Shown: piece after piece, positions 1-64,000 of the stretch
Layout of the letters: the number at the start of each line of letters is the position of its first letter
Numbering within the stretch: position 1 is the stretch's first letter
Assembly: GCF_009914755.1 (NCBI RefSeq)
Contig: NC_060927.1
Direction: 5' to 3' (one strand)
Source of the DNA: the human T2T-CHM13v2.0 reference genome, Homo sapiens
DNA: 64,000 nt
Notes under the pieces: generated by a model
Told to the model about the DNA's origin: nothing
Database searches by the model: none
Seen by the model: the letters and a program-made list of their open reading frames with translations, nothing else
Made by a program: the position numbers and the translations under genes

Positions 1-3000
1 AACTGAAAAATCACAGGTCATTCCATGAATCAGTGAGATCACAGCTTGAATGATAAAAGAATCAACTGACACCACTACTGAAATGGATTAGATACTAGAA
101 CTGTCTGATAAAGATGTCAAAGCAACTTTAACATTATCATCAATTCCCTTGCAACAAATGAAAAATAGAAAACCCATCAAAAAACGTAAATTAAAGAAAA
201 GAACCAGGCAAGAAATATGTGACTGAAAAATACAATAACAATTTTTTTAAAGTTGCTATATACACTCAATTGTAGAGAAGACAAAAGATAGAATCAATGT
301 ACTTGAGAAAAAAAATTTACTCAATTTGAACAAACAAAAAGAAAATAAGGTAAAAAGAAAATGAACAGAATATCAGGACCTGTGAGACAAAAACAAAGGC
401 AAAAATCTAGTATTTATATCATTTGAGTCTCAGAAGTAGAAGAGAAAATGTGGGACTAATAGACTACACAAAAAATATTAGCTGCAATCTCTATAAATTG
501 CGTGAAAGGCAATCCTGCAAATTCAAGAAGCTGAGTGAAATCTGAGTAGGATAAACACAAATAAATCCCTTCCAAGACATATTATAATTAAACTTTTGAA
601 AAGTAAAATAAAAGGAAAAGTCTTAAAAGCTACCAGATAGAAATAATGTATAACCTTTAGAAGAACACTGACTCCAATGACAGTGTATTTCTCATCTGAA
701 ACCTTGGAGGCCAGAGAAATTGGCATAATGTTTTTCAAGGGGTGAAAGGAAAAAAATGTCAACCACAAATTCTATATCTAAAAAATCTTTCCTTTAGCCA
801 TATAAAGGAAATAAAGACATTCTCAGACAAATAAGAGCCGAGAGAATTTGTCACTAGCAGACCTACCTTTAAAGAATGGCTATAGGAAGCTCTTTAAACA
901 GAAAAGAAGTGATAACAGAAGAATGCTTGGAACTACAGAATGAAAAGAAGAATAACAGAATAAGTAACAATAGGGATAAATATATTATACTCTCCTTTCT
1001 CTCATGAGTTTCTAAAATAATAATTGATGGTTCAAGCAAAAATTAAAATACAATATGTTATACTGTATAAATATGTGGTATGCAAGCCTGTTAACAGAAA
1101 TATTGGAAAAAAATATATTTTGGTGGTGGAGGCTAAAGGAACCTAAGTGGAAGTAAAATTTTAATAGTGACTCAATAAAACATTAATGCAAGTAGGCTGT
1201 ATTAAGTTATACATTTTATACTACATAGGGCAACCACTATGAAAAATTTGCAAAATGATATACTAAAAACAAGGTAAAAAAATGAAATCCTACCAAAAGA
1301 AATGAATAACCCACATGTATATAAAAAAAGAGAAACAGAAACAGGAAACAGAGAAAATAAGTGAAAATAAATAAAACAGCAGCCTTAAACCCTAACATTT
1401 CAATCATTACTTTAAATATGAATTACTTATACACCAGTTAAAAAAGATTGGCACAAGGGATTAAAAAAAAAATGATCCAACTTTATACTGCCTACAAGAA
1501 ACTCACTTTGAACATAAGGACATAGGTAGTATAAAATGAGAAGGATGCAAAATGCTATATTATGTTAACATTAATCAAAAACAAGCAGAAATATTTATAA
1601 AAAATCAATGAAATTAAAAGCTAGTTATTTTAAAAATTAGAAAAATTGATAAACCTCTATCATGACTGACAAGACAAAAAGAGAGCACACACAAATCATG
1701 CATAATGAATGAAACAGGATCTATTACTATAGATCCTGTACCCATAAAAGGATAATAGTGGAAAACAGCAAACAACTTTACATTCCAAAGTTAAAAGAAA
1801 TAAAAGAAATAGACCGATTGCCTGAAAAACCACAGACTGTACTTTCTGAGGGTAAAATTACTGACCTGAATCATCTTATAACCATGCATTTAATTTTATA
1901 ATGTAAAAGTTCCCTCCAAATAAATCTTGAGGCCTAGATGGCTTCCCTGGAGAAGTTTACGAAGCTCTGAAGAGGAATTAACACCAATTTTATAAAATAT
2001 GCTACAGAAAACAGGAGTGAACACTTTCTAATTCATTTTATGAGACTATTGTTACCTTGATATCAAAACAAAGATAATACAGAGAAAGAAATCTGCAGAC
2101 CAATAACTTTCAGTAAATTAGATCCACAAGTTTCAACAAAATGCTAGCAAAACAATTTTAGCATATAAAAAAGATTATATCTCATGACCAAGTGAGAATT
2201 ATCCCCAAAATACAAGGTTTGTGGAACATTTAAAAGCCAATTAATGTACCACATCAATACTACAAAAGGCAAAAAAACCACATGATCATCCCAAAAGATG
2301 CAGAAAAGTCATTTGACACACTCAACATTGTTTTCTTGATAAAATTACTCCAAAAACTAGCATTAGAAGAAAACTTGCTTAGCCTGATAAAGGGCATATA
2401 TGACAAACCCACAGCGAACATGAGACTTAATGGTAAATATGTTGATTAATTTTGTGTCAATTTGACTAGGCCACAGGATGCCAGGTATTTGGTTAAACAT
2501 TAATTCTGGGTATGTCTGTGAGAGTGATTATGGAAGATATTAGCATTTGAATTTGTAAACTGAGCAAAGCAGATAGACCTCCTCAGTGTGGATGTAGATC
2601 ATCCAACTTACTGAGGATCCAAATAGAACAGAAAGGTAGAGAAAGATTGGGTTCACTCTCCCTCTGCCTGTTTGAGCTGGGACACTGATCTTCTCCTGCC
2701 TTTGGTGCTCCTGCTTCTCAGATTTTTAGACTCAGGCTGGAATCTATACTGTTAGTTCTCCGGCTCTCAGGCCTTCAAGCTACAACACAGGCTCTTGTGG
2801 GTCTCCGATCTGCAGACAACAAATTATAGGACTTCTCGCCTCCATAATTACATGAGCCAATTCCTTATAATAAATCTCATTATATATTATGTATTATAAA
2901 AATACATAATATATAATATATAAATTATTAAATATTGAAATATAAATAATATATAAATTATTAAATATAGAAATATAAATTATTTGCCTGATATAAAATA

Positions 3001-3710
3001 ATATATAAATATTCAATATGATAAATATAATATATAAATATATGGTAATATATATTTATACCCAGAGGATATATATGTATATATATTCCATTGGTTCTGT
3101 TTCTCTTTAGAACCCCTACTAATATAGTATAAGATTTAAAACATTGAATGCATTTTCTTTATGATCAGAACAAGGCAAGAATGTCTTCTTTCAATCCTTT
3201 TATTAAAAATAGTATTGAAGTCCTAGCCACTGAAACAAGGCAATGACAAATAAAGGCATTCAGATTAGAAAGAAATAAAACTGTTCCTATTTGCTGATTC
3301 CATTTATATCACAGTTTTGAAATTACAAAATTACAGCAATGGAGAATTGACAGTGGTTGCCAAGGGTTAAGGGAGGGGGTGGATGGGGGCAGGATGTTTG
3401 GTTTTGAAAGAGTAACAGGAGGAATCCTTGTGGCAGTGGAACAATTCTGTATTTTGATGTGGTCGTGGATGCATGGACTCACACGTGATAAAATTGCTCA
3501 CAGAATGAAAAAGCTAAACAAATACAAGTAAAATTGGAGAAATCAAAGAAAAAATGGTAGATTATACAAATGTTGATATTCTGGTTGTAATATTGTACTA
3601 TAATTTTGCAAGCTGCTATTAGTGAGGGAAACTGAGTAAGAGGTGCACAGAATCTGTCTGTATAATTATAACTGCATGTGAATTTACAATAATATCCAGA
3701 AGGTTTTAAA
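1..3710 (+). mobile_element. Old L1M (L1MC/L1MD-like) LINE remnant with ORF1 end, ORF2 fragments and 3' UTR, internally deleted and interrupted by an MLT2 LTR
   Basis: ORF1-like 'aaatgaacagaatatcaggacctgtgagac'; EN-like 'tgcctacaagaaactcacttt'; RT-like 'gatgcagaaaagtcatttgaca' (DAEKSFD); L1MC/MD-type 3' end 'actgcatgtgaatttacaat' near 3680. Confidence 0.85.
2438..3126 (+). mobile_element. MLT2 (ERVL) solo LTR inserted in L1 ORF2, with an internal AT-rich expansion at ~2880-3085
   Basis: Start 'tatgttgattaattttgtgtcaatttgactaggccacagg', end 'ttggttctgtttctct..aacccctactaatata'; TSD gtaaa/gtata; L1 sequence resumes in register afterwards. Confidence 0.9.
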
Positions 3711-5764
3711 AAGCACATTTAATGCCATAATTATTTGTTTTTTATAACCCAAAAATTGCCAACTCTGGGGACATATTATGGCAATTATTTGAAATGGTTT
3801 GAAATACTTCCATACCTCACTCACATTTACAGGATCATATATAATAATAGTGGAATCATTATGAATGCACATAATCAAAGAGAACCACAATTTGACAGTG
3901 CTGATAAGAATGAAATAAACTTGAGGCAGAATAGTATGGTTGAGAAAATAATCTATGCCACTCTCTGTAATAAAGTGTTCAAAATCAGGTGTGTAACCAG
4001 CAACTTTTGAGAGTAAAAGGGAGTTGACGAAAGATATTAGAACTGATGAAATTACTATCAGCTCTCCAAAAGTAAAGACTATTTTATTATTTACAAACAA
4101 AACACTGATATCTCTCCTTCTCCACTTCCAATCCACAAAGGAATTAAGGTGGCTCCAAAACCAAAGTTGCTTTTGTGATTACTAGTGTTCACTTAAAAAA
4201 TATTGGTCATTTTTCTTTAAAATTAATAGACATCTTCCAGAGGAAGTCAAGAATATTTATGTGATTGCAGTCAACTTTTACAGATCTGAAAACCATTGCT
4301 CAAACAGATTCTCATATAAAACCTGAGATTGATAAGGGCACTGAGTCTGGTTTCATCATCAAGTGGTGATTTTAAGGTACTCCAAGCCAAGATTTCATGT
4401 GCAGTCACAGGCAAGTCAAAATGTCTGCTGTAAAATGATGTCTGGTTTCAATTAAGCTCATGATGAGACATTTACATATAATTGTTTACATGATTTCATG
4501 TCAATGTCTTTACATCATATCCTGTAGATAAGAACTGGAATTTACAGTGAGCTTGAACTTATTCTTGTAACTATTTCACAACGGAAAGCTAAAGTTCATT
4601 TGTAATTGTTTTCTGTATTTTAAAAGACATTCTTTTTTAGCTTTAATTATTTATAGATAAAATGTTTTATATGTCTATCTTTAACAAAGAAAATGTCATT
4701 ATGTATTATTTTCTTATGAAATCCCTAAGTAATTTTCCATCCAATAGGTCAGAGATTCTTTATTAAAAAAAAAAAAAACTATTCTTTTCACCTTTCACAT
4801 GTACATTTCCAAATAATCAATTTTTACCTGAATTTAATTGAATAAGAACTAAATATGTAATCTTTTATTTTAAAATATCTTTTCTATATTCTGGATATGT
4901 CACAGGAACTTTTTTTTGAAATCTGAAATCATGCAAATGCCTTTCGTTAAAATACCAGAGATTTGCATTGTTAGGAATTTATAGCATAAAAAGACCCAAA
5001 TGCTATTAAGGTTTTTAAGCTGTCAACTGAATTCTGCACACTACATTTATTCTGTTTCCATTTGCTACCAAGGAAAAGTGCAAAGTCAAACATGTTCTTA
5101 CAAAAAGCACTATAAGCTGCATGTAAATGAGACCACTTTTCCTGAGGATCTATCTTCAATTTGATAGTGCATTTAAGTGCTTGCTTTCACTTAGAATAGA
5201 CTGAAATATACAAATAGAAATTGAGAGCAGTGAAAATGACATGTATCCAAGATTTTACCCAAGAATAAAAGAATCAAAACAGATTATGCTGTCTCTTTAA
5301 AAGACCTATTTGATTAATTAAACGATTACTTTCTATAAAAAAAATACAGATGTTAAATGTAAAAACAAATGTTTCAGGCAATAGTGACCAAAAGGAAATA
5401 CTAATCTGGCAACTTTATTGAAAAATATTGCTGTGATACAGTGTCTTTCTTTTCTTATTTTTTCTTTCTTGGTCTAAATACCATTTTGCAAACTGCAGAT
5501 GGTTTGGATTTATAGCTATAGCTATTTACTATACATGTGCCATTTTCCAACTGGTAGGAGATTTGCAGATGTGTAAGCCTGTTAATCCAGACCAAAACAC
5601 TCTAACCATTTTTTCTTTTTCAATTCATGATTTATAGACATATCTTAAGATTACAATATTAGTTTTTATGGCCTATTTTATGAAAATTATTCATACTGTA
5701 GTTATTTTTACAGTGGTTTTCCAATTGAAACCCATTTTGGATGGGTGTGACTTTGACAGGCATA

Positions 5765-5990
5765 GTTGCATAGTGGTGAAAATTATGGTTTGTGTTGTCA
5801 GACACACCTAGGTCTAGATTCTGTCTTCTTCTAATTAACCGTACCACAGAGGGTAAGTCACTAAATCACTCAGAGCTTGTTTCTCTGCTTTTGTATAATA
5901 GATATAATAATGCCTAACTCATCAGTGAAATAATACCTATAAATTTCTAAAATAGTCCTAGAATTTAGAAAAGACAGTAAATGTTAGCTC
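5765..5990 (+). mobile_element. MIR SINE
   Basis: MIR core 'gtcagacacacctagg..ggtaagtcactaaatcactcagagcttgtttc..taataatgcctaactca'. Confidence 0.7.
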
Positions 5991-6128
5991 TTACGATTTT
6001 AACTTGTTTCAACTGAATGTGACATTTTAATTAATCTCTGGAAAGGCATCTCTGCCCATAATAAAAACAATTTTTATTTTTTAGAGGTGATATAAAATGG
6101 AGATCAACCTAGTTTTCATGTCAGATTG

Positions 6129-8027
6129 TATATTGCATGTAAAAATTCATTTCTATTCTTTCTGTAGGAGAATACCTCCTCAGGCCCTTGAATTTGGATT
6201 TACCACTTTATATTCTTAGGCCAATGTATGTGAGCAGAGATAATTTAAGCTGCTTTCCAGCAGAAGCTTAAATATCAAAGTTACTACTTTGCTTCCAAAA
6301 AGAGAGCTGGTATGCTCTGCATACAGGGGACTCTACATCCCAGGTCCTGGATCTGAGCTGAACAGAGATAACAACAACCAAAGTAAAGCAGTCAGGATAA
6401 TTAATGTGAATGAAAAAAAAAAATGTTTGAGTGATAAGCCAGTGAGATTTTGGGATTTTTTATTACCTCTGGAAAATTGACAAATACAAAAATCGATACC
6501 TAAAAATAGGGCACTACCATAACAAAAACTCTAAAATATGTGACCTGGGCTTTGGGCCCAGGGCCCGTACTGGGAAAACTGAGATGGCAGTCTGGAAAAA
6601 TGATAACTCGTAACAGGCAATGGCAAGTCATAATATGAAATAGAGAAACAACTTGAGTGGTAAATGATGTATGTAATAAATGTGCGGCTTTAGGGAAGGG
6701 ATTTGCAAAATTCAATGTTGTTAATGTGCCTTGGTTGCCATTTGCTGCATTACACAAAGCATGGCAAGACAGAGGTGTTTTCAGAAAGAATCCATCATTT
6801 TTCCTGAAGGAGTAAAAGGAAGAGAAACGAATCGAGGTATTTCAAGATTTGCATTGTTGAAAGATGCAAATATTCCTCTCTGAGCAATTAAGGCTGGTTT
6901 ATGTTCAGTCTTTGAGCAAAGACCAAATCAAGGGTGAAATCTGCACAGCCTTTGTTAAAGCCTCTGATTGAATTAAGGCGGTCCCCAGGAAATCCTTTTA
7001 GTTGGAATAGTTGAGCAAAAAAAGACAAAGAATGTGGTCACCCAGAAGCATGAAATATTCAAAATACCTATAATACCCATAATTACCTTTAGAAAGAGGT
7101 AGTCCCAAAGAAGCTATAAATTGGCTATTGGGATGCCAATCTGACTGGAATCAAATAGTAAAATAAACCACAACAATGAAAGACTGTTTGAGATATAAAA
7201 TGACCTTTAGTATTCAGATTTCTTCAGACAAGAGGTAGCATTAGACAACTGCTAAATCTATAAAGACCTTATGATGCAGCCAAGGAAAATAATATTAAAA
7301 ACTCCTATAGGGTAAAACCAAGGAATATGGAGATCCACAGTCAAGAAAACCAGAGTTTCTTTAGAAATATCGTATACTCCCAAGGTAAGGGACACATACA
7401 AGTTTTCCCAGAGGGATATTCTGAATGGCTATGAATCAGTGACTGCTACGTACTTTCCATTCTTTCTCTATAAAAGGGAGGACTTTATGCTGTTACCCTC
7501 TCTCTGTTCTATCGTTAAATGTGAGGGCTGGAATGGGTCCTTTTGGGTCATGGACTCCTAGATTCTGATACCTGATATAGAGGGTGTCTTTCATAAAATC
7601 CCAGAAGGAGAGCTTGATGTGACTGAATGTGGCTTTGGAAATTCCTCTTTGGGGAGGGTGTGGGTGTATTTTAAATGCAGAAAGGAGGAAAGTAAATAGT
7701 TGTGACTAAACAGGCTGATTACAGTAGATTTCAAATATCCAGTCCCTTCTTCCCTGTGGGAGGATAATATCCTGACCCTACTGACTAGAATTTGGACATG
7801 CCATGAGCTTCAGCCAATGAAATGTGAGCAGATGTGATGTTTGCCACATAAAAATTTAAAGAATGAGGTCAGGTTTTAGAAGGAGAAAATATGTGTGATG
7901 GAATTTTAGGCCTTCTGTAGCCTGGAGCAGAGGCTTAGCCTTTACATAACATGAGTGCAAAGCAGAATTGGCTCTTAAAAACCACTGAGATTTTTGGATT
8001 GTTTGCTACCACAGTAAAGCTGATATA
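6129..8027 (+). mobile_element. Complete old MaLR element (MLT1H/I/J-type): 5' LTR ~6129-6488, internal region, 3' LTR ~7720-8027
   Basis: Both LTRs carry 'gccaatg..atgtgagcaga' and 'cca(g/c)tgagattt..gg'; the internal region starts with a MaLR-type 'aaaatcgatacc..ggggcactaccataac'; identical 5-bp flanks GATTG at 6124-6128 and 8028-8032. Confidence 0.75.
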
Positions 8028-8270
8028 GATTGTCTTGAAACTCTCATATTAAATTTGGAATTTTGCTGTTCCTCTACCAGACCAAGGAAACAATTAAGTA
8101 TTTTTCCCCCAAAACTATGTATAATCTGTCTTTCAAAGAATCATTATGCATCAATCAATAGAGGGAAATGGAGAAAAACTGCAAGCTTCAATGTTGATCT
8201 ATGCTTCTAGCCATAAAAGTTTCTGAAATTTCAGAGCCTAGTTTCAAAGACTTTGAGTACCTATTATGAG

Positions 8271-8730
8271 TGCGGAAATTGTCAACATAAAAATGGAGTC
8301 ACTTATGTTAAAAACAAAACAAAACAAAAACCCTGACACATAGGACCAGGGAAGTCTAAGAAGTGAGGCTTCTTATGCTTGTATTCCTGATAACAAAAAC
8401 TATCACAAAAGACTGCAAAAACCACAAACCTAGCACAAAGGCCATCGCAACTTTACACAAAAAATAATTCTGCCAAGAGATCTGCGGAGCAACTGCCTGT
8501 CCAGCCTCAGACTGACATTACTCTTGTTTTTGATGTTTGCTGTCAAGGGTAATCATTTCAAAGCAATTATGTAATCCTCCTCATTTCTCTTTTAAAATCC
8601 TTTGTCTTCCTTTACCTCCCTGAATACACACATACTTTACTATGACATGCATATTCCTATCTCCATACCTTATTCTCTAATAAGTATTATTTTCTAGAGA
8701 GCATTTCTCTGTTTGTTATTTAGGATAACA
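8271..8730 (+). mobile_element. ERV solo LTR (LTR47/MER72-like) inserted into a MIR
   Basis: TG..CA termini; 'aaaatggagtcacttatg'; 'acaaaggccatcgcaac'; end 'ctctgtttgttatttaggataaca'; flanks tgag/tggg. Confidence 0.75.
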
Positions 8731-8937
8731 TGGGCCTGGTATTATACAAATACATTTGGTGCTTCATATACAATTTTTAAAAATCTTTACAATAGGATAT
8801 AAAGATTATTACTGCATGAAAAAGCAAATACTCAGACCAGTAAGCGATTTCCTAAAACCACAAATTCAGTAATAGGGAGAGGCTGAAGTCCATTCTAGCT
8901 GTGTCTCATCCCTGTATAGCCAATGTTCTTTCCACTA
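8731..8937 (-). mobile_element. MIR, split by the LTR above (small piece at ~8252-8270)
   Basis: 'gagtacctattatg' before the LTR and 'aatactcagaccagtaagcgatttcctaaaaccaca..gttctttccacta' after it. Confidence 0.6.
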
Positions 8938-9165
8938 ATCTAAAATGATTCAATGCCAGGTTTTCACATGTGTCAGCATACTTCGACAAAAATCATGGAA
9001 ACCATCACTTTAAAGCTCCTATTTTGACTTATTTATTTAAATCTTGCAAAATTGGACAAGGATTAAAGCTGGATCAGTTGATGTAATCTTTCCTCTTTCC
9101 ATTATTGGATGAGCCCAATTAAAGCTACGTAAAGTGGAATGGGTTAGTGATAAAATGGCTCTTGA

Positions 9166-9169
<4 letters not shown>

Positions 9170-9202
<33 letters not shown>
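9170..9202. repeat. Pure (A)33 mononucleotide run
   Basis: Counted directly; uninterrupted. Confidence 0.95.
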
Positions 9203-9206
<4 letters not shown>

Positions 9207-9339
9207 CAAAAACGAACTCCTAAAAACAATATTTCACCTTGAAAAATACTCTGAAATGTATGGCTAGTACATGACTAATAGATTCACATAAAATTTCCAT
9301 CCCTGATAAAAATTCCCTCAGAGGCTTTCCATTACACAT

Positions 9340-10030
9340 ATAATGAAATTGAAACTCTTCATATGACCTAAGGTCTGACATCATTATCTTGCCCTTCTCT
9401 CTCTCTCCAACTTCAATTTTTTCCTTTCTCTTAGATTCTTTCTAGGCTAGACAAACTGACTTTTTTCTTTTGTTTTTCTTTCTTTTCCTGTTTCTTGTTT
9501 TTTTGTTGTTTTTTGTTTTGTTTTGTTTTGTTTTGTTTTGAGACAGTGTTTCACTTTGTTTCCCAGCTTAGAGTATAATGGTGTAATCACAGCTCACTGC
9601 AGGCTCAACCTCCTGGGCTCAAGTGATCCTCCCATCTCAGCCTCCCAAATTGTTGGCATTAAAGGCATGAGTCACTGCACTTGTCCTTCTTTTGTTTTTC
9701 CAGCATATAGAATTCATTGTCACCTCAGGACAGTTGTACTTCTTGGTATATTGCTTTCTCTTCAAAATTTCACATTGCTCATTCCATGCCAACACTAAGG
9801 TTTTCATTCAACTGTCACCTTCTTAGAAAAGACTTTTCCAACAGCTTCTCCTGTCATGTTTTATAATATTATTCTTTATTATCTTCTACATGGTACACAG
9901 CTATGTATCTATATGTTTATTATTTTTCTTCCTTCAAGTAAATGTAAGCCTTACAAGTCATTATCTGATGACTTTTGTATCTATAATGCCTAATAATAGT
10001 GCCTAGCATATGACAGACACTCAAATATTT
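9340..10030 (+). mobile_element. L2 3' fragment interrupted by an Alu monomer
   Basis: 'tgtcaccttcttagaaaagacttttc', 'aatgtaagcctta', and L2 tail 'atagtgcctagcatatgacagacactcaaatattt'. Confidence 0.65.
9479..9686 (-). mobile_element. Alu monomer (FRAM-like or AluJ arm recombinant) with (TTTTG)n tail
   Basis: Alu monomer sequence; 14-bp TSD ttcttttgtttttc at 9465-9478 and 9687-9700. Confidence 0.9.
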
Positions 10031-11498
10031 TACAACTAAAATTCCTCTATTGTAAATGCATTCTGTATTAATTTACAAGTGCCATAAGTGAAAGTAACTA
10101 GTAAATTACTAGTAAAGTAGCTAGTAATTATTGATTTCTTAATTATTCTCTTATTATTTTTATTAACAAATTTGGATTTTAGGAAATGACATGGTATTGG
10201 CATTAAAACTGACATAGTATTGGTAGCACTGTTGGCTAAGAATAGAAATAGAATTGCCAAATAATAGATAAACTGCTGTGCATGTTAATTTATTTGCTAA
10301 AGATATATATTTAAAAACTAGTAATTCTATTGTTTCATTAGTATTCACAAAGTATTTCAAGAGATGAAAATATACTGGCAATTTTTTGTTTCATTTAATC
10401 CATAAAAATAGGGCATATATTAGCATGCCATATTAATCTTTTAATGGAAAATAAAGATGAATATGTATCTTCAACAAAAGCTATTCAGATACCTCATCAA
10501 AAGAAAAAAGTCAGGGGTAGAACAGGTAACTAGAAACTATATCTTATATAATTTCCCTGAAACTACAAATTACATATGTTAAAGAAATAATGATGAAAAT
10601 ATTTTTAATATAAGATTTTATATAACAACATTTTAAAGTACCATAATACTAGAATTCTGTTGGGGTTAATTTGTTGATCTCTATGCCTAAGCAAAAATTA
10701 ATTTTTTTATTTTTTATTGATACAAAATATTTCATTTATTTACAGGGTACATGTGAGTATTTATTACACACATAGCATGTACAGTGATCAAATTAGGGTC
10801 ATCCTTTAGTAGTTATCATTTCTCTGTGTTGGTAACATTACAAATCTTCTCTCCTAGCTGCTTCAAATCATATAATATATTGTTGCTAACTATAGCTGCC
10901 GTTCTCTGATATGGGATATTGGAGCTTTTTTTTCTATCTAACTGTAAGTTTGTACCCAATAACCAACATCACTTTGCCTGCCCACCCACCCCACTCCCCA
11001 CCTAGCACCCTTCTCAGCCTCAGGTTTCTGTCATACTATTCTCCATCTGCATGAGATCAATGGTTTTAGCTCCTGCATATGACCGAGAAAATGTATTTGT
11101 CATTCTGTACCTGGACTATTTCACTCACCATAATGACTTCCAGTTCCATCCATGTTGCTTAAAATGATAGGATTTTGTTATTTTTATGGCCAAATACTAT
11201 TCTATTATGTGTATATCACATTTTCTTTATCCATTCATCCATCAATGGACACTTAGGTTGATTCCAAATCTTGGCTACTGTGAATAGTACTGTGTTGAAC
11301 ATGTGAGTTCAGGTATCTCTGATATACAGATGTTTTTTCCTTTGGATAAATACCCAGCAATGGGTTTTCTGGATTGAATTGTAGCTCCATTTTTAGTTTT
11401 TTGATAAATCACCATACTATTTTCCATGGTGGCTGTACTAATGTATATTCCAGTCAACAGTGTAAAAGAGTTTCCTTTCTCCACATCTTCACCAGCAT

Positions 11499-11529
11499 CT
11501 CTTTCTTTCTTTTCTTTTCTTTTCTTTTT

Positions 11530-11588
<59 letters not shown>

Positions 11589-11625
11589 CTTTCTCTCTTT
11601 CCTTCTTTCCTTCTTTCTTTCTTTG
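11499..11625. repeat. (TTTC)n microsatellite inside the L1
   Basis: Direct observation. Confidence 0.95.
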
Positions 11626-14600
11626 TCTTTTTGATTATAGCCATTCTAACAGGCTAGTCAGAATATCTCATTGTGGTTTTTATTTACATTTTCATGATGA
11701 TTAGTGATGCTGAGCATTTTTTCATATAACTGTTGGCTATTCGTATGTCTTCTTTTGAGCAACATCTATTCATATCCATAGCCCACTTCTAACAGGATTA
11801 TTTGTTTTTTATTGTTGAGAAGTTTGAGTTCCTTGTATATTTTGGATATTAGTCTCATGTTGGATGAAGACTTAGCAAATACTTTCTCCCATTCCATAGG
11901 TTCTCCCTTCATCTGTAGATTGTTTCCTTTGCTGCATAGAAGCTTTTTAGTTTAGTACAGTCCCAGTTATCTATTTTTGTTATGGTTATTTGTGTTTTTG
12001 AGGTCTTAGCCATAAAATCTTTAACTAAGCGAATATCTTAAAAGTATTTTTCCTATTTTTTTCTAGTAGTTTTATAGCATTGAGTCTTACATTTAAGTCT
12101 CTTATCTATTTTGAGTTGATTTTGTATATGGGGAGAGATAAGGGTCCAATTTCATTCTTCTGCATATGGATATATACAGTTTTCCCAGTAACTTTGATTG
12201 AAGAGAGTAGTTTCTCCCTACTGCATGTTTTTGGCACCTTTGTCAAAAATCAGTTGGCTGTAAGTACTTGAATATTTCTAGACTCTCTATTCTGTTACAT
12301 TGGTCTATGCATCTGTTTTTATGCCAGTGTCATGATGTTTGGGTTACTACAGCCTTGCAATATATTTTGGTGTCAGGTAGTGTGATGCTTCCAGCTTTGT
12401 TCTCTCTCTTTTCCTCAGGATTCCTTTGACTATTCACGCTCTTTTGGGGTCTATACAAATTTTCAGTTTGTTTTTGCTAATTCTGTGAGTAATAATGTCG
12501 GTATTTTTATTGGGATTGCGTTGAATTGCTAGACTGCTTTGGAACGTATAGTCATTTTAACAATATTAATTCTTCCAATCACTGAGCACAGGATGTCTTT
12601 TCATTTCTTTTTGTCCTCAATTTATTTTATTTGTGTTTTGTAGTTTTCCTTGTAGAGATCTTTTACCTCCTTGGTTACATTTATTCCTATGTAATTTTTA
12701 TAGATATTTTAAGTGGGATTGAATTCTTGATTACTTTCTCAACTAGTTCATAATTGGTATACAGAAACACTACTCAATTTTGTATGTTGATTTTATATCC
12801 TGCAACTTTACTGAATTTATTGATCAAATCTAAGAGTTGTTGGTGAAGTCTTCGGGTTTTTCTCGATATAAGATTATATGATCAGCAAAAAAAAAAAATT
12901 TACTTATTTTCCAATTTGAAAGCCTTTCATTTTTTTTTTCTTCCCCAATTGCTCCAGCAGTATGTTGAAAAGAAGTGGTGAAAACAGGCATTCTTGTCTT
13001 GTTCCAGATCTTAGAGGAAAGGCTTTCAGGTTTTTCCCATTCTGTACGATGTTAGCCCTGAGTTTGTCATGTATGACCTTTATTTTGTTGAGGTATGTTT
13101 CCTCTATGCCTAATTTGTTGACAGTTTCTCTTATGGAGGGAATAATTTTATAAAATGCTTTCTTTGCATCTATTGAGATGATCGTATCATTTTGGTCCTT
13201 CATATGGAAATCACATTTATTGTGTATGTGGAATCATCCTTGCATGCCTGGTATAAATCCCACTTGGTCATGGTGTATTAGCTTTTTAATTTGTTCTTGA
13301 ATTTGATTTGCTAGTATTTTCTTGAGGACTTTTGCATCTATGTTCATCAAGTATATTGTTCTGTAGTTTCATTTTTGTTGTTGTTGTATTCTTGTCTACT
13401 ATTGGTGTGAGGGTAATGCTGACCTCATACAATTTTTTAAGAAGAGTTTCCTGTCTTTAACAGTTTCAGGAGTATTGGTATTAGTTCTTCCTTTTATATT
13501 GGTAGAATTCAGCTGTGAATTCATCTGGTCCTGGGCTTTTCTTTGTTGGTAGACTTTTTATTACTATTCAATCTCACTACACAAAATTGGTCTGTTCGGG
13601 TTTTCTATTTCTTCTCATTTAATTTCAGCAGGTTGTATGTTTCCTGGAATTTATCCATTTTCTCTAGGTTTTCCAGTGTGTTAGTATATAGTTGTTTATA
13701 GTAGTCACTGATAATCTTTTCTGTTTCTCTGGTGCCAGTTGTAATGTCTCCTTTTCCATTTCTGAATTTTTTTATTTGGCTCTTCTTTTCTTGGTTAGTC
13801 TATCTAATGGTTTATCCATTTTGTTTATCTTTTCAAAAGATAAAATGCTCATTTCATTGTTTTTTATTGTTTTTCTGTCTTTATATTACTTGGTTTCTCT
13901 CTGATCTTATTTCTTTCCTTCTGCTAATTTTGCATTTCATTTGTTCTTGCTTTGCTAGTTCCTTGAGGTCCATTGTTAAGTTGTTTATTTGAAATATTTC
14001 TACTTTTCTGATGTAGGCATTTATTGGTATGAAATTTCCTCTTAGCATTGCTTTTTCTGTATCTCACAGGTTTTGGTATATTGTGTTTCCATTTTCATTT
14101 GTTTAGAGAAATTTTTGATCTGCATCTTAATTTCTTCATTGACCCAGTTATCATTTAGGAGCATGTTGCTTAATTTCTATGTATTTCTATAATTCTCAAG
14201 GTTCCTTTTAGTGTTGATGTCTAGTTTTATTCTATCGTGATTATGAGAGATATGCTATATGATTTCAATTTAAAAAAATTTTTTTGAGACTTCTTTTGTA
14301 ACCTACCATATGGTTTATCTTGGAGGATGTTTCATGTACTAATGACAAGAATGTATATTCTTCTGTGTTGCAGTATGATGTTCTGTAAATGTCTGTTAAG
14401 TCCATTTTGTCTGAAGTACAATTTAAATCCAATGATTCTTTGTTGGTTTTCTGTCTAGATGATCTGTCTAATGCAGAGAATGAGATGTTGAAGTCCCCCA
14501 CTATTATTGTACTGGAGTCTGTCTCTTTGGATTCAGTAATAATTGTTTTATGAATATGAGTACTCCAATTTCAGTGCATATATATTTAGAATTGCTGTGT

Positions 14601-15372
14601 CTTTTTCCTCTTCCTTTTCCTGCTATGTCCTTTTATCATTATGTAAGGATCTTCTTTGTTTTTGTTTTGTTTTAATTTTTTTCACTTAGTTTCTTTTATC
14701 TGATATAAGCATAGCTATGTGTGCTCATTTTGGTTTCTGTTTGTATGGAATACCTTTTTCCATCCCTTTTCTTTGAGTCTATATGTATCTTTACAAATAA
14801 AGTGTGATTCTTGTAGGCAGCATGTAGTTGGATCATGTTTCTTATCCATTCAGCCAGTCTGTGTATTGTAAGTGGAGAATTTAATCCATTTATAGTCAAG
14901 GTTATTTTTGATATGTGAAGTCTTGTTTGTGTGATATTGTTAATTGTTTTCTGGTTATTTTATATATTCTTTGTTCCTTTTTCTCCTCCTTCTGATTGTC
15001 ATTGTGGTTTGGTGGTTTTCTACAATGTTATCATCTGAGATTTTTTATCTTCCTAATTTATGTGTTTGGTTAACCAATAAGTTTTTTACTTTTGTGTGTT
15101 TTCATGATGGTAAGTGGCCTCTTTTAACAGGTTAAGGACTCCCTTGTGGATTTCTTGTAAGATCAGACTAGTAGAGATTAATTCCCTCACTTTGCTTCTC
15201 TGGGAAGGCTTTCTTTCTCCTTCATTTATGAAGAATAATTTGCAGTATATAGTATCCTCGTATGGCAGGTTTTCCTTTTCCTTTTTTTTTTCTTTCATCA
15301 TTTTGCATATGTCATCCCATTTCTTCCTGGCCTGTAAGGTTTATGCTGAGAAATCCACTCTTAGTCTGATGG

Positions 15373-15853
15373 TGAGGGAAGAGAGAGACCCTCTCATATT
15401 GTTTTATATTGTTTTATACTCAGTACCTGTTTTAAGGAAAAAAACAAGGAAGTGAAACCAAAGGCAGGCAGCCTGGCGCCAGGCCCGAAACCAGGCCTGG
15501 GCCTGCCTGGCCTAAACCTACTAGTTAAAATTCAACTCATGACTTAGCAACTGATGTTATCCATAGATTCCAGACATTGTATGTAAGAACATTGTGAAAC
15601 TCCCAGCTCTGTTCTGTTTCACTCTGACCACCAGTGCATGAAGCCCCTGTCACATACCCCCTAGATTGCTCAATCAATCACAACCCTTTCATGTGAAATC
15701 TTTAGTGTTGTGAGCCCTTAAAAGGGACAGAAATTTTGTACTCGGGGAGCTCAGATTTTAAGACAGTAGCTTGCTGATGCTCCCAGCTGAATAAAGCCCT
15801 TCCTTCTACAACTCGGTGTCTGAGGGGTTTTGTCTGCAGCTCGTCCTGCTACA
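15373..15853 (+). mobile_element. ERV1 solo LTR, LTR15-like (LTR2/HERV-E-related), 481 bp, inserted in L1 ORF1
   Basis: Start 'tgagggaagagagagaccctctcatattg', end 'ttttgtctgcagctcgtcctgctaca'; AATAAA near 15790; perfect 4-bp TSD ATGG (15369-15372 and 15854-15857). Confidence 0.9.
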
Positions 15854-17459
15854 ATGGTGGTTCCTTTACAGGTGATTAGATGCTTTTCTATTGCTAGCTT
15901 TAGAATCCTTTCTTTATCTTTGACTTTAGACCGTTTGACTATAATGTGCTGTGGTGAGGACCTTTTTGCATGTATCTGTTTGGAGATCATTGAGCATTCT
16001 GTATTTTAATGTCAAAGTCTCCTATTAGACTAAGAAAGTATTCATCCATTACTTTTTTCAATAGGTTTTCTAGCCCTTTTGCTCTCTCTTTGCACATAGG
16101 GGCACCAATAATTCAGCTGTTCAGTTGCTTTTTGTTTTCCCAAATGTCACAAAAGCTTTGCTTATTCATTTTATTATTTTTAAAAAATTTTGCCCAACTG
16201 TTTTACTCCAAAAGACCAGTCTCCAAGTTCTGAAATCCTTTCTTTTGCTAGACCTAGCAGTTGTTGAAGTTTTCTAATGTGTTTTGCATTTTGTTAAATA
16301 AAGTGTTCAGTTCCAGAATTTGTTTGGTTCTTTTTAAAAATATTTATATTTTTTGTAAATTTCTCATTTATAACTTGAATTGTTTTTCTGTTTTCTCTGT
16401 GTTGGTTTTTAGAATTCTCTTGTATCTTGTCTAGCTTTTTAAAAATCAATATTTTAAGTTCTGTGAATTTTGTGATTTCTTTTTGATTGAAGATACATTG
16501 CTACAGAATTATCTAGTGTTTCTTTGGAGGTATCATATTTCTTTGCTTTTTTGTGTATTCTGTGTCCTTACATTTATATCTATGCATTTGGTGTACCAGT
16601 CACTTCTTTCAATTTTTAAAATTTTGTTGCACTGGGGAGGATTTTTCCCTAAAGATGTACAGATATTGTTGGGTGGCTTGGACACTTTGGCTTTTATTGT
16701 GGGTGCATGCAGTAGAGTAGACTCTGTATGATTTATTTGGCTGTAAACAGTATCAGTGGTATCTGTGATTTCCTCAGTGGCTTAGGGTATGGTTATTAGA
16801 GAAGGCTGTGGTGAAGTTTTGCTGGGGACTAAGATGCCAGATGGGCCGATCTTCAGGCCCCAGTAGTAGCAGCATTGGGCTGAGCATGCCTGTCCTTGAG
16901 CCCCAGAGCAGTATGTACTGGCTTCCATGTTAGCAGGTATAGGTGGGCCAATTCTTGGGCCTCCAAGTGACTTCCTTGGATGATGGTAGTGGCAGTAGTG
17001 GAATGAGTGTATGGGCAAGTTCTCACATCCTTTGGTGTTGGGCGTGATGTGGGTGATGGTAGTAGCAGTGGTAGGACAACCTACTGGAACCCAAGTGGCT
17101 TATGCTGGTGGTGGCGGTGGCTGCAACAGGGTTGGACAGGCCAGTCCCCTGACCCACAGGGATGCATGTGAGTGAGTGCCAGCTATGGTGGCATTGGCAA
17201 GTTGGTTCAGACTGACCTCAGACTCCAAGAGAGATGTTCAAATGCCAACAGTGGTGGACTAAGCTGAGTGATCCTCAGGCCCCTGGATGGCATGATCAAG
17301 TACTGGTAGGATGAACTGGGCTGGTGAACTTGTCCTCAAGCTCTTTGGTAGTACATTCAGGCTCTGGCTGTAATAAGCAGAGGCAGGGTGGTCCCTGGGC
17401 CACTAGCATAATGCTCAGATGAGCAGTGAAGCAGCTGTGCTACATCACGGAGGGCAGAG

Positions 17460-18200
17460 GGACAATCTCATCGGCAGCACCATAGGTAGGCAGCTCTAGG
17501 AGGCATGGTTTGCTTGTGGCTCAGTCCCACAGCAGCCCACAGAAGTAGTGCTGGCATTTGTCCTCAGGGTATATGGATTTGCCCAACATTCCCTCTCCCT
17601 TATTGGCCCAGTAGCTGCAGTGGCATCATCAGCCCCAGGGCAGGACACATTTCTTTGAGGGCTGGGCTCTCAGAATGCTGCTAGCTGCAGGTCTGTCACC
17701 CAGGTGGGTGGGGCCACTCTCAGTCAGAGCAGCATAGGCAGGCAGCCACCAAGAGTGTGATTTCCTGGCCCCTCAGTCCCACAGCAGCCTGTAGGAGAGG
17801 TGATGAAATTTGTCTTCAGTGTGCATGAAAGTGCTCAGCTTCCTCTCTCCCTCTTTGGTCTGGTGGTGGCAGTGACAGTGGCAGCCCTCAAGCAGGATGC
17901 AGACCTGTGGGGGCTGAATTCTTAGAGAAGCGCCAGCTCTACCTTCAGGCTTGCCCTCTGGGATTTGAGGCAGGGGTGGAACTACTCTCCGTGGGAGTAG
18001 CATAGTCAGGCAGCTGTGGGGAGTACAGTTTGCTTGTGCCTTAGTTTCACAGCAGCCCACAGCAGCAGTGGTGAGATTTGTCCTTGGAGCGCATGAAAGT
18101 GCCTGGCCTCCCCTCTCCCACCTTGGCCTGGGGGTAAAGCAGCAGCTTCAGCCCCGGGGCAGGATGCAGTCCTTTGGATCCTGAGGTCTCAGAATGGCAC
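17460..18200 (-). repeat. Three diverged ~260-bp tandem units in the L1 5' UTR
   Basis: Anchor 'cacagcagcc' at 17528, 17780 and 18048, each followed by 'atttgtc', 'ctctcc', 'gcagga' in the same order. Confidence 0.8.
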
Positions 18201-19090
18201 CATGCAGGGAGTGCGCAGGGCTCTGAATCCTGTGGGTCTCTGTGTGAGTTCCCTCTCTAGAGCAATGTCTCTGTGCAATCTGAGGGCAGCTGCCTTTTTG
18301 TTAGTCACCTGCAAGGGTGGAGAGGCTCCCCTGGAGCTAGGACTGTAAAAGTCTGTGGCAAGAATGTGGAGCCCTGGTGTCTCTCACTTAAACTTTTTCC
18401 ACATTCAGGAAGTTCTCCTGGCTCCTAGACTAAGAAACTATATTTAATGTGTCTTGCATTTCACATCTGAGAAAGGTCCAAGGTCATTGAGTAATTTAGA
18501 TGAGAAAAACGGTGAATAAAATCAATCTTGACTTTCTCAATGTCAAATTACAAATTGCACAGCATCAAGCACACACTTTCCTTACACATAGTAGCTGCTT
18601 AATGAATATTTGGTTAAAGGAATGGTTATTGGATGATCTGAAAAACAATTTTGTTAATTTGTTTTATCTTCTTAGTCTGTGAAATCTTTGACCTAGATAG
18701 TTAACAAGTAGCAGAAAGGGATTTTTTTCTTCTCCCAGCAAGAAGTGATTTTTAAAATGTAGTCATATCACTTGCAGAATCAGGTTCATAATATCTCATA
18801 TGAATTTAGTCTGACACTAGGGAAATCTATCTTATTCCATCTTTTTTTCTAATGACTTGTGCATAAAACATTTTTCTTACAACTTTTTCAACACATAGTA
18901 TATAAGACATATTTCTTTGAGGTTTAGACTATCCACACATTCCCTTTCTCACTGCTGATAACCAATAAATTTCTATTATCTTATTTTTACTCATTGGAGA
19001 CTTTGGGGCCAGCTCACAACCTAATAGCTCATTTCTATTCTATCTCCTACAAATTTATGTTTTCATGTAGGTGTAATTTGATAATCTCAC

Positions 19091-19406
19091 TGCTATAGAC
19101 TGAATTTTTCTGTCCCCCCAAAATTCATATATTGAAATCCTAACCCCTAATGTGAAGGTATTTGGAGGTGGGGACTTCAGGGGTGGTTAGGTCATAAGAG
19201 TAGATCCCTCATGAATGGGATTAGTGTTCTTATAAAAGTGACCCTAGGGAGTCTCCTCACCCCTCCTGTATGTGAGATTATGGGAGAAGATGACTTCCTT
19301 TGAAGCTAGACCCTTGCCAGATTTTAAATCTGAGAGTACCTTGATCTTGACTTTTCATTATAAGCCACCCAGTTTATGGTTATAACAGCCCAAATGAACT
19401 AAAACA
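19091..19406 (+). mobile_element. MLT1A-type MaLR solo LTR
   Basis: 'tgctatagactgaat..cccccaaaattcatatattgaaatcctaacccc', 'aatgggattagtg..cttataaaag', end 'gaactaaaaca'. Confidence 0.88.
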
Positions 19407-20457
19407 TGTATTTCCGGACCTATTTAAACTTAGTGGCCATACCTGCCCTCTGCATCAATCTTCCAAACAGTGGCCATCATCATCTAGGGAGCTGTTCTAA
19501 CTCAAAATTTGAAACCCCTTGACTACTATTCATTTGCCTTTCCTTCTTTCCCAAACTTCATCCAATTTTCTTTACCAAAACTTTGACCTCATGGGGACCT
19601 TCAGTGCTCTGACCTCTCCATTTTATCCTCCTCTGTGATCCCTCTGTAATCCTTATAATCCTTCTATTTTATTTTAGCCTCTATTCTTTCCATATTCAGC
19701 CTTGGCCTCAAAGTTGATTACATGAACTATAAACCAATCTATAAGCCTATAAGCACACCTACATAGTTTTTTATTTATTTGTTCTTTTTTATTTTACTTA
19801 TTTTTTATGGCTACTCTATCTCCCTTCTCCTCCTCCTTCTCCTTTTCCTCCTCCTCCTCGTCCTCCTCCTCCTCCTGTTCACCTCCTCCTTATTCATCCT
19901 CCTAGCAAAACTGCAACAAAGGTGGCTAAGAGCTGCTAGAGAAATCACACAGCTAGACAGGGACTGCTATACGTTCATGGACTTCTATACATTCATTCTA
20001 TATATTCATGGCCTCCAACCTGAATAGGGTCCCAACAGGGTCTTCTCATTTCTAATCCTAGAAATATTATATAAATCTTACCTTAATGAATCTTCCTGCT
20101 TTTTTAACTACTAATTACTCTCTTTTTTTTTTTCAAATATTCTCTTCTAAGGTCTTTTGATATTACACTTGTTGAATTTTCTTTGTACCTTCCAACTCTT
20201 CTTTCTTTCCTTGGTAGACTTCTACTATACTATTCGTATCTTTAATGATAATATTTCTTGCTCCCTCAGTCCACTGCTCTACTCATTATATAGGGTTTCC
20301 CTGAGTAATCTCATTCTTTTTTTATATATTGGTAAGTCATAGATCTATATTTCCCACTCAGCTTTTCCCTTAAGTTTATGACTCATACATTCAGGAGCAT
20401 GCAGAATATTTATTTCTACCTAGTGGATCTAAAGTGTCTAAAATTTATCACTCTTTT

Positions 20458-20545
20458 CCTGGTTCCTCCACCAATACTCACCTAATGCTTCTAGCTGGTA
20501 ACCTGGTTCCTCCACCAACACTCACCCAATACTTCTAACTAGTAA
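20458..20545. repeat. 44-bp tandem duplication (2 copies, 5 transition differences)
   Basis: cctggttcctccaccaatactcacctaatgcttctagctggtaa / cctggttcctccaccaacactcacccaatacttctaactagtaa. Confidence 0.95.
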
Positions 20546-20630
20546 CATTTTTTGGCTAATTTTCTCCCTCATTTCCCATATACAAGAAATCACTAATTTC
20601 TGTTGAAATGTGCCATTAAATAATTCTCTA

Positions 20631-20948
<318 letters not shown>

Positions 20949-21394
20949 CTAATCTTAGTTTTCTTCATTTCTATTGTCTTTGTATTGACTTGGGCCTTTT
21001 TTTCCTCTGGCTTGGCTTCTGTAACTGCTATCTAATTATTACTTCTCTTGTCTTCTCTTTGTTCAGAATTTTCAAAATGACCTATGTAAAGGAGATTCTG
21101 ATCTATTGACTTTTCCTCCTAATACACTCCCTATGGAGTATGGGATCTAACATCATAATTTCCTTTCTAATCCTCAAGACTTCTTCCTCTCTTACTCTTG
21201 TCTTGTGCACTTAACAGAGATATACCAGAAGTATAAATATGTGCAACTGCATACCCTTTCTATCTCCCCTCCTTCTAGCAAATTCTGAATCAGCCTTTCT
21301 AATTAACATCAGAAATCACCTTATTCAGGAAGTCTTACTGGACTTATCTATGTCCTTGTCTCAGCCACATAAAATAGGTGCCAAATTTGGTACC

Positions 21395-21805
21395 TGATAA
21401 GGTTTGGATGTTTTGTCCTCTCCAAATCTTATGTTGAAATGTGACCTCCAATGTTGGAGGTGTACCTGGTGGGAGATGTTTAGGTGATGGAGTCGGATCC
21501 CTCAAGAATGGCCTGGTGTCTTCCCCATGGTAACAAGTGAGTAGTCACTCTGAATTTACATGAAATCTGGTTGTTAAAAGATCTTGGCATCTCTCTCTTG
21601 CTCCCTTTCTTGCCATGTGACATGCCTGCTCTCCATTCACCTTCCACCATGATTGTAAGCTTCCTGAGGCTTCACCAGAAGCAGATGCTGGTGTTATGCA
21701 TCCTGTATAGCCTGTAGAACCATGAGCCAAGATAAATATTTATTTTTCTTTATAAATTATCTAGTTTCAGGTATTCCTTTATAGTAATGCATGCAGACAA
21801 ACACA
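21395..21805 (+). mobile_element. MSTB-type MaLR solo LTR
   Basis: 'tgataaggtttggatg..ccaaatcttatgttgaaatg', 'ccatgattgtaagcttcctgaggc..ccagaagcagatgctgg', 'caggtattcctttatag'. Confidence 0.9.
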
Positions 21806-22044
21806 ATATCCACAAGGTCCTGGGTATAGCTGCATTTGTATAAATATCTATTTATGTCTATAGCACCGAGTAGAAAATTTTTCATTTGAAGGTAAGTACT
21901 GGGTTTTATTCATCTTTGTAGCTTCAGCACTTAGCTAAAATATTATTTATTGAAACATTTAGTACTTCTGTACATGCCAGTACTCTATCTGGACAGTTTA
22001 TTCAACTCTTCTCTCTGTGTGTATATCTTACCTATTTTGGTAGG

Positions 22045-22520
22045 TTGTGTTACTTACTGTTTTGGGCTGCCTGACACATTTTATTCCCCATCGTAAATCT
22101 TTTATTCCCAAGATTAAATGTGATTCAGGCCTGGCCAGTCATGGTGCTCCACTGTCCTGGACACAGTGCTTGATTCAGAGATGGATTTTCACTAAAGCAG
22201 AGCCCATCTGATTTTTTTCCTTGACTTGAGAAATCAGCGAGGCATTCTTTTCCACATGTACTGCTAAGTTGGAGAAATCTCAATGTGTGGCTGATGATAG
22301 CCATTTCCACCAGTCACGTAGAGGAAATCTGTTTGTAGGAAATATGAAACCCAAAAGCAGAAGGAAGCAGAGCTGAGAAATCATGAGAGCAAGCCCTGAT
22401 GATATTGTAGGATGGTAAAGTCAGCTGGGTCTGAAAGCACTCCTCCTTGGTTCTTCTCTGCTATATAAGCCTGCAAAGTACCTTACGATGATTGAGTTTT
22501 ATTACTGATACTTTACTGAG
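22045..22520 (+). mobile_element. Old MLT1J/K-like LTR
   Basis: 'caggcctggccagtca', 'cacagtgcttgattcagagatgg', 'aagcagagctgaga'. Confidence 0.55.
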
Positions 22521-22927
22521 AGCGGTTTTTAGAGCGTAATTTGAAGTATACCTTGACCCCTAGCCCTTCTCTAAACTCACTAGCCCACAATATATATAAT
22601 CCATTCTGGGCTGCATAGATCTATTTATCTATTTCCTTTTGGCATCTTATACATAATAACAGAGTCTTTCTCTCTCTCTCTCTCTCCCTCTCTCTCTCTG
22701 TCTTTTTTCTTCCCTCCATACACACTCATAGTACCAACTATATGCATACGTTTATACTCCTCCTTAATTTGGTTACTGTCTGTTCTAGAGATTCTATGTT
22801 TTAATTTTTTGGCATGTCCCAAAGTCCTAGGATATGTGATTTTTAAAAGACTATTTATTTTTAATGAATTAGTAACATTTATTGAATATCTGCTACATTT
22901 AAGTCAGTGTTGTAAGTGTTAAAAATA

Positions 22928-23401
22928 TTGGGGGTGGATTTTATGTATTTAATTTATGTCTGCCCAATGTTCCTGTCATTGGGGAACCACATATCTCCTG
23001 TTTCATTTTCCAGAGTCCATCTGCTCACTACATGTGATTCAAGCCTAGCTCGAAAGATAGGCAAGTGATGACTTAGGACACTGTCAATGGCATGAGACTT
23101 CTTTCCAAGCTATCAGAAGACCGCCTTCTTTTCCCACTGCTACTGCCAGGTATATGGTTAGCACTCGGAGGTAACCTTTAAGACAGTAAAGCAAGGCAGA
23201 GACAGGGACACAAGATCGAGATACAGAACCAGATCTCTTTCAAACTCCTAAATTCATCCAGGCCAGACGCTAGTTTATGTGCCTTGATATTCACTTTAAG
23301 TGAAACAAAACTTGTTTGTCTTATTTTTCTTATTCTTGATTAAAATAATTTGAGTTGTATCGCTCTTTTCATTTAAGACTGAAAGAGTTCTACTTAATAC
23401 A
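22928..23401 (+). mobile_element. Old MLT1K/L-like LTR
   Basis: 'tggggaaccac', 'ggcaagtga', end 'actgaaagagttctacttaataca'. Confidence 0.5.
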
Positions 23402-23607
23402 TATGGATGCCAAAATGAGGGAGCTAGAGCCCCTGTCCTCAGGGAAGTTTTAGATCATTGCCAGTGGAGAAGAAACACCTGTAGAGTGTGCTACAGTGCT
23501 GCATACAGCACAACACGTAAAATGAACAGCCCAGAAGAATTGTTACTTAGAATATAGAAACTATAGATTGATGTATAAGAGTTAGAGCTTAGACATGAAG
23601 AAACATG

Positions 23608-23835
23608 CTATATAATAAATATTTATATAATATATTAATCAGTAAAATAATAAATATTTATATAATAATAAATATAATGAATAATAAATTAATATAATTA
23701 TAATTGATATAATATATAATAATTATATAAATGATATCAATTAAAATTATAAATAATGTAATAATATAAATGCAATTATAATTAATATGTTAATTAAATT
23801 ATCATAAAATAATATTTATATAATATATTAAGTAA
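23608..23835. repeat. AT-rich low-complexity tract
   Basis: About 230 bp that are almost exclusively A/T. Confidence 0.9.
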
Positions 23836-25195
23836 AACCTAGAAACTTAAGAGCAAATTATCTGCTTTTCTTTCAAAAATCATTAAATTGCTTTTTCTAA
23901 GAGAATGGAATATAGAGAAAGAAACCTCTCATTACACAAAGTTTATTCATAATTTTAAGTGAGCTTGTCAATGTTGTAGATGCTAAGAAGATATGCAACA
24001 AAGACACTAAAATCAAGTAAATATCTCACCATGAGTCACCATTTCAGAAGAGACTATTTTTTGCCATAAATAAAGTTCCTTTAGGAAAAGAAAAGACACA
24101 AGGAACATCAGATGACCTTGCTATGTTTCTAAATTCAAGGAATTGATACCTTTATAAAATACACATAACTAGATTATGTGAAGGAAAAAACTGGATATAC
24201 ACTGGTCAGAGAGAGTTCACCCAAGTGGGTTTTGTTTGCGGTTTTCTTTATATAGCTTGAAAACAATAGCATCCCTGTAGAAAATATGTAGTGCTTAGTG
24301 CATATAGAGACAGGAATAGTCACAGCTAATTGTGAAGATGATGTAAGTCTGTCTGTTCTAAGTCAAACCTAAACTAACCGTCTTTCACTTCCTATCCCAA
24401 ATCTTTCTTTTTCTATATTCCCAATCTCAGAAAACAGCACCATGGTATATGAAGCACTAGAGCTGGAATCCTGAAAGCTACGTTCTAGCCTTCCATTTCT
24501 TTTCATCTCCATTTCTGCTTGCTAATTGTGCTTTTCTCACTTCAACACATCATCCTGAAAACAGAAAGCAGCATCTTTTTCACCATCCTCTTCTTTCAAT
24601 TCCTACTTCTATGGCCTCAACTCTGACATTGTCACCTCTCTTCTTTGTCTAACTCTACTGACAGAGAAAGAGACTTGCAAAAACAAAGATGGTTATTTGT
24701 GAGCTAGGCCAGAGAGTAAATAACAACAACAACAACAAAAATCACAAAAACAAAAATATCTGTCCTGAAATAAAATACCCAGGTCAAATTGGAAAAACCA
24801 GAAAAAAAAAAAGGTGTGGGGGGTGAGACTATGCTTTTGGTTCAGGGCTAAATGTGGAGGAGAGTTATAAAGAGGTGAGATTGAAAGTGGGAAGAAGGAA
24901 ACATATATTGGCCATCCCGTGAAGAAGGCGTATGTGAAGTGGCCTGGATCAATTCTGAGACAGTGTGGCAATACCTGTGGTGTTTGTTTTGTGGTCCATG
25001 TGCACAAGCATGATTGAGCCACATTTATTACAGTGGTCTGGATAGGGTAGACATTCAGAACCCTTGCAACGATCTCCCTACCTCCATCAAATTTTCCACA
25101 CTTACTGAACATATTTTCCCTCAGTTATCTGTTCTTATTTCTCTCCTACTTGAGACCTTTCAGTGACTTTTTAATGGCTGTTCTTGGCATGAACG

Positions 25196-25717
25196 TATAG
25201 GCGAAGAAAAATAATTCTTTCTTCAACTCTCACAGGTTCCAGTTGAAATGGAACCCTGTAGAAAAGATAAATCAACAAGAGAAAAACAAAAAGAAATATA
25301 TATATATGGAGAGAGATAGCCAGGGAATGAATAATTCTCAAAGAGGTAGCTTTGAAATTCAGCTTACATAACATCTTCAACAAAGAACAATAAATTTTTA
25401 GAGAAGTAATGACAAAGAAAAAGGATTTTCACTCTCTAGCAGTGGTAATTTTAAAAAGGCAAATAACTGGCAGAAAAACACTAATTAATAAGGTTTTTCA
25501 CAAGGGCAGTAAGAGTCTAAAGTTGTCTTCAGTGGTTAAGCTTTGCTCCCCTTGTAGAGGGGTGAGACAGGATATCTTCTGTCTTTGTAAATCTATGACC
25601 TGCTTTTAGGCAAAGAGAAGGAGGGCAGACAGCTTTCCTGCATTTGCTCCTTCTTAACTGTCTTCAGCTCAACAATCTTCCATATTTTGGAATACTTCCA
25701 TATTCTGATCTCCCACT
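25196..25717 (-). mobile_element. MER34-type (ERV1, MER4 group) solo LTR
   Basis: Reverse complement matches the MER34 start 'gggagatcagaatatg..ttgagctgaagacagttaagaaggagcaaatgcaggaaagctgtctgccctcc'. Confidence 0.8.
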
Positions 25718-25739
25718 AAAGCCATGCTAATGACTGTCA

Positions 25740-25895
<156 letters not shown>

Positions 25896-25899
25896 ATGT

Positions 25900-27200
25900 A
25901 TTTTGATCCCTTAGTGCCAGTGGAATAGAAAAGAAGGTGTCGGCAGGGTTGAAGGCAGTATACCAAGTATCAATAGTCTATGATAGATTCAGTTATAATC
26001 ACTATGTCTAGAACATTAGAACAGCCAGTTTATAGGTGAAATAACTGAATTCAATTGATCATCATCTGCCAGCTCACTTTTACTGGTCATGCAGGGCTTT
26101 TGTTTCAATATACGACATCTCTTACTACCCCTTACTACTAGTAAGAGATGTCGTATATTGAAACAAAAGCCCTGCATGACCAGTAAAAGTAAAAGTAAAA
26201 GCTACTTTCATTTCCTTAATCCAAGCTCTCATTTTTCTTTCTTTTCTTGTGATTCTATATAGTTTTGGTTGGACTACTCAAGAAAAGACCAAGAGGGGGT
26301 TTGATGACAGATTTATAGGTCTAACTATCACTTTCTACACGTGGCTTTTCAAGATTCAGAGAATCACTATACATTCAGCAGTGGAAGCTACAATGTTAGT
26401 TAACAAACAGGCCCAAATGACCCTACACAGGTCTCTTTCCCCATCAGTTGAAAGCAGGTACCCCCCTTATAGGTCCTGTTCCCATGGTGACTTTGGCATC
26501 TATAGCCAAAAGAACCATTAATGTTGGATTCCCTCCTCTCCTTTGCAGTGTGTTCACATGGATGCATGAGGCCTTTATTCCCTCCTTTGGGGACAGGGAG
26601 ACCTTGGCCTCACCCTAATCATCATTCTGCTTAAAGCAGCTGAAGTATTAGAGAGCAAGTGAGGGAGAAAGTGGCTCTGTGCCACACACACACACAAAAG
26701 GTACATTTACATGTGGTTTCAAGCTGTGCTGGGACTGGTCATGGCTGAATAAAAAACACTTTAAATACTGTCTGCCTGCCTAAAGTCCTACATGAAGCAG
26801 CAAGGTCATCATTATTGCTACCATCTATGTCAACTTTGGGGACCTCTTGACTCAACAGCTGCAGACACATTGCTTTCTGCTGGAGCTGTAGTTTTTGCCC
26901 CTTTTTTGCTGACTCAAGCTTGCCAACACTTTTTGCTAAGGAACCCACCACAGTGAGGGCATTTCCTGCCACATTGTCAAGATAACTTCTCTGAAATCTC
27001 ACCTGTTTTTAATGTAACAGCTAGGAGAGTTTTCCAGGGCAACAGGGTTGACCACAAGAAATTCTTTATATTTATTTCAGTCATTTCTCATTCTTTAGTG
27101 GGTGACCTTTATTAGCATTATAAATTCTCTGCAGTATCCTCTGAATACTATCAGTCTGTCAATTTTGGGTGGAGCCTAATTTATCTGTCTTAAGGAACTC
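25900..27200 (-). mobile_element. Decayed class III (ERVL-like) retroviral internal region: gag end, protease and N-terminal RT
   Basis: Manual minus-strand translation gives collinear motifs: gag LLSQEVPKVDIDG (cf. ERVL HGVPRSEID); probable gag stop at 26615-26617; protease LLAIDAKVT (degenerate LLDTGAxxT, 26486-26512) and IVASTAECIV (cf. VVISPVPECII); pol VVQPKLYRI..IKEMKVA, SPA*PVKVSWQM and TWYTAFNPADTFFSIPL (25918-25968; cf. WYAAIDLANAFFSIP). Confidence 0.85.
26076..26190. repeat. Perfect inverted repeat: 52-bp arms with an 11-nt loop
   Basis: 26076-26127 is the exact reverse complement of 26139-26190; spacer ccccttactac. Confidence 0.98.
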
Positions 27201-27267
27201 TCCCTAAAAAGGCCAAAGCTTTCTTAGAGGACAGGAGCCTCTGCCTAGGACCCTAAGACATTATTTT

Positions 27268-27530
27268 AGATAGATAGTTCGAAGAAGGCCTCACTGAAGA
27301 GGTGATATTTTAGAAGGATTTGTTTAAATTGTGAACATGAACTGTGTGGGTATTTGGTGGAAGAGTGGTCCAGAAAGTGAAACAGCCAGTTAAAGGATCC
27401 TGAAACAAGAATCTGAGGAGTACAAGAGAAGAACAACAGAGAAGCCAATGTGACTGAAATAGTGTGAAGGAAGAAACATGTGGTAGGAAATTGTTTCCAA
27501 TATAATATTTAAAGGAAGACCTACTGGAAT
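27268..27530 (-). mobile_element. L2 fragment
   Basis: 'gaaggcctcactgaagaggtgatattt', 'ggaagagtggtccagaaagtgaaacagc..aaaggatcctga', 'gaagccaatgtgactg'. Confidence 0.75.
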
Positions 27531-27585
27531 ATTATAACCAAATAATTTATTATTATACTTCATCAGTATTGATTCATGTATCGAA

Positions 27586-27730
27586 GAGATCAAGTCTTGC
27601 TCTGTCACCCAGGCTGGAGTGCAGGGGCACGATCTCAGCTCACTAAAACCTCCGCCTCCCAGACTCAAGTGATTCTCCTGCCTTAGCCTCCCAAGTAGCT
27701 GGGATTACAGGTGTGAGCCACCACTTCAGA
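27586..27730 (-). mobile_element. Alu right-arm fragment without its poly(A) tail
   Basis: 'gtcttgctctgtcacccaggctggagtgcag..gattctcctgccttagcctcccaagtagctgggattacagg'. Confidence 0.9.
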
Positions 27731-28369
27731 CAAAAAAAAAAAAATTTGAATACTATACTTTCTCATAGTTTCTTACATATAACCTCTTACATTTATGTGT
27801 TTTGCCCTGTTCATCCCCTCCCCCTCTTTTTTGGTCTTACTTGTTATCTGTCTTCTAAATTACATCAATAGCAAATTATGCTTTACGAAGTTTAATATTT
27901 CTGGAGAACTCAGTGACACATTAACTCAGAGTGCTAAATACACTTTGTTCTAATATTGAAACCAGAAGGAAAATGCCCACGTCCTTTTGAGAATGTGGAA
28001 GAAGACTTCAGGTTATGCAAGGGTTAACCCTGTATGTGAAATAGAGGATGATTATGTTGGCCACTGAGTAAACAAAGAAAAGGAGACAGCTCTGCTCTCT
28101 TATTGTAATTGCAAATTTATTTTTTATAGTTTCTATTTTCCTTTAAACTGCCTTAATCTGTCTTCCTGCTGTGACCTATTTCCGGTAATGCATATTCAGT
28201 ATAAAAATAGTAGATCAAATCATATCAGAACTCAAGTTACTCCTTGTGGAGCAGAAATACGTACTTTTATACAACAGTGAAATCAATTCCCCTCATACTA
28301 ATTATTTAATTTCCATAATACACTGACTGTATTCTGCTATTAAGTATTCATATCTAAAACTTGTTTTGT

Positions 28370-28510
28370 AATATTTTAATAGTTCTTCCTTTAAACAACA
28401 CTGTGAGGAAATACAGTTACTATTTTATAGATCAAGCAATTGAGCAGTTGGAAAGTTAAATTATTGATCCAAAGCCATACAATGAGGCTTTGCGTATACT
28501 TGTAACCAGG
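28370..28510 (-). mobile_element. MIR fragment
   Basis: 'acaacactgtgagg..attttatagatcaagcaattgag..aagttaaattattgatccaaagccataca'. Confidence 0.6.
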
Positions 28511-28624
28511 GTGTCATTTGGCCTAACTGATCTTTTTAGTTCAAATGTGTTGATTGAATGAAAAATTAATCAGTCAAACTGACATATGACCAAATTGATC
28601 AACTACTAACATTGATCATTTCAG

Positions 28625-28880
28625 GGTGGTGTTTCTCGAACTGTGGCCCACAGACCATTTACAGACCATTTCAAATTGCATGCATGTATCAAAACCTCTC
28701 ATGTACTCCATGAATATATACACCTACTATATAACCACACAAAAAAATTAAAATTAAAAAGCTATGAATTCTGCTTCTCACCCCAAATATACAAATAAGA
28801 ATTTCCTGGGCTAGGGTCCAGGACTCTGCATTCTAAACAAGTATCCCAAATGATTGTTATGCATGCCAAAGTTTGAAAAT
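28625..28880. mobile_element. MER5-type hAT MITE containing an ~85-bp L1MA 3'-end insertion (~28676-28760, + strand)
   Basis: MER5 ends 'tttctcgaactgtggcccacagacc' and 'caggactctgcattctaaacaag..gccaaagtttgaaaa'; L1 end 'tgtatcaaaacctctcatgtactccatgaatatatacacctactat' plus A-rich tail. Confidence 0.75.
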
Positions 28881-29820
28881 GTGATCGTTTGTGGGCAGTA
28901 TTAGCGAAGTGCAACTGAATTACTTCCTAGGGTGTATCTAGCATTCAAATAAGTAGAAATCCTTGATGTTAATTAACTAAGCCAGGAAGGAGTAGAGTGG
29001 AACTGGCTAAAACGCTGATGATTCTAGACGCTCTTTCAGATATTCAATGCAGCCCCTCAGTCTACCTGAAGAAATTTTAAAATATTCTACTTTGATTTTA
29101 CATCTAAGAGATATCCCTTAGTGGTCAAACTGTGGTGTATGTATATGTATACGGCCACGTTAGGAAAAATAAAAATTTGTAAACTATTCAATATATTGTG
29201 ATTCAACTATTTAATAACACCACAAAATGTATAAGACAGGTAAATTTGCTTTTATTTAGTAATTGGGCCATGCAGTACATAATTCTTTCTCTTTCCAGGA
29301 TATTCATGATTCCCTACCTTGAATCAATGCCGCCATCTTCCTTTTAACTCAGGTAAGCAACAAATGCCAATCTAAAATTCTGCTGCATGATGCAAAAAGA
29401 GCTCCAATTATCATTTATCATAAAAATTCCCTTATTCACTGACTTAATGAATCCATACTAAGTACATACTGTGTTTGATGTAGATATCTATATAGTCTCA
29501 GATGTTCCTGCCCATCACTTTCATTTTCAGAAGATGAGCTTGACTTCTTTGCAATGAACATTGACGATAGCAAGAACTTCTGTTATTTTTTTTATCCACA
29601 TGCTGCCATAAATTGTAGTACAATTATTTCTGATTTCAAACTGTGAATTTGTTCTAATGCAACTCATATATCCAGGAACCTTTTAAGCATAACACAAATG
29701 TCATGCTTGCGGATACATGATTTCATTCATGAGAAATACCAGAACACAGAAAGCTGTGTTAAGTCGAACTGCCTAAAAATGAACAAAATACACTTAAACA
29801 CACATCTCAAATATTGATCA

Positions 29821-32687
29821 GGGGCGGGGCCAAGATGGCCGACTAGAAGCAGCAAGGTTCAGAGACTCCCATCAGAAAAAAAACATAATAAGCATGTGAA
29901 TCCTTCACCAGCAACCAACGTATCCAGGTTCTCTCATCAAAATTGACTAGAAGGCTGGGGTGACCCACAGAGAAAAGGAAGAGCAGTGTGGTGTGGTGGC
30001 CCACCTGACAGCCACAGGGGGAAGGGGAACCCTCTACCCCCAGCCAAGGGAGGCAGTGAATGAGCGCCACTACCCAGCCAGGGAAACTGTGTCTTTTCCA
30101 GGGAACTGTGCATCCCATGTATCGGAAGATGCCACTCTTGAACCCATGCAACCAGGGCCTAGCATCCCAACTCCAGAACGGGCAGAGCCTTACAGCTTCT
30201 CAGCTCGAATCTGCTTAAGCCTACTGAACTCCCAGGGGGAGATGACCTGAACCAGCTGCCCCTGCCTGCTGTCTAAGCCATTTGAGCTCCTTGCGGGAGG
30301 GGCAGCAACCAGCACTGGGACTGGAAATTGCCTAACAGGCTAAGCTCCCCGGGCGGGAGAGGGGCGGCACTCATTTATACAGCTCCAGGCTGTGCTTTTC
30401 CCCTGCTGGAGCCAGGGAGGCTGGGCAGCTTGGTCCAAAGACTTGTCCCCACAGTCCAACACACCGGCTGTGGCAGTCTGTGGCCAGAATGCCTCTTCAA
30501 GTCTAACCCTGACCCATCCTTCCTCAGTGGGTAGGGCTTCCCTGCAGGATCTCCAGTAACTCCAGCCAAAGGCTCAGAGACAGAATTCGGATCTCCTTGG
30601 GCCTGAGCCCACAGGGAGTGGGGTGGCTGCCGTCTCTGCAGACCAGCAGACTTAGCCTCTCCTCCTGGTACTTCTGAGGAATCCGGGAAGCCCAGACGAG
30701 TGGGCTTTCCCCCAGCAAAACACACCCTCTCCAACAAGGGACAAAGTGCTTAATTAAACGGGTCCTGCTCCCTGTGCCACCCAACTGGGTGAGATCCTCC
30801 GACAGGGGTTGTCAGACACCCTGTACAGGAGTGATCCATCCTACTGGCATCAGGTTGGTGCCCCTCAAGGTCAGAGGTCCCAGAAGAAGGAGCAGGCACC
30901 CATCTTTGCTGCTCTCCAGGCTCTTTGAGTAACATCCCCAGGCACAGGAGTGAATCAGATGAATAAGGCCTAAAGTGAACTCTCAGCAAATGGCAGCAGC
31001 CCTACAGAATATGGAGGGATCTATTTGAAATAAAAACAAACAAGCAGAAAGTAACAACAACAGCATCAACAACAACAACAGCAACATAAAAGGCCCCCAC
31101 AAAAACCCCATCCAAGGGACAGCAGCCTCAAAGACCGAAACTAGACAAACTCATGAAGATAAGAAAGAATCCATGAAAAAATGCTGAAAATCCAAAAGGG
31201 CAGAGTGCCTCTTCTCCTCCAAATGATTGCAATGCCTCTCCATCAAGGGCGCAGACTGGGAGGAGAATCAGATTGATGAATTCACAGAAGTAGGCTTCAG
31301 AAGATGGGTAATTAAAAACTACAGTGAGCTAAAGGATCATGTTCTAACCCAATGCAAAGAAGCTAAGAATGTTGATAAAAGGTTAGAGGAAATGCTAACT
31401 TGAATAACCAGTTTAGAGAGGAACATAAATGACCTGATGGAACTGAAAAACACACCACAAGAACTTCGTGAAGCATACACAAGTATCAACAGCCAAATCG
31501 ACCAAGTGGAAGAAACGATAACAGGGTTTGAAGACCACCTTGCTGAAATAAGACATGCAGACAAGAATAGAGAAAAAAGAATGAAAAGGAATGAACAAAG
31601 CCTCCAAGAAATATGGGACTTCCTAAAAAGACTGAACCTATGATTGATTGGAGTATCAGAAGGAGACAGGGAGAATGGAAACAAGCTGGAAAACACACTT
31701 TAGGATATTATCCAGGAGAACTTCCCCAACCTAAGAAAGACAGGTCAATATGCAAATTCAGAAAATACAGAGAACACCATTAAGATACTCCACGAGATCT
31801 ACCCCAGATTCTCCAAGGTTGAAATGAATGAAAAACTGTTAAGGGCAGCCAGAGAGAAAGACCAGTTCACCTACAAAGGGAAGCCCATCAGACTAACAGC
31901 GGACTTCTCAGCAGAGACTCTACAAGCCAGAAGAGATTTTTGGGGGGTCAATATTCAACATTCTTAAAGAAAAGAATATTCAACCTGGAATTTCATATCC
32001 ACCCAAACTTAGCTTTATAAGTAAAGGATAAATAAAATCCTTTTCCGACAAGCAAATGCTGAGGGATTTTGTTACCACGTGGCTTTCCCTGCAAGAGCTC
32101 CTGAAAGAGGTACTAAATGTAGGGAGGAAAAACTGGTACCAGCCACTGCAAAAACACAACAAAATATAAACACCAAAGATACTATGAAGAAACCACATCA
32201 ACTAATGCAAAATAACCACATAGCATCATGATGGCAGGATCAAATTCACACATAGTAATACTAACCTTAAATGTAAATGGGCTAAAGGCCCCAATTAAAT
32301 GACACAGACTGGCAAATTGGATAAGGAGTCAAGAAGCATTAGTGCGCTGTATTCAGAAGACACATTTCATGTGCAAAGACACACACGGCTCAAAATAAGG
32401 GGATGGAGGAAAATTTACCAAGCAAATGGAAAGCAAAAAAAAGCAGGGGTTGCAGTCCTAGCCTCTGATAAAACAGACTTTAAACCAACAAAGATCAAAA
32501 AAGACAAAGAAGTGCATTACATAATGGTAAAGGGAACGATTCAACAAGAAGAGGTAACTATTCTAAATACACATGCACGCAAAACAGGGGCACCCAAATT
32601 CATAAAACAAGTTTTTAGAGACCTACGAAGAGACTTAGACTCCCACACAATAGAAGTGGGAGACTTTAACACCCCACTGTCAGCATT
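29821..32687 (+). mobile_element. L1PA (approx. L1PA8-10) 5' portion: 5' UTR, ORF1 and ORF2 endonuclease; 3'-truncated
   Basis: Start 'ggggcggggccaagatggccgactagaagcagc' (YY1 site); ORF1 peptide MELKNTPQELREAYTSINSQIDQVEE; ORF2 start near 32231; EN peptide IYQANGKQKKAGVA..GDFNTPLS, after which homology stops. Confidence 0.95.
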
Positions 32688-33229
32688 CAGCTATGAAATC
32701 ATGTTTCCTCTGAAAATTAAAAATAAACAAACTGTAAACCTAAATGCCATTGAGACAATCTTTTTTCAAACAATATGAGGGGAAGGTTCACTTTCTCAAT
32801 ACATTTATCACTTCAACTTTGGCAACAGCTTCATTGTTCTTAAGGATACTATCCAGGCACAATATGCAGTGAAGCGGATTCTGATAATGACAAGGAATTT
32901 TTCATAAATTCTTAACATAGTCCATTGGGTTTATGTGGAATTGGTGAATTAGAAAATTTCTCTAATGTTTAGTTGTGTTAATTCCCTGAGGGGTTAATTC
33001 AGTGGTTTCATGGCATATATCACAAGATGAGATTCCCATGTGGCACAGTGAAGAATTGCAATGAATGGAATAAATCAGATGCCATATACTTTACCCTAGA
33101 CCTTAAATGTCCTTAAATTGATTACTATCTTTCTCAGCCATGTGACTTTTCTATAATGTTAATAATAAATACATGTTAGCGACCAAATCTATAAAATATA
33201 TCTTTCATTTCTAGTTGAGTGAATGTTTT

Positions 33230-33470
33230 TCAAGGAGTGGATATAATGGTGAACAACAACAGCCACAAAAACTTTATTTGAATCCTTATTTCACTATTTA
33301 CTAGCTGAGTGACCTAGGACAAATTACTTAAATGCTCTATTTCTTTATCAATAAAATGAGAATCAAATAGCTATTTATAAGGTGGCCTACAGAATAAAAT
33401 ATAATTGTGTATTTTAAGTATCTACTACAGAGGCTGGTATTTATTATATACACAATAAAATGAGTATCTT
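33230..33470 (+). mobile_element. MIR
   Basis: 'tttgaatcc..tttactagctgagtgacctaggacaaattacttaa..ataaaatgag'. Confidence 0.75.
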
Positions 33471-33864
33471 TATGATTTGCTCAAAATATAAGTTCATACA
33501 ATATAATGTCAAAATCATTTTGAAAAAAATCAACTGTATATAATCTGATTTATTTTTCAAATGTAAACATTAACTGTTCTTTCCTATTATCATATGAATA
33601 TGCATATTATAAAAATTTTCCACAACTCAGAAGTATAAGTAATAAGGGAAAGAGTCTTTGTATCATCCTCAAAATGATAGCCACTATTAACTATTTGCTG
33701 TAAATGCTGTCACATATTTTCTGAGTATATTTTTCTACAAAAATGAATGAATAAACATATACATATGTTTATTTCTGTAGCTTTTTATTTGTCATAGAAA
33801 ATTTTCTTTGTCATCTATACCACCCTTGTAAAATAACAAGAATACTTACTTGTATTTGCAACCT

Positions 33865-34231
33865 TGTTTTAGTCCATTTGTGGTGCTACAACAGAATACC
33901 TGAGACTAGGCAATTTATTAAGAAGAGAATTTTTTTTTTCTCGTAGTACCAGAGGCCGGAAGGCTTAAGCTCAAGGTACTAGCAGTTTCAGTTGTCTGAT
34001 GAGAGTTGCTCTTTGCTTCCCAGATCACACTTTTTGTTGCATCCTGCAGGGGAAACCAATGCTGTGTCCTCACATAGCAGAAGGCAGAAAAGTAACAGAG
34101 CCCAGTGTTGCCTGAAGCCTTTTTATGAAGAACTTAATCTCATTAATGAGGGAGGAGCCCTCATGGCTTGATCATCTCTTAAAGGCTCACCAACATCTGA
34201 ATTTTAGAGGGAGCACATTCAAACCATAGAA
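33865..34231 (-). mobile_element. MSTC/MSTD-type MaLR solo LTR
   Basis: 'tgttttagtccatttgtggtgctacaacagaatacctgagactagg', 'gagccctcatgg', 'cacattcaaaccatag'. Confidence 0.85.
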
Positions 34232-35092
34232 AACCTAATTGAAAAAAAAATTGTCTTTTTTGTAAGCAGTGCAAGAATTCCTTGGAAGAGGGAGAAGGCA
34301 GCCTTTGTTAAGAAAACGCTATGACAACCCGGCTGTAAGGTGGAGGGTAGTGACTAGGACTGAGTGTCAGACTGGCAACCAGAAGCTCTGAAGAAGAAGG
34401 CATCTGCTCTCCCTGAAAAGGAGAAGGACGTGGATGTTTTTGGAGAGGTAGAGTGGAAAAGGCTAGAAGCAAAGAAGAGGAACTAACGAGGCTAAGCTCT
34501 GTGTGTGTGTTGGTGTGTATGTGGTGGGGGGTGGAAAGCTGGCGGCCAGTGAGGGGGTTGGGAGAGAGAGATAGGGAAGGACAGAAAGAGAGGGAAAGAA
34601 TAAAAAGAAAAGAAGAAAGAAACAAAAAGAAAGAAAAAGAAAAAAGAAAGAAAATAAATAGGAAGAGAGGAAGGAAGGGATGGTATTGTAAATATATATT
34701 TTTGCATTTACTTATGTCATTATTTTATTAAAGGTTATATTTTCACTTATATATCATACCTAATTGACACTCTATTGTCGAATATGCTAAGTTATACTCC
34801 TTTCCTAGCATCCAAGAACTCCTGAAGAGCTTTGACCTCTTTTCTTCTATAAGAACTCTGTTCCAAATGAAAAGTTCAATATTTGTTTCCCTAATACATG
34901 GTAAAATCTCATCTTAGAACTTCTTACTTATATTTGACCACACACTTGTGAATTTAAATTTTATACATTTCTATGAAATTCCCTGAATTTAAATTCTGCC
35001 TTCCCTTAAAAGCTGTTTGAGGTTTACTATCTCTATGAGGCCATAATTGGTTATTTCCTCTCAAGCCATTTGTCATTTATCAAGCATCCTCA

Positions 35093-35917
35093 AACTTGTA
35101 AAGCAAAGCTAACTTCAGCCTTTTATTTTATTAAAATGAATTAATCTAAAAAATTATTTGAAGAGTGGATCAACACAAGCACTTCAAGAAGTGTAGTTCA
35201 ATTTAAGCATTAATTGGGGGTCTGGAGTAGTGGCTTAAAGCCACTACCATGGTTTGAGAATGCTTGTTGTCATATTCTATGCATTCCTTATCTGAAAAAC
35301 AGGATTATAAGTGCCTGAAGTTAGGAGCCTCCCCCTTATGGTCAGCACTTATCCTGGAACTCACTCTGTGAAAGTCTACCATAAATATTTTTAAATGTTC
35401 ATGTTTTGAATATTTTAAAGAATTTCACAAAGAAATCATATCCCCAAATTCTACACCATTATGATTTCCCTCAGAGAAAAATTCTGAATTAAATACTAGT
35501 TTATACATTTCCTGTTATAAGCCCAGGTACTGAAACTAATGATTAAGAAATATATTTAGTGCCTATTGGGTGCCAGAGACTGTGCTAAACCTTTATATAA
35601 TCAGTGTATTTAATCCTTATAACAATCAGAAGATAGGTAGTATTATTTACTGAAATTTAATGTTCAGTATACAAAGATCTAAAAAAGCATAAATAACATA
35701 TATACCTAAGGACATATAGCTGGTAAGTAGTAAAGTTGGGAATTAAATTCAGAATTGTTTTACTCCAGCTTTAAGCCACTACTCCAGACCTCCAATTAAA
35801 TGCTTAAATTGAACTGCACTTCTTGAAGAACTTGTGTTGATTCACTCTTCAAATAATTCTTTAGATTAATTCATTTTAATAAAATAAAAGGCTGAAGTTA
35901 TGTTTGCTTTACAAGTT
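35093..35917. repeat. Inverted duplication: arms 35093-35241 and 35768-35917 (~150 bp, ~94% identical), 526-bp spacer
   Basis: Manual alignment of the left arm to the reverse complement of the right arm: 8 substitutions and 1 indel. Confidence 0.95.
35550..35790 (-). mobile_element. MIR
   Basis: 'gtgcctattgggtgccagagactgtgctaa..atttaatccttataacaa..cctaaggacatatagctggtaagt'. Confidence 0.8.
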
Positions 35918-37983
35918 AGTTTAATGAAGAAATAGCCTCTTGAAAATCCTCTAGGATTTTAAATAAACTCTAGGTCAAAACAGACAAATTAGCATAACAT
36001 TCATATTAATGCCTCTGAAAGAGTGTTACAGAAGAAGTCAATGCTTTGGAATCTATGCAATGCCAGATATATTATTTTCAAAGGGGCTTTGGTTACTCAT
36101 TACAGTGATGGATGACTGTGATGAAAATATCAACATATGCCCAAGTCTTTCCTTCAGTGTTTCTCCAATAAGCATAACACAGTGACACACAATGAAGATT
36201 ATTTAATGAGACTGGCAATGGGATTATTTGCTAAAAGTGTAAGTAAATTTGATTTTCAAATCACACAGTCTGACATTCCTTGTGACATTATCTACTGATT
36301 TTATTTGACCTTGCCATTGTTAGAATTAAGAAATGTCTGAATAGACAATAACCAGTTCAACAATTTTCAATACATCGATTGTACCTCATTGTAAGATAAA
36401 TTCAGAGACCCAAGGGAGACAATTTTGTTTAAGAAGAAGTATAAGACTAATAGATTAGATATAGATGGTCTTTAATATACTATATACAGTGTAGAATTTG
36501 TGATCACAGTTGTTAAAGTTATACTTACACAACACACAAACACTTCAAATTTGAGAAAGTGTGAACATAAAAATCCAGTTAATTTAAGAATATGATAAAA
36601 AATGTAGTAGATATAATTTTTTGGCCTATGCTATGGTCCAATTTGCCCAAACATCACACATAAGTGGGTTGAGCTTGCAGGTACTCAAGAGAGTAAGTAG
36701 TTAGCAATGTTGTGCATATTTTGCATAAATAACTATATTTTCTAAGTAATACCTCACAAGGTTTTGTTCAAAGGGAGATTGAGCAGGAACTAGAAGATAG
36801 CAGAACCAGCATTCAAAGTGGACTTCAGAGTTCATGCTTGTGACTCCTCTGTGATGCTCCCTCATCTGAATAAAATTTAGCTAATCACTGTTTTCAGAAC
36901 AAGACCATCCTATATGTTCAAGTAATTCAGCCCCCTATTCATCGGTCAGTATTCTACCTTTCTGGACTCTCTTGCTTTTGCACAGCAAATATTCTGGAAT
37001 ATTGAATTGTGAGAAAAGGCAAACTATCTCCCAATGGGACTCTTGAACTGCAACCCTAGTCAGGCAGGACACTAGTCATAAAGTCTCTTAAAACTCCAAA
37101 TTAATATTGGAGTAATCAGTTAGACTATGAGGCAAGCTTGGAAGAGCTACCTAATGCTTCAGCTGTAATTACTGCCTTTCCACCATGTAACTGTGTGATC
37201 TTGGAGAACTTAGATTTTCTTTCCTGGCCTCAGCTCAGTACCTGATATGGATAAAAATGATATGGTTAAAAAATCTTCTGTTTCTAAAAGGATCTCAGTG
37301 CTAACAAGGCTAACGTGGGACCAAATTGAGACAGACAGAATCCTTGTTATACTTGCACATGTAATAATTGGAGAATAGGTTGATAAATATATTTCTTATT
37401 TTTTCATATAAAAAGAAGAAAATTATTCTCTGTAGGATTATGATCTGGTTACATTAATTTTTTGGACAAAGGAACTTACAAGGGGTATGCTTGCTTCTTT
37501 AAGTGCAAGGAGATAATAACTAATTTAAATATGTGAAATAAATAAATTAGTTGAGAAATTATTACTGAGAGCAGTTCTCCCTGGTATTTTGAATCCATGA
37601 TAAAATGCAGTTTCTATCTCTAAACAGGAAGCAGTTGTTTAGCCAGGTTTTTCACAAAATGTATGTTCACAAAATGCTGCAGAAATAGAAACAGTCTTTT
37701 CCTTATGGAGAAAAATGTTAAATATAGTTACAGTGATGAGAGCTATATCAATACATCAAGATAGTTCAGGTTTCCTGATTTCCAGAAAGATGGGAAGCCT
37801 AAAGCAAATAATACATAAGTGAAGTCAGAAAAAAAACCATTATTATTTAGGGACATTTTCATCTGAAAAATATTGTTCACTCTTCCACAAATCATGACTA
37901 TTTTGTGAATAGCAGTTTTTTGCCTGTTGTGTTGATCAATTTATCACTAAGATTCTTTCTCACCCTTCATTCCTATTAGTAAG

Positions 37984-38463
37984 TGTGATGCTTAATTTTA
38001 TATGTCAAGTGGCCTGGACCACAAGGTGCCCAGGTATTTGGTCAAACATATCTAGATGTGTGTGTAAGGGTTTTTGGATGAGATTGACATTTGAATCAAT
38101 AAACCGAGCAAAGCAGATTGCCCTCCTTGATGTGGGTGGACCTCATACAATCTTTTGAAGGCCTACATAATACAAGAAGGATGACACTTTCGTGAATAAG
38201 AAGGAACTCCACCTGCCTGACTGTTGAGCTGAGACATGAATCTTTTTCTACTTTTAGACTTGAATTGAAACATTGGCATTTGGATCTCATGTGTGCTGGC
38301 TTTCAGGCTGAAGCTGTATCATCAGCTCTCCCAGGTTGCATCTTCATCTTGCCATTTGATTTTAGAACTTAGCCTCCATAATCACATTAGCTGATTCTCT
38401 AACATAAATAAACAAACAGTCATCCTGTTGGTTCTTTTTCTGTAGAGAACCTTGACTAGAAGA
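37984..38463 (+). mobile_element. MLT2 (MLT2C/D-type) solo LTR
   Basis: 'tgtgatgcttaattttatatgtcaag', 'gagcaaagcagattgccctcc', end 'ctgttggttct..gagaaccttgacta'; flanks gtaag/gtaaa. Confidence 0.9.
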
Positions 38464-38997
38464 GTAAATTTTACATACATTTAAATAAATGTGACTACAT
38501 AACAGAAGAATTTCCTTTCATCAAATAACTTGAGGTAAAATAATTTCCTGTTCCCAAATGTGAGCTTAATTCATTTGGATTAGTATCTAATAATAAGATT
38601 TTTATTTCAGGACAAATGTCATAGTTGAGAAAACATTAATATACAGATAACTCTATTTACCTGTGTAGAAATATTATTGAAAAATTGGTTTCTTGCCACC
38701 TAATTTTATCAGACTTTCTCTCTCTATCCTTTCAAATCCAATGCTTTTCAAGAGTTGCAAAAATAGTTTTTCTTATTAACCCGAGAAAAACATAGTAAGT
38801 GTTTAGCTTTAATATAATTAAGAGTTTTTGAGCTATTATCTGTTTTATTAATTTTTTCCGCTACCCTCATTATTGTAGATTGATATCTACAGTTTAATAA
38901 ATAGTTAATTAGCCCTCCTTACATGCTACATTCTATCTAGGAAATGGAAAAATAAAGAGAAATAAGACAGAGTCTCTACATTTGTGGGGCTTAAATA

Positions 38998-39323
38998 CAG
39001 CCATACACTGAACAACAATGTTTAGTTCAATAATGGGTGACATATAATGAAAGTGTTCCCATGAGATAAAACGTCGTATTTTACTGTACCTTTTCTGTAT
39101 TTAGGTGTGTTTAGATACACAAATAGTTACCATTATAATTGCCTACAGTATTCACTACAGTAGCATGCTATACAGGTTTGTATCCTAACAGCGATAAGGT
39201 ATACCATAGAGCCTAGGTGTGCAGTAGGCTGCACCATCCAGGTTTATGTAAGTGCACTCTATGATGTTCACTCTCGGAAATTGCCTAACGACAAAATTCC
39301 CACCTTTAAGTGAGGCATAACTA
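38998..39323 (+). mobile_element. Tigger3a/MER7-type Tc1/mariner MITE
   Basis: 'gtttagatacacaaata', 'ttgcctacagtattca', 'gcctaggtgtgcagtaggct'; flanked by TA. Confidence 0.85.
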
Positions 39324-39859
39324 TAATTTATTCCATAGTCTCTCCCCTCTTTCCTGTTCTTTATTAATACATTTGCTTACTCTATTGTGAGAAGTATAGT
39401 GAGTGAATTTACCAACCTCCAAATTCACAAGTAGAGAGAAATGTCCTTGACACTATCTACCAAGAGGATTTATTTATGTAGTCAGAGGAAGAGTCTAGAC
39501 GTTGTTCCTGAATTGACCTAGGCACCTGCTAGTTGTAGAATATTCCTATGATGGCCTGAGAAAATGCAGGTTCACATGAATAATAACCTTTCTATTCTGC
39601 TTATTCTGCCAGCGGCAGCATGAACTTCTCCCAGTAGCCTCTTTGTCCGTGAATATGGACAAGTGGAAGAGAAAAACCACAGAGGAGAATTTGAGCTGAA
39701 TTTGTCTTTCAACTATCAAGATTTACATTTTCTTTGTCTTTTTTTACCTTTTTTTTTGTTTCTTTATTCTTTGCTCTATATTGTGTGGGTACTTGCCACA
39801 AAGTTTATGTTTTATCTCTAAATGTATAACAAAAAAGTATTTCAAAAGATGAATGTGAG

Positions 39860-40040
39860 CTTTATAAAGTAGTGGTTAAATACTAGGGCTTTCCAGTTAA
39901 ATGGACATGGATTTGAAAGGTGATTCTAGTACTGTAAAGGCAATTTTCTTAACCTCTCTATGCTCAGGTTTCTAAAGTTAAAATAGGAATAAAAATAATA
40001 CTAATCTGTTAGTATTGTGTGACGCACTGTGTGCAATGAT
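39860..40040 (+). mobile_element. MIR fragment
   Basis: 'gtagtggttaaa..ggcaattttcttaacctctctatgctcaggtttct'. Confidence 0.65.
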
Positions 40041-40458
40041 ATTTTAAAGGGTAGCTACAGACCAATCATTCTGAGGTGGTAGAATGGGTGGGATGTGGTC
40101 CTGAAATAAAGGGTTCAGAAGATGGGGAGAAAGGGTGGGAGACTTAGTAACTTGCCTTTTCTCCCTTTAAGATTTCATATCTTAGAGTCTGATTGATTGC
40201 TACCTTATACCAAGACAAAGGTTATAATGTCAGGTAACACCATAACTAAATGAGGCCACTTTCTGGATAATATGATAAGTGAATTTAGAGAACAAAATTA
40301 ATGCTTGAAAACACAATTTTTAAACTTTTAAATATATTATTGTAAAACGATCTCAAAGGTAAGTTAATATGTTTTAAAAAAACACAATTGTTTCCAAAAC
40401 CACTGTTTTTATTAAGAGTGATAATAATAAAATATGTCTCCATCTAGTTTAACAGTAT

Positions 40459-41450
40459 ACTAAGTCCTCACCTAATGTCACTGATAGGTTTTTGGAAACT
40501 ACAACTTTAAGTGAAACTATGTATAAAGAAACCAATTTTCCCATAGGTTAATTGGTATAAATGAGAGTTAAGTTCCTGTATTTCTAGTCACAAAACATCA
40601 CCAAATTTCTAAATAAAGGTCAAAACACTTCCAATATTAAACATAGAAATAAATGAGAACTATACATATATTTGAGAAAGATTAATGAAAATAAGCAATA
40701 TAATCATATTAGTCCATTTTCACGCTGCTAGTAAAGACATACCCAAGACTGGGTAGTTTATAAAGAAAAGGAGGTTTAATAGACTCACAGTTCCACGTGG
40801 CTGGGGAGGCCTCACAGTCATGGTGGAAGACCAAAGGCATGTCTTACATGGCAGCAGACAAGAAAGAGAATGAGAACCAGACAAAAGGGGTTTACCCTTA
40901 TAAAACCATCAGATCTTGTGAGACTCATTCACTACCATGAGAACAGTATAGGGGAAACTGCGCTCATAATTCAATAACTCCCACCAGGTCCCTCCCACAA
41001 CATGTAGGATTTATGGGAGCTACAATTCAAGATGAGATTTCAGTGAGAACACAGTCATATCATATCAATAATTATTTACCCAATTATTCCATTTCAGGTC
41101 TCAGATGCTGCACCCCATCCCCACAGCCCAAGGAGCAAGGCAGGAACCCACTCTGGACAGAACATCATCCAATTGCATGGCACACTCACACACATCCATG
41201 CTCACTCAGGCTGGGACCACTCAGCCATATGTCCACACAATTCATTTGGCGTGGACATTTTGGGGATATAGGATGCTTTGGGAATGTAGGAAAAAACAGT
41301 GTACCCAGAGAAAGAAAATCCATGAAGACATGATCCAGATGTGCAAATGTCACATATATATTGGCCCCAGGCAGGGAATCAATGTTTCTTTCTCATCAAG
41401 GTTATAATGAAACAACACTGAATGAAAGGGTGTTATTTCAGGGTGTGCTA
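40459..41450. mobile_element. MER82 (Tigger family) DNA transposon interrupted by a THE1 LTR
   Basis: 'gtcctcacctaatgtcactgataggtttttggaaac', 'caaggcaggaacccactctggacag', end 'gttatttcagggtgtgcta'. Confidence 0.8.
40705..41067 (-). mobile_element. THE1 (B/C-type) solo LTR
   Basis: 'tattagtccattttcacgctgct..gactcacagttccacgtggctggggaggcctcaca..caattcaagatgagattt'; perfect TSD ATAAT. Confidence 0.93.
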
Positions 41451-43138
41451 TATAAAGGAAGCCTAGAATCAACTACCAAAAGGAGCACAAAGAGGCAATT
41501 TTGAATACAGCCTCATGTTATCTCCACCCATATCATGGAGCAGCATAATATAGGATTCATTGGAAACCTGGGGAGAAGCCACGCAAGAAAATGAATGGGA
41601 AGATTTTTACTCATATATAAAATCTGACACATTTTGGGTATTTGGGGTTTGCAGAATGGGAGAGAAATCACTTCAGAGGAAAGCTTTTGTTCTGTAAGCA
41701 GATGATACTGAGTTTTCTAGATGTTGTATCGCAAATTAAAGAAAGAGTTTTAGACTATACGGCCTCTGCTCCCACAGTCGGGTGGGCTGCGGAGGAGAAT
41801 CTAGAGGAGGATTCTATAGAGGAGCTATGGAGAGAATCTTTAAAAGGCATGGGGCATGTGACAAATGAGGTAGTTCAATGAAGACCAAATAAGATAGACA
41901 CATACCAAAGACTATTTTAAAAATTTGCATAATTGATCTCTTTAGCTACAATTATCGTATAACTAAAATTGCCTGACATAAGAATCCTTATTTCTTCTCC
42001 ACTTGCACTATACAGTCACTTATACTAATACCATGGATGTTTAATCATAAGATTTGGAAACAAATGGATATAAATGTCACACTATACAAACTGAACCTGC
42101 GCTGAGAACATTTCTACCACTGGATTTTTCAGGTGTATTCTTCACCATAAAGGAAATTAATTAGCAAACAAGAGCAATACTAACATGATTGATGATCTCA
42201 ATGACCTTTTAAATCGTGACAATTTGCTCTCTTCTGGGTATTTCCAATGGCACCATCATTATTAGTACCCTGTGAGAGTCATGTTTTATATTTTGTTCCT
42301 AGACTTTGTATTTGACATATTTCTTTTTAATTTCTAACCCAGAGAAGGCCCATAAAGAATGTCATGAGAAAGGCAGCTCTCCTCTGAGACTTGGTATTAG
42401 GCAAAAAAAAAGACCTGTTTTCAGATCAGCTGCTCAGGTGGAATTACTCTCCAAGGGCAGTCTCGTTCCTCTGAGGTGAAGTAGATCTTCCCCCTTTTTG
42501 TCTTTCAGGGACTATGAGATACACAGGTCTTCAATGCCAGTCACCTCATGGACTCACCACCTAGTTTATCAAGGAGAAGTTGATGCTGGGAGCAACTACA
42601 AAAATGAAGCTACTCTGATTTAGGTGGCACAGAAAAGCAGGCGAGGGTTTCTCCCTCCTGTCTCATTTGATCATTTTTCATGCTTTACCTGTGCTTCTAG
42701 GGGCCAATCTATCTTTTTTTTTTTTTTTCTGCCTTCTCTGCTTTAAATGTTCCCAGTTCTGTCTGGAACTTGTCTTTGAACAAAGAAAGATTTACTTCTT
42801 TCTTGATTCTTTTATTCCCCTCATTTTTGTTTATTCTCTTCCTGGCTCTTAGAGCTTTTCTCTTAACATTGTGACTGGTGTATCTATTTTCTTCATCTCT
42901 CACCTCCTGCCCATGAACTTATTTATGAGGAAATGTGTAGGATAATAGAGCAACAATTTGGCTTAAAGGGCTCTAGCTGTGTGACCCTAGGCACATCAGT
43001 CAACTCCTTATAAACAACAGGTTTCTTTTCTCTAAAATGAGGATGTTAGATTCTATTATCTCAGTAGTTCATCTCAGCACTAATTTTCTATGATTCCTTT
43101 TCTCACAGTGCTGTCTACCTTGCAAGCCCAGTACATGT

Positions 43139-43617
43139 ATATTAGTTCCCTATTGCTGCTGTAACAAATTGCCACCAGCTTAATGGTTTAAAGCAAGGCA
43201 AATTTGTTATTTTATATTTCTGTAGATCAGACATCTGGCACGGTGCCCTTGTGCTAAAATTAGAGTGCTGACAAGCCTATGGTTCTTTCTGGAGCCTTCA
43301 GGGAAGAATTGGTTACCTTGCGTTTTCCAGCTTTTGAGAGCACCTGCATCCCTTGGGTCATGCCCTTTTCCTCCATTTTCAAAGTCCAAAACAGGATGTC
43401 AAGTCCTTCTTTCTTTGCATCTCTTTGAACAACTGTAGCCAAAAAGATTCTCCATTCTAAGGACTCCTGTGATTTGATTGGGAGCCTCTACATCATTCAG
43501 GAGAATCCTCTGACCTCAAGTTCTGTAACCTGAATCACATCATAAGGTAATCTATTCATAGGTTCTGGGGATTCGCGTGTGGGAATCTTGGCAGGCAATG
43601 ATTTTCTGCATTCCATA
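43139..43617 (-). mobile_element. MLT1D-type solo LTR
   Basis: 'tattagttccctattgctgctgtaacaaattgccac', 'ttttccagcttttgag', 'caggttctggggatt'-like 3' segment. Confidence 0.85.
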
Positions 43618-43618
43618 A

Positions 43619-44366
43619 TGATACGGAAGAGCTAGGCTCCTGGCTAAACCCCACCTTTAAGCCTCGGATGGTGACCATAAGTGAAAACATCTGACCCCAT
43701 TTTTCTGCCCAAATGTTGCCTTTTTGGCCCAGTCTGCCCCTATTCTGTGCCCACAACAGACTTCAGCTGGCAGAGCAACACAAGCAGCTGAATATCAAGA
43801 GGTGAAGAAGCAACTGGGCATCTGAGACTATGGATAGATGTGACTTAACTTCAGACGGCACAACTTTGGAGAGGAGCCCAGATGGAGACGACCAGGCTTC
43901 AAGGAAAGATCACCTTCTTCTTGCACCCCCCTTTCAGCTCCCCTTCTGCTGAGAGCTACTTCCACTGCCTAATAAAATCCTCTGCATCATCACCTTTCAA
44001 ACCATTCGTGCGACCTGATTCTTCCTGGATGCCGAACAAGAACCTGGGAACCAAGAGGGCAGAGTATTAGGCTGTCACCCTGACTCTCCACTAAGCTGGT
44101 TAACACTTAGCTGCCATGGACAGCAACTGCTAAAAGAGCATTAATTTTATCACACCCCTAGACGCTGCCAGGGGGCTGGAGCCCAAAAGCATTTGCCCCA
44201 GCTCCAACACCCACTTGCCTGTGTGCTCCCTCCCGTGAGGGGTTGAGCCCAGTGGGTTTGAGTGAGTGAAGTTCATCCCTGTTGGCAGCAAAGTGGCAGG
44301 CTGAACCCAGAGCCAGTGCACTCTAGTTCCCATCTGCAAAAGGGTCAAAGGAACTCTCCTGTCTCA
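43619..44366 (+). mobile_element. ERV1 solo LTR of the LTR1/LTR27/LTR28 (HUERS-P) group
   Basis: Start 'tgatacggaag', 'aaatgttgcctttttggc', 'caggcttcaaggaaagatcaccttc', AATAAA, end 'ggaactctcctgtctca'; flanks ataa/acaa. Confidence 0.85.
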
Positions 44367-44937
44367 ACAACATATTACTGACTAACACAAGCATCTTATG
44401 CCTGGTAGCATCAAATTAAGCAAAGGTAATCAAGTACTTTTGTCCTTTTTCCCACTTTTCTTGTTTCAAATGGCATCATAGAACGATCCTGCTCAGTCTC
44501 AAACTATCACCATACAGAACACACTCTTCTGAAGCCATTCTTACACTGTCCCTCAGATTAGATCTTTCAGAAACCTACATTCCTGCCTGTAACTCTTCTA
44601 TCTACTGTCCCTGCCTGAACTCAGTTTGCTGTTAAGTGTATTTCAAAGATTTCCACTTTGTATATTAGCTTCTCAACATCCCACCTTATTTTTCCACCAT
44701 TATTCTCCTCTCCTTCTATCTTTGGTCATTCTAAGTGACTACTGCTCTCTGGCTTTACACTGTACATTCGTAATGAGGACAAGTTGTGACACTAGACTTT
44801 TGGCTTCCTGCTGTGGTTTCAAAACCCTTGAATATAAAAGACATATCTTCTCTTGGACCTCTCAAGAATCTCTTGAGATTCTTGCTCTAGCTATGCCTTC
44901 GCCTTTTTAATTCCTTCCAGTTATCACGATCTTTTGA

Positions 44938-45661
<724 letters not shown>

Positions 45662-45674
45662 TCAGTTTCATTTG

Positions 45675-45885
45675 AGATTTATCAACCTCAGCACTTTTGA
45701 CATTTTGTCCAGATAATTCTTTGTTTGAGTTACTGTCCTCTGAATTGCAGGGTATATAAAAGCATCCCTGGCCTCTGTCCTCTGGATACCAATAGCACTC
45801 TCCAAACTGTGACAATTGAAAATGTCTCCAGACATTCCAATATCCCTGGGAAGAGGGGTAAAATCATCGTAATTGAAAATTAATG
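45675..45885 (+). mobile_element. MER20 hAT-Charlie MITE
   Basis: 'tcaacctcagcacttttgacattttg..gataattctttg', 'agcatccctggcctct', 'aaaatgtctccagacatt'. Confidence 0.9.
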
Positions 45886-46098
45886 GTTTGCTTTTTGAAA
45901 ATTTAATCCTTACTCTTGACTTTCCTGTTTGATGAAGGTACTTATTTCTACCCTGAACTCTAAGTCCAACTACTTTAATTGTCTAATATTGAGTAAAATC
46001 ACAGGGGCTAGAATCCATCTTGGATTTGAAACTAAGCTTTTACCTTTATTAGTAGTATTAGTGTGAGCAAGAAAATCTTACAATCTAGTTTTCCCAGA

Positions 46099-46667
46099 AT
46101 AGGGGGAAAAAATTATCTTTTCCTTCTACTCTCCTAAGTTCATGGCCTCTATTACAAAAGACAGATTAATAAGAGAAAAGTATACAAATTCATTTAATAT
46201 AAGTTTCACATCACACAGGAAATGAAAACCTTCATAAGAAAATGAAGATCTGAAGAAGCATTTTAACATGAATGGGCATTTTTTTTTGTAGTAGATTTGA
46301 TGAACAGTGGAAAGTTGTGGAGAAATATAATAGGGCAAAAAGAGTATGATTTGATGGTAATAAACTAGGAAAACCTTAGCAAAGCCTGTTTGTTCAAATT
46401 GTTCTCTGTGTCCCTGTGTCTTCAGAAATAAGGATGTTCCTTTCTTCCTGCTATAGAGAAGGTATGGCTCACCTGAGGACCTTCTGACCTGCTTCAGGGA
46501 AAGGTCAAAAGTTTCTTCCTAGGTTTTATGACCTGTTTCAGTGGAGAAGGTAAAGGAGAAGGTCAGAGTGAACTTCCTGCTTCTGTGATCTCAAATTATT
46601 CCTTCACCTTAAAATGTTTAATATGCCAAGGTGCAGTATTTTGGGTGGTATAACCTGAACCCCATCA
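46099..46667 (-). mobile_element. MER31-type (ERV1, MER4 group) solo LTR splitting a + strand MIR (~46000-46095 and ~46670-46810)
   Basis: 'acaaaagacagattaataagagaaaag', 'tgacctgcttcagg..aggtcaga', end 'atatgccaaggtgcagtattttggg..cctgaaccccatca'. Confidence 0.8.
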
Positions 46668-49519
46668 TTACCTTTAACTGAAAATAATAATTATAACAAC
46701 ATCTACAATAAAATATTATTGTGAAAATTAAATGGTGTAATATATGTAAAGTTCTTAGCACAGTTCCTTGGTCTGGCACATAATGGATAATCAAATGATA
46801 ATATTACTATTATTATTATTATTATTATTATATTGGCATTATTAGAGCCAACTCCATCATTCCTAGAAAACTATACAGTGCTGGTTCCTTTGCAGTGTTA
46901 ACTTTTTCCTTTTACTGATTTTTGTTAACTCCTTTATTGTAACATAACCACTAGTAGTTTTGTGCTTAATGTTGATCTTCTTTGTCTATTGATTTAAGTT
47001 AATATCAGAGTCCTTCCTAGCAGTCATGGGGTTTTGATAACAGAAGCTAACATAGTTGTATCTTCTCTTTCCTGCAGGGTAGCCCGAATGCCATGTCTTC
47101 ACATTTTATTCCACTTGGATCTCCTGTAGAATGGCTGTTTACCATGGAAGGGCTGATTCCAATTCTCACGTTAATCACTTACAAGGCAGAAACCAGCTAG
47201 TCTAGACTGGTAAAGGGCTTTCCAGTTCATTCATCAGCCTCCTCTGATTCTCTCAGGGCTCATTCAGATGTTCCCAATCCTTTCACAAGATTACAATTCA
47301 ACACATATGGAAGCACAAAAAAAAATGCTGATTTCCCCACATAAATAATAATTAATTACTAATGAAGATAATGGTGACAGACTATGGGACTTAAGAAAAA
47401 ACCTACGAGGATGTATCACAAGACAAATCCTTCTAAAAATTAAACTATTTGCAGACAATCAGAAAGTCAAAACTAACAATCTCTTAAACATTTCTCAGAT
47501 ATGGCTGTAATAACATAGCATTCCTATAAAAATGAACTTTTAGGTTAAATATATCTTTACACATACATGCACTTGCACCCACATGTACACACAATCTATT
47601 TTTGGATCTACTGAATAAAGCATCATTATTTAAAGTGAAGCAATAAAAGTTTCAACGTCTTTTTTTCTAAGTATTAGCCTTGAAGTTATTCACCCTAACC
47701 AAAGCACTAAGTTATTTAAGGAAACACCTTGAATTAATTGCTCATTTTCAAGTTCCTTGCACATTCATTCAACAAATTGAGTCTTGTGTTTTGTTTTTAA
47801 TTCTCAATTCAGTTAAACAAACTGATTTGGCTAATCACCAAATCTACTGAATGATTTACTATTATATTCATAGAAAGAGCAGAGATTGTGTTAAATATGT
47901 TGGCAACCCTTTTCATTCAGCTGAAATTTGTTTGTGTACCCATAGTTCTCTGTACATCACCCATCACCACACTAACCGCTTTGTACTCTGTGATCCCTGT
48001 CTGTCTGCTGCACTGGATTGACAGCCTTATGCCAAAGTTCCTGGCACAGGTTAGGCCTCAAAACATATTCACTAACTTGTGAATTTTCTATGTTTTGACA
48101 ATTTTCACCAGGTTTAATAATTTTTTAAGAAAAAATTCTAAATGAACATGGTAAAATAAATGGAAAAAATCAAAAGACAGTATATATCAAAAGACAGTAG
48201 ATATATATATGCACCTGTTTTTTAAAAAATTGTTTATAAACTCATTTGAAATGAGGAGATATGGTTTCTATTATTTAAAAAACACACTAAAATTCAGACA
48301 TCTTTTTTTAATGAAACAGTTGAAGAAATGTAGACATAAACCTAATAAAACTGAAAAAAAAACTGAAATATGCTATTTACCTGATGTTAAAGAATGAAAC
48401 TAAATCTTAAAAATTAAAATTTAAAATTAGAAACCTCTTATTATTAAACAAATATATACCAATCTTGGTTGTATTTGGGGTAAGAACTTTTTGAAAACAG
48501 ATGATGTACTCTTCATAACCTAAAATGTTTCATGCATATTCATTTAAATTTCAAAGAGGATCTCATTATCTCATCCAAAAAAGAATTAATAATCCTTAAT
48601 GGTTTCCGATGACACTTGTCTTTGTCCGTTTCTCAAACGTGCAGATGATTTTAAGCATACAAATGTTTCTGCTCATGCTTTGACCTCTAAAGTTTCCTGC
48701 ATGATTACAGAATTGAAAAGAAATCATTCTTTCTACACTTTGTTATGAATTTTGTATTCCTCTTTTACATATGTCAACAAAACTATACTTGGGTTTACTT
48801 TATATGTTTGCACCAAGTTTTTAGAATTTAAAAAATTAGCAAAATAAGAAAGGGGCCTTTGTTGATTCTTAGAGGAAAGCAAAGTACTGATGGTCAAGGC
48901 CCCTGTGAGCCCTCACAGGGACTTGGGATCTATTCCTAAACACAACAGGAAATCACAGAAATGTCCTTAGGGATGAGCAAATCAAACAGACCTGGATTCA
49001 CATACAGCTTTACTGTCCACTCAATGCCCTCAGCTACTCAACAGATGCAAAAATAGTAACTATCTCATTCAATTATGACAACGATGATGTGAATGTAAAT
49101 GACTTTGTATGCTACTGGGCACCTAATAAAAACATGCACATCTTAATATACTCAATTCAACAGTTCATTGAGAATCTTACACTAGATATAAAAATGAACC
49201 AGTTGTTTTTTTTCCCAATAACCACGTTCAAATTGTATTGCCAATTCTTCCTTTTCTGCCTTTTAACAGTGTCTTAGACAAATTTTGTAACTCTCTAGTT
49301 ACTTTAGGTCCATTTTGAAATTCTAGTATCATACATTATTTTAAATTCTTCTGACCACAGCTAATCTGATGGTTGAAGAGGACTTGAAGTGGACAGAGGG
49401 ATTGATCTGCTTTTATTCTTCCTCCTGCTCTGTTACTTTAAAGTAGAGAGTCTATCCTGGTCTGATTTTGAGATAAAGGCAATCTCTTTCTGTGGCTTCT
49501 ATCCTCTGTTGTTAGATGG

Positions 49520-49926
49520 TACTATGGTCTGAATGTCCTAAAATTCATATATTAAAATTGAATTCATAAGTTGAACCTAAAATTCATATATTGAAACCGA
49601 ATTCATATGTTGAACATAAAATGCATATGTCAAAACCTAATGGAGGTGAAACTTTTGGAAGGTGATGAGGTCATGAGGGCCAAGTCATCATAAGTAAGAT
49701 TAGTGCCCTTATAAAAGAGGCTCCAAAGAGATTCCTCACCCTTTCCACCATGTGACAACAAAGAAAAAGATGGCCACATATGAAGAGGGTCCTCAACAGA
49801 CTGAAATCAGATAGATCCTTGATCTTGTACTTCTGTGCCTCCAGAAGTGTGAGCAACAAATTTCTTTTGTTGATAAGCCATCCTGTCTGTGGTATTTTGT
49901 TATAACAGCTTGAAGAGACTAAGACA
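49520..49926 (+). mobile_element. MLT1A-type solo LTR with an internal minisatellite
   Basis: 'tactatggtctgaatgt', 'attagtgcccttataaaagag', end 'gactaagaca'; perfect TSD GATGG. Confidence 0.9.
49540..49640. repeat. Five-unit 19/20-bp minisatellite with 39-bp higher-order period
   Basis: 'aat(t/g)cat' at 49542, 49561, 49581, 49600 and 49620. Confidence 0.85.
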
Positions 49927-52900
49927 GATGGTGCTTAGGAAGAGCAAAGCATGGAGGTAGTTGTCTGCTTACATTCCTGGACACCTGTCTGGATTAGAGT
50001 TGTCTCGCATGGTACTATTATTTACATCTAGTGGATTCTACCAGTATGGTGGTCTTATGTGGACTGCACGTGGTTTTCTAGTAATGAATTCATCTTCACT
50101 CCACTACCATTCAAAACTGAGAACTCCCTCAGAGAACAACAGCTACATTTCCGTATGGTCTGACAATGTGTCCAAACCCCAATCCCTATGGATATTGCGT
50201 TGCTTTGTTAAGCTGCCACTCAACTAGTCCAAAAGCTCTTGCCTCCTCTTTTATCTACAGTGCTCCTTCCTGTAGAAAGGTATTGTCTGCTAAATCTTTC
50301 TAAGAAATCTGGTATGGGAAAGGCACCTTTTTCTTCCTAGGCACCCTACAGTTACAAACAACTGGGGAAAAATTTTTCTGAAACATTGTCACCTTTGAAA
50401 TCTCCATTTGAAAAGTGTGAACCATACCCTAATTTCATAAACATTCCTAAACTCCAAGGAAAGATGTTCAGCTTGCTCAAGAACTTCATCCTGTTTTTCA
50501 CTGACAGAACCCAAGCCAGCTTGAAGACTGTAACCCAGAAAGCAACGAGCCTTAGGCCAAGAGTCCAGTCTCTCCTTGTAGGACTCTCTAATCTCTCTAG
50601 TGATTCTCTCCAAGCATAACTTCCTCTGACTAGTAAAAGTATAGGAGTTGGTGAAGTTAGGTATATTTACCATAAACAGTTCACCCCCCTCAAAACACAT
50701 GATCCCAAACTCTGATTCTTCTCTCCTCATACCCATCCCCAGATGGCCTCTTGTAAGAAGTAGGAGGGTTATATGACAAAAACAGCAGATACAGTTCTAC
50801 CACTTTCTGATGAAAATATGAAGGATTTCTCCTAGTAATTTTGGAGCTGATTGGGCTACTTCCTTACATAGGAATGAAATAATCTAGTGTGCAGAGCAAA
50901 GATAAAGAAACAGCTGTGATTTTGGAAGTGGAAAAGAACAGAAAGGAGCAGGTTGAATGTTTCGAGCTAAAGCAAAGTCTCACATCATAAGTAGGATAAC
51001 AAAAAACTATCAAAGATGGAGGAGCAAGGATACAACCTTAATAATCTGTACCTAGATTTGGCTGGCAATGACTATTTTTTTCCAGGGTTGCATTATTATG
51101 TATACAATACAGCTAACAAAGTCATTTTAGGAGTTAAGAAATATCACCAAGATCCATATGTAACATTTTATTCCCTTTTGCATCCTGAAGATATGGATTC
51201 CATATCACAGATGAGACTTTCTCCATCACTTCATTGGCTTTGTTTGGAGAATCCTGCTGGTTATTCATTTAGTTGTTGGCATTGATCCTGCTGAATTCTA
51301 GAGTTGTGATGGTGAGTTATACAAGGTTTTCCTGTGAGAATTGCTTTGGTGTTAGTAATGCACTCAAAAATGTATCTAATAAATTTTAAAACATATATAT
51401 ATGTATACATATGCAATAGTACTCCAATTTCTTCTTTTTCACCATCTGTATTAGGAGCTTTTATTATTTAACTTATTAGTTAATATCTCAATTTGATAAT
51501 TTGAAAACATTACTGGCAAACCATTTATTTTCAGTTGCAAGTAGTTAGGGAAAGTTACATTTTTCTCTTATCCTTAGGCATTATAAATTCCTGAGTGTTA
51601 TGCAAAGCATTACTAGAATGATTTGCACAACAGGGGGCTCAGTTTTTAATAAAAGTGACTCTTATTTTTAATTATAGCAATTAAGATCTTCTTATTGGCA
51701 GCCAGGCTACTGCTCTGCAGTGATGAGACTTTGCTTCTGCCATTCCACTGGGCTTAGAATATATCCTACTCCTTCGGTTATGAGTCTCAAGATTATTGAA
51801 CATAGATAAGTAATACACGGAAGGCATAATTCTTGAAAATAAGTCTGAGGAACTGCTTTTATCCTGGTAGGCTCAGACTCTCCTCATATCTTAGGAAAAG
51901 GAAAACGAAAGAAGCAATGCATAAAGAATGAATATGTATCTTTGCAGAAACCTTGGTTGGAAATATTTTGTCACTGTAACATATTGTGAATGAATATTAC
52001 ACTTCAGCTTGGTACATACTTGAACAATATGTTTTAAACAAATGACATGTTCGTTTTCTCACTCTCTATATGTGATCCTCATAAAGAAGAAACCCCATAC
52101 AGGAATTAAAACTGCCAAAATGCTAAGCCTTGTGACAGTTCTATTTCTGTGGTAGACCTAATTAAACCTCAAATTTTCCAATATTTTCACTGACATCATT
52201 TATGTTGTAATTAACACTTTTACTGCTAAAGACAGTTGTTTTCAGATGAAGTCTTTCATCTTGTTGTGGTTATAACTACAAAACTGAAATAATAAAACCA
52301 TAATTATGAAAATTTCCTAGCCACAAGTTTGCACATGAGACTGCTCTACATCTGAACAACAACAAAAGGTAATTAAATGTAGACAGGTATAAGATTGCAG
52401 AATCATAGAGCACTGCCTAGTGTTTCTATCTTTCTGGTATATTTTAACAATATTTGTAATTTGGCAAGCTATGTAGATGATGGCATTATTATAAACCTAG
52501 AAAAATGTATATTTTGAGCAGATGGAGCAGCTAACTACAACAGTGTGGATGAGGAAGAGTCAGATAACTATATATAAATATTATGATGACACCTGGAAGT
52601 CTGTACAATTTATATAAACTAGCATAACAGTTGGTAACATACGAATCTGTGGTCTGACATACATACACACACACATGCATATATGTATATATTCTTGGAT
52701 ATAAAGTGTTAGGCTCGATAGTAATATAAGTATCTAGTAGATAACTAATCAAATTCATTTCTTAATATTACTTTAAAATCCTCAACATGTATGTTTTTAA
52801 ATTTCCATATTTTAAACCAATCCATTTCAATAAAAAAATTATAGAGAAATAGAGCTCTATTTATAGTAGTTTTCTTTTAAGTGGAACAAGGTTGAAATAA

Positions 52901-53439
52901 ATGGAGAAAATTGACATTCTACCTTATTGGTCATCATAAAAAATGAAGAGAAAAAAGATGTTGCTATTACAGAATGATTTGATCAATTGTATTGATGGGC
53001 CGAGATAAAAGTGCTGAGAACTGTACCTCAGGTTGGCACAGCTCACTGAAAGCAAATTTGCTGTGAGTGATGATAATTTGTACTGAAAGAAATTAGTGCC
53101 AATTTGATTAGGAATTGCCCTTCTGTTCAGATTTCAGTCGCTAATATATCCTGTCATGGTTACAGCTTTATCTAGGACAGAGGAGTAAAAAAAAAATGGT
53201 CCAGAGAGGAAAAAGAATGATTCAGGGACATTCTCCTCCTTTGATTTGTAATTTTTTAGGGCCAAGACAGGAGCACAAAAGAGATGATATAATCATACTT
53301 TACATTTCATGAAAAACTATGCATTTTCCCCACCTGAAGGCATTATGATAATTTATCTTAAGCTTGAATGATGCATGAAATGAAAGTGTTTCTAGCTCCT
53401 GTTTCCCCTTCATTTTATGAGTGAGAATAATAGATCTTT

Positions 53440-53789
53440 GTCAACAATGGACTACATACAGTGTTCCCATAAGAACACTGAACTGAAAAATTCCTATCAC
53501 CTAGTGACATGGTAGCCATCCTAATATTGTAGCACAACACATTACCTTTTCTGTTTAGATAAACAAATACTGATCATTGTGTTACAGTTGCCTACAGTAT
53601 TCACTACAGTACCATGTTGTACAGGTTTGTGGTCTAGGAGAAATAGGCCACGCCATATAGCCTAGGTGGGTAGGTGAGCTATTCCATCTACGTTTGTGTA
53701 AATGAACAGTGTGATGTTCACACAATGACAAAATTGCCCAGTGACACATTTCTCAAAATGTATTCCTGTCACAAAGCAATGCATGACTG
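53440..53789 (+). mobile_element. Tigger3/MER7-type element, left end missing
   Basis: 'ctgaaaaattcctatcacctagtgac', 'ttacagttgcctacagtattca', TIR 'gcatgactg' followed by TA. Confidence 0.85.
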
Positions 53790-53879
53790 TATTTGTTCAT
53801 CTACTTATTATATCTCAGCATGTAAGCTCTGTGAGGTCAACCATTTTGCCCTGGATCTAAATAATGCTTGACACATATT

Positions 53880-54085
53880 ACTAATAAAAACTAACACTAA
53901 AGAGTTCTTACCACATATTCATTCCTTTACTGGATTTCCTATTAAATAGATAATCCTAGCTTCTCCATTTCAGATATGAAAACTCTGAAGCACAGCAAGT
54001 TTAAGTAATTTGTCCAAAGTCACACAACCAGGAAATGATAGTGCTGAAATGTGAACCCAGACTGTGGCTTAACCACTATGTTGTA
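53880..54085 (-). mobile_element. MIR
   Basis: 'ccatttcagatatgaaa..gttaagtaatttgtccaaagtcacaca..tgaacccag'. Confidence 0.75.
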
Positions 54086-54142
54086 GACCCCTAAGATACA
54101 CACATGAATTAATAAGTGGATTAGTCAAAGAATGTTGTTATT

Positions 54143-56551
54143 TGATATAGTTTGGGTCTCTGACCTTACCCAAACTCATGTCAAATTGTAATCCCCAGTG
54201 GTGGAAGAGAAGCCTGGTGGGAGTTGATTGGATCATGGGGGCAGATTTCCCCCTTGCTGTTCTTGTGATAGTGAGTGAATTCTCATGAGATCTGGTTGTT
54301 TATAAAAGTGTGTAGCACTTCCCTCTTCTCTTTCTCTTCCTCCTACTTCAGCCATGTAAGACATGACTCCTTCCTCTTTGCCTTTCACTGTGATTGTAAG
54401 TTTCCTGAGGCCTCCCGGGCCATGCTTCCTTTACAGCCTGTGGAACCATCAGCCAATTAAACCTCTTTTCTTTATAAATTACCAGGACTAATGTGGTTCT
54501 TTATAGCAATGCAAGAACAGACTAATAAAGAAAATTGGTACCTAAGAGTAGGGCATTACTATAAAGATACCTGAAAATGTGAAAGTGGCTTTGGAACTGG
54601 GCAGAGGTTGGAACAGTTTGGAGGGCTGAGAAGAAGACAGAAATTTGAGGAAATGTTTGGAACTTCCTAAAGACTTGTTGAATGGTTGTGAGCAAAATGC
54701 TGACAGTGATATGAACAGTGAAGTCCAGGCTGAGAATGTCTCAGATGGAGATAAGGAATTTATTGGGAACTAGAACAAAGGTCACTTTTGCTATGTGATA
54801 GCAAAGAAGTTAAGTTGTGCCTCTGCCCTAGAGATCTGTGGAACTTTAAACTTGGGAATGATGATTTAAGGTACTTAGCGGAAGAAATTTCTTACCAGCA
54901 AAACATTCAAGATGTGGCCTGGCTGCTTCAACCAGATCACCTCTATGCTTAAGCAAAGATTACCTCTATGCCTAAGCAAAGGGGTGATCTGAAACTGGAA
55001 CTTATACTTAAAAGGGAAGCAAAATGTAAAAGTTTGGAAAATTTGCATCCTGGCCATGTGGTATAAAAGAAAAACCGATTTTCAGGGCAGGAATTCAAGC
55101 TGGCTGCAGAAATTTGCATACACAAAGAGGAGCCAAATATTAATAGCCAAGACAATGGGGAAAATGCCTCAAAGGCATTTTGGAGACCTTTGCAGTACCC
55201 CTCCCATCACAGGTCTGGAGGCCTAGGAGGGAAGAATGGTTCCTTGGGCCAGGCCCAGGGCCCTGATGCCTTGTGCTATCTCAGGACACTGCTCCCTGTA
55301 TCCCAGCCACTCCAGCTTCAGCCATGGCTCAAAGGACCTAAGATATGTCTCAGGCCACTGCTCTAGAGGGTGCAAGCCATAAGCCTTGTCAGCATTCATG
55401 TGATGTTAAGCTTGCAGGTGTGCAGAGGGCAGGTGTTGAGGCTTAGGAGCCTCCACCTAGATTTCAAAGAATGCATGCAAACTCCTGCATGTCCTGGCAG
55501 AAGCCTGCTCTATGTGTGGAGGCCTGATGGAAAACCTCTATGACAGCAGTGTGGAAGGGAAATATGGGATTAGAACCTTCATACAGAGTCCCCACTGGGG
55601 CACTGCCAAGTGGAGCTGTGAGAAGATATCTACTGCCCTCCAGACCCCAGAATACCAGATCCTCTGATGGCTTGCACTGTGTGCCTGGAAAAGCTTCAAG
55701 GACTGACTGTCAGCCAATGAAAACAGCTGAGAGGGCTGTGACCTGCAAAGCCACAGGAGAAGAGCTGTCCAAGGCCTTGGGAGCCCACCCATTGCATCAG
55801 TTTAAATGTGAGAGATGGAGTCAAAGGGTATTATTTTGGAGCTTTAAGATTTAATGATTGCCTTGCTGGGTTATGGACTTGCATGGGGCCTGTAGCCCCT
55901 TTGTTTTGACGGATTTCTCCCTTTTGTAATGAGTGCATTTACCCCACTCCCATATACCCATTATATCTTAAAAGTAACTAACTTGTTTTTGATGGTATAG
56001 GCTCATAAACAGAAGGAACTAGCTTTGTCTTAGATGAGACTTTGGACTTTGGATTTTTGAGTTAATGCTGGGATGGATTATGATTTTGGGAGACTGTTGA
56101 GAATGCATGATTGTATTTTGAAATATGAGAAGAACATGAGATTTGGGAGGAGATAGTGGCAAAACTGTATGATTTGGGTCTGTGTCCTCACCCAAATCTT
56201 ATGTTGAATTGTAATCCCTAATGTTGGAAGAGGGGCATGGTGGGAGGTGATTGGATCATGGGGGCGGATTTCCTTCTTGCTGTTCTTATAATAGTAAGTG
56301 AGTTCTTATAAGATCTGGTTGTTTATACAAGCGTGTAGCACTTCCCTCTTCTCTCTCTCTTCCTCCTGCTCTGGCCATGTAAGACGTGACTCCTTCCTCT
56401 TCACCTTCCACTATGATTGTAAGTATCCTGAAGCCTCCTCAGCCATGCTTCCTGTACAGCTTATGGAATCATCAGCCAAATAAACCTCTTTTCTTTGTAA
56501 ATTACCCAGTCTCAGGTAGTTCTTTATAGCAATGTAAGAATAGACTAGGCA
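54143..56551 (+). mobile_element. Complete MSTA MaLR element: 5' LTR 54143-54529, internal region, 3' LTR 56166-56551
   Basis: Two homologous ~386-bp LTRs; internal start 'gaaaattggtacc'; MST/THE1-int motifs; perfect TSD TTATT. Confidence 0.95.
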
Positions 56552-58579
56552 TTATTAGTTAAGACTTAAGTAGTAAACAAACAGACTTTATTGAAAAACA
56601 TTTCTGACTACAGTCTTCTCTTGGAGTTTTGAACCATTCATGCATGGACTTTGCCAAAAATACTATTAATTAATTTGAAATCTGAAAATAGATGGGAGTT
56701 TACTCAGATCTTTTGTTTACAATTATCCTAAACTACCTGATCAAGAAACTTTGTAAATATTGTTGTTTGGGGTTGTTTTCCCTTTATAGACTAATCTTTT
56801 GTAAAATGAAAACTGCTATTAGCCAATTTGCTAATTAGGGTCATGTTTAGTGGAACAACAAAACATCCACTTGATCATTTATTATTTCCCATAATAAGAG
56901 TTCAAGCACTTGAATTTCAAAACCAGGCAAATTAGCAGCTAGGTCTCAGTCAGCATTCTATTCCCAGTTAGGGTGGAAGTTAAGAGTTTCTATTAAGTTA
57001 CTAGGCTTTTCTTTAGCTGAAATAATGAGTTTACAATAATATTACAATCAGCACCCAATGACTTGATAATGAGTTCTTCTGTTTGCCTGGAATTCATAGC
57101 TTAGTAATAGCAGGTATATGATATATGTGTAACTATACAGAGGTTTAAAATTAAAAATGCCTTGTTGTAAGTATTTATAAAAAAAAAAAAGACCATTAAG
57201 CTCTCCTCTAACAATATACAGTTTTTAAACATACTCACTTTTCTATCTATAACCTATGATTCAAGATGAATGTAAGATTTTAAGTGAAACTCATTTAGGA
57301 AAGTTGCTTGTTTTGTTGCTCTCCCGGAGCCCCCAGAAGCTGGTGTCTGTAGGGTGGACTTTTCTAGGCTTCAAATCTGATCTGTTCTGCAACGCTAAAC
57401 AAGATGAAAAATGTGCTGCAAAATCTTTGAGAGTCAAGAATACCTGGAGTTTTATTTATTCAATTTATAGCACCAACTCAAAAGAGAGCCTGAAGGACTG
57501 GAGTAATAAAAAACATTTATTTTTAATAAAAATATAGAATATGCCAATTCCTTTCACCATAATTCTTACCCTATCTATTATCTTAATAGTAAGGGTTACT
57601 AATGTTGATGTTTTGCTATTTGGAATGTACACACCCTGATATATTAGAAAAGTAAAAATAATGATTTAACATTTAATATGGGATTATTTATTTATTTTAT
57701 AACAATATACTCCAAGTCTCTAGATAAAGGGAAATGGGTGCATTTATTTTCATTCTGAATAAATTGTATGGACTCAATTTGTATGACATGTCACCAGTAA
57801 CAATACGATATGTTTCAAGCTACATTCAAGACAGGAAAGCAGTTTGCCAAGTTGTAAGCACACTGTTTTCACCCAAACCAATTATTCAATGTAATATTTA
57901 ATAAAAAGGCTGAATAGCATGTGGTTCAGTGCTTGACAATTCATAGTATCCAAATACGTCTTCTGAATTGAATTGAATTGAATTGGCTGAAAACCTCACA
58001 TATAGAGAGACTTTTTTGAATGATGTTAATTTATTGTCTCAGAAGGAAAGAACATTTAATCTCAGGCAAACTTCCTCTAGTAAATTCTTCTTTTGATTTA
58101 TACAAAGGACATCTATTACAGTAGTATAAACTCTCCAAGGGAAAAAAAAAAGGAAGAGAAAAATATGAAAGAGTAAACAGTGAATCATTTAAAAATCTTT
58201 TTTTGTGTTTTGCCTTGCTTTGTTTTTTGTATTAAACACAGCACTTAGTTAATTTAAAATAGTGCTTAGTGTAAATTATTCCTGAGCTGATCCAAGGCTT
58301 AATGAATAGGTGATTGCTTAGCTGCAGGGCTTCAGAAATCCAAATTGCCTTCTTGAAACAAAGCCACACCCTCTTATTCTGATCCCAGTAAAATATGTCA
58401 TAAAGGTGGTAGCTGTGGATTCAGAACTCTCATTTTCAGTATTAAAAACCTAGACCAGAAACCCATAAGCTTCCAATTATTATCTTAGTACAAATAGAGA
58501 ATACACTCCCTGAAACCTCTTCTGTAAGAAATTATTAAACTTTTCTGTTTTCATGCTACTCATGATTTTGTTTGCCCAC

Positions 58580-58690
58580 AGTAATTTAATAGTTAACATT
58601 TTTTAGCATTTACTACATGCTAGATGCTGTTCTAAGAAACATATATTAGCTTTAATCCTATAAAAACCTTATGAGAACATTTAATACTAC
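58580..58690 (-). mobile_element. MIR fragment
   Basis: 'tagttaacatttt..gcatttactacatgctagatgctgttctaag..tttaatccta'. Confidence 0.65.
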
Positions 58691-59200
58691 AAGCTAACTT
58701 CCAAAAAGGAGGAATTAGAAAAAAATCACTGGCTCCTATTCAGAGTTGGGTATCCTTCCATGGAACACCTCTGACTCCCTGACTCCATACATTCCTCCTT
58801 GGGTATTGTTAACATACTCCTGATGCCCACACATTTGTTCTTTCCTGACCACAAGTATAAGCATAGCTGCCTTGTCTGGAGATGCAGCATCTCACAGAGG
58901 TATCAACACTATGTCTTACAAAGCAAGTAAACTCTACAATAGGACCTGAGGGTTGTGTATACAGGTAGAAAAAGAAAGAGAGAGAACTCTTCCACTTTAC
59001 AATAATGTGGCACCACATGGACTATATCCTCATCTAATCTCAATGCTAGATGTCCAGCTCCCTTTCAACCTGTATCACATCTAAATCCTTTCCTCCTTTA
59101 CCCGGTAAATCCCAGACCAACTTCTTCCTGTCTCTGGCCTCAGCCAAAGCTGTTCCCACTATGATCTGACCACTATTTTCCCTGCTAAGAAAGAAGTCAG

Positions 59201-59471
59201 GGCCAGATGCGCTGGCTCATGAATGTTATCCCAGTACTTTGGGAGGCCAAGGCAGAATAAACACTTGAGGCCAGAAGTTTATGACCAGCCTAGGCAACAT
59301 AGTAAGACCCTGTCTCTACAAAAGATAGAAAAAATCAGCTGGGCTGGTTGCACCAGCCTGTAGATGGAGCTACTCAGGAGGCTGAGGCAGAAGAATTGCT
59401 TGAGCCCAGTGGGTCAAGCCCACAGTGAGCTAAGATCATGCCACTGCACTCCAGCCTGGGCAACAGGGTGA
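59201..59471 (+). mobile_element. AluJ inserted in the MAP7 retrocopy
   Basis: J-type 'gaggccagaagtt..ggcaacatagtaagaccctgtctctacaaaa'; TSD aaagaagtcag at 59190-59200 and 59882-59892. Confidence 0.92.
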
Positions 59472-59545
59472 GGAAGGAAAGAAGGAAAGAAAAAGAAAGA
59501 GAGGGTGGTGGGGGGCAGAGAGAGAGAGAAAGAGAAGAAAGAAAA

Positions 59546-59632
<87 letters not shown>

Positions 59633-59656
59633 AGAAAGAAGAAAGAAAGAAAGAAA

Positions 59657-59704
<48 letters not shown>

Positions 59705-59881
59705 AGAGGAAAGGAAGAGAAAGAGGGACGGAAGGGAAGAGAATGAAAAGGAAGGGAAGGAAGGGAAGGAAAATGATGGGAAGGAAAAGAGGGAGGGAAG
59801 GAAGGGAGGGAGGAAGGGAGGAAAGAAGGAAGGGAGGGAGGGAAGGAAAAAGGAAAGAAGGAAGGAAAAGAAAGGAAAAGA
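59472..59881. repeat. Compound (GAAA)n/(GGAA)n polypurine microsatellite derived from the Alu tail, ~410 bp
   Basis: Direct observation; lies between the Alu body and the second TSD. Confidence 0.95.
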
Positions 59882-60704
59882 AAAGAAGTCAGAACGTTGC
59901 CTGAGAGAGACAACCCAAAGAAAGAAATTAAGAAAGTTGCTAGTGAGCCTTTCTAAAGGACAGACCAGCTTTGGTAAAAGAAGCCGCAGTTGAAGATGAG
60001 TCACCTGTCAAGCCAGAGGCCCCTCCTGCTGCTCCAGCATTGGCCCCAGCTGGGTCATCCAGCATGACTGCCCCTGCTTCCACTATGCCCTATGCAGGAG
60101 CCCGCTAAAAGGACACAGGCTGTTAGCAAGAACATAGCAGCCAAGAAGGAGAAAAGAGAGAGGAGAAAGAGGGACAAATTCAACAGACAAAAGAGAAAAA
60201 TTGGCTCAAAAGGTGGCTGAAGAGAGGACTCACAGTGAGGAAAACTGCTGATGGTTAGGAGCTGGACAAGTCAGAAGGAAGAGCAACTGTAAGGGTGAGC
60301 AGAAGAGAGAATGAAGGTGGTGGGAGGAGATGAAATGCATTCAGCAATAGAAAGAAGCTAATGTTCCTAAAGAAGAGAAAGTCCCACAGGATGAAAGAAG
60401 CATTTCCCAGGACAAGAGCAGGAATGCTGTAGACAAAGAAGTGACTTCAGCAGATTATGAAAGAACCAGGAGCATGGAAGCTACAGGTAGGAAAACTTTG
60501 ACCCAAGAAATGGGGATATCAGTGTCTATACTTCCATATGAGGCACACTGCCCAGGAAACGGAGTCCTTGCAACTGGCTCCTCTGTCGGAGCTCAGATTA
60601 ATCGGGAGTGACGATGGAAAACCCTGCCCATGTGGAAAAACAACCAAGTGAAGAGACAGTCTATTCTGAATGAAAAGTTTAGAGAAATTATAAACTCACC
60701 CATT

Positions 60705-60805
60705 GCTTGAGCCCAGGAAGTCAAGGCTATAGTGAGCCGAGATCACACCACTGCACTCCAGCCTGGATGACAAAGTGAGACTCTGTTTCAAAAAAAAAAA
60801 AAAAA
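60705..60805 (+). mobile_element. 5'-truncated AluJ right-arm fragment with poly(A)
   Basis: 'gcttgagcccaggaagtcaaggctatagtgagc..actgcactccagcctgg' plus A16. Confidence 0.9.
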
Positions 60806-61287
60806 TAACTCTTCTAAAATCTGAGTGGGGAATGATGGGCATAGATGTAATAAAGGGCATGCCAAAGTCCTCAGTTTTCTCTTCAGGTTGAAAGGCAAGA
60901 CCATCTGCTAAGGAAGGGGTGGATGAGAGTCAAGAAAGCCAGAAAATGTTGGGAATAATTGCTGACAGAAACAAGATAGAAGATGGCAAAAGACAAGTAA
61001 AACAATGACGAGTAGTATAAAGTTTTAGTGAATATTGTTGGATAAAATAAGTCCATAATTGACATATATATGGACCCTGTGTTATTAGATATTAGGTAGT
61101 AGGTAGTATATTTGGTAATACTTAATAGAATATTTACAAAGACACTGACTTTGATTTAATACACATAGACTAGTAGTTTACCTCTTTGAAGTGATATGTC
61201 AATAGGACCCTTTAACTAAAATGCTTTTCTGGCTATCTGAAATTCCTCTACGAAAAATTCACTCATTTGACTATGAAAACTTTTCAA

Positions 61288-61609
<322 letters not shown>

Positions 61610-61990
61610 CTAAAATCCTCCAACACTCTGAGCATTATTAGCTGAGGACAAAGCCACAGAGTAATGTAAACCTATTTTTTAAATGGACGGTTACTTCCTA
61701 GGGACAGAGACCACAGAAACTTTGAAACAGTACTTGGAGTTGTAGACCCTGAAAATGAGCAAATTAAACCTACATTGATTTTTAAATTTTTACTGCTGTA
61801 AAAATCTGACTATTCATCTCAAGAACTTCTTGATAAATAGTTACCACCCTGGAAATGTTTCTTTGCACAAAAGATCAAAATTACTTTTCCCCAGAGTTCC
61901 CTTTACAATCCAACTCTATTGAAGTCACGGTTATATTTATCCTTGGGTTTCTTCCATCACATAAAAGCTGCTAAATGCCATCTATTTGCA

Positions 61991-62028
61991 TGTGTGTGTG
62001 TGTGTGTGTCTGTGTGTATGTGTGTGTG
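61991..62028. repeat. (TG)n microsatellite, imperfect
   Basis: Direct observation. Confidence 0.9.
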
Positions 62029-64000
62029 TTTTCCTTACTGAAGTTACAATGCAAGAAGCATTGATTTTGCTGAATGAAAAGGTGCCGTGCTCTCAACAGA
62101 AATGATAACTTGCCATTTATTATGAAATTTGACCTTGGTGGCACAGCAATGAAACTACTGAAGGGGATCAATATGATATCTTGGGGAAAAATACCATTTA
62201 AAGTTAAGGTTGATGAAGGTCATTCTGTCTTATAATTCTCTCCTGTACCATTTACAGTCAGCAGTGAAAACATGAGAAAGAAAAAAGACGAATATTACTT
62301 TTTTTCTATGAAAAACTTTGACCTTGGAGGAGACCTATTAGTTCAGTAGAACACAACAATGACTCTTCATAGTGGGTGGAGAACAAAAGTGTTTTGCATA
62401 ATTAAATTGGGGTAGATCCCAGAAAGAAAGCATAAGAGATTTAAGGATGAGGCCAAGTACTTGGGCAGAAAGCAAAGCAAAGCTGATGTATCACACTGCA
62501 TTCATGCAGAGCAAAGACATGAGAACATCATGGAGGATGAGATAAAAGTCAAAAGGAGTGAACTGAAAGTTGAAAACTGGACTTGTTTAATGGTCAAAAA
62601 ATTTTATTTGTCTAGTCAACATTTTGAGATAACAAAACGTCACAGACAAACTGTCTTATTACTTTCCTAAATACTATTTTACCATGCACTAACACCACAA
62701 TATGATTTTTTTAAGCTGATAAAATGCATACGTATTTATCCTTAGTGTTAAATGTAAAAATGTGAATTAAGTCTGATATCACAGGCTTGGTAGTTGTGAG
62801 GTTAAAAAAGAATTAGCTTTTAAAATAAAACAATAACTTGTGTTTTCTTGATCTAATTTCTCTGAGGGTTGGAACTTCATTTTACTTCACAGTTAAATTA
62901 GGTAATAACTAAAGTCTCCTCTTTTACCAAGTTGTGAATTTCATATGAAAACACTGCCTGGAATCTCTCAGTGAATAGTTCTACTCTCCATGCCTAAATT
63001 AAGTATTTGAAGTGCACCAATGTTTTAAGATCACAATTGTATTTAACGTATATAACTTCAATGTGGCAAGTGGTACCCTGGGGTTTCCCCATTTGTCTGT
63101 AACACATGCATTCATATCAAAATATGTACAAAAAGGACAAAGTAAAATCATCACATAACTATTTATTCAGGAGAACTTAATTCATTTTTTGAAGTGAAAA
63201 TGAAGTCTTATGCTGATAAAGGGGGAAAAGCATTAAGTCAATATTTGAAGAGGGAGGGTGAATACCAACTGCCAATTTGCTAATCAGCTCTCATCAATGT
63301 CCAAGATGACTGTCTTTCATTGAGAATGCATTTCAGCCTCTGTTTATTAAATTTCAGATGGTTTACTGCAACTGCCAACAAGAGAACTAATTGATGCCAA
63401 TTACAGGGTCTTTCTCAGAGGAATTGGAATGAGTCCACACGATCATTTCACACACATGACTCATCTTCCCTCAATGTAATAATGATGATTAGCCACCTTG
63501 ATACCATTATAGATAAAAATACAATCTCTGAATTGTCTTATAAGATATTTGATCTGAAGTTAAATCGAGATAATTTACTACTGGCATTGATAGAGCAAAT
63601 TTCCCAGAATTTGGATTTAATGTTAGCTTTCTCAGTATTACCATCTCTGTAGGAATGCAATATCCAGTTTCATAAGAAATAGGAATATATTTTTAAAATA
63701 TTGTGGAAATGCTACTCTTGAAAAGCCTTTTTTTAGAAAATGCAAAAATAACACAAGCTGTGCTACTATAACACACATGTCTGACTTAACAACACAAAAA
63801 AGCATGTTAATCTAATTCTGAATGACAATTGCTATTTATGCTGTTGCTTTTTCTAATGTAAACAACTGATCACTTCTCCAGAAGTCAATGTCCTGCCTCC
63901 CTAAAGCCCACTGAAATCCTCTCTTCTATTTAAAAGCTATTATACAACTCCACAGCATCATATTTTATTTATTCTTATAGGTAAGGAAGTGGGACAGGCA

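What the first reader, a model, noticed from the sequence alone, without database searches (positions are those of the whole stretch)
26076..26199. Perfect 52-bp-arm hairpin made by a young templated insertion in an ancient ERV RT gene; candidate de novo miRNA-like hairpin or cruciform
Seen: 26076-26127 and 26139-26190 are exact reverse complements, including an undecayed CpG, around an 11-nt loop, while the host ERV is extremely diverged. The fossil reading frame shows which arm is original. On the minus strand VVQPKLYRI..IKEMKVA (26277-26200) joins GVVRDVVY*NKSPA*PVKVSWQM (from 26131 down) in register with recalled ERVL pol (IKDLKDA-GVVIPTTSPFNSPIWPV..SWRM) once ~26132-26199 is removed. That 68-nt insert has three templated parts: a direct copy of (c)ttactac, the 52-nt inverted copy, and slipped taaaag repeats. 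Established: template switching and Pol theta-type end joining produce such compound inserts, and template switching has been proposed as a source of primate miRNA hairpins. Inference: the event is recent, possibly lineage-specific or polymorphic, and would fold on either strand if transcribed.
Basis: partly seen in the sequence, partly recalled or inferred. Interest (0 to 1): 0.8.

Follow-up and report, generated by a model that had tools for sequence, protein, structure and literature searches.

The report
Templated inverted insertion in ERV fossil
A 68-base stretch copied backwards from the DNA right next to it was inserted into a long-dead retroviral gene on human chromosome 3, creating a perfect 52-base-pair hairpin; it is a clean example of a known copying error and shows no sign of being a gene.

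Summary
Arms 26076-26127 and 26139-26190 are 52 nt, 100% complementary, with an 11-nt spacer. The next-longest perfect inverted repeat in the 64-kb window has 17-nt arms. Both strands fold at z about -18.5, while the flanks alone are unstructured.

Three natural HERV-L-like RT copies from the same genome show the hairpin was made by an insertion. The fossil pieces on either side of it align to adjacent residues. MAFFT opens one 68-column gap opposite window 26133-26200 in all three. Every inserted base can be templated from the left flank within 56 nt: an 8-nt direct copy, the 52-nt inverted copy, and two overlapping re-copies of the arm's end.

This is a short-range template-switch or fold-back insertion, a kind known in tens of thousands of primate loci. 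It is far younger than the ERV. However, zero arm differences only bound its age to under about 19-43 Myr, so human-specificity or polymorphism is untested. The miRNA idea has no support: no Rfam miRNA match, no annotated gene, an intergenic site, a 52-bp stem against the preferred 35 bp, and a published base rate of 0.9%. It is most likely neutral. Interest is low to moderate.

The parts
26076..26127 (-). Left arm: original fossil RT-coding sequence (ERV sense is the minus strand), and the template for the inverted copy.
   Evidence: arm. In the register fixed independently by the upstream piece, the arm peptide matches L030 at 6/18 (13 of 20,000 shuffles as good) and L036 at 5/18 (125 of 20,000). 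L031 gives 3/18, not significant. DNA identity to the paralogs is weak: 19/52, 21/52, 19/47.
26128..26132 (.). Original junction bases, now the first part of the hairpin loop. Whether 26132 is original is ambiguous.
Evidence: column 252 = 26132 aligns to the paralogs and the gap starts at 26133.
26131..26138 (+). 8-nt direct copy of 26121-26128, sharing one C with the original sequence. It forms the rest of the loop.
   Evidence: In this window a 7-mer recurs directly within 50 nt by chance in 3.6% of trials.
26139..26190 (+). Right arm: 52-nt inverted copy of 26076-26127, the core of the insertion.
   Evidence: It lies inside the 68-column gap in 3 of 3 paralogs.
26188..26201 (+). Stutter: two overlapping inverted re-copies (26188-26196 and 26194-26201) of the template end 26076/7-26084. 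This gives three tandem 6-nt units at 26183-26200.
   Evidence: sequence.
26200..26277 (-). Fossil RT piece immediately upstream of the insertion, in ERV sense.
   Evidence: It aligns ungapped to L036 residues 8-33 (score 46, 0 of 2000 shuffles as good), L030 11-34 (9 of 2000) and L031 36-61 (65 of 2000).
26054..26131 (-). Fossil RT piece immediately downstream of the insertion. It includes the left arm.
   Evidence: It aligns to L036 34-62 (81 of 2000 shuffles as good) and L030 37-65 (15 of 2000). There is no meaningful alignment to L031 (1088 of 2000).
25918..25971 (-). Best-preserved RT motif of the fossil, collinear with the pieces above.
   Evidence: tblastn with L030 residues 95-112, 67% identity, E 1.3e-5, and with L036 93-117, E 9e-5.
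25750..25908 (+). Alu fragment that interrupts the RT fossil just downstream. Context only, not part of the event.
   Evidence: Masked in the hub annotation. Metazoa_SRP-like sub-threshold hit at 25754-25870. My 48-aa query that ran into it drew mostly Alu-like hits across the genome.
26370..26670 (-). Protease-like region of the same ERV fossil, shared with paralogous fragments on other chromosomes.
   Evidence: 64-80% DNA identity to L017-L024. The protease active-site-like motifs were seen only by eye; Pfam found none.

Best explanation
This is the scar of a single compound template-switch (fold-back) copying error, and it most likely has no function.

Proposed path: while the + strand was being synthesised across an old, already dead ERV-L-like RT fossil, the growing 3' end left its template just after 26131/26132. 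It re-copied about 8 nt it had just made. It then turned back and used the 52 nt behind it (26127 down to 26076) as template, producing their reverse complement. It stalled at the same template end, re-copied that end twice, and then returned to the original template at the very next base.

The net result is +68 nt with nothing lost, and a perfect 52-bp inverted repeat with an 11-nt spacer.

Shown: the insertion, its size, its fully local templating, and its youth relative to the ERV. Inferred: the order of the steps, the strand that was growing, and whether the setting was a replication fork or break repair. As DNA the site can form a hairpin or cruciform and may be prone to deletion. As RNA it would fold on either strand, but nothing indicates that it is transcribed.
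For: - Perfect 52-nt arms. Nothing comparable elsewhere in the window.
- The flanks alone are unstructured, z +0.10, +0.20 and -0.87, so the event created the stem.
- Natural HERV-L-like RT open frames L030, L036 and L031 were found in the same genome. Pfam RVT_1 gives E 1.2e-5, 5.1e-10 and 3.6e-4; only L036 is above the curated cut-off.
- The best PDB matches for L036 are entries named Pr125Pol and Peptidase A9/RT/RNase H, E 7e-23 to 1.5e-20, ahead of MLV-type RT at 3e-17.
- The fossil pieces on each side of the insert align to adjacent reference residues: 33|34 in L036, and 36|37 in L030 when the upstream alignment is extended ungapped. No residue is missing.
- One 68-column gap in 3 of 3 paralogs.
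- All inserted bases are templated from the left flank within 56 nt.
- The arms show 0/52 differences, while the host differs from its relatives at about half of all sites. About 17-29 arm differences would be expected if the copy were as old as the fossil (a crude estimate).
- No other genomic copy of the hairpin exists.
- The kind is well documented. 53,666 putative template-switch events were found in human-lineage genic regions, and 31,007 of them made new stems (PMC10710096 section 9). Event lengths of 20-88 nt are listed in its Table S1. Events up to 318 bp are reported in human haplotypes (PMC9435742 passages).
Against: - No orthologue or second human haplotype was available, so the empty allele is inferred from paralogs, not seen.
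- The left arm is only 37-40% identical to the paralogs at DNA level, against 52-58% for the adjoining fossil. One of three references (L031, itself disrupted there) gives no support for the arm.
- Pfam and PDB find nothing in the window's own translations.
- Junction microhomologies are only 1-2 nt, and the 8-nt direct copy has no obvious primer. A two-event history cannot be excluded.
- A net 52-nt inverted insertion lies in the upper part of the reported size range.
Confidence: 0.85

Rival explanations
1. The same scar, but made during double-strand-break repair by Pol-theta-type end joining or synthesis-dependent MMEJ. A resected 3' tail snaps back on itself and is extended, with repeated abortive rounds, before the ends are joined. 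This is a sub-mechanism of the best explanation rather than a different kind of event.
For: The insert is compound, with three separate templated pieces, and stutters at one template end. That resembles the iterative cis/trans templated extension described for Pol theta (PMC4912351, listing abstract only) and snap-back SD-MMEJ (PMC5728401 and PMC2943611, listing abstracts only).
Against: No base of the fossil is lost at the junction, whereas end joining usually trims. Fold-back inverted insertions at breaks in yeast were mostly about 5-34 bp (PMC11724301, listing abstract); this one is 52 + 16 nt. Junction microhomology is minimal.
Confidence: 0.25
2. An old inverted repeat whose arms are kept identical by recurrent template switching or gene conversion between the arms. 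Under this reading, perfect identity does not mean youth.
For: Template switching between imperfect arms is reported to homogenise and expand inverted repeats (PMC13100816 and PMC8604942, listing abstracts only). The age bound from identity alone is loose.
Against: The stutter and loop copies are also exact matches to their template. Those matches would not be maintained by arm-to-arm homogenisation. Long perfect repeats with short spacers are described as unstable (PMC13155455 passages).
Confidence: 0.07
3. A de novo miRNA or endo-siRNA hairpin gene born by template switching.
For: Either strand would fold into a very stable hairpin with an 11-nt loop. Template switching has produced annotated primate miRNAs, with event lengths of 20-88 nt.
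Against: No Rfam miRNA family matches the hairpin; the only hits there are generic long-hairpin matches far below threshold, for example STnc400 at 41.4 bits against 80. No gene is annotated in the window, which is intergenic. The stem is 52 bp and perfect, against a strong 35-bp preference, and post-event mismatches are reported to aid processing. The base rate is 57 of 6,054 = 0.9% even inside genes. The locus is not among the template-switch miRNA loci of Table S1 (no locus with coordinates 780-784...).
Confidence: 0.03
4. An assembly or read fold-back artefact in T2T-CHM13.
For: None from the tools.
Against: The insert is small, internally structured (direct copy, inverted copy, stutter) and sits at a precise codon boundary of the fossil. 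That is not what a chimeric-read artefact would be expected to give. This is my inference; raw reads were not available.
Confidence: 0.02
5. Insertion of a palindromic miniature DNA transposon (MADE1-like).
For: Such elements form near-perfect hairpins (recalled, not tested).
Against: No other copy exists in the genome, with the caveat that the search skips very common words. One arm is collinear with the RT fossil, and the whole insert is templated from the adjacent flank.
Confidence: 0.01

Closest known systems
Short-range template-switch mutations (four-point model; Loytynoja and Goldman 2017, PMC5453318; Loytynoja 2022, PMC9435742)
   Same: A nearby stretch is copied in reverse complement in one event. 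The source lies within tens of bases. It creates perfect base pairing from unstructured sequence, and the size is within the reported range.
   Different: This is a pure net insertion with no replaced sequence. It also carries an extra 8-nt direct copy and a double stutter at the template end. The event was inferred from paralogs rather than orthologues.
Template-switch-born primate miRNA hairpins (Monttinen et al. 2023, PMC10710096)
   Same: The same mutational origin. The 11-nt loop meets the preference for 10 nt or more, and the event length lies within the 20-88 nt of their Table S1.
   Different: Intergenic with no annotated transcript. The stem is 52 bp and still perfect, against a 35-bp preference. 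No miRNA annotation or Rfam match. Their genome-wide scan covered genic regions only, so this locus could not be in it.
Pol theta / SD-MMEJ snap-back templated insertions and fold-back inverted insertions at double-strand breaks (PMC4912351, PMC5728401, PMC11724301)
   Same: Locally templated inverted sequence, several short templated pieces, and repeated re-initiation.
   Different: Longer than the typical 5-34 bp. No accompanying deletion and almost no junction microhomology.
Long perfect inverted repeats / cruciform-forming palindromes of the human genome (census in PMC13155455)
   Same: Perfect arms, short spacer, and the potential to form hairpins or cruciforms and to be unstable.
   Different: The ten largest human ones have 80-140-nt arms and GC of 1.2-37.5%, five of them under 12% (supplementary Table 4). 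This one has 52-nt arms of complex sequence (36.5% GC). Its 11-nt spacer falls outside that census's limit of 8.

Membership tests
Short-range template-switch mutation / templated inverted insertion | The new sequence is the exact reverse complement of sequence close by | tested here: met
   52/52 nt, with the source 11 nt away.
Short-range template-switch mutation / templated inverted insertion | The segment is absent from the ancestral state | tested here: inconclusive
   Absent in 3 of 3 paralogous RT copies, and the flanking pieces abut on the references. True orthologues and other haplotypes were not available.
Short-range template-switch mutation / templated inverted insertion | One event explains the whole cluster of changes | tested here: inconclusive
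   All 68 nt are templated from the left flank within 56 nt. The 8-nt direct copy and the stutter could in principle be separate events.
Pol theta-mediated end joining / SD-MMEJ snap-back insertion | Microhomology at the junctions, usually with loss of flanking bases | tested here: inconclusive
   Junction overlaps are only 1-2 nt. No fossil residue is lost.
Canonical miRNA gene | Stem of about 35 bp with an apical loop of 10 nt or more (as quoted in PMC10710096) | tested here: not met
   The stem is 52 bp and perfect. The 11-nt loop is met.
Canonical miRNA gene | Known family or annotation | tested here: not met
   No Rfam miRNA family on the hairpin at E<=10. No gene in the window (hub annotation). 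Not in Table S1 of PMC10710096.
Canonical miRNA gene | Transcribed and processed into about 22-nt RNAs with uniform 5' ends | not testable with these tools
   No expression or small-RNA data were available.
ERV-L-like (class III, spumavirus-related) pol fossil, as the host element | Collinear homology to ERV-L RT | tested here: met
   Upstream piece: 0 of 2000 shuffles as good against L036. Downstream piece: 15 of 2000 against L030. RT motif at 25918-25971: E 1.3e-5. Paralog L036 best matches PDB entries named Pr125Pol / Peptidase A9-RT-RNase H; that these are foamy-virus proteins is my recollection.
ERV-L-like (class III, spumavirus-related) pol fossil, as the host element | Pfam RVT_1 recognisable in the window's own translation | tested here: not met
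   0 RT families in 6 translations at E<=1. The fossil is too decayed.
Palindromic miniature DNA transposon | Multiple dispersed copies in the genome | tested here: not met
   Only self-matches.

The most novel reading that the evidence does not exclude
The insertion is human-specific or still polymorphic. It is transcribed from some unannotated intergenic unit, and its 52-bp perfect stem is diced into small RNAs (an incipient miRNA or endo-siRNA locus caught before any post-event mutation). Alternatively, it acts as a measurable fragile or deletion-prone cruciform site.
Probability: 0.03. Interest if true: 0.55.

Novelty: new member of a known kind. Interest (0 to 1): 0.2.

Why it matters
This is an unusually legible example of a compound template-switch insertion. 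The dead RT reading frame acts as a built-in ruler. It shows which arm is original, that exactly 68 nt were added, and that nothing was lost. Every inserted base can also be traced to a template within 56 nt. The double stutter at one template coordinate hints at a template end or a strong pause there, which bears on how such events end.

Beyond that, it is one of tens of thousands of such scars. If it proved human-specific and expressed, it would be a zero-age snapshot of a proto-miRNA hairpin, but nothing found here points that way.

Tried and rejected
- Pfam on six stop-as-X translations of the window flanks gave no RT family; the only hit was DUF5559, E 0.11, in Alu-derived sequence.
- PDB sequence search with each flank piece gave 0 hits at E<=10.
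- A genome search with the 53-aa downstream piece found only itself.
- A genome search with a 48-aa frame was my mistake. Its second half is Alu-derived, and most of the 150 matches covered only that part. The two loci I inspected (L009, L014) were Alu-rich with no RT. All of these were discarded.
- A DNA search with 1,672 nt of the ERV interior gave 8 paralogous fragments. They align only to window 26370-26670 and none crosses the hairpin. Pfam found nothing in 15 of their translations, and by eye they seem to lack the N-terminal part of RT. They were not usable as a ruler.
- tblastn with very permissive settings was mostly noise. Only three alignments were used.
- L031 is uninformative for the arm because its own frame is disturbed there. 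Of the other loci, L035 is a different, gamma-like RT by eye. I did not check L037's alignment across the junction, and I did not examine the remaining seven loci further.
- The palindromic AGCT just outside both arms (26071-26074 and 26200-26203) was considered as the switch microhomology. It does not predict the observed junction without extra steps, so it is left as a note.
- The Rfam hits on the hairpin (STnc400, Srn266, snoR135) are far below their thresholds. I read them as generic long-hairpin matches.
- I did not search the literature for the arm sequence itself.
- The miniature-transposon and assembly-artefact readings were considered and rated low, as listed under the rival explanations.

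Full report
**What is there.** The sequence at 26076-26199 was read directly. The repeat finder reports arms 26076-26127 and 26139-26190, 52 nt, 100% complementary, 11 nt apart. A scan of the whole 64-kb window for perfect inverted repeats with arms of at least 12 nt and spacers up to 30 nt finds only three. Their arms are 52, 17 (AT-rich, 2879-2917) and 12 nt. As single strands the region folds into one long stem:

| Molecule | Energy (kcal/mol) | z | Shuffles as good |
|---|---|---|---|
| RNA, + strand | -92.1 | -18.5 | 0 of 200 |
| RNA, - strand | -95.6 | -18.5 | 0 of 200 |
| DNA | -63.2 | -20.1 | 0 of 200 |

The left flank including the original arm, on either strand, and the right flank fold no better than shuffles: z +0.10, +0.20 and -0.87. 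The stem is therefore not an elaboration of an older structure.

**The host element.** The window's own translations are too decayed for Pfam (0 RT families in 6 translations) or for the PDB (0 hits at E<=10). I therefore looked for natural relatives in the same genome.
- A first attempt ran into the neighbouring Alu and was discarded.
- A 1.7-kb DNA query found eight paralogous fragments. They share only a protease-like block (window 26370-26670) and do not reach the hairpin.
- A 29-aa query from the best-looking RT motif returned 12 loci besides itself.
- Three of these carry open frames of 127, 175 and 189 aa (L030, L036, L031).
- Pfam assigns them to RVT_1 at E 1.2e-5, 5.1e-10 and 3.6e-4. 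Only L036 exceeds the curated cut-off.
- L036's best solved relatives are entries named Pr125Pol and Peptidase A9/RT/RNase H, at E 7e-23 to 1.5e-20. They score ahead of MLV-type RT (about 3e-17) and HIV RT (about 1e-6).

That these top entries are foamy-virus Pol proteins is my recollection. If so, it fits a class III, ERV-L-like element.

**The insertion.** The two flank pieces were kept separate throughout.
- The upstream piece (26277-26200) aligns without gaps to L036 residues 8-33 (score 46, 0 of 2000 shuffles as good), to L030 11-34 (9 of 2000) and to L031 36-61 (65 of 2000).
- The downstream piece (26131-26054) aligns to L036 34-62 (81 of 2000) and L030 37-65 (15 of 2000), but not to L031 (1088 of 2000).
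- On L036 the pieces end and begin at adjacent residues, 33|34. On L030 they do so at 36|37 once the upstream alignment is extended ungapped.
- A DNA alignment of the window's minus strand with the three paralogs opens one 68-column gap in all three. The gap maps to window 26200..26133.

The boundary can be placed at 26132-26199 or 26133-26200. No fossil residue is missing at the junction.

**A result against the reading, and how far it goes.** At DNA level the left arm matches the paralogs at only 19/52, 21/52 and 19/47 positions. The adjoining fossil matches at 52-58%. I therefore tested the arm peptide alone, in the register fixed by the upstream piece:

| Reference | Identities | Shuffles as good |
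|---|---|---|
| L030 | 6/18 | 13 of 20,000 |
| L036 | 5/18 | 125 of 20,000 |
| L031 | 3/18 | 5,497 of 20,000 |

No other register on L030 does as well (0 of 109), and one on L036 ties (1 of 157). L031 has its own small gaps in this stretch. The next recognisable RT motif, at 25971-25918 (E 1.3e-5), lies at the expected distance: 30 reference residues against 83 nt in the window. The left arm is thus original fossil sequence on two of three references and by collinearity. The right arm, which encodes the same peptide on the opposite strand, is the copy.

**Anatomy of the 68 nt.** Exact-match mapping against the two flanks, kept as separate strings, explains every inserted base from the left flank:
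- 26131-26138 is a direct copy of 26121-26128.
- 26139-26190 is the inverted copy of 26076-26127.
- 26188-26196 and 26194-26201 are two further inverted copies of 26076/7-26084.

The 'slipped hexamer' is therefore the polymerase copying the end of the same template three times. All three copies end at the same template coordinate. That suggests a template end or a strong pause there (inference). Junction overlaps are 1-2 nt. A palindromic AGCT sits just outside both arms (26071-26074 and 26200-26203) and pairs in the minus-strand fold. It does not by itself predict the junction, so I leave it unexplained.

**Age.** The fossil differs from the HERV-L-like copies at about half of aligned sites (identity 0.50-0.52, K2P about 0.8). 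Those copies are 0.80-0.87 identical to one another. If the duplication were as old as the fossil, roughly 17-29 of 52 arm positions should differ (crude), yet none does. The event is therefore much younger than the ERV.

Youth in absolute terms is another matter. With 104 sites, one CpG per arm weighted 10-15 fold, and 0.5-1.0e-9 substitutions per site per year, the 95% upper bound is 19-43 Myr and the median is 4-10 Myr. With a flat prior, P(under 6.5 Myr) is 0.37-0.65 and P(under 1 Myr) is 0.07-0.15. These rates are my assumptions. Arm homogenisation by repeated switching, reported for inverted repeats (listing abstracts of PMC13100816 and PMC8604942), would loosen the bound further. Lineage-specificity and polymorphism are therefore open, not shown.

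**Mechanism.** The pattern is that of short-range template switching.
- PMC10710096 (abstract, section 9, passages and Table S1 read) reports 53,666 putative events in genic regions on the human lineage. Of these, 31,007 made new stems and 6,054 were of miRNA size. The events behind annotated miRNAs were 20-88 nt long.
- PMC9435742 (passages) reports events up to 318 bp in human haplotypes. It also reports a compound case of 62 + 32 bp separated by a forward fragment.
- Break repair by Pol-theta-type snap-back synthesis gives similar scars (listing abstracts only). The absence of any loss at the junction and the length argue mildly for the replicative version. Sequence alone cannot decide between them.

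**Function.** Nothing points to one.
- Rfam in permissive mode over 24000-28500 gives 13 matches at E<=10. The three that overlap the hairpin are bacterial or plant RNA families at about half or less of their thresholds (STnc400 41.4/80, Srn266 21.8/63, snoR135 18.3/45). The miRNA-family hits lie in the Alus and are also below threshold.
- The hub annotation lists no gene in the window, and none downstream within 100 kb.
- The stem is 52 bp and perfect. The processing machinery is said to prefer 35 bp, and mismatches acquired after the event are reported to help.
- The loops of both strands lack UGU and GUG, which I recall as apical processing motifs. This can be seen in the sequence, but the motif definition is recalled, not tested.
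- Only 57 of 6,054 size-suitable hairpins inside genes (0.9%) are annotated miRNAs.

As DNA, a perfect repeat of this size with a short spacer belongs to the class described as able to form hairpins or cruciforms and as mutable (PMC13155455 passages). The ten largest perfect human repeats in that census have 80-140-nt arms and GC of 1.2-37.5%, five of them under 12% (supplementary Table 4). The present one is shorter, of complex sequence, and excluded from that census by its 11-nt spacer.

**Verdict.** This is a real, cleanly resolved, fully templated inverted insertion in a dead ERV-L-like RT. It is a new example of a well-known kind of mutation, most likely neutral. The claims of recent or polymorphic origin and of miRNA-like function remain untested, and the second is unlikely. 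Whether the locus is already listed in variant or repeat databases could not be checked here. My literature checks were limited to the searches and the tables named above.

Noticed in passing
window 26071-26074 and 26200-26203: The palindromic tetranucleotide AGCT lies just outside both arms. In the minus-strand RNA fold these positions pair across the stutter bulge, extending the stem. It may be a switch microhomology or a coincidence.
   Followed up: partly
window 26192-26197 with 26203-26208: A second small 6-bp hairpin is predicted next to the main stem. It forms between the stutter copies and the right flank.
   Followed up: no
window 25750-25908 and 27584-27754: Two Alu fragments flank the ERV interior (+ and - orientation, SRP-like sub-threshold Rfam hits). 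The first splits the RT fossil right after its best-preserved motif. Sub-threshold mir-1285 and mir-1268 hits lie inside these Alus.
   Followed up: partly
L019, L020 (paralog loci): By eye, these copies pass from a protease active-site-like motif almost directly to a YxDD-like RT motif. They seem to lack the N-terminal half of RT that the window's copy retains. This may be an internally deleted subfamily. Pfam found nothing in them.
   Followed up: no
L035 (G000:C3:75179910-75182981): About 3 Mb from the window on the same chromosome there is a different, much better preserved retroviral pol fragment, with open frames of 103-171 aa covering protease-like and RT-like sequence. By eye it is gamma-like rather than ERV-L-like. 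It was not analysed.
   Followed up: no
window 2879-2917: The only other sizeable perfect inverted repeat in the window: 17-nt arms and a 5-nt spacer, in AT-rich low-complexity sequence.
   Followed up: no
window 26031-26096, minus strand: The fossil changes reading frame shortly after the arm. A different frame carries the next RT stretch (tblastn with L031 residues 75-98, E 3e-6). The fossil was therefore already frameshifted independently of the 68-nt insertion.
   Followed up: partly
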